From positions 13,576 to 77,575 of the forward strand of contig CAVWHY010000003.1 in NCBI GenBank assembly GCA_963754955.1: DNA of 64,000 bases, read 5' to 3'. The notes beneath the pieces were generated by a model, which was not told the DNA's origin, made no database searches, and saw only the letters and a program-made list of their open reading frames with translations. Origin of the DNA: an uncultured Acidobacteriota bacterium. Lineage in GTDB: Bacteria > Acidobacteriota > Vicinamibacteria > Vicinamibacterales > CAVVIG01. The stretch's first letter is position 1, and each line of letters opens with the position of its first letter. Shown here one piece after another: positions 1 through 64,000 of this stretch. Made by a program: the position numbers and the translations under genes.

Positions 1-426
1 CGGAAAGCGCTCGAAGGCAAGTGGACGCTGCTCGTGCTGTCCGTCACTGCTCCGGACGGCAAGCGGGCCACGCCGCAGGCGTCCGGCGATCTCAACCTTG
101 ACGAGTTCGGCAACTTGAGCATTCAGTACCGGATCGCCGAAGCGGGCCGCGCGGCGCTGGAGGGAATCGGCGTCAAGTCGCCGAATCCCGTCGTCTCCGC
201 ATCGGGCCGCGTGACGATCGATCCGCAGCGGAAAACGGTCACCTACATGCCCCCGGACGCGAACGCCCGCGCGCTCGACGCGGACCTCGCGGCTCTGCGC
301 GCGAATCCGCTGGCGCTTGAACACACGCGCTATTACAGCGTGGCGGCGAATGGCGTGCTGACGCTCACGACGCGGCACGAGAACGGCAAGGAAGCCACGC
401 GGGCCACCTGGAAGCGCGCGTCCTAG
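1..426 (+). CDS. hypothetical protein, probably 5'-truncated by the window edge
   Basis: ORF track 34..426 (130 aa, GTG at 34). The same frame stays open back to nt 1, so the true start may lie upstream. No motif I recognise. Confidence 0.35.
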   Translation, partial: RKALEGKWTLLVLSVTAPDGKRATPQASGDLNLDEFGNLSIQYRIAEAGRAALEGIGVKSPNPVVSASGRVTIDPQRKTVTYMPPDANARALDADLAALRANPLALEHTRYYSVAANGVLTLTTRHENGKEATRATWKRAS

Positions 427-428
427 TC

Positions 429-482
429 GTAGCGTCCGCCTTCAGGCGGACGTTTGCCGGCCGGCTGAAGCCGGCGGCTACG
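429..482. repeat. 54-nt REP-like double-hairpin element, copy 1
   Basis: GTAGC-[CGTCCGCC TTCA GGCGGACG]-TTT-[GCCGGC TGAA GCCGGC]-GGCTAC(G). It lies in the 67-nt spacer between the convergent ORF 34..426 and czcA. 48/54 identical to the copy at ~6040. Confidence 0.65.
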
Positions 483-493
483 GCATTGGGTCG

Positions 494-3400
494 CTACACG
501 AGTGGGTCGCCATGTTCGTGACTGGGCTCGAACATCACGTACAGCGCCGGCAGGACGATCAGCGTCAGCGCGGCGGCCGAGAACAGGCCGCCGATGATCA
601 CGACCGCGAGCGGCCGCTGCACTTCCGACCCGATCGCGTGTGAGAGGGCCATCGGCGTCAGCCCGAGCATCGCCAGCAGCGTCGTCATCAGCACGGTCCG
701 CAGCCGCACGACCGATCCCTCGAACGCGGCCCGGTACGCGCCGGTCCCCGAACGCCGCAGCTGGTTGAAGTAGCTGACCATCACGACGCCGTTCAGCACG
801 GCCTGGCCGAAGAGCGCGATGAACCCGATCGCGGCTGAGACGCTCAGGTGGATCCCCGTCACGTACAGGGCCAGGATGCCGCCCACGAGCGCGAACGGCA
901 CGTTCGCGAGGATCAGCGCCGCATGCTTGACCGACCCGAAGGCGTTGAACAGCAGGACAAAAATCAGCAGCACGCTGATGGGGACGATGAGGCTGAGGCG
1001 GCCCATCGCCCGCTGCTGGTTCTCGAACTCGCCGCCCCATGTGGCGAAGTAGCCCGCCGGGAAGACCACGTGCTCCTTCACGCGCCGTTGCATGTCGCTG
1101 ACGACGCCGCCCATGTCGCGTCCCTGGATAAAGACGCCGATGGCCGCAACGCGCGTGCCCGATTCGCGCGCGATGTTCATGCTGCCGCTGCCGACCGAGA
1201 CGTGGGCCACCTCCGATAAGGGCACGCGCAGGCCGCTCGGCGTGTCGACGAGGACGTGCCGGATCGCCGACGGATCCCGGCGCTCGTCTTCGTCGAGCCG
1301 GACGACCACCGGGAACTGACGTTCGCCTTCCCAGAGCGTGGTCGCGGTCTTGCCGCCCAGCTCGGTTTCGATCACGTCCTCGACGTCGGTCACGTTCAGG
1401 CTGTAGCGCGCCGCCCGCGCGCGATCGATTTCGACCTGCAGCTGGGGGACCTGCCCGCCGCGGTCCACGAACGCCCGCGCGACGCCCGGCACACTGGAGA
1501 TGTTCCGCAGCACGTCGTTGGCCAGGCGCCGCAGCTCGTCTATGTCGTCGCCGAAGATCTTGACGACGATCTGTCCGTCGATCTGCGAGATGCTCTCCAG
1601 GACGTTGTCGCGGATCGGCTGCGAGAAGCTCGGCTCGATGCCGGGCAGCGTCCCAAGCGCGGTGTTCATCTGCGCGATCAGATCCGGCTTGGACATCCCG
1701 TGCCGCCAGGCGGACTGCGGTTTCACGTCCACCAGGAATTCCGCCATGTTGATCATCTTCGGATCGGTGCCGTCCTCCGGCCGTCCCGCCTTCGAAATCA
1801 CCGACGCGACTTCCGGGAACGCGCGAATCTTCGCCCGCACACGGGCCAGCTGCCGGGAGGTCTCGCTGACGGAGATCCCCGGCGGCAGCATGATGTTGAT
1901 CCAGATGTCGCCTTCGTTCAGTTCCGGCAGGAATTCGGTGCCGAGCCGCGGCACCAGCGCAAGGCTGCCCGCGAGCAGACAGACCGCAGCCGCGAGAACG
2001 ACCCGTCGGCGCGCCAGCGCGGCCCGGAGAATCGGGCGATAGAGGCGTTTGCAGAAGGACACGAGACGGTTGTCTTCTTCGCTGCCGCCCTTGCCGAGCA
2101 GAAACAGAGAGAGCATCGGCACGAGCGTGAGCGAGAAGAGCAGCGAGCCAATCAGCGCCGAGACGACCGTGTACGCCATCGGCGCGAAGATGCGCCCCTC
2201 CTGGCGCTGGAGCGCGAAGATCGGGAGGTGCGCGAGGATGATGATCAGCATCGAGAAGACGGTGGGCCGGCCCACTTCCGAGGCGGCTTCCAGGATGATG
2301 GCTTTCGGCACGCGCGGATGGTCATGCGGCTCGTTCAGGTGGCGGTAGACGTTCTCGAGCACGATGACGGCCCCGTCAACGATGATGCCGAAGTCCATCG
2401 CACCGAGCGACAGCAGGTTCGCCGGAATCCCCCGGATCGTCAGGCCGATGAACGTGGCCAGCAGCGACAGCGGGATGATGACGGCGACGATCCCGGCCGC
2501 TCTGAGATTGCCCAGGAAGAGATACAACACGACCGTCACGAGGAGCGCGCCCTCGAGCAGGTTCCGGAACACCGTGCTGAGCGTGGTGTCGATGAGGCGG
2601 GAGCGATCGTAGAATGGCACGAGCTTCACGCCCTTCGGCAGGATCGTCTCGTTGAGGGTCGCGACGCGTTCTTTGACCGCGGCGAGCACCTGGGACGGAT
2701 TCTCGCCTTTCCGCATGAGCACGATGCCGGACACGATTTCGTCCTCGCCGTCCTGGCCAATCAGGCCCTGCCGCGGAATCGCGCCGATCTTCACCACGGC
2801 AATGTCGCGGATCAGCAGCGGCGTGCCGCCGTGTTCGGCTACGACCACGGTGCCGATGTCGTCGGCGGAGCGGAGCATCCCGATACCGCGAATCAGATAC
2901 TGCTGTTCGCCCTGTTCGATGAAGCTGCCGCCGGCGTTGGCATTCCCCCGGCCGAGCGCCGAGAAGACCTGTTGGAGCGACACGTTGTAGGCCTTCATCC
3001 GCGCGGTGTTGACGGTCACTTCGTACCGCTTGATGAACCCGCCGAAGCTGACGACGTCGGCGACGCCGGGAATCAGCTTCAGGTTGCGGCTGACGACCCA
3101 GTCCTGCGTGCTTCGCAGGTCAGTCGGCGTCATGCCTTTGCCCTGGATGCGGTACCGGTAGATCTCGCCGATCGCAGTGGAGAGCGGTGCGAGCTCCGGG
3201 TGCACGCCGTCCGGCAGATCGAGGGCCTGCAGCCGCTCGAGCGCCTGCTGGCGCGCGAAGTAGTCGGTCGCGTTGTCGTTGAAGGTGAGGATGATGTATG
3301 AAAGCCCGAACTGCGTGTGCGAGAACATCCGCACCGCGTTCGGCAGGCCGCTCAACCCGATCTCGAGCGGCATGGTCACCTGCTTTTCGACTTCCTCGGG

Positions 3401-3571
3401 CGCGTGGCCCGGGAACAACGTGATGACGGTGACCTGCACGTCCGTCACGTCGGGAAAGGCCTCGACCGGCAGCGATCGGAACGCCGCGATGCCCGCGGCC
3501 ACGAAGAGGACCAGCAGCATCACGATCAGCAGCGGTTGATGGAGCGCCGTGGAGACAATGCGGCGAATCAT
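494..3571 (-). CDS. czcA: heavy-metal efflux RND transporter, CzcA/CusA family
   Basis: 1025-aa ORF with RND inner-membrane pump length and layout (N-terminal TM, two large periplasmic loops, TM clusters). The start overlaps the stop of the upstream adaptor gene by 4 nt (3568..3571). Confidence 0.9.
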   Translation of the reverse strand: MIRRIVSTALHQPLLIVMLLVLFVAAGIAAFRSLPVEAFPDVTDVQVTVITLFPGHAPEEVEKQVTMPLEIGLSGLPNAVRMFSHTQFGLSYIILTFNDNATDYFARQQALERLQALDLPDGVHPELAPLSTAIGEIYRYRIQGKGMTPTDLRSTQDWVVSRNLKLIPGVADVVSFGGFIKRYEVTVNTARMKAYNVSLQQVFSALGRGNANAGGSFIEQGEQQYLIRGIGMLRSADDIGTVVVAEHGGTPLLIRDIAVVKIGAIPRQGLIGQDGEDEIVSGIVLMRKGENPSQVLAAVKERVATLNETILPKGVKLVPFYDRSRLIDTTLSTVFRNLLEGALLVTVVLYLFLGNLRAAGIVAVIIPLSLLATFIGLTIRGIPANLLSLGAMDFGIIVDGAVIVLENVYRHLNEPHDHPRVPKAIILEAASEVGRPTVFSMLIIILAHLPIFALQRQEGRIFAPMAYTVVSALIGSLLFSLTLVPMLSLFLLGKGGSEEDNRLVSFCKRLYRPILRAALARRRVVLAAAVCLLAGSLALVPRLGTEFLPELNEGDIWINIMLPPGISVSETSRQLARVRAKIRAFPEVASVISKAGRPEDGTDPKMINMAEFLVDVKPQSAWRHGMSKPDLIAQMNTALGTLPGIEPSFSQPIRDNVLESISQIDGQIVVKIFGDDIDELRRLANDVLRNISSVPGVARAFVDRGGQVPQLQVEIDRARAARYSLNVTDVEDVIETELGGKTATTLWEGERQFPVVVRLDEDERRDPSAIRHVLVDTPSGLRVPLSEVAHVSVGSGSMNIARESGTRVAAIGVFIQGRDMGGVVSDMQRRVKEHVVFPAGYFATWGGEFENQQRAMGRLSLIVPISVLLIFVLLFNAFGSVKHAALILANVPFALVGGILALYVTGIHLSVSAAIGFIALFGQAVLNGVVMVSYFNQLRRSGTGAYRAAFEGSVVRLRTVLMTTLLAMLGLTPMALSHAIGSEVQRPLAVVIIGGLFSAAALTLIVLPALYVMFEPSHEHGDPLV

Positions 3572-4731
3572 GACCGTGGGGCGTCGGCTTCGAGTTGCCG
3601 GAGGAGGAGCACGCCTTCACTCGCGATGCGGTCGCCGGCCGAGAGGCCCGACACGACGCGAAGCCGTTCGGAACCTGCCGCGACGGTTTCGATGCCGCGG
3701 CGGACGAACTCCGGGGAATCGGCCCGCGCCTGGACGTAGACGAAGCTCCTCCCGCTCTCCACGAACACGGCCTTCATGGGGACGGTCAGGGCCGAGCCCG
3801 TCTCCGGCAGCGAGAGGCTGACCTCCGCGAACATCCCGGGCTTCAGGCGCGCGTCCCGGTTGGCGACCTGGATGCGTACCTTGGCCGTCCGCGTCTGCGC
3901 GTCGACCACGCTGCCGACCTGGGCGACCCGCGCGATGAAGTGCTCATCGGGATACGCGGTCGTCGTGACGTTGGCCTTCTGGCCGACGGCGATGCTGTGT
4001 ACGTCGCGCTCGAACACGTCGGCCTGCACCCACACGCTCGAGAGGTCCGCAATCGTCGCCAGTGGAGGATTGTCGGGCCCGACGAACTGGCCGCTGGTGA
4101 CGCTGCGCTCGATCACGGTGCCCGCAATGGGCGTGCGGACCGGCACGCGGGCTGGCAGGGGGCCGGCCTCGTCGTCGGGATGGCTGTCGAGGCCGAGGAC
4201 CTGCAACACCTCTTCGGTCTGCGTGACGCGCGCTTTGGCTTTGGCCAGCTCGTTCTCGGCCTGCTGCTGAGCGATGCGCGACGCGGCCTGGTGCTCGAAC
4301 AGATCCTGCGTCATCGCGTACGTCTTCTCGGCGAGATCGAGGTCTTTGTGGCTGGCGCGGTGCTCTGCGACGGCCGCGGCGACTTCGCGGCTGCTGAGGA
4401 CGAACAACACCGCGTCCTTCGCGACGGTATCCCCGACCTTGATAGCCAGGTCGTGCACCTGGCCGGACACGGGCGGCAGGATCCGCGCCATCCGATCGGC
4501 GTTGAACTCCACGACGCCCGTGGTCCGGATGGCGTCGTCGGGCGCCGTCGCCGAGACCACTTCGACGTGGATTTGCTGGAGCTGCGGACCGCTGAGGCGA
4601 ACCGCAGACGGGGCGTTGTTGGCGCTGCCGGGGGGCGCGGCGGCAGCCGGCACGTCGTCCGCGGGCGCGCCCGCGCCGCAGCCCGCCAGCAGGATGACGC
4701 TGGAGAGCACGAGGATGGTTCTGATGATCAT
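3568..4731 (-). CDS. czcB: efflux RND periplasmic adaptor (membrane fusion protein)
   Basis: 387 aa. Lipoprotein-like N-terminus (LLAGCGA), a coiled-coil hairpin region (QQQAENELAKAKARVTQTEE) and a beta-barrel C-terminus. Overlaps both neighbours by 4 nt. Confidence 0.85.
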   Translation of the reverse strand: MIIRTILVLSSVILLAGCGAGAPADDVPAAAAPPGSANNAPSAVRLSGPQLQQIHVEVVSATAPDDAIRTTGVVEFNADRMARILPPVSGQVHDLAIKVGDTVAKDAVLFVLSSREVAAAVAEHRASHKDLDLAEKTYAMTQDLFEHQAASRIAQQQAENELAKAKARVTQTEEVLQVLGLDSHPDDEAGPLPARVPVRTPIAGTVIERSVTSGQFVGPDNPPLATIADLSSVWVQADVFERDVHSIAVGQKANVTTTAYPDEHFIARVAQVGSVVDAQTRTAKVRIQVANRDARLKPGMFAEVSLSLPETGSALTVPMKAVFVESGRSFVYVQARADSPEFVRRGIETVAAGSERLRVVSGLSAGDRIASEGVLLLRQLEADAPRS

Positions 4732-6032
4732 GGGAGGACGTCCTTGTTGACGGTAAGAGACAGGCGCGCCTGGGCCCGCCGGTAGGCGGCCTGCGCGGAG
4801 TAGTACGTGTCCATGGTGTCGTTGAACGCCCGCTGGGCGTCGAGCACGTCGAGCAGGGAAGTCGCGCCCGCCTGGTAGACGTACGCCACGCTGTTTCTCG
4901 CTTCCCGTGTGGGCGCGAGCAGGTCGTGTTCGATGTCGGCGAGGAGCGACCGGGCCGATTCGAATTCCTGATACGCCGCTGCCACCTCGCCCGCGACGGA
5001 TGTTTCTCCGGCACGTACCGAACGCGCGGCCTTCTCGCGTTCGGCGTCAGCTCGCGCGATTTCGCCCTGATTCCGGTTGGAGAAGGGCAGCGGCACGCTC
5101 ATGAAGAAGCCGACCATGTTGCCCTTGCCGTTGACGCCCTGCTCGCGGCGGTATTCGGCGCCGACGGTGTAGTCGACCTTTCCCTGCGCCTGCTCGAGCC
5201 GCAGATCGGCCACGCTCCGAGCCTGGTCGGTGCGGAGCGCGAGCAGGTCGGGCCGGGTCTGCGCAGCCTGCTGCAGCGCGGGCAGCGCGGGCGCCTCGGC
5301 GGGCGTGACACCGAGCCGGTCGTCGATGTCGACGGGGACGTCGTCTGGCTGCTTCCCGAGCAGCGGCAGCAGCTTCAGCCGCGCCTCGCTGACCGCGAGC
5401 TGCGCCGTCCTGACAGCGCTGCGGTATTGCAGCATCGCGACACGCGATCGTGTGACCTCCAGCTGGGGAATCGCGCCGCTCGCCAGGCGCTGTTCGTTCA
5501 GCTGGACGAGGCGGTCGAGCGATCGCAGGTTGTCTTCGGCGAGCGCCAGCTTCGCCTTGGCCTCAAGGACATCGATGCTGGCGATGGCGACATCCAGCTT
5601 CAGGCGGCGGACCGATTCGGCGAGTTGCGCCTCCGCGAGGCGTCTTTTCTGATCCGCGACGTCGATCCGAATGTCGCGCTTGCCGCCGCGCTCGAATGGG
5701 ACGTCCACGCGGACCGCGTACTGTGGCGGCCCCGCGGCGTTTACCGTGTCGAAGCCGGTGCCCAGCCAGTCCAGGCTCTCCGCGCTGGCCGACAGGACAG
5801 GGTTGGGCCGCAGCCGGGCAGTGATCGACGCAGCGTCGGCAATCGACAGGTTGGCCCGTTCGGCAAGCAGGGCCAGGTTGTTCTGGACCGCTTCGGCGAT
5901 GGCACCGTCGACGGACAGACTGCGCACCCGCTCCTGGGCGGCGAGCCGGGGCGCACACGCGGCGGCGAGAACCGCTGTGAACATGAGTGGTGAACGAATC
6001 TTCATAGGCGAACTACTCCCGACAACGCGCAC
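4728..6032 (-). CDS. czcC: TolC-family outer-membrane efflux protein
   Basis: 434 aa with two OEP-type repeats. A signal peptide is visible from the internal MKIRSPLMFTAVLAAACAPRLAAQ, so the true start may be ~27 nt downstream of the ORF start. First gene of the czcCBA-order operon. Confidence 0.8.
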   Translation of the reverse strand: MRVVGSSSPMKIRSPLMFTAVLAAACAPRLAAQERVRSLSVDGAIAEAVQNNLALLAERANLSIADAASITARLRPNPVLSASAESLDWLGTGFDTVNAAGPPQYAVRVDVPFERGGKRDIRIDVADQKRRLAEAQLAESVRRLKLDVAIASIDVLEAKAKLALAEDNLRSLDRLVQLNEQRLASGAIPQLEVTRSRVAMLQYRSAVRTAQLAVSEARLKLLPLLGKQPDDVPVDIDDRLGVTPAEAPALPALQQAAQTRPDLLALRTDQARSVADLRLEQAQGKVDYTVGAEYRREQGVNGKGNMVGFFMSVPLPFSNRNQGEIARADAEREKAARSVRAGETSVAGEVAAAYQEFESARSLLADIEHDLLAPTREARNSVAYVYQAGATSLLDVLDAQRAFNDTMDTYYSAQAAYRRAQARLSLTVNKDVLP

Positions 6033-6038
6033 AACGGC

Positions 6039-6093
6039 GTAGCGTCCGCCTTCAGGCGAACGTCATCCGGCCGGCTGAAACCGGCCGCTACGA
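6039..6093. repeat. 54-nt REP-like double-hairpin element, copy 2
   Basis: GTAGCGTCCGCCTTCAGGCGAACGTCATCCGGCCGGCTGAAACCGGCCGCTACG, in the same orientation as copy 1. It lies just upstream of czcC and overlaps the last codons and stop of the FG-GAP gene. Coordinates are +/-1 nt (see rejected note on indexing). Confidence 0.65.
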
Positions 6094-6867
6094 ATTAACG
6101 GAGAACGAGGCGATGGCGGGAGGCGCGCGACAGGAGAGAGCTGACGAGAGGATCGCCGGCTGGAGACGCGTGGGTTGAATGCTGACGGGCGACCGGCGCG
6201 GAACCGCCGGCGTCCAGCGGCCGGTCAGTGGCAGGCCGATCGCATCGTCGGGTGTGAGCCCGACGTGCGACGCTTCGTCGGACGAATCGGCCGAGCCCAG
6301 CGAGTGGGGCTGCCCCAGCTCCGACGCGAACGGCCGCGCGTCCGACGGGCTGAACCCGCCGCGTCCGTCGTTCAGCCAGACGCCGACCACCTGGCGCGAC
6401 AGCGCACCGGTGACGACGACGTCCAGATCGTTGTCGTGATCGACGTCGGAAACGCGGACGGTGAGCGCATCCTGCTCGGAGGCGAATGCGACGGTGGCCG
6501 TCTCACGGCCGGAAACCGAGAACTCGATCCGGTACGTCGCGCCATCGATCGCTTCCGGCACTCTGTCCGCGATGGCCGCGTCGGGCGTGCCGTCGGTGTT
6601 GAAGTCGCCGATCGCCGTGGACCAGCCCAGGAACCCTGCTGCCGTGCCGAGGCGGAACGCCGGCAGCGCTGGAATCGACGGCCGGACCGACGTGACTGGT
6701 TGTGGACCCGTCGCCGCGAGCGGACGTGCCGGCAACGCCGCGCCCGAGGTCAGCCAGGCGCACACGCCGGCCGCGATGGCGGCGAGCGTCCGGATGCGGG
6801 TCAACGTGGCAGGCATCTGTACTGAGGCGATACAAGAACAATAGATCAACACCACGCGCGGAGCCAA
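6088..6867 (-). CDS. FG-GAP/VCBS-repeat secreted protein
   Basis: 259-aa ORF (TTG start). FG-GAP-like motifs are present: FNTDGTPDAAIAD, DVDHDNDLDVVVTG, VWLNDGRGGF. A more likely start is the internal ATG (MPATLTRIRTLAAIAAGVCAW..., ~6816), which gives a signal peptide. Confidence 0.6.
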   Translation of the reverse strand: MAPRVVLIYCSCIASVQMPATLTRIRTLAAIAAGVCAWLTSGAALPARPLAATGPQPVTSVRPSIPALPAFRLGTAAGFLGWSTAIGDFNTDGTPDAAIADRVPEAIDGATYRIEFSVSGRETATVAFASEQDALTVRVSDVDHDNDLDVVVTGALSRQVVGVWLNDGRGGFSPSDARPFASELGQPHSLGSADSSDEASHVGLTPDDAIGLPLTGRWTPAVPRRSPVSIQPTRLQPAILSSALSCRAPPAIASFSVNS

Positions 6868-6909
6868 ACCGCCCCGCCGCGCGTAGTGTTATGATGAAGG
6901 GTTGAAGCC

Positions 6910-7641
6910 ATGAAACGAGCCGAACGACAGCGGTTGAAGCAGAACGATCTGGGCCATTTGACGCGCCAGGCGCAGGAGGTGTTCGCCGATCGGAAGCGCG
7001 ACGTGGGCTGGATCGTGGCCGCCGTGCTGGTCGTCGGCGCGGTCGCACTCGGCTACTGGGTGTGGCACCAGCGCGTGCAGCAGGGCGCGCAGAAGCTCCT
7101 CGCCGATGCCATGGTCATCCAGGAAGCGCGGATCGGGCCGCCCGCGGCCGCCACCGGCGGAACCGGTTTGACGTTCCCGACGGAGCGCGAACGGGCGCAG
7201 GCTGCGCTCGGGAAATTCAAGGCGGCTGCGGACGCGTATCCGACCACGGACGCGGGGCTGTTCGCCCGTTACCAGGAGGCCTCGACGCAGGTCGTGCTGG
7301 GTAATCCGAGCGAGGCTGTCAAGGCCTATCAGGCCGTGATCGATGGCGCCGGCAACCGCCTCATCGGACAAACCGCGCGCCTGGGGCTGGCGGCGGCGCG
7401 CGCTCGCGGCGGGCAATTTGATCAGGCCATCACGACGTATAAGGAACTCGCCCAACGCAAGGACGGCGGGTTGCCGGTGGACGGCATTCTCATGGAGCTC
7501 GGTCGTGTGTACCGCGACGCCGGCCGCGCCGGCGACGCCCAGCAGACGTTCAACAGGCTGATCGAGGAGTTCCCCGATTCGCCGTTCAACGCCGACGCGA
7601 AGCGCGAGCTCGAGGCGTTGAAGAAGACGAAAGCCGCCTGA
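6910..7641 (+). CDS. membrane-anchored TPR-like protein (YfgM/UPF0070-like)
   Basis: 243 aa. Charged N-terminus, one TM segment (WIVAAVLVVGAVALGYWVW), then helical-repeat sequence rich in A/L/G/Q. Confidence 0.55.
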   Translation: MKRAERQRLKQNDLGHLTRQAQEVFADRKRDVGWIVAAVLVVGAVALGYWVWHQRVQQGAQKLLADAMVIQEARIGPPAAATGGTGLTFPTERERAQAALGKFKAAADAYPTTDAGLFARYQEASTQVVLGNPSEAVKAYQAVIDGAGNRLIGQTARLGLAAARARGGQFDQAITTYKELAQRKDGGLPVDGILMELGRVYRDAGRAGDAQQTFNRLIEEFPDSPFNADAKRELEALKKTKAA

Positions 7642-7644
7642 CTC

Positions 7645-8523
7645 CTAACTGAACCGGTACGACAGAATCTTGTAGAGCAGGCGCGCGCAGAGAAAGTTCG
7701 GCGCGACGTTGCCGGGCATCGGGCACAACTCGACGATGTCGCACCCCACGACCCGCCGCCGTTCGATCACGCGCCGGAGCAGCCCCAGCCCCTCGTACCA
7801 GCTCAATCCGCCCGGCTCCGGCGTGCCGACCGCCGGCATGATCGCCGGATCGAAACCGTCACAGTCGATTGTGATGTACACATCGTCGGACAGCGAGTCG
7901 ACCACGCGGTCCATCCACTGCGCGTCGCGGCGCATGTTGTAGTCGTAGAAGATCGTCGTCGCCAAGGAGGGGATTGCGGCCGCTTCCTCTGCGGAGAGGC
8001 TCCGAATGCCGACTTGCGTGCAGCGGGCATATTCGAGGGTGCGGCGCATGGCGCAGCCGTGACTGTGCCGCGTGCCCATGAACGAGTCCCGGAGGTCCGC
8101 GTGCGCGTCAATCTGCAACACGGACAGGTTCTTGTGTTGCGCCGCGAGCGCTGCGACGACCGGCGGCGTGATCGAATGCTCGCCGCCAAGGACGACGGGG
8201 AACTTGCCGCGTGTGACGAGTTCAGACGCGACACGCTCGATCTCACGCATCACCTCGTCCATCGACGGAAACGACAGCTGCAACTCCGGCAACGTGCAGA
8301 TGCCGATGCCGTGGATGTCGGTCGCGGTTTCCTCGTCCCACAACTCCATATGAGACGAGGCGACGAGGATTTCGTGCGGACCGGTCCGCGTGCCGGACAC
8401 GTACGAGGTGGTGCGATCCAGCGGAACGGGAAGGATCACGACCCGGGCGCTGTCGAAATCGGCGTCCGTCGATCCGCCGAACGTCCCGGGAGTGATTCGC
8501 TCGTAGTCAAACGGCAGGTTCAT
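7645..8523 (-). CDS. speB: agmatinase (arginase/ureohydrolase family)
   Basis: 292 aa with ureohydrolase metal-binding motifs: GGEHSITPP, QIDAHADLRD, ITIDCDGFDP. Confidence 0.85.
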   Translation of the reverse strand: MNLPFDYERITPGTFGGSTDADFDSARVVILPVPLDRTTSYVSGTRTGPHEILVASSHMELWDEETATDIHGIGICTLPELQLSFPSMDEVMREIERVASELVTRGKFPVVLGGEHSITPPVVAALAAQHKNLSVLQIDAHADLRDSFMGTRHSHGCAMRRTLEYARCTQVGIRSLSAEEAAAIPSLATTIFYDYNMRRDAQWMDRVVDSLSDDVYITIDCDGFDPAIMPAVGTPEPGGLSWYEGLGLLRRVIERRRVVGCDIVELCPMPGNVAPNFLCARLLYKILSYRFS

Positions 8524-8556
8524 GCGGTCCTCGAACGGGTCGGAGAGGCCCGCTTA

Positions 8557-10140
8557 TTATCGCTCGACGTCCTTGAGAAACGCGAAGTCGACGGTGGGGA
8601 GCGGACGAATGCCCCTGAGGTCGCGCTGCGCGACGATGACGTTGGTTTTGCACCACAGGCTGATGTACGGCGCCTGCTCGGCGATGAGGCGCTGTGCGCG
8701 GTTGTAGAGCACGCGCCGCTGCGCGTCATCGGTCGAAATGGTGGCTTCGTCCAGCAGGCCATCGACGCGGGGATCGCTGAACCCGCCGCGGTTGAAGCCG
8801 ACGGGCGGCGTCTGATCCGAGTGGAACACCCTGCGAAGGATGTCGGGGTCCGCGACGGCGCCGCCGGTCCACTGAAGAAAGTACATCTGGAAGTTGCCGG
8901 CCACGACGTCGGCGAACAACGTCGCGAACTCGTACGTGCGAACCTCGAGGTCGATGCCCACGGCGCGCAGGTTCTGCTGCACCACGGCGGCCTGCAGCCG
9001 GTTGAATTCGTTGCTCGACATCTTGAGGGTCAGGTGCAGCCTTGGTGACGGACCCGCGCCGTCCGGATCGCGGTAGCCGGCTTCGTCGAGGAGCGCGCGG
9101 GCCCTGGATGGATCGTATGAAAACGAGAACGCGTCGGGATCGAAGGCCCAAGAGATCGGCGGCAGAATCCCCGTCGCTGGAATCGCCATCCCGCGGCGCA
9201 GGTACTCGATGATCGCGCGGCGATCGATCGCGTAGCCGATCGCCTGGCGGACGCGCACGTCTTTCAGCACGGCGTCACGGAGGTTGAGACCGATGTACTG
9301 GTAGTCGACACCCGGCGACTGCGTCGTGGCGAGACGGCCGTCGCGTTCGAGCTGCGCGATGATATCCGGCGGGAGGTCGTTGACGACGATGTCGGTCGTC
9401 CCCTTGCGAAGCTCGAGGCCCGCCATGATGTTGTCGGGGACGATCTTGAGCACGATGCCGTCATTCCGCGGGCGTCCGCGGAAGTAGCCGTCGTACGCAG
9501 CCAGGTCGAGCCGGTCGTCGACCGCGTACCAGACGAACCGGTACGGCCCCGTGCCGACCGGGTGCTCGCGCAGCGATCGGCTGGCGCCGGCGGGCACGAT
9601 TTGCGGCAGCACCAGCGCGACGGGGAACGAACCGAACGGCTCCCTCAACCTGAAGACGACCGTGTAGCGATCGGACGCATCGATCGACTGGAGCAGCTGA
9701 AACGCGCCCTTGTGCGGCGTCACGAAGTCCGGCTCGAGGAGGCTGCGGAACGTGTACACGACGTCAGCCGACGTCAGCTCGTGACCATCGTGAAAGCGGA
9801 CGCCCCGGCGCAGTGTCACCACGTACGTGGTCGGCTCAGGGTTGTCGAGGCGCTCGGCGAGATCGGGAACCGCGCGCAGTTGCTCGTCGAACGTCATCAG
9901 GCCGTTGTAGATCAGCTGCGCCGCCTTCTGCGACACATCGTCCGCGGCGACGCGCGGATCGAGGTCGTTCGGGGCGCTGGCGACCGCGACGACGAGGACG
10001 TGCGGATTGACGACCGGGCGATGCAGGCACGCCGCCGAAGCGATCAGGACGGTCAGGACAGCCAGGAGTGCCGCGCGAGTCGGGCGGGCCGGGCAGGGCG
10101 GGCGGTGAGGGCGCGGCGGGCAGGGCGCGCCGGCCGTCAT
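8557..10140 (-). CDS. ABC transporter substrate-binding protein, family 5 (peptide/nickel type)
   Basis: 527 aa with a signal peptide and SBP_bac_5-like sequence throughout. No permease or ATPase genes adjacent. Confidence 0.8.
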   Translation of the reverse strand: MTAGAPCPPRPHRPPCPARPTRAALLAVLTVLIASAACLHRPVVNPHVLVVAVASAPNDLDPRVAADDVSQKAAQLIYNGLMTFDEQLRAVPDLAERLDNPEPTTYVVTLRRGVRFHDGHELTSADVVYTFRSLLEPDFVTPHKGAFQLLQSIDASDRYTVVFRLREPFGSFPVALVLPQIVPAGASRSLREHPVGTGPYRFVWYAVDDRLDLAAYDGYFRGRPRNDGIVLKIVPDNIMAGLELRKGTTDIVVNDLPPDIIAQLERDGRLATTQSPGVDYQYIGLNLRDAVLKDVRVRQAIGYAIDRRAIIEYLRRGMAIPATGILPPISWAFDPDAFSFSYDPSRARALLDEAGYRDPDGAGPSPRLHLTLKMSSNEFNRLQAAVVQQNLRAVGIDLEVRTYEFATLFADVVAGNFQMYFLQWTGGAVADPDILRRVFHSDQTPPVGFNRGGFSDPRVDGLLDEATISTDDAQRRVLYNRAQRLIAEQAPYISLWCKTNVIVAQRDLRGIRPLPTVDFAFLKDVER

Positions 10141-12765
10141 GCCTGTTTCTTGAGGTCAGCCAGCAGGCGCAGCGCTTCGAGCGGTGTGATGCGGTCGACG
10201 TCCACGGCGTCGAGGGCGGCGCGCAGGCGATCGTCGGCCGTTGCCGGCGGCTGGAACAGCCCGAGCTGCCGCTGGGGATCCGATGGCGTACCGGTCATCG
10301 ACGGCCGCCCGCCGCGTGCGAGCTCGTCGTGCTCGAGCGCGCCGAGGATCTCGCGCGCGCGATCGATCACCGGCGCCGGCAGGCCCGCGAGCCGCGCGAC
10401 CTGGATGCCGTAGCTGCGGTCGGCGCGGCCTGGAACGATCTTGCGCAGGAAGATGATGTCGTCTTTCCACTCGCGCGCGGCCACGTGGAAATTGACGACG
10501 CCGGGCGTGGCGTCCGCGAGGTCCGTGAGCTCGTGGTAGTGCGTGGCAAAGAGCGTCTTCGGCCGCATGCGGGGGTTGGTGGCCAGGTGCTCGGCGACGG
10601 CCCACGCGATGCTCAGGCCATCGAAGGTCGAGGTGCCGCGGCCGATCTCGTCGAGGACCACGAGGCTCTTCGACGTCGCCGTGTGCAGGATGCTCGCGGT
10701 CTCCTGCATCTCGACCATGAACGTGGACTGCCCACGGGCGATGTTGTCGGACGCGCCGACGCGCGCGAAGATGCGGTCCACGAGCGGGATCTTGGCTTCG
10801 CGGGCGGGCACGAACGATCCGGCCTGGGCCATGATGCACAGCAGCGCCACCTGCCTGAGATATGTGGACTTGCCGCCCATGTTCGGACCGGTCAGGATCA
10901 CGAGCTGGCAGGCGCGGCCATCGAGCGTGACATCGTTCGGCACGAACGCGCCGCCGGCCATGACTCGCCGCTCGACCACCGGGTGGCGGCCGTCGAGCAC
11001 GGTCAGCTCGTCGCCGTCATGGATGTGCGGCTTGATGTAGTTGTTGACCGCCGCGACCTCGGCCAGCGCGGAGAGGACGTCCAGCGTGGCGAGCGCCCGC
11101 GCCGACGCCTGAATCCGTGGCGCTTCGGCGGCGACGCTGCGCCGCAGAACGTCCAGGACTTCGAGCTCGCGCTCGACGATCCGCTCGTCCGCGCCGAGCA
11201 CCTTCTCTTCATATTCCTTCAGGGCGGGGGTGATGAACCGCTCGCCGCCGGCGATGGTCTGCTTGCGGTGATAGTCCGTTGGCACGGCGTGCAGGTTCGA
11301 CTTCGAGATCTCGATGTAGTAGCCGAACACGCGGTTGAACCGGACTTTCAGGGACGAAATCCCGGTGCGCGCGCGTTCCCGCTCTTCCATTTCCGCGATG
11401 ACCTGCTTGCCCGAGCGGCTGATCCGCCGCAAATCGTCGATTTCCGGATCCCTGCCGTCGCGCGTGAAACCGCCTTCGCGCGCCAGAGCGGGAGGTTCAT
11501 CGACCAGGGTCCGCTCGATGTCGTCCCGGATGTCGGCGAGGTCGTCGAGCTCGGCGAGCAGCGACTGGACCAGCGGAGCCCGGAGGCCGGACAACACCGC
11601 GCGGACGCGGGGGATGACCGCCACCGACTGCCGGAGTCCCACCAGATCGCGAGGGCCTGCGGTGCCCAGCGCGGCCCGCGCCAGCAGCCGCTGGAGATCC
11701 TGCACGCCCTTGATCGCGTCGCGAAACTTGCCGCGGTCCGTCGTGAGAAACGCGAGCTCTTCGACGGCGTCGAGCCGATCGCGGATCGGCTCGAGCGTGA
11801 CGAGTGGGCGGAGGAGCCACGAGCGTAGCAGGCGGCTGCCGATCGAGGTCACCGTGCGATCGATCTCGTCCAGCAGCGAGCCCTGCCGATCCCCGTCCGG
11901 CCCCCTCGATGATCTCCAGATGCTCGAGCGTGGTCGGATCGACGAGCAGCGCGTCCGCACGCGGGCGGTAGGCGAGGGCGCGCACGTGCGCGAGGTCGAC
12001 CTTCTGCGTGCTCCGCAGATGGTTGACGAGCGCGCCGGCCGCCGAGACCGCGGCCAGGTGCCCATCGAGGCCGAACCCTTCCAGGCCGCCGGCCCGCAGC
12101 TGCGTCAGCAGGCAGCGGCGCGCTGATTCCGCCTCGAACATCCATTCGTCGATGCGGGTGATCGGGATGCCGTCTGTCACGATTGGTGCGGGCAGGGTGG
12201 CGCCCGACGCCACCACGAGCTCCCGCGGCTTGAGCACCGCGATTTCGTCGGCCAGCGCCTGCAGGCCGTCGGGGCCTTCGTACTCGGCCGCGCTGAACTC
12301 GCCCGTGGACAGATCGAGCAGCGCGACGCCGATCCTGGCGATGCGGGCGACGGGCCCGTGCTCTGGTGCGATCGCCATCAGGAACGCGGGCTCGCGCGCA
12401 TCCAGGAAACCGGCATCCGTGAACGTGCCGGGCGAGACGACGCGGACAACCTCGCGCTTGACGAGGCCCTTGGCCTTCCGGGCGTCTTCGACCTGATCGC
12501 AGATCGCGACCCGGAAGCCCTTTTTCACCAGGCGCGCGATGTACGTGTCTACGGCGTGGTAGGGGACGCCGCACATCGGGATGCCCCCGCCGTTGGCGTC
12601 CTTCGAACGCGACGTCAGCGTGATCTCGAGGGCACGCGAGGCCACGAGCGCGTCCTCATAGAACGTCTCGTAGAAATCCCCCATGCGGAACAGCAGGATC
12701 GAATCGCGGTACTGCTCCTTGGCGTCCAGATACTGCCGCATCGCCGGAGTCGCCGACGCTGACAT
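10137..12765 (-). CDS. mutS: DNA mismatch repair protein MutS, reading frame broken once as sequenced
   Basis: The N-terminal part (MSASATPAMRQYLDAKEQYRDSILLFRMGDFYETF...) is in the frame of ORF 11497..14076. The C-terminal part (GSLLDEIDRTVTSIGSRLL..., Walker A GPNMGGKST, C-terminal HTH) is ORF 10137..12065. The span is 2629 nt = 3n+1. The switch maps to a C5 run at 11901-11905. Confidence 0.9.
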
Positions 12766-12783
12766 ATGCTTAAAGTCTATCGC

Positions 12784-13962
12784 ATGCGTGTGCTGGCCCT
12801 GGACACCACCGGGCGCGCTGGAAGCGTGGCGCTCGTCGACGACGGACAGATCGTGCGCGAGCACGCAGGCGACGCGTCGCGCACGCACGGCGAGCGGCTG
12901 CCGGGCGAGCTCGCGGCACTCGGCGCGCCGTTTGCCTCGGTGGACGTGTTCGCCGTCGCCAGCGGACCCGGATCGTTCACGGGCCTGCGGATTGGCATTG
13001 CGACGATGCAGGGGCTCGCGCTGGTGCACAGGCGGCCGATCGCCGCCGTCTCGGCGCTCGAAGCGCACGCGCAGCTGGCCAGCCGATCGGCCGGCGCCGG
13101 GGCGCTCGTCGCCTGCTGGATCGACGCGCAGCGCGGCGAGGTGTTCTCCGCGCTCTACCGCGTCGCCGAGGCGCCGCTGTTCACGCCCGAACGGCTGGTC
13201 GAGCTCCAGGGGCCGGCCGTCGCCGATCCGTCGCGCACGCTGGAGGAATGGGCCGCCTATCCGGTCCAGTCTGCGATTTTCGCCGGCGACGGCGCCGTGC
13301 GCTACGAGAGCGTGCTGCCCGTCGGAACCTCGGATGCCAGGCGGCTGTCCGCGCCGATACCGATCGCGGGCGCAGTCGGCTGCATGGCGGCCGTGCGCGC
13401 GGCGAGAGGGCTGGTGGTACCGCCGGAATCGGTCACGGCGCTGTACGTCCGCAGGCCGGATGCGGAACTGCACCGCGGATCGGTCCGCGCAACGTTGAGC
13501 CCAATGGCGAGCTGCATCATCGAGCCCCTGTCGTCCCCGTCGGAAATCGACGAGATCCTCGCGGTCGAGCAGGCATCGTTCTCGAGCCCGTGGACCCGCG
13601 AGATGTACCTCTCGGAGCTCAAGAACACCGGCGTGTCCTACTTCTACCTCGCGAGGAACGCCGCGCGCGAGACCATCGGTTTCTGTTCCTTCTGGCACGT
13701 GCTCGAGGAGCTGCACATCAACAATCTCGCCGTGCTGCCCGCGTACCGCCGGAACCGAATCGGCGCGGACCTGCTGCGTCGCGTCCTCGCTGACGGCGCA
13801 CGGCTCGGCGCGCACCGCGCGACGCTCGAAGTCCGGCGTTCGAACGAGCCCGCCCAGAAGCTGTACGAGAAATTCGGGTTCACGATCGCCGGCGTGCGGC
13901 GTCTGTACTACAGTAATCCGCCGGAAGACGCGCTCGTGTTGTGGCGTGACGGATTGCCGTAG
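12784..13962 (+). CDS. tsaB: TsaB (tRNA t6A37 protein) and RimI (ribosomal-protein-alanine N-acetyltransferase) in one ORF
   Basis: Part of ORF 12766..13962. The N-half reads MRVLALDTTGRAGSVALV...GPGSFTGLRIG (TsaB/YeaZ). The C-half reads IIEPLSSPSEIDEILAVEQASFSSPW...LAVLPAYRRNRIGADLL...LEVRRSNEPAQKLYEKFGF (GNAT RimI). No stop between them. Confidence 0.8.
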   Translation: MRVLALDTTGRAGSVALVDDGQIVREHAGDASRTHGERLPGELAALGAPFASVDVFAVASGPGSFTGLRIGIATMQGLALVHRRPIAAVSALEAHAQLASRSAGAGALVACWIDAQRGEVFSALYRVAEAPLFTPERLVELQGPAVADPSRTLEEWAAYPVQSAIFAGDGAVRYESVLPVGTSDARRLSAPIPIAGAVGCMAAVRAARGLVVPPESVTALYVRRPDAELHRGSVRATLSPMASCIIEPLSSPSEIDEILAVEQASFSSPWTREMYLSELKNTGVSYFYLARNAARETIGFCSFWHVLEELHINNLAVLPAYRRNRIGADLLRRVLADGARLGAHRATLEVRRSNEPAQKLYEKFGFTIAGVRRLYYSNPPEDALVLWRDGLP

Positions 13963-13966
13963 CTTG

Positions 13967-13983
13967 CAAGGCCTCTGGCCTTG
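13967..13983 (+). terminator. possible intrinsic terminator after tsaB-rimI
   Basis: CAAGGCC-TCT-GGCCTTG hairpin 5 nt after the stop, followed by TGTGTT. Confidence 0.45.
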
Positions 13984-14060
13984 TGTTACGTTCCGGTCAT
14001 CATGCAGCCGCACGGTCCGATTCGAGCGTTTCGTCCTCAAGCGAATAAAGGAGGCCGGGC

Positions 14061-14285
14061 ATGAATGAGCAGTCACAGCATACGGACGAGGAGTACCACG
14101 ATCTCGCCGCCAAGCACCACGAGCTCGATGAACGCCTCAGCCAGTTGACCGCCAAGCACTACCTCTCCGAACCCGAACAACTCGAAGAAGCCACCCTCAA
14201 GAAGCGGAAGCTCCTGCTCAAAGATCGCATGGAAGACCTTCGCCGGCGCCGATCAGACGCCCCTTCCCAGCCGCACGTCAGCTGA
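14061..14285 (+). CDS. DUF465 (YdcH-like) small coiled-coil protein
   Basis: 74 aa: HDLAAKHHELDERLSQLTAKHYLSEPEQLEEATLKKRKLLLKDRMEDL, the typical DUF465 pattern. AGGAGG lies upstream. Confidence 0.7.
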   Translation: MNEQSQHTDEEYHDLAAKHHELDERLSQLTAKHYLSEPEQLEEATLKKRKLLLKDRMEDLRRRRSDAPSQPHVS

Positions 14286-14357
14286 GGCGACTGACATTCG
14301 GCGGCGCACTCGGCTGAGGCGCTTCGACGCTTCTGCCGGCGCGCCGCCTTCCTTAAC

Positions 14358-15005
14358 TTGCGCATCGATTCCGCGGGTTTCCCCTTCATCAGTGGCGCGC
14401 TGGCGCTGGCCGTGCTGGCCGGCGCAGTCGGCGGGTGGCTGCCTGCCGCGCCCCTCGTGCTGCTCGCGCTGTTTTTCGCGTTCTTCTTTCGCGATCCGGA
14501 ACGGCGCGTGCCGGCCGCCGCATCCGACAACGACGTGCTGTCTCCGGCCGACGGGGAAGTGCTCGTCGCGGGCGAGGCCATGCCTGAGGCCGCACCGCCG
14601 GGTTTCGTCCGGACGTGGCGCCAGGTCAGCATCTTCCTGTCGCCGATGGATGTGCACGTGAACCGCGTGCCCGCGTCGGGCCGCGTGACGCGCGTGCTGC
14701 TGACGCGGGGCCGCTTCCTGCCCGCATATCGACGCGAAGCGGCCACGGTGAACGAGCGCAGCGAAATCTGGATCGACCATCACGGACAGCACGTCGTGGC
14801 GCGTCAGATCGTCGGCATCCTCGCGCGTCGCGTCGTGTGCCGCCTCCAGGAAGGAGCCAGCGTGAAGGCTGGCGATCGGTTGGGCATCATGAAATTCGGA
14901 TCGCGCATGGATGTGTTCGTGCCGGCAAATGCGACGATTACCGTGAAAGTCGGCGACAAGGTGCGCGGGGGCGAAACCGTCATCGCGGTGCTACACTCCA
15001 GGTAG
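14358..15005 (+). CDS. psd: phosphatidylserine decarboxylase (short, Psd/Asd-type proenzyme)
   Basis: 215 aa with an N-terminal TM, then SPADGEV, IFLSPMDVHVNR and a GIMKFGSRMD cleavage-site-like G-S motif. Confidence 0.85.
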   Translation: MRIDSAGFPFISGALALAVLAGAVGGWLPAAPLVLLALFFAFFFRDPERRVPAAASDNDVLSPADGEVLVAGEAMPEAAPPGFVRTWRQVSIFLSPMDVHVNRVPASGRVTRVLLTRGRFLPAYRREAATVNERSEIWIDHHGQHVVARQIVGILARRVVCRLQEGASVKAGDRLGIMKFGSRMDVFVPANATITVKVGDKVRGGETVIAVLHSR

Positions 15006-15007
15006 CA

Positions 15008-15793
15008 GTGCTGACACAGCCCCAGGGACGCGGACGCGTCCGCTTCTTCCGCCGAGCCGAGGACCGGCCGCGCCAGCGTGTCAGGCGCGGCGTGTACCTG
15101 CTGCCCAGTCTGATGACCATGGGCAACATGTTCTGCGGCTACGCGTGCGTCGTGTACGCGGCCCGCGGCGAGTTCGAAACCGCCGCGCCATTCATCGGCT
15201 TCGCTATCGTCCTCGACATGCTCGATGGCCGCATCGCGAGGCTGACCGGCACGACCAGCGAATTTGGAGTCGAGTTCGACTCGCTGGCCGACATCATTTC
15301 CTTCGGCATCGCGCCAGCGATCCTCGCCTTCTCGTGGGGATTGAACTCCCTCGGACGCCTCGGCTGGGCGGCGGGGTTCCTGTTTGTCGCCGCGGCCGCG
15401 ATGCGCCTGGCGCGCTTCAACATCCAGTCGGCGGCGGGCGGCGACAAGCGCTACTTCGTCGGCATGCCGAGCCCGGCCGCTGCCGCGATTCCTGCGGCGA
15501 CCGTCTACGCGTACCCGTGGGGCCTGCTCGACTATCGCGCCGCGCTGCCCGCGCTCGCGATGGTTCTCGTGCCGGCGCTGCTGATGGTGAGCACGATTCG
15601 CTTTCGCAGCTTCAAGACGATCGATCTGCACGTGCGGCGGTCGTACACCATCCTCATCGTCATTGCGGCGGCGCTGGTCCTCATCACGACCCATCCCCGT
15701 TTCGTTCTCGTGGGGATGGCGTACGCGTACCTGGCCTCGCCCTTCGCCGGGATGCTGTTCACACGGCTGCGCTCGCATCCTCCCGCGGCGTGA
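15008..15793 (+). CDS. pssA: CDP-diacylglycerol--serine O-phosphatidyltransferase
   Basis: In-frame part of ORF 14615..15793, starting at GTG 15008 (3 nt after the psd stop). CDP-alcohol phosphatransferase motif: DMLDGRIARLTGTTSEFGVEFDSLAD. Confidence 0.85.
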   Translation: MLTQPQGRGRVRFFRRAEDRPRQRVRRGVYLLPSLMTMGNMFCGYACVVYAARGEFETAAPFIGFAIVLDMLDGRIARLTGTTSEFGVEFDSLADIISFGIAPAILAFSWGLNSLGRLGWAAGFLFVAAAAMRLARFNIQSAAGGDKRYFVGMPSPAAAAIPAATVYAYPWGLLDYRAALPALAMVLVPALLMVSTIRFRSFKTIDLHVRRSYTILIVIAAALVLITTHPRFVLVGMAYAYLASPFAGMLFTRLRSHPPAA

Positions 15794-15916
15794 ATCTGGT
15801 CATTTGATCATCTGGTCATCTAGTCATTGCTGGTCATCGAGCAGCAATGACCAAATGCAATGCCCCAAATGACCAACTGACTAAATGACTAAATGACCAG
15901 ATGACCAGATGAGATG
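15794..15916. repeat. period-8 tandem-unit palindrome (CTGGTCAT / ATGACCAG units)
   Basis: Left arm: CTGGTCAT TTGATCAT CTGGTCAT CTAGTCAT TGCTGGTCAT. Centre: perfect 9-bp stem TCATTGCTG (15824-15832) / CAGCAATGA (15842-15850). Right arm: ATGACCAA ... ATGACTAA ATGACTAA ATGACCAG ATGACCAG. It fills the convergent pssA / kinase spacer and encodes the last kinase codons. Confidence 0.75.
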
Positions 15917-18900
15917 GGCACCGTGATCGTCACCGTGGTGCCCACGCCCCGAGTGCTCTTCAGGCTGATCGTTCCATTTATCAATTCGATATTGCGCTTC
16001 GCGATGGTCAGGCCGAGCCCTGTGCCGGTGGCTTTGGTGGAGAAGTACGGCTCGAACATCCGCGCGAGCGCGTCGGGATCCATGCCGACGCCGGTGTCGG
16101 TGAGATCGAGCGGCAATCACCGGCGGCCGCGCCTCGGCACGGATCGTGAGCCGGCCGCGGCCCGGCATGGCGTGCAGGGCGTTTTCAATCACGTTCGTGA
16201 TCGCGCGCGCGAAAAGCGTGCGGTCGATTTGCGCCTCCGGAAGATCGTCTGGCACAAACACGTCGATGGCGATGCGCCCGTTCGAGCCCTGTGCGGTAAG
16301 GCGTAACCACTTCGTCGATGATCGCCGCGAGCGCCGTGGGCTCCGGCCGTGCGGTGGGAGACGACGCGAAGCTCGAGAACTCGGACGAGATCTGGCGCAG
16401 CAGCGACACCTGCGTGAGAATTGCGTGCACGCAGTCGTCGAGCACCGGCGACAGGGGCCGTCCTCGGTCCACGTTGACACGCTGGGCGTGCTCGGCGGAC
16501 AACTGGATCGGCGTCAGCGGGTTCTTGATGTCGTGGGCGACCTGCCGGGCCATGTCCGCCCATGCCTCGAGGCGCTGCGTGCGCTCGAGGTCCGCGCGCT
16601 GCCGCTTGAGGTCGTCCGCCATCCGGTTGAAATCCTCGACGAGGCGGCCGAGCTCGTCGGCTGAGGCCACGGCGAGGTGCGCGTCCAGATCTCCCCGCGC
16701 GATACGGCGCGTCGCGTGGCTCAGCCGGTTGATGGGATCCGCGATTCGCTCGGCCATCCAGTAGCCGATGCCGGCGCCGAGCAGGCTGAAGAGAACCGCA
16801 CCGAAGATGACCTGCCGATCGAGTGCGTCGATCTGCCGCTCGATCTCGAGCTTCCGGAGCGGCAGGGGCACGGTCACGATTCCCTCGCGTCCGCCGGCGC
16901 GGATCGGGGCGGCAGCCTCCATGTACGTCGAGTCGGCCAGCTGTTCGACGCTCACGAACGTCGGCAGCCGTTCGAGCACGATGCGGCGGTACACCGCGCT
17001 GGGCGTCCGGGGCGACAGCAGACGCGAGGCGAACAGATCGCGCTGGCTCGTCGCTTCGAGGCTGGATCGCTCGAACAGGTTCACATCCTGATCGATGGCG
17101 CGGCTGACCAGCACCATGATCTGATCGTCAATCGACGTGGGCCCGGCCGGCCCGAGCACGCGTCGCGTAGTCTTCGACGAGCCGCTGTGCCACCGTCGCG
17201 GTCCGGGCGGCGGCGTCTTCGACGCCGGCGCGAGCCTGCGCGGCGAAGTAGGTGCGCACGGCAAACGCGAGGATCGCAACGGGCACCACCGCGCCCGCGA
17301 CGTACGCGAGGAACAGCTTCCGGTAGAAGCTGGAGCGGAACTCGCGGAGCAGCTCGCGGCCGCTCGCCGGATGGATGGCGGCCACCAGCGCGAACAGCGC
17401 GGCGCCCGCGACCAGCACCACGTACAACGCGCCGGCCAGCACGATGAGCTCCGCGAGGCTCACGAGATGCCCGAACCAGGTCAGCGCCGGGTACCCGAGG
17501 GCGTAGATGCCGCCGCGATCGCTCGCGAGGTAGACGCGGAAGCGTTCGTCATCGCGCGACAGCGTCGTCCAGAATCCCTGGCGCGACGCCACGGCGCGCG
17601 CGAACGCTTCGTCAGGCAGCGGCCAGATGCCGGTTCCCGACACGTACGTGGGCGCGCGGCTCCAGCCGTAGCCGACGAATTCGACGTCGTTGCCCTGCAG
17701 CCCCTCGGCGGCAGTGCCGCTGTCCGGCCGCAGTGGCTCGAGATACGGGTTCTGGGACGAGAAGAACGGAAGCGCCCGGTAATCGAGCATCGTGCGCACG
17801 ACGATCGCACCGCGCACGACGCCGTGGTCGCAGATGCCGCGGCCGGCCTGCGGGACGTGACGCTCCAGAGAGCCGAAGGGCAGCACCTCCTCGAAGACCT
17901 CCCAGTTGCAGCTCGCCGTCTCGTGACGGCGGGTGGTGGGTTCGGGCAGCAGGGAGAAGCGGCTGACCAGATCGCCCTGGCTGTTGTACAGCTCGACGGA
18001 GGACGTGAGACGGTAGGTCGCAAGCGCGGTTCTCGACCAGACCGCGAACGCGCGGTCGATCGTGGGCGTCGCGGGGGACAGGCCCGAGACGTAGTCGGCG
18101 AGATTGGGGAGCGCGTCGATCTGTTCGAGTGCCTGATAGAGGCGATCCTGGAGATCCTTGCGCTGACTGGTCACCTGTGGCGTGTACGTGGATGCGATCA
18201 GCCGTTCCTTCGCCGCCGTCGCGAGAAAGAAGAGCGACGGATACATCGCGAGCGCCGGCACGGCCAGCGCGGCGAAGAGCGCCACGAGCCGCGCCGCCTG
18301 GGAACTGCGCCGGGAGCGGCGCGACACCCGTTCGAACGCCGCGGTACACAGGCCGCACGCTGCGAGCGCGATGATCCACGGAGCGAGCGGAATCGATTCG
18401 ACGTACGCGTGAATCGCAATGACGGCAAGAGCGGCGCCGGCGAGCCATCCGCATATCGCCGTCGCCCGAAGGTCCCAGCGCCGGGGGCGCCGCCAGAACA
18501 CGCCCGGCGCGTGGGCGACCATCGCGACGCCCCAGAGAACGGCGGCGTGCAGCAGCACGAGACCGAAACCGACCGACAGCCCGCGCACGCTGAACGGATG
18601 CAGCGAGAAATGGACGACGTCGATGTTTGTCCGGGCGACGACCTCCTGCAGGAACCGTTCGTATCCGGCCAGGGCCGCCGCGGCGATGGCGCCGGCGACG
18701 ACGTACACCGCCGCAATGCGCCAGTCGCCGATGCGCCTGCGGATTCCGGCGCAGCCAGAGCCGCGGACGCGGACGGGCGAAGCGCCGCCGGACGAGCGAG
18801 TCGGCGGCAAGTCCGACGAAGGCGGCGGCTGTCAGGGCCCCCAGCAGCACATAGGCTGACGAGCCAAACGGTTGAGGGCCCGCCACCGACGAAACGATCC

Positions 18901-19786
18901 ACAGCAGTGACGAGCGCGCGACGATCAGGATGAGGGCGATCGCGCCGGTTGCGGAGAGAAACCCGCGAGCCGTCCGCGCGCGGCGGCGCACGTCGAGCAG
19001 CGGCCCGGCGCACAGCAGCAGGGCGACGACGATTACGAGCGCGCTCGCGGCGAGCGTTCGCGCGCGCCATCGCGCCCGCGCGTCCGCCAGGGCCGCCCGG
19101 GACACGCGGGCCTCGACTAGAAGCCCGCCCGTTGGCGATGGAATCAGGAACCTGGCCGCATCGTCGCCTTCGTCCGGCGGGCCGGGGCCTTCGAACTCCG
19201 TGCGGATCGACACGGGGACAATCGACGTGGAGACGACCGCCGCGCCGGCAGCCAGTCCGGTCGTCGGCTGAAGCCCCGATAACGACTGTTCGACCACCAC
19301 GGTCGCTTGCCGGCCTCCGGGACGCCGGGGATCGGCCACGGGTTCGACACGGACCAGCCGTGGCCCGAGCGCGCCGGGCGCCACAAACAGCGCCGCCGGG
19401 CCGCCCAGACGTTCCTTTGCCAGATCGAGCACCCGCCCGGCCCACGCAAGCGGCCGGCCAGCCGTGTCGTAGACGGTGATCCCCGTACGCCCGGCCTGGT
19501 CGGCCGGCAACACCTGGGAGAGGACATCGAACAGTTGTGTCGCCGTTGCCGCGTCGCGCTGCGCGAGTTGAATCGCCGTGCGAGACGCGATCACGCGGGC
19601 GGCCATTGCGCCGAGGGCCTCGGCGCTGCCGTCGAACTGGCTGCGGAATTCGGTCTCGACGCGAGCCAGCGCTTCGTCGTCGGTCGATCCGAACCGGCTG
19701 AGCTCGAGGGCTCGACCGGCGGCGGCGGCGATGACGGCGCCGAGCAGTCCGCCGACGATGAGTCGTCCGGCTAGCGCGTTTTTCAT
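15889..19786 (-). CDS. NtrY-like sensor histidine kinase with very large N-terminal membrane/periplasmic region, frame broken four times as sequenced
   Basis: Five consecutive minus-strand ORF pieces: 17612..19786, 17128..18810, 16185..17279, 15881..16480 and 15889..16116. Joined, they read as one protein with multiple TM segments, HAMP (INRLSHATRRIARGDLD), HisKA (VAHDIKNPLTPIQLSAE) and HATPase_c (NVIENALHAMPGRGRL...DTGVGMD...GTGLGLTIAK). Breaks lie near 18745, 17170, 16280 and 16115. The span is 3898 nt. Confidence 0.75.
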
Positions 19787-19864
19787 TCAGGTGTCGTGCG
19801 GACCTTCAGGCCCGCTCAGCATACAATTGAAGCACATCGCCCGAGTGCGGCGAATTCCCCGAAC

Positions 19865-20948
19865 GTGACCCTCAAGCTGCTTCTCAAACGCGGCGCGCTG
19901 CTCGCCGTTGCCAACTGGCAGGCGGTGGCGATCCAGTTCTTCGCAGAGACGACGTTCCAGGTGTTGCTGGCTGTTCCGATCTTCGGCGCCGCGATCCTCG
20001 TGGCCGTCGCCGTCGGCGCTGACCTGGGTGACCTGCTGCAGGGCAATCTTCGGGAGATCGCCGCCAACATCGCCCGCGCGCTGACCGCCGAACCGGTCGC
20101 GCTTGGTTCATTCCTGGTCGCGTTCGGGATCGCCCTGGCGGGGGGATCGGCGCTGACGTGTCTGGTCAAAGGGGGGACGCTCGACGTGCTCCTCGCGGCG
20201 AACGACGCCGCCGGTCCGATCGAGCGCGAAGCCGTGACGTTCGACAGCCTGCGCGGCGCCGCGCAGTTCAACGTGCCGCGATTCATGAGCGGCTGCGTGC
20301 GGCTGTTCCGGTCGTACCTGGGCGCTCGGCCTCGTGCTGGTGCTCGCGTATGCCGCATCAGGCGCCGTGTACCTCGCATGTGTCGTGTACGGATACCGCG
20401 CGGCCGAAGACGTGGTAAGCGTCATTGGATGGACCGCGATCGCTGCGGTCGCCACCGTGGTGCTGATCCTCTGGATCACCCTCGTCAACCTGGTCTATCT
20501 GCTGACTCAGATTGCGATGGCCGCCGACAACATCGGTCTTTCCGATGCGTTTCGCGCGGTCGGTCGATTCGTGCGCGTGGAAGCATCCGCGCTGTCGCGC
20601 ATGTTCCTGATCGTGCTCGCGCTGGTCGTCGGCGCGACGCTCGTCTCGGCGCTCGCGTGGTCCGGGGTCGGCCTGATCGCGTTCGTGCCGCTCGTGGGCC
20701 TCGCCGTGGTGCCGCTGCAACTCGTGGCGCTCATCCTGCGGGGGCTCGCCTTCGAGTACATCGGACTCGCGGCAGCGGGCGCGTATCTGACGCTCTACCG
20801 CCGGATGCCGCGCGGCGCCGAGCGCCGCGATCCCGGCCTCGGACTCATCGACTCCCCGGTGGGCGCGATGGCCCCGGTGGCAGCGGCCCCGGCTGGCCCG
20901 GTGCCGGCGCCGTCGGGGTCATCGGGACCAGGCCCGGCAGCGGCGTAA
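19865..20948 (+). CDS. polytopic membrane protein of unknown function, one frame break (~20310-20335)
   Basis: ORF 19796..21133 (hydrophobic N-half, likely GTG start at 19865) continues in ORF 20334..20948 (TM-rich, Pro/Ala/Gly tail). The span is 3n+1. Confidence 0.45.
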
Positions 20949-22083
20949 GCGGCGCGATCGCCGGATCGAATGAGTGGCTGAGCGCGACAACGGTCACGCC
21001 CTTCACGATGTCGCGCGCCACGGCAATCACCACCGGAAACGCACGAGACACGGGCGTGAAGAGGTGCGGCGGCGCCGCGAGTTCACCGGCGAGAGCAAAC
21101 TCACCAGCGGCTTTACCGTCGGTGGTCCGGTAGGCCCGAAGCATCGGCGCAGGTCCCGAGACGAGGATCGATTCGGCCGCGTGGAGCGGCCCGGTCGCGG
21201 GGCGCAGCGGCAGCGGGATTTTCCAGCGCTGCACGCCGTTCGACTTGTTCAGGGCCCTGAGCACGTTGTCGAGTGAGACGAAGTAGGCCGTCCGGTCGTC
21301 CACGACCGGGAGGCCGATGACAGGTCCTCCGGTCTGCCAGCGCCACTCGACCGCGCCGTCCCGGGTGTTCAAGCAGTAGAAGAAGCGATCCTGCGAGCCG
21401 AGGTAGAGACGGTCGCCGCTGACGAGGATTTCGTTCGCGGCGCCGCCGAGCCGGCGCTCCCAGACGAGCTCGCCCGTGTCGATGCGCATGGCGACCACGC
21501 GGGAGTCGCTCGCGGGCAGGTACAGGTGTTCGCCGGCAAGTGCCGGCCGCGCGTGGGCGACCGCGCCGACGTTGCGGCGCCACAACAAGGTGCCGTCGGC
21601 AGCCCGGAAGGCGAGCACGTCGTTGCTGATCGTTGCGACCAGCAGCCAGCCGTTGTCCCAGACCGGCGGGACCGCGACCATCTCGGCCAGCGGCAGTTCC
21701 CATGCGGACGTGCCGTCGGCCGCGCGCAGCGCCGACAGGCCGCCGGGCCTCACCACGAACACGAGGTCGTCGCCGGCCGCCGGTTCGAACGTGGTGTGGA
21801 TCTTCGTCAGCCAGAGCCGCGTGCCGGTCGCGAGCTCGTACGCGGCGAGTTGATCGCCTTCGAGCGGGAAATAGGCGCGCGTCGCGTCGAAGCCGGGCGT
21901 CGCGGTCAGGCTGCTGTTGAGCGCGAGGGTCCAGAGCGTCTGCAATGGAAAGAGGGGCAGGGGCGTGCGATCGTCGGCCGCGTACGTTTGTTTGACGCGC
22001 CGCGCCTGCGCTGAGCTGACGCCCGTCAACGCCGTGATGAGGGCAAGTGCACTACAACATATTGTGGTCAGACGACTCGCCAC
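20845..22083 (-). CDS. PQQ-like beta-propeller repeat protein (BamB-like), secreted
   Basis: C-terminal 413 aa of ORF 20845..23571, starting at GTG 22083 ([27 protein letters not shown] signal peptide). Repeated xxDGxxxW propeller motifs are present ([41 protein letters not shown]). Confidence 0.75.
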
Positions 22084-22143
22084 CCCGTTATAATAGCGGC
22101 TAATCGCTCCACTCCTTCGATAAGCTCCAGGCGGGTCGTTTCG

Positions 22144-23679
22144 GTGAGCCACCAAACAATCGTCGTTCTCGACTTCGGGTCTCAGTACACACAGCTCATC
22201 GCCCGGCGGCTTCGCGAGCTCTCGGTGTACTCGGAGATCTGGCCGCCGGATGCGCCGGCCGAGAAGATTCGCGCGAAGCGTCCGGCCGGAATCATCCTGT
22301 CCGGTGGGCCGAAGAGCGTGTCCGACGCGGGCGCGCCGAAATGCGATGCCGCCGTGTTCGACGTCGGCATCCCCGTGCTCGGGATCTGTTACGGCATGCA
22401 GCTGATGGCGGATACCCTCGGCGGGACGGTCGCTCCCGCGCGCCAGCGCGAGTTCGGCCACGCAATGGTCTCGGTGAACGGACCCGCCCCGCTGTTTGCG
22501 GGAGTGCCGCCTGAGATCCGCGTCTGGGCGAGCCACGGCGACTTCGTCGCCGCCGCGCCGAAAGGGTTTTCCGTCGTCGCGACCAGCGCGAATGCGCCGG
22601 TCGCGGCGATGATGGACGACACGCGCGCGCTGCACGCGCTGCTGTTTCATCCCGAGGTCGTGCACACGGAATTCGGCCTGGAGATACTTCGCAACTTCGC
22701 GTACGGTGTCTGCGGATGCTCGGGCGACTGGACGATGGCCTCGTTTGTCGAGGAGGCGACGGCGCGCGTCAAGGCGCAGGTCGGCGACGGGCGCGTCGTG
22801 TGCGGCCTGAGCGGCGGCGTCGATTCGACAGTGGCGGCGCTCATCATTCACCGCGCGATCGGCCGGAACCTCACATGCATCCTGGTGGACAACGGCGTGC
22901 TCCGGCTGGACGAGGCCGCCCAGATCCGGAAGCGGTTCGAGCGGCTGAACCTGCCGCTTGTGTTCGCCGACGCATCCCAGCAGTTTCTGGAACGCCTCAC
23001 GGGTGTCGTCGAGCCGGAGCAGAAGCGCAAGATCATCGGCGCGACGTTCATCGACGTCTTCGAGGAAGAGGCGGCGAAGCTCGGAACCGTCGATTTCCTG
23101 GCGCAGGGCACCCTGTATCCCGACGTCATCGAGTCGGTGGCCATCGTCGGGCAGTCCTCGTTGATCAAGAGCCATCACAACGTCGGCGGCCTTCCGGAGC
23201 GCATGCGCATGAAGCTCGTCGAGCCGCTGCGCGAACTGTTCAAGGACGAAGTCCGCGAGGTGGGCCGGAAGCTGGACCTCGACGACGAGTTCGTGATGCG
23301 GCAGCCGTTTCCCGGCCCGGGACTGGCCGTGCGGATCCTGGGCGAGGTGACGCCGGCGCGCCTGAGCCTGCTGCGCCGCGCCGACGCGATCGTGTCGGAG
23401 GAAGTGAAGCGCGACGGGTGGTATTCGCGTGTCTGGCAGAGCTTCGCCGTGCTCCTGCCGATTCAGAGCGTGGGTGTCATGGGCGACGAGCGAACCTACG
23501 AGTACACGGCGGCGATTCGGGCCGTCGAGAGCCGCGACGGCATGACGGCCGACTGGGCCCGGCTGCCACACGAACTCCTCGCGCGGATCTCGTCGCGCAT
23601 CGTCAACGAAGTGCGCGGCATCAACCGCGTCGTGTACGACATCAGCTCGAAGCCGCCGTCAACGATCGAGTGGGAGTGA
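22144..23679 (+). CDS. guaA: GMP synthase (glutamine-hydrolysing)
   Basis: 511 aa. GATase domain ([10 protein letters not shown]), ATP-PPase SGGVDS motif, and the C-terminal ...KPPSTIEWE end typical of GuaA. Confidence 0.95.
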
Positions 23680-23842
23680 GGTCGTCCTTGGTCCCTGGTT
23701 CCTGGTTCTTGGTCCGTCCCGGGTCCGTAGTCCCTGGTCCGTCCTGGATGACGATCGCCGGACCCGGAACGAAGGACGAAGGACGGACCATGGATGAAGG
23801 GCGGACCATGGACCAGGCACCAGGAACCAAGGACCAGGAAAA
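23680..23842. repeat. period-7/8 tandem-unit palindrome (TGGTCC / GGACCA units)
   Basis: Fills the whole guaA-dnaE spacer. The outer arms 23684-23719 and 23799-23834 are 31/36 complementary by hand alignment. An inner stem CCGGGTCCG / CGGACCCGG is also present. Confidence 0.75.
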
Positions 23843-26800
23843 GTGACCGACTTCGTCCACCTTCACCTGCACACCGAGTTCTCACTACTCGACGGCGCGT
23901 GCCGCATCGACGAAGTGCTGGATCAGGCGGTGGCGCTGAAGATGCCGGCGATGGCGGTCACCGAGCACGGGAACATGTTCTCGTCGGTCATCTTCCACGA
24001 CCACGCGCGGCAGCGCGGCATCAACCCGATTCTGGGCTGCGAGGTGTACGTGGCGCCGGGCAGCCGGCTGAACAAGAACGGCAGCCCCGGCGAGACCGCC
24101 AATCATCTCGTCCTGCTGGCGGAAAACGCCGAGGGCTACCACAACCTGATCAAGCTCGTCTCGGCCGGGTACACCGAGGGCTTCTACTACAAGCCGCGCA
24201 TCGACAAGGAACTCCTCGCGCAGCACGCGAAGGGCCTCATCGGCTTGAGCAGCTGTCTCAAAGGCGAGGTTGCCGAAGGCCTGTCGCGCCAGCAGGAGCG
24301 CAAGGCCGTCGAAGCCGCGGGCGCGTATCGCGACATCCTCGGCCCGGGCAACTTCTTCCTGGAAATGCAGTGGCACGGCATCGAGGAGCAGCGCGTGGTC
24401 AACGGCGGCATGCCCGCCATCGCGCGCGATCTGAAGCTGCCGATGGTGTGCACCAACGACGTCCACTACCTGCGCGCGGGTGACGCGCATCCGCACGACG
24501 TGCTGCTCTGCATCGGAACCGGCAAGGCGTTCAGCGATCCCAAGCGCCTGCGCTACGACGCCAAGCAGTTCTTCCTGAAGACGGCCGACGAGATGGCCGA
24601 GGCGTTCAGGGATTTTCCCGATGCGCTGGCGAACACTGTGCGGATCGCGGAGCGGTGCAACGTCAAGCTGGGGGAGGGCGAGAACTTCCTGCCCAACTTC
24701 GACGTGCCCGCGCCGTTTACCCTGGACGACTACTTCGAGCACGTGACGCGCGAGGGATTCGCGGAGCGGCTGGTCCGGCTGAAACACCTCGCGTCCACCG
24801 GAGCGCTGCGGCACACGATCGACGAGTACGAGCGCCGCCTGGCGTACGAAATCGAGATGATCAAGAAGATGAAGTACCCGGGTACTTCCTGATCGTCTGG
24901 GATTTCATCCGCTACGCGCGCGAGCAGGACATCCCGGTCGGCCCCGGGCGCGGGTCGGCTGCGGGAAGCCTGGTCGCCTACTGCCTGCGCATCACCGACG
25001 TCGACCCGATCGACTTCGATTTGATCTTCGAGCGCTTCCTGAACCCCGAGCGTGTGTCGCTGCCGGATATCGACATCGACTTCTGCGAGCGCCGCCGCGG
25101 CGAGGTCATCGAGTACGTCACGCGCAAGTACGGCCGCGAGAACGTCGCCCAGATCATCACCTTCGGCACCATGAAGGCCAAGGCCGCGGTGAAGGACGTG
25201 GGCCGGGTGCTGGAGATCCCGTTCGCCGACGTCAACAAGGTGGCCAAGCTCATCCCGCCGGCCCTCGACATGACGCTGGACAAGGCACTCGAGGAAAGTC
25301 CGGCGCTCAAGGAGCTCGAGCAAAACGATCCGAAGGTCAAGGAACTGCTGAACGTCGCGAGGCGCCTCGAGGGCATGACCCGCCACGCGTCGGTGCACGC
25401 GGCCGGCGTGGTCATCGCGCCCAAGGCGATCACGGAGTACGCGCCGCTCTACAAAGGGGCGCGCGACGAAATCACGACGCAGTGGTCCATGAAGGAGATC
25501 GAGCGTATCGGGCTCCTCAAGATGGACTTCCTGGGTCTGAGCACGCTCACGCTCATCTACGACGCGATCGCCGAGATCAAACGGACTACGGGCGAAACGC
25601 TCGACATCGACCGCGTGCCCCTCGACGATGCGAAGACGTACCAGGTATTTCAGGACGGGGCGACCTACGGCATTTTTCAGTTCGAGAGCAGCGGCATGCG
25701 GGACATCCTGCGCAAGGCGAAGCCGCAGCGCCTCGAGGACTTGATCGCGCTCAACGCGCTCTACCGCCCCGGCCCGCTGCGCAGCGGCATGGTGGACGAC
25801 TTCATCGCGCGGAAGCAGGGCAAGACGGAGGTCAAGTACGAGCTGCCGCAGCTCGAGCCGATTCTGGCGGAAACCTACGGCGTCATCGCGTATCAGGAAC
25901 AGGTGATGCGCATCTCGAACGTCGTCGCGGGGTTCACGCTCGGAGAGGCGGACCTGCTCCGGAAGGCGATGGGCAAGAAGAACGCCGAAGTCATGGCCAA
26001 GATGCGCGGCAAGTTCGTGGACGGATCGAAGAAGCTCGGGACGCCCGAGAAAAAGGCCGCGCACCTGTTCGACCTGATGGAGCACTTCGCGGGGTACGGC
26101 TTCAACAAGTCGCACTCGACGGCGTACGCGTTTCTCGCGTACCAGACCGCGTACCTGAAGGCGAACTACCCGTGGCACTTTGCGGCCGCGCTGCTGACGA
26201 TCGAAGCCCAGAACACGGACAAACTCGCGCTGTATCTCGGTGAATGCCGGGACAGGGCCATTCCCGTCCTGCCGCCCGACGTCAACGAGAGCGAGCTGCG
26301 CTTCACGGTGACCCCCGCGGGCGTCCGTTTTGGCCTGACGGCCATCAAGAACGTCGGCGAGGGCGCGATCGAGTCGCTGCTGACCGTCCGCCGCGCGAAG
26401 GGCCCGATCAAGTCGCTTCAGGCGCTCTGCGAGGATCTCGATCTCCGCCTGTTCAACAAGCGCGTGTTCGAGAGCCTGGCCAAAGCCGGCGCGCTCGACT
26501 CTCTGGCCGGCGGCGTCACGGGACATCCGTGCGAGGTGAGGCCGCGGCTGGTGGCGGCGGTGGACGTCGCGTGCGAATACGGCGCGCGGCTGCAGCGCGA
26601 CAGGAACGAAGGGCAGGCCCAGTTGTTCGGCGGGGCAGACGAGAGCGACGCTCCGGCAGCCGATGGCCGGCTGCCCGAGGCGGCGCCGTGGAGCGAGAGC
26701 GAGCAGCTCGCGTTCGAAAAGGAAACACTGGGGTTGTACTGGAGCGGCCATCCGGCCGATCGCTACCGCGACGACCTGAAACAGTTTGGCGCCCGGTCTA

Positions 26801-27378
26801 CAGGCGATCTGGCGGAAGCGCCGACGACCGCGCGCGCTGACGGATGGGGGCCCGGCGGGCCCAAGCCCATCGAGCCGGATACGAGCGTCGGCGGCATCGT
26901 CGCCGCGTGCCGGCCGCTGAAGACGCGCAAGGGCGATTCGATGGCGGTCTTCACGCTCGAGGACGCCCAGGGCGGCGTGGAAGTCATCGTGTTTCCGGAG
27001 GCGTTCCAGCGGAGCGCCGGCCTCATTGAAACGGGCACGCTCGTCCTGGTGCGCGGCAAGCTCGAACGCGACGAGGAGTCGGTGCGCCTGCTCGCCTCGG
27101 AAATCCTCCCGCTCGACAGCCTGCGTGAGCGGCTGACCCGCGAGGTCGCGATCCGTGTCAAGATGCCGGCGGACCGTGGGGTGTTCGAGGCCCTGGGCGC
27201 AGTCTTTTCGCGGCATCGGGGCGATCGGCGCGTCTCGTTAGAGATCGAACTACCATCGGGAGCCACGCCCCTTCGCGTCCGCGCGGACGTCTCCCACCAG
27301 ATCCGGGTCCGCCCCTCCTCGACGCTGATCGCCGAGGTCGAAGAGATCGTCGGCCACGGGTCGGTGTCGCTCAAGTGA
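23843..27378 (+). CDS. dnaE: DNA polymerase III alpha subunit, one frame break (~24880)
   Basis: ORF 23843..24892 carries the PHP domain (VTDFVHLHLHTEFSLLDG) and ends ...KMKYPG. ORF 24655..27378 continues GYFLIVWDFIRYAREQDIPVGPGRGSAAGSLVAY... The span is 3536 nt = 3n+2. The junction is at the CCCGGG around 24877-24882 and behaves as a 1-nt deletion. Confidence 0.95.
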
Positions 27379-27393
27379 GGTCGTCAGGACCGT

Positions 27394-28359
27394 ATGGCTG
27401 AGACGCTGGATTTCGAAGAACCCATCGCGAAGCTCCTGAAAGAACTCGAGTCGCTCACCGTTCTGCCCCGCACCGACGCCCATCAGCGATCGATCGACAC
27501 GCTGCGCCACCGGCTCGATTCGCTGCGCGGGGAAGTCTACGCCTCGCTGACGCCGTGGCAGCGCGTGCAGGTCGCGCGGCACCCGAACCGCCCCGGCCTC
27601 GACGGCTTCATCGAGCGGCTCTTCACCGGGTTTGTCGAAATCCACGGCGACCGTCGCTTCGCCGACGACCACGCGATCATGACCGGCTTCGCGGACTACA
27701 AGGGCCTGCCGATCCTGGTCGTGGGGCACGTCAAGGGCGGCGACACGAAGGACAAGATCTACCGCAACTTCGGCTACGCGAGGCCCGAGGGCTACCGCAA
27801 GGCGCTGCGGGCGATGCGCCTCGCGGAGAAATTCAGCCGGCCGGTGGTCATCTTCGTCGACACGCCCGCGGCGTTCCCGGGCATCGAATCGGAAGAACGC
27901 GGCGTGGCCGAAGCGATCGCGGTCAACCTGCGCGACATGATGCTGCTCGACACGCCGGTGATCGTGATCGTCAGCGGCGAGGGCGGGAGCGGCGGGGCGC
28001 TCGGCATCGCGGTCGGCGACGCCGTCATGATGCAGGAGTACGCGATCTACAGCGTCATTCCGCCCGAGGGGTGCGCGGCAATCCTGTGGCGCGACGCGAA
28101 CAAGAAGATGGCCGCCGCGGAAGCGTTGAAGCTGACCGCGCCCGATCTCCTCACGGCCGGAATTATCGATCGCATCATCCCGGAGCCGGTTGGCGGCGCG
28201 CACGCGGATCCCGATGCCGCGGCGCGCCTGGTCGACGGCGTGCTGTGGCAGGTGCTGAGCGAGGTGCGGGCGCTCGACTCGCGCACGCGACTTGATCGGC
28301 GCTACCGCAAGTTCCGGAACATGGGCCGCCTCGGCATCGACTTCGTGGACGAAGGATGA
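27394..28359 (+). CDS. accA: acetyl-CoA carboxylase carboxyltransferase alpha subunit
   Basis: 321 aa: LDFEEPIAKL..., RHPNRP, FVDTPAAFPGIESEERG, SGEGGSGGAL. Confidence 0.95.
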   Translation: MAETLDFEEPIAKLLKELESLTVLPRTDAHQRSIDTLRHRLDSLRGEVYASLTPWQRVQVARHPNRPGLDGFIERLFTGFVEIHGDRRFADDHAIMTGFADYKGLPILVVGHVKGGDTKDKIYRNFGYARPEGYRKALRAMRLAEKFSRPVVIFVDTPAAFPGIESEERGVAEAIAVNLRDMMLLDTPVIVIVSGEGGSGGALGIAVGDAVMMQEYAIYSVIPPEGCAAILWRDANKKMAAAEALKLTAPDLLTAGIIDRIIPEPVGGAHADPDAAARLVDGVLWQVLSEVRALDSRTRLDRRYRKFRNMGRLGIDFVDEG

Positions 28360-30116
28360 GCACCATTTCGCCGCGCTGGGAATCGCAGGGCTGCGACGAG
28401 GGCGCGGCGGCGCGGCTGGCTGCGGCCATCGGCATTCCCCCGATCGTGGCGCGCCTGCTGTGTCAGCGCGGGCTCGACGATCCGGAACTGGCGGCCCGGT
28501 TCCTGACGCCTACGCTCGAGCATCTCCACGACCCGATGGCGCTGGCCGACATGAAGGTCGCGGTCGACCGCATCCTGGCCGCCGTAGCGCGCAAGGAACG
28601 CATCGCCATCCACGGTGATTACGACGTCGACGGCATTACCTCCACCGTGATTCTCCGCCGCATGCTCGAGTTGCTGGGCGGCGACGTGGTGCACTTCATC
28701 CCCGAGCGGATGCGCGACGGCTACGGCCTCCAGCCGGCGGCGCTGGAGCGGCTGCACGCGGAAGGCGTCTCCCTGGTCGTGTCCGTCGATTGTGGCATCC
28801 GGGGCGCCGAGGCGGCCCTCAGGGCTCGCGAACTCGGCCTCGACCTCATCATCACCGACCACCACGAGCCGGACGCCGAACTGCCGTTGGCGCTCGCGGT
28901 CATCAACCCCAAGCGGCGCGACTGCACATACCCCGACAAATGGCTTGCCGGCGTCGGCGTCGCGCTGAAGGTCGTGCAGGCGCTCTGCCGAGCGACCGGG
29001 CACGACAGCTGGCTGCCGGGATTCGTGAAGATCGCCGCCATTGGGACGCTCGCCGACGTCGTACCTCTCGTGGGCGAGAACCGGGTGATTGCCAAGATCG
29101 GCCTCGAGCTGCTCTCGAAGGGGCCGCACAAGATCGGCCTGCGATCGCTGCTCGACGTGTCCGGCCTGTCGGGCAAGGCCATCGACAGCTATCACATCGC
29201 GTTCATGCTGGCCCCGCGCGTCAATGCCGCCGGGCGCATGAGCACGCCCGACATCGCCACGCGCCTCCTGCTGGCGAGCGACGAAGCGCTGGGGGACGAA
29301 GCCCGAGCGCTGGCCACGCAGCTGGACACGGAGAACGTCCGGCGGCGGGAAGAGGAAGCCGCGATCGTCACCGCAGCGAGGAAGATCGTGCAGACCGATC
29401 CCGATGTCGGTGCCCAGACGGTCCTCGTCGTCGCGGGGGAGGGCTGGCACCGCGGTGTGATCGGGATCGTCGCTTCCAAGCTGGTCGACGCGTTCCACCG
29501 CCCGGCCATCGTGCTGTCCGTGGACGGCGGTGTGGCACACGGCTCGTGCCGCAGCATCTCGCGGTTCGACATGCTCGGCGCGCTGGAGCGTTCGGCGCAC
29601 CTGTTGACGAAGTTCGGCGGGCACAAGCAGGCGGCCGGGCTGACGATGGACGCCGATCGCATTCGCGATCTGCGCGCGTCGGTCAACGCGGTCGCGGACG
29701 AAACGCTGGGCCCCGAGGACCTCATGCCGCGCCTGCGGATCGACGGCGACCTGCTGTTCCGCGGGATCAGCGGCGACGTCGCGTCCGGTCTCGCGGCGCT
29801 CGCGCCGTTCGGCGCCGGCAATCCCCGTCCCGTGTTCGCGGCGCGCGGCGTGGAGATAGTCGACGGACCGCGGAAGCTGAAAGAGCGTCATCTCAAGATG
29901 TCGCTGAAGCAGGACGGACGCATTTTCAGGGCGGTCGCGTGGCGCGCGGCCGAGCGCCACGACTACCTGGTCGATCACAAGGCTGCCCTCGACGTCGCCT
30001 TCTCGCTCGAGCAGAACGAGTTCAACGGGGCGACCTACCTGGAGCTCTCGCTGTCGGACGCGAGATCGGCCGCCTCCCCGGGTTCCCTGCCTGTGCCCCC
30101 GCGCGCACCCGCGTAA
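28356..30116 (+). CDS. recJ: single-stranded-DNA-specific exonuclease RecJ
   Basis: 586 aa with DHH motifs (IHGDYDVDGITS, VSVDCG, ITDHH) and DHHA1 (GGHKQAAG). Confidence 0.9.
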   Translation: MSTISPRWESQGCDEGAAARLAAAIGIPPIVARLLCQRGLDDPELAARFLTPTLEHLHDPMALADMKVAVDRILAAVARKERIAIHGDYDVDGITSTVILRRMLELLGGDVVHFIPERMRDGYGLQPAALERLHAEGVSLVVSVDCGIRGAEAALRARELGLDLIITDHHEPDAELPLALAVINPKRRDCTYPDKWLAGVGVALKVVQALCRATGHDSWLPGFVKIAAIGTLADVVPLVGENRVIAKIGLELLSKGPHKIGLRSLLDVSGLSGKAIDSYHIAFMLAPRVNAAGRMSTPDIATRLLLASDEALGDEARALATQLDTENVRRREEEAAIVTAARKIVQTDPDVGAQTVLVVAGEGWHRGVIGIVASKLVDAFHRPAIVLSVDGGVAHGSCRSISRFDMLGALERSAHLLTKFGGHKQAAGLTMDADRIRDLRASVNAVADETLGPEDLMPRLRIDGDLLFRGISGDVASGLAALAPFGAGNPRPVFAARGVEIVDGPRKLKERHLKMSLKQDGRIFRAVAWRAAERHDYLVDHKAALDVAFSLEQNEFNGATYLELSLSDARSAASPGSLPVPPRAPA

Positions 30117-30121
30117 TCACG

Positions 30122-32265
30122 ATGCGCTGGCAGAAAGCCGCACGGATCGTGATGGCGTTCGTGGCCGTGGCCGTGTGTGTCGCCGTCGGGGTGACGTTCA
30201 AGCGCCGTGGCGGAACGGCGCCGACCGCGTCGCTCGTCCGGACCGATCCCCGCGCCGTCGTCGAAAGCACGAGCGGAACCTCGGTGCGTTTCAAGAGCGG
30301 CCACGAGGACGTTCGCGTCGAATACGAGCGGCAGCTGACCTACCAGGACGGGACGACGAAGCTGATTGGCGTGAAGGTGTCGACCGAAGATCGCGGCGAC
30401 GGCCGATCGTTCGTCGTGACCGGGAAGGAAGGCGACGTCGGCAAAGACGAGTCCGTCGTCAATCTGAGCGGCGACGTGAAGCTGGTCGAGAAAGACGGGT
30501 TCACGGCCCGCACCGGCCGCGCGTCGTACGACAGCCGGGACGGCCTGGTCCGGGCGCCGGGGCCGGTGGAGTTCTTCCACGGCACGGCTGTCGGGCTCCG
30601 GGCAGGGCATGACGTACGACAAGAACACGGACACCCTGACGATTCTCGACAAGGCCGTCATGCACATGGCGCCCGACGAGGCCGGCCTCGGCGGGGCCGA
30701 GGTCAGGGCCGGCGCCGCGATTTTCGCGAGGCGCGAGCACAACGTGCGGTTCGAGCGCCTGGTGCAAATCGTTCGCGAAGGCCAGGTCATCAACGCCGAC
30801 AACGGCATCGCGCATCTCAGCCAGAACGAAGAACGCGTGGAGTCCCTTCAACTCCACGGCGGCGCGACGATTGCCAGCACCGCCGCGACTGCCGGGGGCC
30901 TCAAGGGGCTGAACGGCCAGGACGTGACGCTGAACTACGCCGCCGACGGCCAGGCCCTGGAGCACGCGATCGTGACCGGCGACGCGTCGATTCAGATTGC
31001 CGGCGAAGCGCGGAAGCCTGTGCGGCAGATCAGCGCCGGCACAGTCGAGATCACGCTGGCGCCAGACGGCACGACGCCGACGCTGCTGACCGGCCGTGAC
31101 AACGTACAGCTCACGCTGCCGGCGGAAGAGCGCGGTTCCGTCGCGCGCACGATCAAGGCGGCCTCGCTCGACGCCGACGGCGAGCCGGGCCGCGGTCTGA
31201 CCAAGGCGCGGTTCACCGGCAACGTCGACTTCCTCGAGAAGAGCGCGACGGTGGACCGCGACGCGCGCTCGGCGCGCCTCGAAGTCGGGCTGAAGCAGGG
31301 CTTCAGCGCGTTCGACCAGGCCGCGTTTTCGGGCGGCGTCCGCTTCGCGGACCCGAAGTTCTTCGGCACCGCGGCCAGCGTCAAGTACAACGTCGACACC
31401 AGCGCGCTGGACATGACCGGCAGCGAGCCAGCCATCCCCGTGCCGCACGTGGCCACGGATCAGATCGCCGTGGACGCCACGCGGATCGAGGTCGTGCTCG
31501 GCGGCCCGACGATGCACGCGACGGGGAACGTCAAGAGCGTCCTGCAGCCGCCGAAGAAATCCGATAAGGGAGCGGACAAGCCGGCCGAAACGAAAATACC
31601 CTCGATGCTGAAGCAGAACCAGCCCGTGAACGTGACCGCGGCCTCGCTTCGCTACGACGGCGCGACATCCGGCGCGACCTACGAAGGAACGGCTCAGTTG
31701 TGGCAGTCCGATACGAGCATCAAGGGCGACACGATCGGCATCGACAGCAAGACCGGTGACATCACCGCCTCGGGTTCCGTGATCACCACGACGATGCTCG
31801 ACCAGCAGGACAAAGACAAGAAGAAGAAAGAGCGCGTCCGAAACATGGGGACGTCGAAGGAATTCAAATACGAGGACGAGCCGCACCGCGCCACGTGGAC
31901 GGGCGACGTTCACCTGAATGGCCCGTCAGGCGACGTGATCGCCGAGAAATTCGAGGCGTATCTCAAGGAGTCGGGCAGCGAGCTCGAGCGCGCCGAGGCG
32001 CACGATGCCGGCAACAGCCTGACGCTTGCGCGAGCAGGGCAGGAAGACCACCGGCACGCACCTGACCTACACGTCCGCGGACGAAATCTACGTCGTCACC
32101 GGTCTGCCCGTGGCCATCGTGGACCAGTGCGGCCGCGAAACGAAGGGCCGGACGTTGACCTTCCACAAGGCGACCGATACGATTCAAATCGACGGCAACG
32201 ATCGCGCCCGTACGCAGACAAAGGGCAGCGGCGCCAGCGGCAACAGCAACGACAAGTGTCAGTGA
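30122..32265 (+). CDS. long LptC/LptA (OstA-like) family LPS-transport periplasmic protein, two frame breaks (~30585, ~32020)
   Basis: ATG 30122 gives a membrane anchor ([22 protein letters not shown]) and an LptC-like fold. ORF 30609..32285 ([13 protein letters not shown]...) holds several OstA-like beta-jellyroll repeats. ORF 32026..32265 gives an LptA-like end ([18 protein letters not shown]). Directly upstream of lptB. Confidence 0.6.
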
Positions 32266-32284
32266 TCTCACTCGCGCGGCGCTG

Positions 32285-33010
32285 ATGGCCACTCTTCGGA
32301 CCCAGGATCTCACCAAGTCGTATGGCGGCCGGACCGTCGTCCGCGGCGTCAGCCTCGAGGTGGCGTCGGGCGAGGTCGTCGGCCTGCTCGGCCCCAACGG
32401 CGCAGGCAAGACGACCACGTTCTACATGACGGTCGGCCTCGCCGCGCCCGATTCCGGGCGTGTCATCCTCGACGGTCTCGACGTCACCGACGATCCGATG
32501 TACATCCGGGCCCGCAAGGGGATCGGCTACCTCCCGCAGGAGCCGTCGATCTTCCGCGGGATGACCGTCGAGCAGAATATTCTTGCCATTCTGGAAACGA
32601 TGGACATCGACGGCGCAGCAAGGCGAGCCAGGCTGCGCGAACTGCTGGCCGAACTGAACCTCACGCCGCTGGCCCAGTCGCCGGCCCATACGCTGTCGGG
32701 CGGCGAGCGGCGGCGGGCGGAAATTACACGGGCGCTCGTGATTTCACCGAAATTCATCCTGCTCGACGAGCCCTTCGCCGGCATCGATCCCATTGCCGTG
32801 ACCGACATCCAGAAGATCATCTTCCACCTGCGCACTCGCGGCATCGGCGTCCTCATCACGGATCACAACGTCCGCGAGACGCTCCGCATCACCGATCGGG
32901 CGTATATCGTCCACGGCGGGGTCATCTTCAAGAGCGGCACTCCCGACAGCCTGGCCGCCGATGAAGAAGTTCGTCGGATTTATCTGGGGACCGAGTTCCG
33001 GTTGGACTAA
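32285..33010 (+). CDS. lptB: LPS export ABC transporter ATP-binding protein
   Basis: 241 aa with Walker [10 protein letters not shown], signature LSGGERRR and Walker [13 protein letters not shown]. Sits in the position before rpoN. Confidence 0.9.
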
Positions 33011-33130
33011 AATAAGGCGTGGGATTTGCATCAGACGCCGGTCCGCGGCCATTTCGGGTCCGCGGAGTTGCAGGCGTTCTCTGGACTAACTAGTTATAAG
33101 CAGGCACTTTAGCTGACCGCACACGGCTCA

Positions 33131-34567
33131 ATGGGCATCCAGCAGAGGCTTCACACAAAACTCGTTCAGAAGCTCATCCTGACGCCATCGTTGCAACAGG
33201 CGATCAAGCTGTTGCCGATGTCGACGCTCGAGTTGTCCGACCTTCTCAACCAGGAAATGGTCGAGAACCCGATGCTCGAGGAGGTCCCGACCGAGGACCT
33301 TCAGCCGGCGGAGGTATCGACGGCGCAGGAGACCGAGAAACAGAACCCGGCCGAAGCCGCAAACAAGACCGACACCTGGGACGACCAGGACTACGAATAC
33401 TTCTTCGGCGACTACCTCGACGACGGCTACCGCCCGCGGGCTCCGCAGGAGGTCAAGGAACTTCCTCCGATCGAGAACACGCTGTCGACCGCCACGTCGC
33501 TGTCCGATCACCTGATGTGGCAGCTCTCGATGCAGACCGACGACCCGCTCATTCGGGAAATCGGGTCGGCCATCATCGGCAACCTCGATGACGACGGTTA
33601 TCTGGTGGCGTCGTTCGAAGAGCTGGCCGAGATGGGCTCGTGGCCCGTCGCGGATGTCGAGCGCGCGCTGCGGCTGGTGCAGGGGTTCGATCCGGTCGGC
33701 GTCGCGGCCCGCGACCTCCAGGAGTGCCTGCTGCTGCAGCTGCGGCACCTTGGTCTCGAGGGCACGCCGACGGAAAAGGTGGTCACCGATCACCTCCGGC
33801 TGCTGCAGAACCACCAGGTTCCGGAAATCGCCCGCAAGCTCGGGTTGACCATCGACGACCTCAAAGAACACATCGAAATCATCCGCAACCTCGATCCCAA
33901 GCCCGGCAGCCGTTACAACCCGACGCAATCCCAGTACGTCATCCCCGACGTGTACGTCATCAAGGTCGAGGATCAGTACGTCGCGGTGCTGAACGAAGAC
34001 GGGCTGCCGCAGATGCGCATCAGCCCGGTGTACCGCCGGCTGCTCGACAAGGGCGCGGCCGGCAACAACGACGAGACGCGCGCGTACGTGAAGGACAAGT
34101 TCCGCTCCGCGCTGTGGCTGATCAAGTCGGTCGAACAGCGGCAGAAGACGATCCACAAGGTCGCCAACAGCATCATCAATTTCCAGCGCGACTTCCTCGA
34201 CCACGGCATCGAACACCTGCGGCCGCTGGTGCTGCGCGACGTCGCCAACGACATCGGCATGCACGAGTCCACCGTCAGCCGCGTCGTGACGAACAAGTAC
34301 ATGCACACGCCGCAGGGCGTGTTCGAGATGAAGTACTTCTTCCACAGCGGCATCAGCAGCTCGTACGGCGAGAGCGTCTCGTCGGTCACGATCAAGCAGC
34401 GCATCCGGAAGATCATCGAGAACGAGGATCCGCGAAAGCCGCTGAGCGACTCGAAGATCGTGAGCATCCTGCAGCGCGAGGGGCTCGTGCTGGCGCGGCG
34501 CACCATCGCGAAGTACCGCGAGGAGCTGAAGATCTCGACGTCGAATCAGCGCAAAGTGCTGTACTGA
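33131..34567 (+). CDS. rpoN: RNA polymerase sigma-54 factor
   Basis: 478 aa. N-terminal Q/L-rich region I (QQRLHTKLVQKLILTPSLQQAIKLL) and the C-terminal RpoN box ARRTIAKYRE. Confidence 0.95.
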   Translation: MGIQQRLHTKLVQKLILTPSLQQAIKLLPMSTLELSDLLNQEMVENPMLEEVPTEDLQPAEVSTAQETEKQNPAEAANKTDTWDDQDYEYFFGDYLDDGYRPRAPQEVKELPPIENTLSTATSLSDHLMWQLSMQTDDPLIREIGSAIIGNLDDDGYLVASFEELAEMGSWPVADVERALRLVQGFDPVGVAARDLQECLLLQLRHLGLEGTPTEKVVTDHLRLLQNHQVPEIARKLGLTIDDLKEHIEIIRNLDPKPGSRYNPTQSQYVIPDVYVIKVEDQYVAVLNEDGLPQMRISPVYRRLLDKGAAGNNDETRAYVKDKFRSALWLIKSVEQRQKTIHKVANSIINFQRDFLDHGIEHLRPLVLRDVANDIGMHESTVSRVVTNKYMHTPQGVFEMKYFFHSGISSSYGESVSSVTIKQRIRKIIENEDPRKPLSDSKIVSILQREGLVLARRTIAKYREELKISTSNQRKVLY

Positions 34568-34590
34568 TGGTCGTGTTCACGGAGAGTTAG

Positions 34591-35601
34591 TTGACCGCAG
34601 CGCCTGGCGTCACCGTTCGCGGCCTGCTCAACAGCCGCCCCGACGCCCTGGGCCTCTCCATCGAACTGCTGGCCGGGGCCGCGGGCCTCGATCGACGAAT
34701 CACCAACCCGCACAGCCAGAAGACGGGGCTGGCGCTCGCCGGTTTCCAGGAGTATCTGCGGCCGGGCCGCGTGCTGATTTTCGGCGAGAGCGAGATCCGG
34801 TATCTCGAGAGCCTCGACGCGGCGACCCGGCTGCGCACCCTCGGCCTCGCGCTCACGGTCGATTTTCCCTGCGTCCTCATCACGGGCGGCTTCACGCCGC
34901 CGCCGGAGGTCGCGTTCGTCGCCGAGCAGACGGACCTGCCCGTGCTCCAGACGCCGGTGGCCACGCCGACGGCGATCGCCAAGCTGACCTCCATCCTTGA
35001 AGATTCGCTGGCCGAGCGCACGGTGATGCACGCGGTGCTCATGGACATCCTCGGCCTTGGCGTGCTGATCGTCGGCGACAGCGGCATCGGCAAGAGCGAA
35101 TGCGCGCTCGATCTGATCGTGCGCGGCCACCGTCTCGTCGCGGACGACACGGTGGAAATCCGCCGGCGGGCCGAAACGGTCCTCATCGGCACGTGTCCCG
35201 AACTGACGCGCCACCACATGGAACTGCGCGGCGTCGGCGTCATCAACGTCAAGGATCTGTTCGGCATCGCGTCCACGCGCTCGTCGAAGCGGGTGGAACT
35301 GGTGGTCCGGCTCGAACGCTGGGATCCGGCCCGCGAGTACGAGCGGCTCGGCCTGGACGACGAGTTCTTCGAGGTACTCGGCCTTCCGGTGCCGCTCATC
35401 CGCATGCCGGTGGCGCCCGGTCGCAGCGTGGCGATCCTGGTCGAGGTGGCTGCGCGCAATCAGCTGTTGCGGTCCCGGGGCCACCACGCGGCGCGGGCTC
35501 TCGCCGACCGTCTCGAAGAGGCGCTGCGCAAGGGCGCTCCCTTCGGCCGGACGGGCAAGGGCGAAGACGACGGCGACGAGGACGAGGAGAACGCCGAGTG
35601 A
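34591..35601 (+). CDS. hprK: HPr kinase/phosphorylase
   Basis: 336 aa (TTG start). P-loop GDSGIGKSECALDL, then HRLVADDTVEI. Confidence 0.9.
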   Translation: MTAAPGVTVRGLLNSRPDALGLSIELLAGAAGLDRRITNPHSQKTGLALAGFQEYLRPGRVLIFGESEIRYLESLDAATRLRTLGLALTVDFPCVLITGGFTPPPEVAFVAEQTDLPVLQTPVATPTAIAKLTSILEDSLAERTVMHAVLMDILGLGVLIVGDSGIGKSECALDLIVRGHRLVADDTVEIRRRAETVLIGTCPELTRHHMELRGVGVINVKDLFGIASTRSSKRVELVVRLERWDPAREYERLGLDDEFFEVLGLPVPLIRMPVAPGRSVAILVEVAARNQLLRSRGHHAARALADRLEEALRKGAPFGRTGKGEDDGDEDEENAE

Positions 35602-36539
35602 GTAAACGCGCGCGCGCGGCGGGCAAGACCGGCAAGCCGGCGGGGGCGGCCAAGCCGGTTCGAGCCGGCAAATCGGGACAGCCGTTCATCATCCTCACCG
35701 GCCTGTCGGGATCCGGCAAGTCGCAGGCGATCCGCGCGCTCGAGGATCTCGGGTATTTCTGCGTGGACAACCTGCCGACCACGCTGATTCCGACGATGGC
35801 GAAGCTCTCGCTGAAGGCCGGCGGCGACATCGACAAGGTCGCCATCGTCGTGGACGTGCGCGAAGGCAACCTGCTGTCCTCGCTGCCCAAGATGCTCGCG
35901 CGGCTGCGCCGGATGCCGCGGCTGAACCCGGTATTGATTTTCCTGGAGGCGAGTCACGAGGCGCTGGTGAGGCGCTTCAGCGAAACGCGGCGGCCCCATC
36001 CGCTCGCACCGGACCGCTCGGTCACCGAAGGGATTCGCGACGAGCACGCGCGTCTGCGGCCCGTCCGGGAGCTGGCCGACGAGATCGTCGACACGTCGGA
36101 CATGACCGTTCACGAGCTGCGCCAGTTCTTCATGGCGCTGTCGCGCGATCGCAGCCGAGCCAAGCTCGTGATGACGATCGTCAGCTTCGGGTACAAGTAC
36201 GGCCTGCCGGTCGACGCCGATCTGGCCTTCGACGTCCGCTGCCTTCCGAACCCGCACTTCGTGCCCGGCTTGCGGCGCCGCACGGGCCGCGACCGGGCCG
36301 TCGTCGCCTTCATGGAACGCGACGCTTCCACCCGCGAGTTCATGGATCGGCTCGGCGCCTACCTGCAGTACGTCGTGCCGTACTACATCGCGGAAGGCAA
36401 GAGCTACCTGACGGTCGCCATCGGCTGTACCGGCGGACGCCACCGCTCGGTCATGATCGCCGAGCGTCTCAAACGGGCCTTGAGCGATACACCGGGCGTC
36501 CGCGTGCGGGTGCGCCATCGCGACGTGGGTCGCGCATGA
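35598..36539 (+). CDS. rapZ: RNase adapter protein RapZ (P-loop NTPase)
   Basis: GTG 35598 overlaps the hprK stop (GTGA). Motifs: FIILTGLSGSGKSQAIRALEDLGYFCVDNLP ... FDVRCLPNPHF ... GCTGGRHRSV. Confidence 0.9.
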   Translation: MSKRARAAGKTGKPAGAAKPVRAGKSGQPFIILTGLSGSGKSQAIRALEDLGYFCVDNLPTTLIPTMAKLSLKAGGDIDKVAIVVDVREGNLLSSLPKMLARLRRMPRLNPVLIFLEASHEALVRRFSETRRPHPLAPDRSVTEGIRDEHARLRPVRELADEIVDTSDMTVHELRQFFMALSRDRSRAKLVMTIVSFGYKYGLPVDADLAFDVRCLPNPHFVPGLRRRTGRDRAVVAFMERDASTREFMDRLGAYLQYVVPYYIAEGKSYLTVAIGCTGGRHRSVMIAERLKRALSDTPGVRVRVRHRDVGRA

Positions 36540-36595
36540 CGGCTCCCGTCGGCCGTTGTCGCGGGCCGGTCTTCGTGGTTGAATGACGGGCTGAC

Positions 36596-37010
36596 ATGAT
36601 TGGCGTCGTGGTCGTTACGCACGGACAACTCGCGGTCGAGCTGGTCAACGCCGCGGAAATGATCGTCGGCGACCTGCCGCAGTTCACCGCCGTCTCGATC
36701 GGCTGGCACGACGATGTCGGCGATGCGCGCGAGGAAATCGGGCAGGCCATCGACGCGGGTGCGCTCTGACGGCGGAGTGCTCCTCCTGACCGACATGTTC
36801 GGCGGCACGCCGTCCAACCTCGGCATGACGTTTCTCGAGACGGACCACGTCGAGGTGATCACCGGCGTGAACCTGCCGATGCTGATCAAACTGGCTGATC
36901 TCGCCCGGTCGTCGGACCTGCTGGCGGTCGCCCACGAGATGCGCGATCACGGCCGCAATGCCATCTGGGTCGCGTCCGATCTGCTCAGGGCCGAGAAGGC
37001 CGGCGCATGA
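36596..37010 (+). CDS. PTS EIIA component, mannose/fructose family, one frame break (~36757)
   Basis: ATG 36596 gives MIGVVVVTHGQLAVEL (active-site His region). It continues in ORF 36714..37010 (VLLLTDMFGGTPSN). The span is 415 nt = 3n+1. The break is at a GGG run. Confidence 0.8.
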
Positions 37011-37285
37011 CGTCCCGCACCGTGCCCGTGGTCAATCAGCTCGGCATGCACGCGCGTGCGGCCGCGAAGTTCGTGCACATGGCGGCGCGGTTTCAGGCCC
37101 ACGTCACGGTGGCCCGGGAAACCCGCGAGATGGACGGGAAGAGCATCATGGGCCTGCTGCTCCTGGCGGCGGCCCGCGGTACGACAATCACCATCAGCGC
37201 CGAGGGCGTCGACGAGCGGGAGGCCGTTGAGGGTCTCTGCGCGCTCGTCGCCTCCGGCTTCGACGAGGGCGTATGCAGCGACTGA
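37007..37285 (+). CDS. ptsH: phosphocarrier protein HPr
   Basis: 92 aa. NQLGMHARAA (His-15 region) and GKSIMGLL (Ser-46 region, the HprK target). ATGA overlap with the EIIA gene. Confidence 0.85.
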   Translation: MTSRTVPVVNQLGMHARAAAKFVHMAARFQAHVTVARETREMDGKSIMGLLLLAAARGTTITISAEGVDEREAVEGLCALVASGFDEGVCSD

Positions 37286-39061
37286 CCGGAATCGGGGTCT
37301 CGCCGGGCGTCGTGGCGGGCCGGGCCGTCATCCTCATTCAGCGCGAGCAGGTGCTGCGCTATCACGTGCCCGCCGCCCGCCTCGACCACGAGCTCGAACG
37401 GCTGCAGGCGAGCCGCGAGCGGGCCCGGCAGCAGCTGACGGGCATCCGCACCGGTGTCGCGGAGCGGCGCGGACCGGACATCGCGTCGATTTTCGACGCC
37501 CAGATCCTGATGCTGGACGATCCGATGCTGGTGCCGCGCGCCGCCGATCTCGTCCGCCAGCAGCGGGTCAACGCCGAGTGGGCGATCCAGCGCGTGTTCC
37601 AGGAATTCAGCGCCGTCTTCGACGAGATCGCGGATCCGTACCTGCGCGAGCGCAAGGGCGACGTGGCGGACCTCGTGGGCCGGCTGAAGATGAACCTGCG
37701 CCCCGGCATGGCGACGCCCCGGGACCTGCTTCGCGAACTCGACGAAGCCTCGGTGCTGATTGCCGACGAGTTGACCCCGTCCCTGGTCGCGCAGATCGAC
37801 TGGACGCGGGTGCGCGGCTTCGCCACCGACGCCGGCAGCCGCACGTACCACTCGGCCATCCTCGCGCGCTCGCTCGAGGTCCCGGCGGTCGTGGGACTCT
37901 ACGACGCGAGCCGCGTGATTCAGCCCGGTCAGCTCGTGGTGATCGACGGTTCGGCGAGCGAAGTGATCGTGGACCCGAGCGATGACGTGCTCGCACGGGC
38001 ATCCGGGCAGCGGGACGACCGCACCCCTGCTGCGGGCCCGGCGCACGAGCGGCGCGGCCCGGCCGTCACCGCAGACGGCGTTCGCATCCGGCTCGACGCG
38101 AACATCGAGTTTCCCGACGATCTGGCCGCAGCGCGGTATGCGGGGGCCGAAGGCATCGGGCTGTTCCGCTCGGAGTTCCTGCTGACGAGCGCGACACCCA
38201 CACCCGAGACCGCCGCCGCAGGCGGCGGTCTCGGCATCAGTGAGGATATCCAGTACGAGATCTACCGCGGCATGCTCGAAGGCATGGCGCCCGGACCGGT
38301 GACCGTGCGCACCTTCGACGTGGACGAAGACCAGCTGACGCGGCCGCTGGCCGACGGCTGGGTGGCGGACGCCGAACGGGCGGGCCGCCAGGGGCTTCGC
38401 GGGCTGCGCCTGAGCCTCGCGCGCCCGGAGCTGTTCCGCGTCCAGGTGCGCGCGCTGTTGCGGGCGGCGCGGCACGGCCAGCTTCGGATCATGTTTCCCT
38501 TCGTGTCGGGGGTGGAGCAGATCAGGGAGGGACGGCGGCTGGTGGACGAGGTCGCGGCCGAACTCGCCCGTGCCGGGCAGCCGCCGGCGCGCGTGCCGAT
38601 CGGCGTGATGATCGAGATTCCCGCGGCGGCCTACACGGCCGACCTCATTGCGCGCGAGGTCGACTTCTTCACCATCGGCACGAACGATCTCGATCCAGTA
38701 CTGCCTCGCCGTGGATCGCGCGGACGCGCGGGTGTCGGACATGTACGAGCCGCTGCACCCGGCCGTGCTGCGGATGATCGTGATGGCGCGGCGTGCCGCC
38801 ACACGCGCGCGGATCCCGGTGTCGCTCTGCGGAGAAATGGCGTCAGACCCGGCGCTGCTGACGCTGCTCGTCGGGCTCGGGCTCACGGATTTCAGCATGA
38901 CGCCGGCCGCGATCCCGACTGCCAGACAGGCGCTTGCGGAAATCCGCGCCGAGGATTTCCGGGCGCTCGCACGCCGTGTTATCGGCCTGCCGACCGCTCA
39001 CGACATCCAGCGTGAACTCGCCGCCGCGCTGGACGGGTTGGCGGCGGGGAGGAAGAACTAG
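37273..39061 (+). CDS. ptsI: phosphoenolpyruvate-protein phosphotransferase (PTS enzyme I), one frame break (~38692)
   Basis: ORF 37273..39015 has the phospho-His region (GSRTYHSAILARSLEVPAVVG) and ends ...FFTIGTNDL. ORF 38648..39061 continues IQYCLAVDRADARVSDMYEPLHPAVLRMI...CGEMA. The span is 1789 nt = 3n+1. Confidence 0.9.
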
Positions 39062-40167
39062 TGGACCGTCCTATTGAGTTGTACAGCGGTCATGCGATTC
39101 TCCGAGACGGGTCGGCATAGGCCCACCGAATGGGCGTCGCGGTCGTGTTGTAGTGCTTGATGTAGCGCATCAACTTGCGGCGGAGATCGGTGACCGATGT
39201 GAAGATGCCGCGTGCGGTGACATCGCGCTCGATCTTGGAGAACCAGAGCTCGACTTGGTTGAGCCACGACGAATACGTGGGCGTGTAATGCAGATGCACG
39301 TGTGGATGCGTCACCAAGAAGGTTCGGACCTGCTGCGTCTTGTGGGCCGAGAGATTGTCCACGATGATATGCATCTCGCGTCGGCGGGACTGCGTCTCGA
39401 CGACGGTCTGCAGGAAGCCGACGAATTCCGCGCTCGTGTGTCGGGCCGCGGTGTGGCCCACGACTTCGCCCGTCCGCGTGTTGAGCGCCGCATACAGCGA
39501 CAGCGTCCCATGCCGGTAGGTACTCGAAGCCGTGACGTTCGGCGCGGCCGGGCGACAACGGCAAGACCGGGTCGAGCCGATCGAGCGCTTGAATCGCCGT
39601 CTTCTCGTCGATGCAGAACACCACGGCGTGCTGCGGCGGATCGAGGTACAAGCCGATCACATCGGCGGCTTTCGTCTCGAACTCGGGATCAGTCGACCGC
39701 ATGTACCGCTCGAGTCGATGGGGCTGCAGGCCGGCGTGTCGCCAGGCCCGCGCGATAATCGTGTGTTGCACGCCCAGCTTGCGCCCGAGCGACCGTGTGG
39801 ACCAGTGCGTGGCGCCCTGCGGCGGCGGCCGTCGCGTCCACGTCATGATGCGCGCTTCCAAGGCGGGCGTCAGCACGGTCGGCTTCGAGCCCCGATGGCG
39901 GGCCGCCAAGCCGGCCAAGCCGTCCTTCGCGACGCGTTGCTTCCACAAGGCGATCGTCCGCGAACTGCATCCGGTCATCGTCGCAATCGAGGCGTAGCTG
40001 CAGCCGTCGGCGAGCAGCAGAATGACCCGCGCCCGTCGCGCGGCATCCGCGCGGCCGCGTCCCGATCGCACGCGCGCTTCGAGCTCGGTGCGTTGGTCGG
40101 CGGTCAGCACCAGCGATGTCGATGGCATGCGCCATCATACGATTTACAACTCGTTAGTACAAGCCAC
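39061..40167 (-). mobile_element. IS630-family insertion sequence (1107 bp) with TA target duplication
   Basis: Terminal inverted repeats are GTGGACCGTCCTATTGAGTTGTACAGC (left) and GTGGCTTGTACTAACGAGTTGTAAATC (right, reverse-complemented), 19/27 identical. TA is present at 39059-39060 and 40168-40169. One transposase gene inside. Confidence 0.8.
39090..40128 (-). CDS. IS630-family (Tc1/mariner-like DDE) transposase, one frame break (~39519)
   Basis: The N-terminal HTH part is in ORF 39058..40128 (...VVFCIDEKTAIQALDR...RAERHGFEY). The catalytic C-part is in ORF 39090..39461 (IIVDNLSAHKT...YTPTYSSWLNQVELWFSKIE). The span is 3n+1. Confidence 0.85.
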
Positions 40168-40169
40168 TA

Positions 40170-40264
40170 GGAATGCAGAATGAGGAATGCGGAATGAAGA
40201 ACGCCGAATGAAGAACGCCGAACCGCAGTTCTACATTCGCCGTTCTCCATTCTGCATTCCGTTC
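40170..40264. repeat. period-7 tandem-unit palindrome (GGAATGN / GAACGCC units)
   Basis: GGAATGCAGAATG (40170-40182) pairs perfectly with CATTCTGCATTCC (40248-40260). The interior holds GAATGAG GAATGCG GAATGAA GAACGCC GAATGAA GAACGCC units opposite GGCGAATGTAGAAC-type complements. It starts right after the IS630 target TA. Confidence 0.75.
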
Positions 40265-40290
40265 TGACGGAACGCGCGATCCGTCAGAAC
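40261..40290 (-). terminator. hairpin spanning the ssb stop codon (possible terminator)
   Basis: GTTCTGACGG-aacgcgcgat-CCGTCAGAAC, a perfect 10-bp stem. No clear U-tract. Confidence 0.4.
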
Positions 40291-40724
40291 GGAATATCGT
40301 CGTCGGTCAGCGGTTCGGACGCGTCCGGGCCCGGTGCATGGCTCCCCATGTCGCCGCCGCGATCGACCGATGCGCCACGGCCGCCGCCGCCCCCGCCCCC
40401 GCCGAGCAGCACGACGCGATCGCCCTTGATCTCGGTCGTGTATCGCTTGTTGCCGTCCTTGTCGTCCCACTGGCGTGTCTGCAGCTTGCCCTCGACGTAG
40501 ACCTGCTTGCCTTTGGTGAGATATTCGGTCAGCGATTCGGCCGTCTTGCCCCACAGCACCACGCGGTGCCATTCGGTCTTCTCCTGACGCTGTCCGGACT
40601 TGTCGTTCCAGACCTCCGTCGTCGCCATGTTGAGCGTGGCGACCGCGGCGCCACCTGGCGTGTAACGCAGTTCCGCATCGCGCCCGAGATTTCCCACGAG
40701 AATGACTTTGTTCACGCTGCCCAT
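40284..40724 (-). CDS. ssb: single-stranded DNA-binding protein
   Basis: 146 aa: [22 protein letters not shown]..., a glycine-rich linker and the acidic tip DDDIPF. Confidence 0.95.
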
Positions 40725-40752
40725 AGATGCCTTTTGAGGAAGAAGACCAAAC

Positions 40753-40800
40753 GTAGCATCCGGCGTCGGCCGGACGTCTGCCGGAGGGCGGGACGCTACG
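40753..40800. repeat. degenerate third copy (inverted orientation) of the GTAGCG...CGCTAC double-hairpin element
   Basis: The reverse complement reads GTAGCGTCCCGCCCTCCGGCAGACGTCCGGCCGACGCCGGATGCTAC. It has the same GTAGCGTCC start, two stem-loops and a GCTAC end. Located in the ssb-ybgF spacer. Confidence 0.4.
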
Positions 40801-40834
40801 GATTGGAGAGACGACGCATTCTACATCGTCTGCG

Positions 40835-41731
40835 TCAGGGCTTCGCGGTGCCGAGCGCCTGTTTGGCCAGGCTGGCGGCGGCGCTGTCCGGATAGGTCTT
40901 GACGACGGTGTCCCAGGCTTCGCGCGCGCGATCCAGTTGCCGCAGGTTCCGGAGCGCCACACCCTTCAGGTAGTACGCGTCGGGAATCGAGTTGCTCATG
41001 GGGTACGTGCGGATCACCTTGTCGAACGCTTCGACCGCTTTGTCGTTCTTGGCGTCCTGGAGATACGACCGCCCGATCAGGAACTGCGCATCGTCGGCCT
41101 GATCGTGTTTGGGGAAATCGCGGATGAAGGCCGTGAACCCGTCGACGGCGAGGTCGTAGAGGCCGGCGGCGTAGTCGCCGTACGCCTGTTCCCAGGCCTT
41201 CGTCGGCGACGTGCCGATCGCCGTCGCTGCCGGAGCGGCGGGCGACGGCGGCGCCGCGCCATTGGTGGTCGTCTGGACCGGTGCGGGCGGCAGCGCCGGC
41301 CCCCCGTTCGGATCCACCACGACCGGCGGCGCGACGGGCCGCGCCAGCGCCTGCTGCACCAGCTGGCGCAACGCGTCCACTTCCTGCGAGAGCGAACCGA
41401 CACGGACGTTGTTGTCGTCCACCTTCTCGCGGACGACGCCGAGATCTTTTGTCAGGTTGTCGATCAGGAGCTTCTCGTCTGCGAATGCCTTCCGGTTCAC
41501 ATCGGCCTGCTGCTCGAGGCGGGCATTGACCGCCTTGATGGCTTCCGCGAGCGTGCCGAGAGTGTTCTGCAGCAGCTGCGCCTGCTCCTGCAGCATCCGC
41601 AGGTCGGCCATCAGCTGCTGGTGTTCCTTGTTCGCGGCCGCGGCGGGCCGCGCCGTAGCCACCGACAGCCCCACGGTCAGCGCCAGCACCACGGACGTCC
41701 GGAAGAATCGACTCGTCATGACTACACTCAT
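40835..41731 (-). CDS. cpoB: Tol-Pal system protein YbgF/CpoB
   Basis: ATG 41731 overlaps the pal stop (ATGA). Signal peptide, an N-terminal coiled coil ([18 protein letters not shown]...) and a C-terminal TPR block ([35 protein letters not shown]...). Confidence 0.8.
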
Positions 41732-42319
41732 TTCGCCGTGATGACGAAGTGCGCGCGGCGGTTCTTGGCCCACGCACTGTCATCGTGGCCCGGATCGAAC
41801 GGGAACTCCTTGCCGTAGCTGACCGTCTTCAGTCGGTCGGCCGGAATCCCGAGTGATACGAGATACGCGCGCGCGGCAATCGCGCGCCGTTCTCCCAATG
41901 CCAGATTGTACTCGGCCGTGCCGCGTTCGTCGCAGTGTCCTTCGATGGTTACGACCCAGCCCGGATAACGTTTCATCAGGGGCGCGTTAGCCTCCAGCAC
42001 GGCCTTGGCGGCCGCGTCGATCTCGCTGCTGTCGAGCGCGAAAAACACCGGCCGGAGCGGAGAGTTGCGGTTGAGCTCGTCGAGCGACGCCGACGCAATC
42101 GCATCGTCTCTGACTGGTTCCGGTGGAACGGTGGTCGGCTCAACCGACGGCCGCGGCGGCGCCGGCGGGCCGTGAAGCGGGCGGAGGTGCCGGCGCGGCG
42201 TTCGCCACGGGCGGCGGAGGGGGCAGCGGCCGCGCCACGGGCGGCTTCTTGCCGCCACATCCAAGAGCGACGACCGTGGTCGCCATCAGCACGAACAGCG
42301 CGGGCTTTGCAATCGACAT
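41728..42319 (-). CDS. pal: peptidoglycan-associated lipoprotein Pal (OmpA-like), one frame break in the Pro-rich linker (42140-42264)
   Basis: The lipobox N-terminus [23 protein letters not shown] is in ORF 42140..42331. The OmpA_C domain (FFALDSSEI...[22 protein letters not shown]...NRRAHFVI) is in ORF 41728..42264. The span is 3n+1. Confidence 0.85.
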
Positions 42320-42332
42320 CGTATGCTCCATC

Positions 42333-43688
42333 CTATCTGGACCAGTCGGGCTGGTAATTGTTGCCGGTCCGTGTCACCTGTTTCAGGTTTCTGCCGTCCC
42401 GGGTAATCGTGAAGATCTGCGCCTTGCCGGCCCGTGTCGACATGAACGCGATGTGCCGGCCGTTGGGCGCGTACGACGGGCTTTCGTTGCTGCCTTCGCC
42501 GAACGTGAGCTGCTTCACGGTGCGGTTCCCGACGTCGATGATCTTGATGTCGAACCCGGGACCGTTGCGCGACGCGAAGGCGATTTCGTTGTACGGTGCG
42601 GGCGACCACGTCGGCCGGTCCGCATACGACTCGGACGTGAGGCGCTGCACGGCCCCGAGCCCGTCCGCCGCCACCAGGTAGATCTGCGGCGATCCCGATC
42701 GGTCGGACGTGAACGCGATCTGGGTGCCGGAGGGCGCCCAGGTCGGCGTCGAGTCGATCGCCGGGTGGTTCGTAATCCGCCGCACGTTCGATCCATCGCG
42801 GTTGGCGACGTAAATCTCCGAGTTGCCGTCCCGGGTCGACGTAAACGCGACGCGGGTGCCGTCCGGCGACCAGGCGGGCAGCCAGCTCTCGCCGACACCC
42901 TTGGTGACCTCCTCGAAGATGCCGTCGTAGATGTGCGACACGAAAATGCTCGGCGGCCCGCGGCGGTACGAGGTGTAGGCGAGCGACCGCGCATCGGGCG
43001 ACCACGCAGGGTTGATGTTCAGCGTCCGGTTGGTCGTCACGCGGCGCTGGTTTTCGCCGTCGTAATCGGCCGTGTAGATTTCCTTCACGCCCCGGCTCTC
43101 GACCGTGCCCGACATGCGTTCGCCGTCGCGGTCGGAATCAAACGCCAGCTTGGTGCGGGCGACGCCGCGCAGGGCGCGCTGCTGCAGATGGATGTCGTCC
43201 GAGATCGTGTGCGCGTAGAGGCGCGCGTTGGACGATCCGCTGTACTCCTTGCCGAAGACCTGCCGCTTTTGCCGGACGTCGAACAGCCGCACCTGGATCT
43301 GGAAGCCGTTGCCGAGCTTCTGCACCGTGCCGACGATGACGCCGTCGGCGTTGAGCTCGCGCCAGCGGTCGAACGGCACGTCGTCGAACGACTTGGCCGC
43401 GGGAACCGTCGCGTAGACATCGCGCGGGATGAACGCGAACTCGCGCTCGAAGTTGAGATCGTCCCACAGGACGTCGCCGATCGTTCGGGCGATGGCGGTC
43501 GTCTCGGCATCGGACGACAGCGCGATGAACGGCGGCACCGCAAAACGCGGCGGCGTGCCGCTGCCCTCGCCGCTGATCGTGGTCGCGACGTCGGTCGGCT
43601 GCTGCGGGGGCGGGGTTTGCGGACGGGCGCCGATCGCGAGGCCGAGTCCCGCGACGAGAGCCAGGGTGAGCAGGGCAGTGGATTTCAT
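42333..43688 (-). CDS. tolB: Tol-Pal system beta-propeller protein TolB
   Basis: 451 aa. Signal peptide, a TolB N-domain, then repeated ...PAWSPDG..IAF.S.R.G...IY propeller blades. Confidence 0.9.
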   Translation of the reverse strand: MKSTALLTLALVAGLGLAIGARPQTPPPQQPTDVATTISGEGSGTPPRFAVPPFIALSSDAETTAIARTIGDVLWDDLNFEREFAFIPRDVYATVPAAKSFDDVPFDRWRELNADGVIVGTVQKLGNGFQIQVRLFDVRQKRQVFGKEYSGSSNARLYAHTISDDIHLQQRALRGVARTKLAFDSDRDGERMSGTVESRGVKEIYTADYDGENQRRVTTNRTLNINPAWSPDARSLAYTSYRRGPPSIFVSHIYDGIFEEVTKGVGESWLPAWSPDGTRVAFTSTRDGNSEIYVANRDGSNVRRITNHPAIDSTPTWAPSGTQIAFTSDRSGSPQIYLVAADGLGAVQRLTSESYADRPTWSPAPYNEIAFASRNGPGFDIKIIDVGNRTVKQLTFGEGSNESPSYAPNGRHIAFMSTRAGKAQIFTITRDGRNLKQVTRTGNNYQPDWSR

Positions 43689-44476
43689 CGTTGATACTGG
43701 AAATTCAAATGGACGGTGAGCGTGGGATTGGGAAACGCGGGGGGCAGCGCGACGAGCTGACGCGTAACCATCACGGCGCGCTGCGCGTTCTGATCGAGCG
43801 ACAGCGTGCCGCTCGAGCGTTCGACGGTGGTGTCGGTCAGGCGGCCGTCGCGCTGGATGGTGAACTTGACCACCACGACGCCCGGCAGTTCCACCTGCTG
43901 GTTCCAGTTGCTCTTGATCTTCTCCATCATCAGCACGAGGTAGTCCGGGCAGCAGAAATCGGCGACGTCGAGCGTCGAGCCGGAACCCGCGCCGCCACCC
44001 GTCGAGAGGCCGAAGCCCTGTCCGCGCGCGCCCGTGTCGGCGACGGCGTTGCCGGGCCGGATTTCCTCGCCGCGGGTCAGCGCCTTGCCGCGCGCGTCCG
44101 GTGTCGTCGTTGGCGGGGGCGGAGGCGCCGGCTTTGCCGGCGTCGTGACGGCCTTGGCCGTCGTTTTCGGCGAGACCATCTCGGGAACCGCCGCCGCCGG
44201 CGGCCGGACCGCCTCCCGCACCGGTGCCGGTTCGGTGGTCTGCACGGGACGCCCGCCGATGGCCGTGAGACCGCCCGACCGCGGGCCGTCGCCGGCTCCG
44301 CCGAGCGAGATCGTCATCACCGATTTCGGCCGCTCGACCGGGGTGCTGAGCCGGTGAAACGGCCCGAACAGGAGGAACGCCATCACCGCACCGTGCACGG
44401 CGAGGGAGATCGCCGCCATCCTGGCGAGGCCATCGGGTTCCTGCCGCCGATCCCGCAGTACATCAGTGACGTCCAT
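43685..44476 (-). CDS. TonB-family C-terminal-domain protein in the TolA position
   Basis: 263 aa. One TM (AAISLAVHGAVMAFLLFGPF), a Pro/Ala-rich spacer and a TonB_C-like end (VVVKFTIQRDGRLTDTTVERSSG). Lies between tolR and tolB. Confidence 0.7.
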   Translation of the reverse strand: MDVTDVLRDRRQEPDGLARMAAISLAVHGAVMAFLLFGPFHRLSTPVERPKSVMTISLGGAGDGPRSGGLTAIGGRPVQTTEPAPVREAVRPPAAAVPEMVSPKTTAKAVTTPAKPAPPPPPTTTPDARGKALTRGEEIRPGNAVADTGARGQGFGLSTGGGAGSGSTLDVADFCCPDYLVLMMEKIKSNWNQQVELPGVVVVKFTIQRDGRLTDTTVERSSGTLSLDQNAQRAVMVTRQLVALPPAFPNPTLTVHLNFQYQR

Positions 44477-44482
44477 CGGCGC

Positions 44483-44944
44483 TCAGCGCTCACTCGACAC
44501 GCTGGTTTCAATGCCCACGTGCTCCACGCCGGCCGCTTTCAGCAGCGAAAACACTTCCATCAGTTCGCCGAGGTTCAGGCGGCGATCGCCGCCAAGGAAG
44601 ACGTCCTTCTTGGCCGCGGTCTCCATTTTCTGCCGGACGCGCTCCTGGAGGACTGCCGCGCGCACGGGCTCGCGTCCGAGAAACACAATCTTGTTCTGCC
44701 GGTAATCGATTGGCACCGTGATCTCGATCCGATCCCCGGGCATCTGCTGCGCGTTCCTGGCGACCGGCAGGTTCACGTCCACGCCACGCTGAATCATGGG
44801 CGCCGCCACCATGAAGATGATGAGGAGCACCAGCATGACGTCGACCATCGGGACCACGTTGATCTCCGACAGCGAGGTCGCGACACGGCGGCCCCGGCCG
44901 TGGCGGCCCTGCGAGGGCGCGTCGTTTCCGTTGACCTTCGGCAC
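44483..44944 (-). CDS. tolR: biopolymer transport protein TolR/ExbD
   Basis: 153 aa: EINVVPMVDVMLVLLIIFMV, then the periplasmic domain. Confidence 0.85.
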   Translation of the reverse strand: MPKVNGNDAPSQGRHGRGRRVATSLSEINVVPMVDVMLVLLIIFMVAAPMIQRGVDVNLPVARNAQQMPGDRIEITVPIDYRQNKIVFLGREPVRAAVLQERVRQKMETAAKKDVFLGGDRRLNLGELMEVFSLLKAAGVEHVGIETSVSSER

Positions 44945-44946
44945 GG

Positions 44947-45699
44947 TTAGGTGAAATTCCGTTCGGCGATGTTCAGGAACTCCATCGCGAAGTCGTCCAT
45001 CTCCGACGCGAACAACTTCACGCGCTGCGTCAGCAGGTTGTAGTAAAAAACGGCCGGAATCGCGGCCACCAGACCCATCGCCGTCGCTACCAGCGCATCG
45101 GCAATCGGCCGCGCGACGACGCTGAGGTTCGTTGACCCGGTCTGCGCAATTCCTTCAAACGCCATGAGAATGCCGACGACGGTGCCGAACAGGCCGATGA
45201 ACGGTGTGATGCTCGCCGTGGTGGCCAGGAACGACACGCGATGCTCGAGCTTGTTGACCTCGACGACCGACGCGCGCATCAGCGCGCGATCGACCGCGGT
45301 GAGGCTCTTGAGAGTAGGACGCGCGGCGGGACTGCGTGGATTGGACCCCGTCGTCGTTTCCGCCGCCGGCGTGTTCTGCCGGAGCTGCGCGGTCAATTCG
45401 GCGTAGCCGGCCTGGAACAGGCCGACGAGCGGGCTTTCCTTGAGCGAGCCGCAGACGGCCTGCACTTCCGAGAACTTGTTGCTGCGGCGGAAGACGTCGA
45501 TGAACGTCGTTGACTGGCGCACGAGGCGCCGGAACATCCACAGCTTATAGAAGGTGATGCCCCATGACGCGATCGAAAACGCCGCGAGGATGAGAAGGAC
45601 GGCCTTCGAAATGGTGCTGGAGTTCGCGAGAATCTCCAGCAGGGCCGTTCCAGTGTTCGCAGGTGCAGCATTCTCAGGACCCTGCAGCAGCAGGGCCAT
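44947..45699 (-). CDS. tolQ: MotA/TolQ/ExbB proton-channel protein
   Basis: Part of ORF 44947..45837. The likely start is the internal ATG at 45699 (MALLLQGPEN...). Three TMs and the conserved ...PFIGLFGTVVGILMAF... motif. Confidence 0.85.
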   Translation of the reverse strand: MALLLQGPENAAPANTGTALLEILANSSTISKAVLLILAAFSIASWGITFYKLWMFRRLVRQSTTFIDVFRRSNKFSEVQAVCGSLKESPLVGLFQAGYAELTAQLRQNTPAAETTTGSNPRSPAARPTLKSLTAVDRALMRASVVEVNKLEHRVSFLATTASITPFIGLFGTVVGILMAFEGIAQTGSTNLSVVARPIADALVATAMGLVAAIPAVFYYNLLTQRVKLFASEMDDFAMEFLNIAERNFT

Positions 45700-45895
45700 G
45701 ACTAGAGTTCCGGCCGTTCGCAAACGGGCCTCCGCGACATCGAGTTCGTGCGCCGCTGGGACAGCGCTGGGCCGGGGTGGGAGTTCCGGCGATTGCCCCG
45801 GGGCGGGGGAGCCCCAAGGTGTGCAAAACTGTAGCACGGTGTAAAAGAGCTGTCAAACCTATGTTACGATTGAACTTCTCGGTCTTTTTGCCCCC

Positions 45896-47659
45896 ATGCT
45901 TCGCTTTCTGAGCATCAAGCGCCTCGCTGTAATCGACGCCGCCGAGGTTGAGTTCGAGCCCGGCCTCAACGTGCTCACGGGGGAGACCGGGGCTGGTAAG
46001 TCGATCCTTGTCGAGGCGGTCGGGCTTCTGCTGGGCGGCCGGGCGTCCGGCGACCTCGTTCGCACGGGCGAGGAGGTCGCCACCATTGAGGCGATCTTCG
46101 AATCCGGCGGCGAAGAACTGCTCGTCCGCCGCGAGATCACCGCGCAGGGCCGAAGCCGGGCCTACATCAACGGCGAGCTCGCGACGGCCGGCGCGCTCAA
46201 GGATCTCTCGCGCCGGCTGATCGAGCTTCACGGACAACACGAACACCACACCCTGCTCGATCCAGCGACGCATCTGGACGTGGTGGACAATTTCGGCGGT
46301 CTTGGTCGGTTGACCGAACAGGTGGCTGGCTTGTTCGAGCGATGGCGCACGAGCGGGCAGGAGCTGGCGCGAGCCAGCCGTGCGGTCGCCGAACGCGATG
46401 CGAGGCAGGAACTTGTGGCGTTCCAGCTCGCGGAACTCGACCGCGCGGCCGTCGCCTCAGCCGAGGAGGATGCCGAACTTGGCGCGGTCCGCCAGGTGCT
46501 GGCCAACGCGGAGCGTGTCGAGCGGCTCTGCGAGGAAGCGTACGCGTCCTTATATGAAAGCGACGGCGCCGCGCTGGCGACCCTGGGCCAGGTCTGGCGC
46601 CGCGTCTCAGACCTGGCCGCGCTCGACCCGGCTTTCCAGCCGTATGTCGACGCTCGCGACGGCATCAAGTCCCAGCTCGAAGACCTGGCGCTGTTTTTAC
46701 GTCGGTACGCGGACGGCATCGAGGCGTCGCCCGCCAGGTTGCAGCACATCGAGGAGCGCCTGGCGCTGTTCGACCGCCTGAAACGCAAATACGGGCCGAC
46801 GCTGGCCGAGTGCATTGCGCGGCGCGAGGCATTGCGGCGCGAGCTGGCCGAACTCGAAGGCGGGGACCAGCGGTTGTTGGAGCTCGGTCGCGCGCAGGCC
46901 GGCTTGCGGCAGGAGTTTCTGGCATCCGCGGAATCGCTGGCGGCGGCGCGGCGGCGCGCGGCGGCGACGTTCGCGCGCGGCATGGAGGAATTGGCCGCCG
47001 AACTCGCCATGGAACGGACGCGCTTCGAGGTCCGGTTCGGCGAACCGCTGGCCGAGGGCGCCTGGTCGGCCCGCGGTATCGACGCGGCGGAATTCTATGT
47101 CTCGCCAAATCCGGGCGAGGAACTGCGGCCGCTGGCCCGTATCGTGTCCGGCGGAGAACTGTCGCGGCTGATGCTGGCGATCAAGTCCCTGACCGCGACG
47201 TCCAGGGCGGGCTGGACGGACGCGGCCGACCGGCCGCCGAGCGGCGTGGCGCCGGGGTTGATCTTCGATGAAGTCGACGCGGGCATCGGCGGACGCGTCG
47301 CTGAAGTGGTCGGCCGAAAGCTTCGGGCGCTCGGATCGGCCTTTCAGGTACTCTGCATCACGCACCTGCCTCAGATTGCGGCGTGCGCCGACACGCACTT
47401 CGCGATCGAGAAACGGGTGGAGCACGGCCGCACGCGCACGTCGGTGACGCGGCTCGATCTGCCGGGGCGTGTGGAAGAACTCGGTCGGATGCTGGGAGGC
47501 GCGACGGTCACCGACGGGCTGCGGGCTTCGGCACGTGAGATGCTGGCGAATCGCCAGGCGTCCGCAGTCGCGCCTGCCGGGTCGCGAAAGGCGAAAGGCG
47601 AATCGACGTCGAAAGGCGAAAGCGAAAGAGCGAAAGCGAAGGGTGGGCGTGGCGCGTAA
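45896..47659 (+). CDS. recN: DNA repair protein RecN
   Basis: 587 aa. MLRFLSIKRLAVIDAAEVEFEPGLNVLTGETGAGKSILV (Walker A), a long coiled coil, then LSRLMLAIK...FDEVDAGIGG. The last ~25 codons are encoded by the GCGAAAG repeat tract. Confidence 0.9.
   Translation: MLRFLSIKRLAVIDAAEVEFEPGLNVLTGETGAGKSILVEAVGLLLGGRASGDLVRTGEEVATIEAIFESGGEELLVRREITAQGRSRAYINGELATAGALKDLSRRLIELHGQHEHHTLLDPATHLDVVDNFGGLGRLTEQVAGLFERWRTSGQELARASRAVAERDARQELVAFQLAELDRAAVASAEEDAELGAVRQVLANAERVERLCEEAYASLYESDGAALATLGQVWRRVSDLAALDPAFQPYVDARDGIKSQLEDLALFLRRYADGIEASPARLQHIEERLALFDRLKRKYGPTLAECIARREALRRELAELEGGDQRLLELGRAQAGLRQEFLASAESLAAARRRAAATFARGMEELAAELAMERTRFEVRFGEPLAEGAWSARGIDAAEFYVSPNPGEELRPLARIVSGGELSRLMLAIKSLTATSRAGWTDAADRPPSGVAPGLIFDEVDAGIGGRVAEVVGRKLRALGSAFQVLCITHLPQIAACADTHFAIEKRVEHGRTRTSVTRLDLPGRVEELGRMLGGATVTDGLRASAREMLANRQASAVAPAGSRKAKGESTSKGESERAKAKGGRGA
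47584..47642. repeat. period-6/7 direct tandem units (GCGAAAG)
   Basis: GCGAAAG GCGAAAG GCGAATCGACGTC GAAAG GCGAAA GCGAAAG AGCGAAA GCGAAG at the recN 3' end / miaB 5' junction. No complementary arm seen. Confidence 0.6.
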
Positions 47660-49032
47660 GTACCTGATCGAAACGTTCGGCTGCCAGATGAACTTCCACG
47701 ACTCCGAGCGCATGGCTGGACTCCTGGAGCAGGCCGGCTTCGAGGCCGCTGCCGAGGCCGCCGACGCCGACGTCGTGGTCATCAACACCTGCAGCGTTCG
47801 CGAGCGCGCCGAGGAGAAGCTGTACACCCGCCTCGGCGAGCTTCGCCAGCTCGCCGAAGAACAGGGGCACGACCCGATTGTGGCGGTTGCCGGTTGCGTG
47901 GCGCAGCAGGAAGGCGCGGCCATCTTCAAGCGGTCGCCCGGCGTGACGAATGTGGTGATCGGAACCCAGGCCATTCGCCGGCTCCCGATGCTCGTGGAGC
48001 AGGCCGCGGAACACCGCCGTACGCCTCTGCTCGATCTCAACCCGTACGACGATGTAACGTTTCCGCTCGGGGTGACGAGGCGGGACGACCCGGTGAAGGC
48101 GTATGTCACCATCATCGAAGGCTGCAACGATTTCTGCAGCTTCTGCGTCGTACCGTATACGCGAGGGCACGAGCGCATGCGCGCGAAGGCAGACATCGTG
48201 GCGGAGGTCCGGGAGGCCGCGGCGAACGGCCGGCGCGAAGTGCAGCTGCTCGGCCAGATCGTGAACCATTACGCGGCACCGGACGACCCGGGCTGCGATT
48301 TCACCGGCCTGCTCGAGGCGGTGCATGACGTCGAAGGCGTCGAGCGTATCCGGTTCGCCAGCCCGCATCCCCGGCACGTGGACGACCGGTTCATCGACGC
48401 GATGCAGCGGCTGCCCAAGGTCTGCCGTCACCTCCACCTGCCGGTGCAGTCCGGCTCGACAAGCGTCCTGCACGCGATGCGGCGGCGCTACACCCGGGAG
48501 GCGTACCTGTCGCTGATCGAGCGCATCCGGGAGCGCCTGCCGGAAGTGGCGCTCTCGACCGATATGATCGTCGGGTTTCCAACCGAGACGGAAGCCGATT
48601 TCGAGGACACGCTGACGCTGACGGCCGCCGTGGGCTATCACAGCATGTTCTCCTTCAAGTACTCGCCGCGTCCGAATACGCTGGCCGAGCAGCGGCTGCC
48701 GGACGTGGTGAGCGAGGACGAGAAGACGCGGCGGATCGTGGCGCTGCAGGCGCTGCAGCGGGAGATTCAGGGCGGCCTGAACGCGCGCCTCGTCGGTCGG
48801 ACGGTGGATGTCCTGGTCGATTCGGGCAGCCGACGGCGGGATACGGAGCTGTCGGGGCGGACGAGCACGAACGTGGTCGTGAACCTGCCCGGGCCCGTTA
48901 TCGTGGGTGGGGCGCCTGATTCCCGTGCAGGTGGAACGGGCCGGCCCGCACAGCGTGTGGGGCCAGGCCGTGGAAATGAATAGAGCCGGCACCGGCGAGG
49001 CCGCGCCCGACGTGATTCAGAGGCTGGGGTGA
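47649..49032 (+). CDS. miaB: tRNA-i6A37 methylthiotransferase MiaB, one frame break (~48890)
   Basis: Within ORF 47469..48983 from GTG 47649: VARKYLIETFGCQMNFHDSE (UPF0004), the radical-SAM CNDFCSFCVVPYTRG motif and a TRAM domain. A MiaB-typical end (WVGRLIPVQVERAGPHSVWGQAV...) is in the next frame and stops at 49030-49032. Confidence 0.9.
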
Positions 49033-49036
49033 CGCC

Positions 49037-49519
49037 ATGCAAATCGAGATGAGCATCAAGGGCCTGATGGTCGATCCCGTGACGAACATGCCGATCGTGA
49101 TCCTGCGGGATCAGGCGGGGCAGAAGGTCCTGCCGATCTGGGTCGGGATGTCGGAAGCGAACGCCATTGCCCTGCAGATCGAGAACATCTCGACGCCGCG
49201 GCCGATGACGCATGACCTGCTCCGGAACGTCATCCACGACCTGAAGGCGAGCGTCCGCAAGATCGTGGTCTGCGACCTCCAGGACAATACGTTTTACGCG
49301 CTCATCTACCTGGCGCTTGGCGGCGAGACGCTGGCCATCGATGCGCGCCCGAGCGACGCGATTGCGCTGGCGCTGCGCACGCGGGCGCCGATTTTCGTCG
49401 AGGAGACCGTCATCGACCATGCGAAGACGGTCGACTTCACGCCGGAGAAGAACGACGCGGACCGGCTGCACAAGTGGCTGGAGAGCCTGGATCCCGACGA
49501 CCTGGGATACAAGATGTAA
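49037..49519 (+). CDS. bifunctional nuclease family protein (DUF151)
   Basis: 160 aa: GLMVDPVTNMPIVILRDQAGQKVLPIWVGMSEANAIAL...RPMTHDLL...IDARPSDAIALALR. Confidence 0.8.
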   Translation: MQIEMSIKGLMVDPVTNMPIVILRDQAGQKVLPIWVGMSEANAIALQIENISTPRPMTHDLLRNVIHDLKASVRKIVVCDLQDNTFYALIYLALGGETLAIDARPSDAIALALRTRAPIFVEETVIDHAKTVDFTPEKNDADRLHKWLESLDPDDLGYKM

Positions 49520-49645
49520 ACCGTCGGCAGTTCGACAGCCGGCGGTCGACTGCTGGCGGTCCGCAGTCGACAGTCTGCAGTCCACGTCCACAGTCCGCAG
49601 TCGGCCGTCCCGCAGTCGAGTCCACAGTCCACGGTCGACAGTCAT
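49520..49645. repeat. CAGTC(C/G)AC-type tandem units with a 9-bp hairpin
   Basis: GTCGACTGC (49545-49553) / GCAGTCGAC (49563-49571) form a perfect stem. About nine CAGTC-containing units of 6-13 nt follow (CAGTCGAC, CAGTCTG, CAGTCCAC, ...). Located in the spacer between the DUF151 gene and parA. Confidence 0.65.
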
Positions 49646-49775
49646 CGATAGGTCGGCGATAACCGGTCACGGCCGCGCTTGGGCGTCCGTCCAAGCTCAT
49701 CGAATCGTCAGATCCGTGGTTCACACGGCCGCCAACCCTGTTACAATCCTGCTCGTTCCCGCCCCCGGGCCCCTG

Positions 49776-50531
49776 ATGATCGTCGCGATAGCAAACCAGA
49801 AAGGCGGCGTCGGCAAGACGACGACCGCGATCAATCTCGCCGCGGCGCTGGCCATGCGGGGCAAGCGCACGCTGCTCATCGATCTGGACCCCCAGGCCAA
49901 CAGCACGATGTCGTTTCTCGACGTGGCGCCGGGGACGCGGAGCGTGTACGACGCCATCGCCGATCCGGCCGTGCCGCTCGCGGACGTGATCGTGCCGTCG
50001 CCCGTCGAAAATCTGTTCGTCGCGCCGTCCCGCATCGCCCTCGCCAAGCTCGAGGCGAAGCTGGTGGGGGAGATGGACGCGCATTTCCGGCTGAAGGACA
50101 AGCTCGAGCCGCTGCGCAAGACGTATCCGCAGGTCGTGATCGACTGTCCGCCGGCGCTGGGGCTGTTGACGGTGAATGCGCTCGTGGCGGCGACGCACCT
50201 GCTCATCCCGATTCAGTCGTCGTATTTCGCGCTCGAGGGCACGGACGACCTGCTCGAAACGATCGAGAAGGTCCGGGCGCGGCCCAACCCGGCGCTGCGC
50301 ATCCTCGGTGTCGTCATCACGATGCACGACAAGCGGACGGCGCTGGCGCGCGACATCCGGGCGCAGATCCAGAAGGTGTTCGGCGGCAAGGTCTTCAAGA
50401 CCGTCATCACCAAGAGCGTGCGCCTGGAGGAGAGCCCGGCGTACAAGGAGTCCATTTTCACCTTCGCGCCCGAGTCGGCCGGGGCGACGGAGTATTACCG
50501 CCTCTGCGAGGAGGTTATCGATCGTGCCTAG
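49776..50531 (+). CDS. parA: chromosome-partitioning ATPase ParA (Soj-type)
   Basis: Within ORF 49317..50531 from ATG 49776: MIVAIANQKGGVGKTTTAINLAAALA (deviant Walker A), LIDLDPQANST. Confidence 0.9.
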   Translation: MIVAIANQKGGVGKTTTAINLAAALAMRGKRTLLIDLDPQANSTMSFLDVAPGTRSVYDAIADPAVPLADVIVPSPVENLFVAPSRIALAKLEAKLVGEMDAHFRLKDKLEPLRKTYPQVVIDCPPALGLLTVNALVAATHLLIPIQSSYFALEGTDDLLETIEKVRARPNPALRILGVVITMHDKRTALARDIRAQIQKVFGGKVFKTVITKSVRLEESPAYKESIFTFAPESAGATEYYRLCEEVIDRA

Positions 50532-51345
50532 ACGAGGACTACCCGACTCGATCGCCATGCGCCACGACGAGCACTACGTGGAGGCGCTGGCGGCGTCCGC
50601 CGGCACGCCGGTCGGGCGCCTGATTCCCATCGATCTCATCGACCCCAATCCGAACCAGCCGCGGCAGGTCATGGGGGATCTGTCGGAGCTGATGGCCTCG
50701 ATTTCAGAAAAGGGGATCATCGAGCCGCTGGTCGTGCGGCCGCGCGGCGAGCGGTTTCAGATCGTGGCCGGCGAACGGCGCTATCAGGCGGCCGTGCAGC
50801 TCGGCCTCAAGGAACTGCCGGCCGTCATTCGCGACGTCGACGAAGCCGAGATGCTCGAGCTCGCGCTGATCGAGAACCTGCAGCGAAAAGACCTGACGCC
50901 GTTCGAAGAGGCCGAGGCGCTGCAGGGCCTGGCGGACGGGTGCCGGTATACGCACGAAGATCTGGCGCGGCGGCTGGGGAAGTCGCGGACGTCGATTACC
51001 GAGTCGCTGGCCCTGACGGCGATGCCCCAGGAGATCCGCCATCTGTGTCGGCTGGCCGACATTTCCTCCAAGTCGTTGCTATTGCAGGTGGTTAGGCAAG
51101 ATACGCCAGCGAAAATGACCGCTTTAATCGAGAAGATGACCAGCCAGGGCGGCGCGACCCGCCAGCAACTGCGTGACGCCGTGGCCAAGGCCAAGCCGGG
51201 CCGGCCAAAGGCGTATGTGTTTGCCTACCGACCGCCCACCAAGGCGTTCAACCTGAAGCTCTCGTTCTCGAAAAGCCGCGCGTCGAAGGACGACGTGATC
51301 GAGGCGCTCGAGGCGATTCTCAAAGAACTCCGCAAAACGAAATAG
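50524..51345 (+). CDS. parB: chromosome-partitioning protein ParB (Spo0J-type)
   Basis: Within ORF 50176..51345 from GTG 50524, overlapping the parA end. Motifs: IDLIDPNPNQPRQ, IIEPLVVRP, QIVAGERRYQAA (arginine patch / CTP-binding motif) and an HTH region. Confidence 0.9.
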   Translation: MPRRGLPDSIAMRHDEHYVEALAASAGTPVGRLIPIDLIDPNPNQPRQVMGDLSELMASISEKGIIEPLVVRPRGERFQIVAGERRYQAAVQLGLKELPAVIRDVDEAEMLELALIENLQRKDLTPFEEAEALQGLADGCRYTHEDLARRLGKSRTSITESLALTAMPQEIRHLCRLADISSKSLLLQVVRQDTPAKMTALIEKMTSQGGATRQQLRDAVAKAKPGRPKAYVFAYRPPTKAFNLKLSFSKSRASKDDVIEALEAILKELRKTK

Positions 51346-51542
51346 GCCGCGCTCGCCTGGCTGGTCCGGGGTAGTCGGCGTCGGCCAGGCTCCGGGAATT
51401 CGGAAAATCCGCGGTCTCTGGCGTCGCCGGGTTGAAGCGGTTCGTGGCGAGGCGGCGTCGTTGGATCGGGCGGTGGTAGCGGGCGGCAGCCGGCTCGGAT
51501 GCACGCCGGCTGGGAGTCTCGCGGGCCAGCCAAACTCCCATT

Positions 51543-51570
51543 AGTTAACATAATATCCATTATCGGACTC
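51543..51570 (-). other. dif: candidate dif site (XerC/XerD chromosome-dimer resolution site)
   Basis: The minus strand reads GAGTCCGATAA-TGGATA-TTATGTTAACT. E. coli dif is GGTGCGCATAA-TGTATA-TTATGTTAAAT. XerD arm 10/11, central region 5/6, XerC arm 6/11 with the inner ATAA conserved. Embedded in an AT-rich island (23 G+C in 63 nt, 51531-51593) in a convergent spacer. Confidence 0.6.
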
Positions 51571-51651
51571 ACGATATATCCCGAATGATTAGGCCCTGTG
51601 CATGCTTTGCGGATGCGTGTGTGCGGCACCCGCCCTAACGGCGGCTCGCCT

Positions 51652-53808
51652 TCACGCCTGCCAGTTGTCGCCGCTGAACGCCGTCGCCCGGCACGTCAAC
51701 CTGAATCGGCCGCTGCGCCGGATAGCGTTCCGCCTCCGGCGTACCGGGACCGACGGGCAGGCTGGCCGACACGAAGAAGCCCACCGATTCGCCGGCCTCC
51801 GCCTCGAGGTCCACCAGCGGGACCGCCACCTCCAGCACGGTGCCGGCCGCGACCCGGGCGCCGGGGACCGCTGGTCCCCGACCACGTGGCCCGGCCCGAC
51901 GGCTCTACCTCCAGGCGCTGCCGCGAGGGGTGCAGGAAGGTCAGCGAGAACCCGTGACCTTCCGCCATCAGGTCCGCGAGCCGGCGCTCGCCATCGAGGC
52001 GGACGAACAGGTGCGAGGCGCTGAAGCCGAACAGCACACGCGTGAGGATGCGCGGCACCGCGCCGGTCTGGTGCATGGCCCCCTGGTGCACCGGGATCTC
52101 GAAGGTGCCGGCGCCCAGCCATTCGAAGTAGCTCGTCGCCTCGCCGTCGATGGTCGGCGAGAGCCACGCCGAGGGCGGCTGTTCCTCCTGGATCGTCAGG
52201 GCCGCTGAGATGTTGCTGACGAAGAGCTCCTCCGGCACCGGCTGCTGCAGCAGGCGGTACACGTTCCGCAGGTGCCGCCGGAACAGGTCGTCGAACTCCG
52301 CGTCGTGATCCGACGAGTGGTCGTCCCCGTACCACCAGAACCAGTCGCTGCCTTCGGCGATGAGCAACTCCTCGCGGGCCTGCTCGACGGCGGTCGCCGG
52401 AGCGCCGGACGCGCGCTCGAGCGCCTCGCGGGCATCGCCCAGCTGGCTCCAGGCCATCTGGTCGTCCCGGTGGCCGATCCAGATGGAAAAGTTGGAATCG
52501 ATCCACGAACCGGGGAAAATCGATTCGATCGTGCCGGGGGCGGCGCCGGGCGTCGCGCATGCTTCCGCCATGGTCACCGTCCGGAGCTCGGGATGGGTGG
52601 CCAGTCGGCCGTACAGCGCCCGGAGAAAAGGGTGGCCGTTCGCCTCGAAATGCTCCCAGGCGTTCTCGCCATCCAGGATGACGGGCAGGAGGGCCTCTCC
52701 CCCGCTCGACGGCCGCGAAGCGCCGGCCGGCTTCCGCGAGCCGCGCGACAAAGTCGTCAGCGGCCGCGTCCGGATCCCAGCCGGCGTAGACGAACCCGAT
52801 GCGATCCGAGAGCACATGGTCGCGAAAGACGCAGGACACCGACGCGCCGCCGGCCCGGACGTCATAGGAGCGATAGAGCCGATCCGGCTGTTCGACGTGC
52901 CCGTACTGATCGCGCGTGAAGGTGAGCCCGATCGATCGCGCCAGGATCTGCTCGTCCGTCGCCATCCACGAAAAGCCGGCCCGCGCCACCAGCGGCACCA
53001 TCGCGTCCGACACGGATCCTTCAGAAGGCCACACGCCGACCGGCCGGCGTCCGAACAGACGCTCGTGGCACTCCACGGCCCGCCGGAGCTGAAGGTCCGC
53101 GTCCTGCGGGTGCTGAAATCGCCGGCGCGGCATCGCCGATCCCGGATGCGTCCGCAGGTAGACGTCCGTATCGCACAGGAGCGGCAGAATCGGGTGGTAG
53201 AAGGGCGACGTGGCGATCTCGATCTGGCCCCTCGCTGCGGCGTCTCGGTACTCCGGGATGACGCGGTTCAGGATCTCGAGCTCCACGGCCCGAAGCACCC
53301 CTTTGTCGTCCTCGGAGAAGGCGCGCCCCTTGTCGACCAGCCGCCGCACGCGTTCGTCGCCCGTCAGGTAGAACGGGTCGATCCAGGCGAGCTTCTGCCA
53401 GACCTGCAGATCGCGCAGGTCGTCGGTCGAGAACGGCGCGGACGCCGAGCGCCGTTCGAGCAGCTCGAGGTAGCGCGGGTAGATTTCGATCATGCGCCGG
53501 CGCTGCGCGTGAAAGAAGTTGGCGACGATGAACGTGGCTTCCGCCTCGGTGAGGAGCGCCGCCGGCTTGAGCCCGAGCTCGAGATACCGGTCGCGCGCGC
53601 GGTCGGCGGCGAAGGCTTCGAGTTGGACGAGCAGCGACGGTACCAGGTTGAAGGTGGCGCGAACAGCCGGGAACTCGCGCAGCAGCGCCACCATCCCGTA
53701 GTAGTCCTTCAGCGCATGCAGCCGCACCCACGGCATGATGTGCTCGCGGGTGACGAGGTCTTCGTAGAACGGCTGGTGCATGTGCCACAGGAGGGCGACG
53801 CGGGTCAT
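51652..53808 (-). CDS. glycoside hydrolase family 57 protein (alpha-amylase / alpha-glucan-processing type), about three frame breaks
   Basis: The N-terminus MTRVALLWHMHQPFYEDL...HALKDYYGM...SPFYHPILPLL is the GH57 catalytic core (ORF 51652..53808). It continues in ORF 51696..52865 (ILDGENAWEHF...GSDWFWWYGDDH), then ORF 51635..51838. Breaks lie near 52700, 51850-51900 and 51690. The exact 3' end is uncertain. Confidence 0.8.
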   Translation of the reverse strand: MTRVALLWHMHQPFYEDLVTREHIMPWVRLHALKDYYGMVALLREFPAVRATFNLVPSLLVQLEAFAADRARDRYLELGLKPAALLTEAEATFIVANFFHAQRRRMIEIYPRYLELLERRSASAPFSTDDLRDLQVWQKLAWIDPFYLTGDERVRRLVDKGRAFSEDDKGVLRAVELEILNRVIPEYRDAAARGQIEIATSPFYHPILPLLCDTDVYLRTHPGSAMPRRRFQHPQDADLQLRRAVECHERLFGRRPVGVWPSEGSVSDAMVPLVARAGFSWMATDEQILARSIGLTFTRDQYGHVEQPDRLYRSYDVRAGGASVSCVFRDHVLSDRIGFVYAGWDPDAAADDFVARLAEAGRRFAAVERGRGPPARHPGWRERLGAFRGERPPFSPGAVRPTGHPSRAPDGDHGGSMRDARRRPRHDRIDFPRFVDRFQLFHLDRPPGRPDGLEPAGRCPRGARARVRRSGDRRRAGPRGVAHRRRQRLVLVVRGRPLVGSRRGVRRPVPAAPAERVPPAAAAGAGGALRQQHLSGPDDPGGTAALGVALADHRRRGDELLRMAGRRHLRDPGAPGGHAPDRRGAAHPHACAVRLQRLAPVRPPRWRAPARGPDGGRSRVLADLPAPLAAAPGGRAVGPGHVVGDQRSPAPGSRPAPCWRWRSRWWTSRRRPANRWASSCRPACPSVPVRRRRNAIRRSGRFRLTCRATAFSGDNWQA

Positions 53809-53824
53809 AGTGGTAGTCTAGCTG

Positions 53825-56207
53825 GTGGTGCCTTCTCTGCTCGACCGCTATGTCGTTCGCGAGACACTGCTGCCGTTCTTCCTGTCGCTGCTGCTCATCA
53901 CCTTCCTCCTGATCATCCCGCCCACTCCTGCAGCAGGGATACACCCTCATCGCGCAAGGCGTGGGATGGTCGGTGGTGGTTCGCGTGCTCGTCACGCTGC
54001 TGCCGCAGGCGCTGAGCATCAGCATCCCGATGGCGGTGCTCATGGGGCTGCTCATCGCGTTCGGCCGGCTATCGGCCGACCGCGAGTTCGTCGCGATGCA
54101 GGCGTGCGGCGTCAGCGTCTACCGGCTGCTTCGCCCGGTGGTCTTCATCGCGCTAATCTCCACGGCCGCGACGGCGTACGTCCTCATCGTGTCGCTGCCG
54201 AATGCGAACCAGCGATTCCGGGAAATCACGCTGCGGGAAGTGTCCTCGCTCGTCGAGAACAACGTCAAGCCGCGGGTCTTCTTCGACAAGTTTCCCAATC
54301 GTGTGCTGTACGTCCGCGACCTGCCGCCGGGCGGCGGATGGCGCGACATCTTTCTCGCCGACTCGTTCAAGCCGGGCGAAACGACGGTCTATTTCGCGAA
54401 GGAAGGCCGCATCCTCGTCGATCGCGCGCACCAGATGGTGCAGCTGCAGTTGACGCACGGCACCCAGCACACCACCATCGCCGCGCAGCCTGATGCCTAC
54501 ACCGCGACCGAATTCGAGAATTTCAGCCTGAACCTGGACCCGCAGACGGTGTTCCCGCCGCCGCCCAGCCGCGGGGTGCCGGAGATGACGATCGGCGAAC
54601 TGCGGCGCACGATCGCGCAGGCCGACGCGCGCAACGACCGGCTGCTCGGCTACAGCTCGCGGTTCATGGTCCAGTTCAAGTTCGCGCTGCCGCTCGCGTG
54701 CGCCGTGCTGGCGCTGATCGCGCTGGCGCTTGGCGTCAGCCACCGCAAGGACGGCAAGCTGGCCAGCTTCGTCATCGGCGTCAGCGTGAGCTTCATCTAT
54801 TACGTGCTGCTCTACATGGCGCGGGCCTCGGCGTTCGGCGGGGTGCTCAATCCGAGCCTGGCGCCGTGGGTTCCCAACCTGGTGCTGGGGCCCGTCGGCG
54901 TCGCGCTGCTGTTCTGGCGCGCGCGGTCGACCGACCGTCCGATCCTGATCACGCTGCCCGCGCGTCGCGCCGCGGCGCTCTCGACGGCCTCGGGCGTGAC
55001 CGTGCCGCTCCAGATGCCGTCACCGCTTCCCCGCCCGTCACCCGTGCTGTTCGTGGTCCGGGTGCCCCACCTCAATCTCCGGTGGCCCAGCATCCTGGAC
55101 GTCTACACATCGCGCCAGTACCTGCGGGTGTTCGCGTTGACGATTCTGGCGGCGCTCGGGATCTTCTACATCTCGACGTTCATCGACCTGGCCGACAAGC
55201 TGTTCCGCGGCTCCGCGACGACGGCGCTGCTGCTGCAGTACTTCTACTACCAGACGCCCCAATACGTGTATTACATCATCCCGATCTCGGGCCTGGTCGC
55301 CACGCTCGTGACGATCGGCGCGATGACCAAGAACAGCGAGCTCGTCGTGATGCGCGCGTGCGGCATCAGCCTGTACCGCACGGCGGTGCCGCTGCTCCTG
55401 TTCGCCGCGACCGCCAGCGGCGTCCTGTTCGCCATGCAGGAGATGGTGCTCGCCCGCGCGAACCAGGAAGCCGACCGCCTGAACAGCATCATCCGCGGCT
55501 TTCCTGCCCAGACGCTGAGCGAACTGAACCGCTGGATGGCGAGCGAAAACGGCGACGTCTATCACTACGACTACTTCGATGCGCGCACCGATCACTTCAC
55601 GCGCCTCACCCGCTATCACCTCGACCAGTCGTCGTGGCGGCTGAGCGCGGTGACGTATGCCGACAGCGTGGATCTGGTGGACACGAACCGCGCAATGGGC
55701 GCTCGCGAAGCCACGTGGCTGGCGCGCGCGGGCTGGGTGAGAACGGTCAGCACGCGGCGAACCGCCGGCACGGTGAAGACGGCCGTGGTGTACGAACCGT
55801 TCGCCGAGCGCCAGATGCGCCTCGAGGCGCCGGGCTATTTCAAGACCGAGTCGCCTGACGCGTTGAAGATGACGTACGGGCAGTTGAGCGACTACATCGA
55901 GCAGCTCACCGCAAGCGGATTCAACGCGGTGCCGGCCACCGTGCAACTGCAGCGCAAAGTGGCCTTCCCCTTCGTCACGCTCGTCATGACGCTGCTCGCC
56001 GTGCCGTTCGCGGTCACGACCGGCCGGCGCGGCGCCCTCGGCGGCATCGGCATCGGGATCGCGATCTCGATCGTCTACTGGGTGATTCTCAACGTGTTCA
56101 GCGCGCTCGGCGAAGGCGGGGTGACCACGCCCACCCTTGCGGCATGGGCGCCGAACATCCTGTTCGGCGCGGCCGCTGTCTACATGGTGTTGACCGTTCG
56201 CACCTGA
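53825..56207 (+). CDS. LptF- and LptG-like LPS export permease domains in one ORF, one frame break (~53920)
   Basis: 53825 gives MVPSLLDRYVVRETLLPFFLSLLLITFLLI (LptF/G N-terminal signature). ORF 53961..56207 continues. A second permease module starts at ILDVYTSRQYLRVFALTILAALGIFY (~55090) with no stop codon between the modules. Confidence 0.75.
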
Positions 56208-56235
56208 CGGCAGGCCCGAAGGCCTCCACCACGAC

Positions 56236-57968
56236 TCATCGCTGCAGCGCCGGATTCGTGATCCACACGCGGCCCGACGTGCCGGGCCTGGTGTTGACGG
56301 CATCGACCACGAACAGGATGGAACGGATTTCGGCGCGTGGGGGCTGGTCCGTGCCGGCGCCGGCGGCGGGCGTCAAGTCGTCGAAGAACACGGTGCGCTC
56401 CTGATCCACCGTGTCGAGGTAGACCGACCGCTGCCAGCTTCCACGATCCGATCGGAGCTGGACGGACATCCGCATGGGCTGCTCGGCGCGTCCGGTGAAC
56501 ACCAGGCGGTCGTTCCCGGCGAGTCCCGCCGCCAGATCCACGACGAGCGCCGCGTACTGGAGCGCCGCCGGACCGTTGGCAAGGCCGAAGCGCAGCCGCG
56601 CCTGGCTTCCGCCGGTTCCACCTGGTCCCGGCACAGCCGCCGGGAGGTCGACGGCCGCAAGCGACGTGGGGTCGTACTCGACGCGCCACGTCGTTTTCGA
56701 CGGCCCGCCGATGAGCGGCTGCTGCCGGCTCGCCGGGGGGCGTTGACGCTCGGTCGTTTCTGCCGGCGAATTCGCGAGGCGTACATAGATCGGGTTGCTC
56801 ACCAGCCACGGTGTGTCCGCCGCGCGGATTTCGACCCAGTACACTCCTGCCCCGCCCGGTGCCTCGGTCGTGAACTCGGGTTCGTGGTGATCGCCGGAGA
56901 GCGAGCGTCGCGCCGTCACGGATCGTCGTCGTGAACCACGCCGGGGCGTTGCTGCGTACGCGCAGCTTCACGGGCCCGCCCGCCGCCGGCAGGTCGTCGC
57001 CTTCGCGTGCGGTCCCGGACGTATTCGCCGCCGAGAACTCGAACGCGGGCGGCGTCGCGATGCCGTCCACCGACACGTACAGGTGCCCGGCGCGAATCGC
57101 GCGCAGGACGATCGCCGAGGCATCTGCTACCGCGTTGCCCGTGAGCGCATGTTCGGGCCTGACATGGACCGAGAGCGCGCGGAACGATGACTCGTAGCTC
57201 GGAATCGGAATCGCCGCCCGTGTTTCTGCCGGGTCGCTCGACCGCCAGAACGCGATCTGCGCGTGCGCGTCCGCACCGGCGGTCGTGACGACGCGTCGGC
57301 GGCGGGCCACGTCCGCCCACTGTGCCAGGACGCCCGTCGGTTGCAAGCAGCGCGGCGATGGACTCGGCCGGGCGGAACGGGTACGAGAACAGCCTCTGCG
57401 CGAGCAACGGCGTTGGCAGCGTCGCACGACCCCCGAACGCCGGCGCGATCTGCTGCCGCCAGCTCGTGTCCGGGTTGACGAATTCGATCCCGTCGAAGGG
57501 CGCGGACCACTCGCGCCAGCTGAGCTCGGACTTCGGCGAGTCCGGGTGGGCTGCTATCCCGAACCCGCCGAGCCGCGTCACGTCGTCGACGACATCGCGT
57601 GCCTGGCCCGCCAGCGGATACGGCGCTTTCGGGATGTCGATCGCGATGTAGTGGCCGCCGGCCGTGCTGATCTCGACGCCGTCGAGGCACAACACGCCCT
57701 CGCGATAGACCGGCGCATCCGGCGCGCGCGTGCCGTCGCCGTGATCGGTGATGACGATGAACTTCAGCCCCGCGGCTGCTGCCGCGTGGGCGATCTCATC
57801 GAGCGTGCCGCGGCCGTCGGACCGCGTCGAATGAATGTGAATGGCGCCCGGGATCGTCCCGTCCTGGAACGACGAGGTGAGAACAGTGTGTTTCGGAGGA
57901 AAGGTCAGCCAGGCAGAAACGGCGACGATGGCCACCAGGACCATCGTCGCCGTGAGGAACCGCTTCAA
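56236..57968 (-). CDS. PHP-domain (CehA/McbA-like) metallohydrolase with C-terminal beta-rich domain, two frame breaks (~57345, ~56910)
   Basis: ORF 56916..57968 has a signal/anchor and PHP motifs ([23 protein letters not shown]). It continues in ORF 56180..57427 and then ORF 56236..56919. The span is 3n+2. Confidence 0.65.
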
Positions 57969-57977
57969 GTCCGCCGG

Positions 57978-59131
57978 TTAGAGGCCGGCGCCCTTCTTCA
58001 GCGCCGCGGCCTTGTCGGTCTTCTCCCACGTGAACTCCGGCTCGGTGCGGCCGAAGTGGCCGAACGCCGCCGTCTTCGTGTAGATGGGCCGACGCAGATT
58101 CAGCTCTTCGTGGATGCCGCGCGGGCGTGAGCTTGAAGTTCTGCCGCACGAGCTCGGTGATCTTCGGCTCCGGGATCTTGCCCGACCCGTCGGTATCCAC
58201 CATGACCGAGACCGGCTCGGCCACGCCGATGGCGTACGCGAGCTGCACGGTCGCGCGATCCGCAAGGCCGGCCGCGACGACGTTCTTCGCGACGTAGCGG
58301 GCCATGTAGCAGGCCGAGCGATCCACCTTCGTCGGATCCTTGCCCGAGAAGGCGCCGCCGCCGTGCGGCGCGTAGCCGCCGTAGGTGTCCACGATGATCT
58401 TGCGCCCGGTGACGCCCGCGTCGCCGTGCGGACCGCCGACGACGAAGCGGCCCGTCGGGTTGACGTAGATCTTCGTGTTCTTGTCCATCAGGTTCGCCGG
58501 CATCGACGTCTTGATGATCTTGTTGGTGATGTCCTCGCGCATCGTCTCCTGGCTGACCAGCGGGCTGTGCTGGCTCGAGATGACGACGGCGTCGATGCGG
58601 ATCGGCTTGGTGCCGTCGTATTCGACGGTGACCTGGGACTTGCCGTCGGGCCGGAGGTAGTCGAGTGAGCCGTCGCGGCGGCAGCACGACAGGCCCTTGC
58701 ACGAGCTTGTGGGCGAGCATGATCGGCAGCGGCATGAGTTCGTCGGTCTCGTTGCAGGCGTAGCCGAACATGAGGCCCTGGTCGCCGGCGCCGCCCGTGT
58801 CCACGCCCATCGCGATGTCCGGCGACTGGCTGTGAATCGACGACAGCACGGCGCACGTCTCGGCGTCGAAGCCGTACTTGCCGCGTGTGTAGCCGACTTC
58901 AGCGATCGTCTTGCGGACGACGTCCTGATAGTCGATCTTCGCCGTGGTGGTGATTTCGCCGGCGACGAGGGCGAGGCCCGTCGTGACCAGCGTTTCGCAC
59001 GCGACGCGGCTCATGGGGTCCTGCGCGAGGATGGCGTCGAGAATCGAGTCCGAGATCTGATCCGCGATCTTGTCGGGATGCCCTTCGGTCACCGACTCAG
59101 ACGTAAAGAGATGACGTCCGTTACGGCTCAT
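57978..59131 (-). CDS. metK: S-adenosylmethionine synthetase, two frame breaks (~58694, ~58120)
   Basis: [28 protein letters not shown]...[12 protein letters not shown] (ORF 58100..59803 frame). Then ...[14 protein letters not shown]...[21 protein letters not shown]...[14 protein letters not shown] (57796..58542). Then ...[16 protein letters not shown] (57978..58265). 1154 nt = 3n+2. AAGGAG RBS upstream. Confidence 0.95.
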
Positions 59132-59208
59132 GCCGTGCTCCTTGAAAGAAAGAGAGAAACCGTACGCTTCGAAGAAACGTGTGAGCTGAACACTGCAGTG
59201 TAGCAGAA

Positions 59209-60105
59209 TCAGGGCCGCGGGTGGAAGCGGTCGTAGACCGCCCGCAGCCGCGCTTCGAGGATGTGCGTGTAGATCTGGGTCGTCGAGAGGTCCGCGTGCC
59301 CCAGCATCATCTGGATGGCGCGCAGATCGGCGCCCCGCTCGAGCAGATGCGTGGCGAACGAATGGCGCACCACGTGCGGGCTGAGCATGCGCGGCAGTCC
59401 CGCCTTTTTTCCGTAGCCCTTCAAGATCTTCCAGAACCCGACGCGGCTCAACGGCCCGCCGCGGGCGTTGACGAACAGCCGCGGCGTCGTCCGGCCCCCG
59501 GTCTTCTGGCGCCGGATGAGCCCGGGACGCGCGTCCGACTGATACCGCCGGATCCACGCGGATGCCTGGTCGCCGATCGGGATCAGCCGTTCCTTGTTGC
59601 CCTTGCCGATGCAGGTCAGGTAGTGCTCGTCGAGGTGAAGATCCGCGTCGCGGACGCCGACGAGCTCGGAGACGCGCATGCCGGTCGCATAGAGCAACTC
59701 GATCAGCGCGCGGTCGCGGAGTCCGAGCGGCGTCGACGTGTCCGGCTGCGCCAGGAGGGTGTCCACGTCCTCCACGGACAGGAACTTCGGCAGCGCAGGC
59801 CATGCCGGTGGCGGCTGCAAATCCTCGGCAGGACTGCGGGCAAGTCGCCGATCCAGGACGAGAAACCGGTAGAAGCCGCGTACGGCGGCCACGGCCCGCG
59901 CGACCGACCGCGGCGACTGGCCGCGCCCGCGCTGGTGCTGCACGAACGCGTCGAGCGCCCGGCGGTCGAGGTCCTCGAGATTCCGGTGCGACGTGTCGGC
60001 AAACGCCGCCAGCGCCGCCAGGTCGCGACCGTAGCTCTCGAGGGTGTGGCCCGACAGGCGCCGCTCGACGCGGAGATGATCAAGGTAGGCGGCGATCAGG
60101 CTCAC
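59209..60105 (-). CDS. xerD: site-specific tyrosine recombinase, XerD (XerC/XerD family)
   Basis: 298 aa: [23 protein letters not shown], ...[11 protein letters not shown]..., [39 protein letters not shown]. The assignment to XerD rather than XerC is by overall resemblance only. Confidence 0.8.
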
Positions 60106-60150
60106 GGCTATGATAGTATCCGCGGTTTCTTTTCAGAGGTTCCTGTCGCC

Positions 60151-61095
60151 ATGCCCCTGCGCTCGAAGTGGCAGTCGCTGCCCACCGAAGCCATCAACCC
60201 CGACACGCTCGCCCTCGACAAGCTGACACCGGCGGACCTCGTCGAAGGCATGCTCCACGAAGATCGCAAGATGCTCGCGGCCGTCCAGCGCGAGAAGGAT
60301 CGCATCGCGGTCGGCATCGACATCCTCGCGCAGGCGCTCCGGAGCGGCGGGCGCATCGTCTTCGTCGGCGCCGGCACGAGCGGCCGGCTGGGCGTGCTCG
60401 AGTCGTCCGAGATGCCGCCCACGTTCGGGACCAAGCCCGAACTGGTGCAGGCCATCATGGCTGGCGGCAAGGACGCGATGCTGGCGCCGCGCGAGGGCGT
60501 GGACGACAACTACGAAGAAGGCACGCGCTCGATCAACCGGCTCAGGCCGAGCAAGAAGGACGTGGTCATCGGCGTGTCCGCGAGCGGCATGACGCAGTTC
60601 GTGCGCGGCGCGCTCACACGCGCGCGGCGCGCGGGCTCGAAGATCATCTTCGTTACCTGCGATCCGCGCACCGAGTTGCAGACATTCGTCGATCTCACGA
60701 TCGCCCCCGGCGTGGGCCCCGAGGTCATCGCGGGATCGACGCGCCTCAAGGCCGGCACCGCGACCAAGATCGTGCTCAACATGCTGACGACCGGGGCGAT
60801 GGTCCGCATCGGCAAGACGTACGGCAACCTGATGGTGGACGTGCAGACGGGATCGGAGAAACGTCGCGATCGCGCCCGCCGCATCGTCTCCATCGTCACG
60901 GGCCTCGAAGACGACGAGGCCGACAAGCTGCTGCGGCGCGCCCGGTGGAACGTCAAGGCCGCGATCGTGATGGAGAAAGCCGGTCTCGCGTACCCGCAGG
61001 CGCTGTCGCGCCTTCGCAAGGCCCACGATTTCATCCGTGACGCCATCGGCGAGGACGCTGAAGCGCGCTTGCGGGAACTCCTGCAGGTCGGTTAA
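60151..61095 (+). CDS. murQ: N-acetylmuramic acid 6-phosphate etherase
   Basis: Within ORF 59221..61095 from ATG 60151. SIS domain: GGRIVFVGAGTSGRLGVLESSEMPPTFG, VIGVSASG, AGSTRLKAGTATKIVLNMLTT. Confidence 0.9.
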   Translation: MPLRSKWQSLPTEAINPDTLALDKLTPADLVEGMLHEDRKMLAAVQREKDRIAVGIDILAQALRSGGRIVFVGAGTSGRLGVLESSEMPPTFGTKPELVQAIMAGGKDAMLAPREGVDDNYEEGTRSINRLRPSKKDVVIGVSASGMTQFVRGALTRARRAGSKIIFVTCDPRTELQTFVDLTIAPGVGPEVIAGSTRLKAGTATKIVLNMLTTGAMVRIGKTYGNLMVDVQTGSEKRRDRARRIVSIVTGLEDDEADKLLRRARWNVKAAIVMEKAGLAYPQALSRLRKAHDFIRDAIGEDAEARLRELLQVG

Positions 61096-61097
61096 CC

Positions 61098-62358
61098 GTG
61101 TCACGCCCGTTCCTCCGCCTCACGACACGCGTGCTGTGCGTCCTGGCGCTTGCCTGCGCCGTTCTGGTTTCGGTCCGCGCCGCGCAGGCCGGCGGCACGG
61201 CAGCCCCGCCGTCAACGCGAAGCGACGAAGTGCGGGCACTCTGGGTGGTTCGCACGAGCCTCACCTCGCCGGCAGTCGTGGACGAAATCGTGGCGTCTGC
61301 GAAGGCCAGCGGGTTCAACACGCTGCTCGTGCAGGTCCGGGGTCGCGGCGACGCGTACTACCTCGGCGGCTCTGAGCCGCGTCCACCCGCGCTGCTCTCG
61401 CAACCGGAATTCGATCCGCTGGCCAGAGCGCTTTCCGCCGCACACAACGCGGGGATTGCCGTCCACGCCTGGATCAACGTCAACCTCGTCTCGGGCACGG
61501 ACCTCCCGGCAGGCCGGAATCATATTGCCTACCGCCACCCCGAGTGGCTGATGGTGCCTCGCTCGCTCGGCGAGGATTTCGCGACGCTCGATCCCACCGG
61601 GCCCGGAATATCTCGGGCGGCTGATTCGATTCGCCCGCAACCAGCCTTCAGTGCTCGAGGGCCTCTACCTCTCGCCGGTCGCGCCCGGCGCCGTGGAGTA
61701 CACGAAGCTCGTCGTGCGCGAGATCGTGCAGCGCTACGCGGTGGACGGCGTCCACCTGGACTACGTTCGCTACCCGACCGACCAGTTCGACTACAGCCGC
61801 GACACGCTGGCGGCGTTTCGCCGTTCGATCCTTCCAGACCTCGGCGACGCCGATCGGGGCCGCTACGAGACACGTGCCGAAGCGGAACCACTGCTCTACA
61901 CCCGCGCGTTTCCCGAGCGCTGGCGTGCTTTCCGTATCGATCACCTGACGAACCTGCTGACGCAGCTGCGTGAGACCGTGCGGGCCGCGCGTCCGGGTGC
62001 CGTCGTCAGCGCCGCGGTCGTGCCCGACCCTATGGAGGCCGCCGGCCAGCGGCTGCAGGACTGGCCAGGATGGCTCGCGAAAGGCCTGATCGACGTCGTC
62101 TGCCCCATGGCGTCTACGACTGACAGCGTCGCGTTCGCCGCGCAGATCGCGGCTGCGCGCGAGGCCGCAGGACGCCATCCGCTCTGGGTGGGCATCGGCG
62201 CCTCCTCGCTCTCGCACGAGCAAATCATGGACGACATCGTGGCGGCGCGGCGGATTGGCGCGGGAGGCGTCGGCCTCCTCTCGTACGACAGCCTCACCGC
62301 GCCGGCCCGCGGATCGGGATATCTCAGCCGGCTCGGCAAGGCGGCGTTCAGCTTTTAG
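61098..62358 (+). CDS. glycoside-hydrolase-like GHL10 (YngK/DUF187-type) lipoprotein, one frame break (~61600)
   Basis: ORF 61098..61973 (signal peptide, VRALWVVRTSL..., GFNTLLVQVRGRGDAYY) continues in ORF 61651..62358 (VDGVHLDYVRYP...). The span is 3n+1. Confidence 0.6.
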
Positions 62359-62397
62359 GTTCAAGGCTCAGGGTTTAGGGTTCAGGGTTCGAGGTTC
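62358..62397. repeat. period-7 direct tandem units (GGGTTCA)
   Basis: GGTTCAA GGCTCA GGGTTTA GGGTTCA GGGTTCG AGGTTCA fills the entire 39-nt spacer between the GHL10 stop and the next ATG. Confidence 0.6.
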
Positions 62398-63463
62398 ATG
62401 ACGTCCATGGCTCCCTGCTCTGATGCGGCGCGCCGGGTTCTCGCCGACGCGATTCGCGCTCGCGTCTTCCCCGCCGCCACCGTGGAAGTCGGCAGCAGTG
62501 CCGGTCCGCTCTGGCAGGACGCCCTCGGCACGCTATCGTTCGATGCGGGCGCGTCGGCTATCGATCTCGACACGCCCTTCGACCTCGCCTCGCTGACAAA
62601 ACCGATCGCAACGACGACGGTCCTGATGCAACTCGTCGCTGCCGGCGCGGTGATGCTCGCCGAGCCCGTGTCGTCGTGCTTTCCCGAGTGGACCGGACGC
62701 GATCGGCAGGATGTGACGATGGCCGATCTGCTGGAGCACGCGTCGGGCCTGTCCGCCCGGCTCCTCGATGTGCCGCCGCTCGACCGCCGCGAATTCGAGC
62801 ACGAGATCTGCGCGGCGAAGCTCGAGTACGTCCCGCGCACCCGATCGATCTACAGCGACCTCGGATTCATCCTGCTGGGATTTGTCGCCGAAGATCGCGG
62901 GGGCGCGACGCTCGCGCTTCAATTCGAGTCCATCGCCGCACGATTGGGCGCGCCGCTCGCGTACGGACTCCCTGAAGACCGCCGCCGGCAGGCGGCGCCG
63001 ACGACACCGCTGCCGGAGGACATCCGGCGGGGACGCGTGCTCGTCGGCGAGGTGCACGACAACTATGCGGCGGCGTTGGGCGGCGTCGCCGGGCACGCCG
63101 GGCTGTTCGGGACGGCGCCCGCGGTCGGCGTTTTCGCGCGCGCCGTGCTGAACGCGTCGCGGGGACGCGCCGGCTTGCCCCCGCCGTTCTCTCCGCAGTT
63201 CGTCGGCCGGTTTACGGCACGCAGCCTCGTGCCCGGCCAGTTCGCGCGCTCTCGGCTGGGACACGATGCTCATCACATCATCGTGCGGCACGCGGATGTC
63301 GCCGTCGGCGTTCGGGCACGTCGGTTTCACGGGGACGTCCCTGTGGATCGATCCCGACCGCGACCGTTATTTCGTGCTGCTGACCAACCGCGCCCACGGC
63401 GGCGGATCGCTGGAGCAGATGCGCGACGTCCGGCGCGCCTTTCACGATTCCCTCGGGGGCTAG
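62398..63463 (+). CDS. serine hydrolase (beta-lactamase class C / PBP-like), one frame break (~63237)
   Basis: ORF 62398..63489 has the SxxK motif (FDLASLTKPIATT). The family-typical end HVGFTGTSLWIDPDRDRYFVLLTNR is in ORF 63266..63463. The span is 3n+1. Confidence 0.75.
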
Positions 63464-63501
63464 CCAAACAGCCGCGCCCGTCGTCTTAACCCGGCGTGAG
63501 G

Positions 63502-64000
63502 TTATCGTCCGCGCCCGGGACCACCCGGGAAGGGGAATGGCGCGCCGCCACCTCCGCCGGGTCCGCCAGGAGGACCACCCGGGCCGAATGGACCGCGTCC
63601 GTCGCCACGTCCAGGAGGGCCGCCCGGGCCGGGGAACGGCGACGTGTTCGGGAACGGCGAGTTGGGCTGCGGATTCTGGCCCTTGGCCTCGCTGTCCCCG
63701 GCCGCCCGCGCCGCCCGGCGCCGCTGCCCCGCCGCCACCTGCGGCGCCAGCCGGAGCGGTGTACACAAACGCCCATTCGTTGTAGTGCGAACGTCCTTTG
63801 TACAGGCGGATGGAGGTGTCGGTGCTCTTGCTCGTGACACCGATAATGCCGCCCACTGCGGCTCCGGGCGTTGTCGCGCCGGCGAACGGGTTCGTTCCGC
63901 GTCCGGGTTGGGCGGGCTGCGGCTGCTGCTGACCTCGCCCGGCCGTGGCGCGGCCCCCTGGCGTGGCCGCTTGTGCTTGTCCTTGTCCCTGCGCCTGCGT
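63502..64000 (-). CDS. hypothetical Gly/Pro/Gln-rich protein, 5'-partial (continues beyond the window), frame uncertain
   Basis: The minus-strand frame is open from nt 64000 (...QGQGQAQAATPGG...GGIIGVTSKSTDTSIRLYKGRSHYNEWAFVYTAP...). A G/P-rich tail in ORF 63502..63840 ends at TAA 63502. A frame break near 63680 is possible. Low-complexity sequence makes this weak. Confidence 0.3.
   Translation of the reverse strand, partial: RRRRDKDKHKRPRQGAAPRPGEVSSSRSPPNPDAERTRSPARQRPEPQWAALSVSRARAPTPPSACTKDVRTTTNGRLCTPLRLAPQVAAGQRRRAARAAGDSEAKGQNPQPNSPFPNTSPFPGPGGPPGRGDGRGPFGPGGPPGGPGGGGGAPFPFPGGPGRGR

Follow-up and report, generated by a model that had tools for sequence, protein, structure and literature searches.

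Is a 28-bp sequence in the spacer between parB and a convergent GH57 glycoside hydrolase gene the site (dif) at which chromosome dimers are resolved in an acidobacterium, and does it mark the replication terminus? The question arose from an earlier note on a 64,000-nt stretch of DNA (hereafter the window, meaning the whole 64-kb stretch that was analysed), in which a dif-like XerC/XerD recombination site was described at 51543–51570. Read directly from the window, minus-strand positions 51570 through 51543 are GAGTCCGATAA-TGGATA-TTATGTTAACT (full 28-mer, GAGTCCGATAATGGATATTATGTTAACT), as that note gave it. The layout is the 11-6-11 arrangement of dif: two imperfectly inverted 11-bp arms, a putative XerC-binding arm (GAGTCCGATAA; 51560–51570, minus strand) and a putative XerD-binding arm (TTATGTTAACT; 51543–51553, minus strand), flank a 6-bp centre (TGGATA; 51554–51559, minus strand) that is the expected region of strand exchange, and the column conservation among relatives (see below) agrees with this division. 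The spacer measures 306 nt between the stop of parB (51345) and that of GH57 (51652), the length previously reported. The count of 23 G+C in the 63 nt at 51531–51593 is also correct and is the lowest 63-nt count in the window, with values of 25–26 G+C in patches at 45826, 15853, and 40138.

The 28-mer is present in a single copy in the 64-kb window, even with three mismatches allowed, and shuffled sequences are expected to contain none. A pattern restricted to the arms (ATAA-N6-TTATGTTAANT) likewise has one match in the window at two mismatches, with zero expected by chance. Two score matrices were applied, one constructed from four dif sequences independent of the window (the textbook Escherichia coli site and three sites from Table S1 of Kono et al., 2011; PMC3025954) and the other from 119 dif-type sites of other genomes. 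The site scores 40.2 bits with the first matrix and 47.5 bits with the second. With the first matrix, the next independent match in the window reaches 14.2 bits; with the second, all others are negative. Neither matrix detects a second dif-like site in the 64 kb.

The E. coli dif site (GGTGCGCATAA-TGTATA-TTATGTTAAAT) has the same 11-6-11 layout. The match counts previously given for it are accurate: 10/11 in the XerD arm, 5/6 in the centre, and 6/11 in the XerC arm, of which the inner ATAA is kept in the window site and the outer part differs. As in other dif sites, a highly conserved XerD arm (TTATGTTAAAT in E. coli) is combined here with a XerC arm that is conserved to a lesser degree and has ATAA at its inner end. 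The window site differs from that of E. coli in its neighbours, which are parAB and not the Tus/Ter region, in a lineage-specific 15-nt motif that accompanies it, and in its orientation to the flanking genes, which flips among relatives. Within the same phylum, dif sites have been predicted in three Acidobacteria (Kono et al., 2011; PMC3025954, Table S1). The site of the Acidobacteria bacterium Ellin345 (ATGTCCGATAACAGATATTATGTTAACT, at 2,622,908 bp of the record) agrees with the window site at 11/11 positions of the XerD arm and 9/11 positions of the XerC arm (GTCCGATAA in common), and that of Solibacter usitatus (ACTTCCGATAACGAATATTATGTCAACT, at 4,815,082 bp of the record) is also close (PMC3025954, Table S1). 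These published sites come from a class other than that of the window (Vicinamibacteria) and have a different centre. Because the predictions of Kono et al. (2011; Table S1) include Acidobacteria, the site is a dif of an already described kind, located in a Vicinamibacterales-like chromosome (from Vicinamibacterales or a close relative). The resemblance of the CCGATAAT half to actinobacterial dif sequences, which the earlier note had pointed out, proved to be right: actinobacterial sites such as that of Catenulispora (TTGCCCGATAATGTACATTATGTAAAGT; Kono et al., 2011; PMC3025954, Table S1) carry CCGATAAT in the XerC half, as does the window site. Their XerD arm ends in GTAAAGT or GTCAAGT, whereas that of the window ends in GTTAACT.

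The site is retained in relatives. A metagenome scan with ParB yielded 80 loci in which ParB is 80–98% identical, and the site lies 20–1022 nt after parB in 45 of these. The remaining 35 lack it, and in only six of them (L128, L129, L134, L135, L168, and L199) does the sequence extend at least 400 nt past the stop of parB. About 45 related loci from soil metagenomes and metagenome-assembled genomes (MAGs) of Vicinamibacterales bear the site, in one copy each, just 3′ of parB, an adjacency that is kept in relatives. In an alignment of 50 distinct related sequences, columns 3–11 of the XerC arm read GTC[C/T]GATAA, invariant save for the C/T alternation at column 6, and the XerD arm core TTATGTTAA (columns 18–26) is present in 50/50. 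Two columns of the centre are constrained, 16 (invariant) and 12 (constant in 45/50), and columns 13–15 and 17 vary freely (relatives have TGGATG, TGTATG, TAGGTG, CCAATG, CTAATG, and others). Fixed arms around a free centre are expected for a pair of protein-binding arms surrounding a crossover region that needs only to match its sister copy. The aligned sequences show that purifying selection acts on the site, and that it does so with the contrast of arms and centre known from Xer sites.

These observations bear on the simplest alternative, that a dif-like sequence occurs in an AT-rich spacer by chance. The short length of the motif is the single point in its favour; zero matches are expected in shuffles, and dozens of diverged relatives keep the site while the surrounding intergenic DNA no longer aligns. 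Given this conservation, chance resemblance is excluded for practical purposes.

A wider scan, with one genome per species, found the pattern CCGATAAT-N4-ATTATGTTAA in at least 120 genomes belonging to Sphingomonadales, Actinomycetes, Bacillota, Bacteroidota, Acidobacteriota, and others, with one match per locus. Positions left unfixed in the pattern are also conserved, e.g., the final T, which indicates that it picks out the general dif family. Among the matches listed, the closest is in a Vicinamibacterales MAG (L040), in which both arms are identical to those of the window and the centre differs. The order recN–miaB–bifunctional nuclease (BFN)–parA–parB–site–lptFG is shared by this MAG and the window, with approximately 70–75% nucleotide identity in the genes, and a blastn comparison of the intergenic DNA aligns only the 30-bp site (93% identity). 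The order parA–parB–site–lptFG is found also in three more distant MAGs in which ParB is approximately 44% identical, two of Thermoanaerobaculia and one unclassified acidobacterial (L093, L111, and L117), and a Terriglobia MAG has miaB–BFN–site without parAB. A homologue search with the Terriglobia bifunctional nuclease returned no closed acidobacterial genome, all matches being metagenome or MAG contigs of at most 361 kb. The miaB–BFN–parA–parB–dif–lptFG block is conserved in Vicinamibacterales, and at least two classes of the phylum have parAB next to dif. As far as could be checked, this parAB–dif linkage is unreported; neither it nor the 15-nt companion motif is described by Kono et al. 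(2011; PMC3025954).

The three more distant MAGs have flank sequences of their own in common. A palindrome, GCCTTAAT-N2-3-ATTAAGGC, lies between parB and dif, 15–35 nt outside the XerD arm, and CCACGCCAAT is located directly outside the XerC arm. The flanks of dif are thus conserved in these genomes too, in a manner different from that in Vicinamibacterales.

A xerD gene (59209–60105, minus strand; 298 amino acids) is located 7.6 kb from the site, as had been noted, and encodes the recombinase expected on the right arm. The protein scores 354.4 bits with the XerD equivalog model TIGR02225 (cutoff, 329.6), and the XerC model stays below its own cutoff. Its best match in the PDB is E. coli XerD (1A0P; E = 4e-62), with which the regions of the catalytic motifs align. 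The synteny of xerD is also kept in relatives. Neither a xerC nor an ftsK gene is present in the 64-kb window. Syntenic retention, the combination of fixed arms with a variable centre, the match to a published acidobacterial dif, and the nearby XerD equivalog strongly support the proposal of the earlier note that this is a genuine XerC/XerD dif-type site, and from these sequence features it very probably functions as the chromosomal dif.

The mechanism of Xer recombination in E. coli is established and is summarized, for example, in PMC9226527. By analogy with it, the site would be the chromosome dimer resolution site of an acidobacterial chromosome. When homologous recombination joins sister chromosomes into a dimer, two copies of dif would meet at the division septum, each with XerC on the left arm (GAGTCCGATAA) and XerD on the right arm (TTATGTTAACT). 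XerD, activated by FtsK, would then carry out the first strand exchange within the 6-bp centre TGGATA; the Holliday junction formed in this way would be resolved by XerC, and monomers would be restored. The assignment of XerC to the left arm and XerD to the right presumably follows that of E. coli; in the same scheme, recombination would depend on FtsK, XerC would be present in the organism, and each genome would have one site.

The orientation of the site is not fixed. In five relatives (L169, L185, L190, L195, and L200), dif lies on the parB strand and not, as in the window, on the opposite one, so that it is inverted relative to parB, and in the inverted loci long enough to show it (L185, L190, and L195), the order and orientation of GH57 and lptFG are as in the window. 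In L190, approximately 1 kb of non-coding DNA separates parB and dif, and no convincing open reading frame (ORF) was found in this extra segment. These inversions are informative about a second alternative, namely that the sequence merely resembles dif and is instead an operator, a terminator of parB or GH57, another transcript element, or a ParB-related site. The spacer of convergent genes is where terminators are expected, and an inverted repeat is present at 51511–51540, just outside the XerD arm; however, a strand-specific transcript element would not tolerate inversion of the site between unchanged flanking genes. In addition, the match to dif covers the two arms and keeps the 11-6-11 spacing of such sites (40–47 bits), and fixed arms with a free centre indicate a recombination site, not a hairpin. 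No Rfam family matches within 50800–52300, neither a sigma-70-like promoter nor an intrinsic terminator is found in 51200–51800, and no parS-like palindrome was detected. A non-Xer element is therefore highly improbable.

On the XerC side, the dif site of this lineage has a companion. The 15-nt motif CAAAGCATGCACAGG (consensus CAAACCATSMACAGG; 51595–51609, minus strand) is located exactly 24 nt outside the XerC arm, separated from it by a spacer (51571–51594, minus strand) that, in the alignment of related loci, is fixed in length and variable in sequence. In 504 kb comprising the window, the ParB-recovered loci L121–L200, and L040, all 22 occurrences of the motif with at most one mismatch are placed at exactly 24 nt from the XerC arm, with none elsewhere. 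The motif spans positions −39 to −25 relative to that arm (L121–L200 and L040), and when up to three mismatches are allowed, two loci have an offset of −38 and the others keep −39. It is a single-copy sequence in the window, is missing from about one-third of loci (e.g., L124, L181, L191, L193, and L196), and is inverted together with dif in L190. On the XerC side, conservation comprises this motif and the constant length of the 24-nt spacer, and is gradually lost at distances greater than about 45 nt.

Several functions were considered for the motif. It is kept in L040 and in L158 and L159, which lack GH57, and so is not simply a GH57 terminator. No consensus RNA structure was found in the conserved flank, nor any conserved hairpin within the 24-nt spacer (mean z = −0.5), and the motif is accounted for by no Rfam family, promoter, or terminator. 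When the flank consensus was inspected by eye, neither a sigma-54 promoter nor an IHF site stood out convincingly. The core of the motif, ATCCACA, resembles a DnaA box when the motif is parsed as CAAACC-ATCCACA-GG, and a perfect TTATCCACA is present in two loci. Given its rigid 24-nt distance to the XerC arm, this lineage-specific motif is probably the target of an additional binding factor. To our knowledge, textbook chromosomal dif sites have no such motif next to the XerC arm, a point against the chromosomal dif reading, and we know of accessory control of Xer recombination for plasmid sites only. The companion motif is, as far as could be checked, unreported.

The window is chromosomal. 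The parA–parB operon (49716–51345, plus strand; parA 49716–50531, parB 50557–51345; Pfam/NCBIfam) provides, with its 3′ end, the conserved left neighbour of dif, and the GH57 gene (51652–53808, minus strand; Pfam PF03065) is its right neighbour in the window. Housekeeping genes in the window include those for an AcrB-type efflux system, mutS, guaA, dnaE, accA, recJ, lptB, rpoN, and hprK, as well as rapZ, ptsI, the tol-pal cluster, recN, and miaB. After miaB, the order is the bifunctional nuclease gene, parA, parB, the site, GH57 (minus strand), an lptF/G fusion, metK, and xerD. GH57 is present in most close relatives and missing in L040, L158, and L159, as well as in L093, L111, and L117, where dif is followed directly by lptFG. 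Its presence or absence beside the site is accompanied by no second dif-like sequence.

Three irregularities were observed elsewhere in the window. The dnaE gene is split into two frames (ORFs 23843–24892 and 24655–27378) with a break at approximately 24870–24895, and the conserved DnaE motif KYPGYFLIVWDFI reads ccgggtacttcctg, as if GGT TAC were short of one T; the break is probably an indel error of the assembly, which suggests a long-read assembly. A gene resembling GHL10-family glycosyl hydrolases is split in a similar way (61098–61973 and 61651–62358, plus strand; Pfam model positions 2–112 and 127–289), a second apparent frameshift. Between ptsI and the tol-pal cluster, an ORF on the minus strand (39058–40128), in a patch of lower G+C content (~0.64), contains HTH_32, HTH_29, and HTH_23 matches typical of the N-termini of IS-family transposases, and is possibly an insertion sequence.

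A further alternative accepts a functional Xer site and gives it another main role, either multimer resolution of the plasmid type (cer/psi-like, FtsK-independent, and associated with parAB) or attachment of a mobile element. In the plasmid sites cer and psi, an accessory region of approximately 180 bp binds PepA with ArgR or ArcA. The window site is similar to these in having conserved extra sequence on the XerC-arm side of the core, at a fixed distance and where cer and psi hold their accessory sequences, and a parA–parB operon directly adjoins it, the ParA of which also matches plasmid RepA/ParA models. Unlike cer and psi, it is chromosomal and has a single 15-nt motif, so that the conserved flank extends over 15 nt as opposed to about 180 nt, with no ArgR- or ArcA-type box recognized; the context is one of housekeeping genes, and XerC-side conservation is limited to the motif and its spacer. 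The presence or absence of GH57 right beside the site speaks for such a role, but this indel lies beyond the motif and not at the crossover region, and an integrated element would leave a second dif-like site, of which there is none in the 64 kb. The flanks consist of the chromosomal genes tol-pal, recN, miaB, lptFG, metK, dnaE, and rpoN, and synteny reaches another acidobacterial class.

The same arm pattern, GTCYGATAA-N6-TTATGTTAAC, occurs in more than 120 putative viral contigs (L201–L320; IMG/VR), in several of which it lies within approximately 150 nt of the end of the locus. Although this distribution favours a role in mobile elements, all of these contigs lack synteny with the window. 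An IMEX attachment site was rejected on the same grounds, as a second, degenerate dif-like site is not present in the window and no viral contig is syntenic. A site with such another main role is thus improbable, and the integration or resolution site that the earlier note offered as its alternative is disfavoured by the lack of a second site, the housekeeping flanks, and the synteny that extends into another class. The chromosomal dif reading is retained below.

In most bacteria, parAB is usually located near oriC and not near the terminus, and the neighbourhood of the site is therefore atypical for a terminus. With parAB adjacent, an oriC region was considered and rejected: the window has no DnaA-box cluster, parS, dnaA, or dnaN, and the GC skew has a maximum here, not a minimum. 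A single near-match to the DnaA box TTATCCACA is found in the 64 kb, where 2.1 are expected. No parS sequence with two or fewer mismatches is present in the 64-kb window, from which the partition operon appears to be situated away from its centromere sites; a literature search for parS in Acidobacteria gave nothing useful. One tentative model, which we consider rather unlikely as a whole, is that the dif of Vicinamibacterales is a composite module, in which the companion motif would bind an accessory factor (DnaA or another protein) that controls or positions Xer recombination, and parAB would be anchored beside dif, remote from parS. If this model is true, the location of parAB beside dif implies either that a partition operon lies at the terminus or that partition is functionally linked to the resolution of dimers.

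The earlier note further proposed that the replication terminus lies within the window if the site is genuine. The absence of dnaA, dnaN, a DnaA-box cluster, and parS from the 64 kb speaks for this location. The cumulative GC skew has its maximum, and the skew in 500-nt steps its best single change-point, at 51,500, with a mean of +0.026 to the left and −0.008 to the right. The difference between the two sides, specified a priori, is significant (Welch p = 0.004) and remains when coding strand is included in a regression (t = 2.7). Of 14 related loci, 13 have the higher skew on the parB side; these loci are syntenic with the window and are therefore not independent tests. The change-point is marginal when any breakpoint is allowed (permutation p = 0.06), and the skew of the right flank averages about zero and is not clearly negative. 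Third-codon skew split by coding strand does not flip (+0.026 versus +0.027), the right side comprising just 12.4 kb. A search for strand-skewed 6- to 8-mers (KOPS-like) revealed no clear polar motif in the window and is underpowered with a right side of this length. Three Acidobacteria have GC skew index (GCSI) values of only 0.03–0.08, a range in which skew is hardly or not at all visible by the authors' classification (Kono et al., 2011; PMC3025954, Table S1), and GC skew is thus a weak test in this phylum. A location of the site at the replication terminus is consistent with these data and is plausible, somewhat more likely than not.

With this site, dif is annotated for a group of very abundant, poorly studied soil bacteria, at a position that no protein-gene caller would report. 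It provides a probable landmark of the terminus in a phylum whose weak GC skew does not allow the terminus to be located. The rigid spacing of the companion motif is a hint that accessory factors may control Xer recombination at a chromosomal site. The linkage of parAB to dif, conserved in at least two classes, runs counter to the usual placement of parAB near the origin. If the location at the terminus is true, this arrangement would raise questions about how chromosome segregation is organized in these bacteria.
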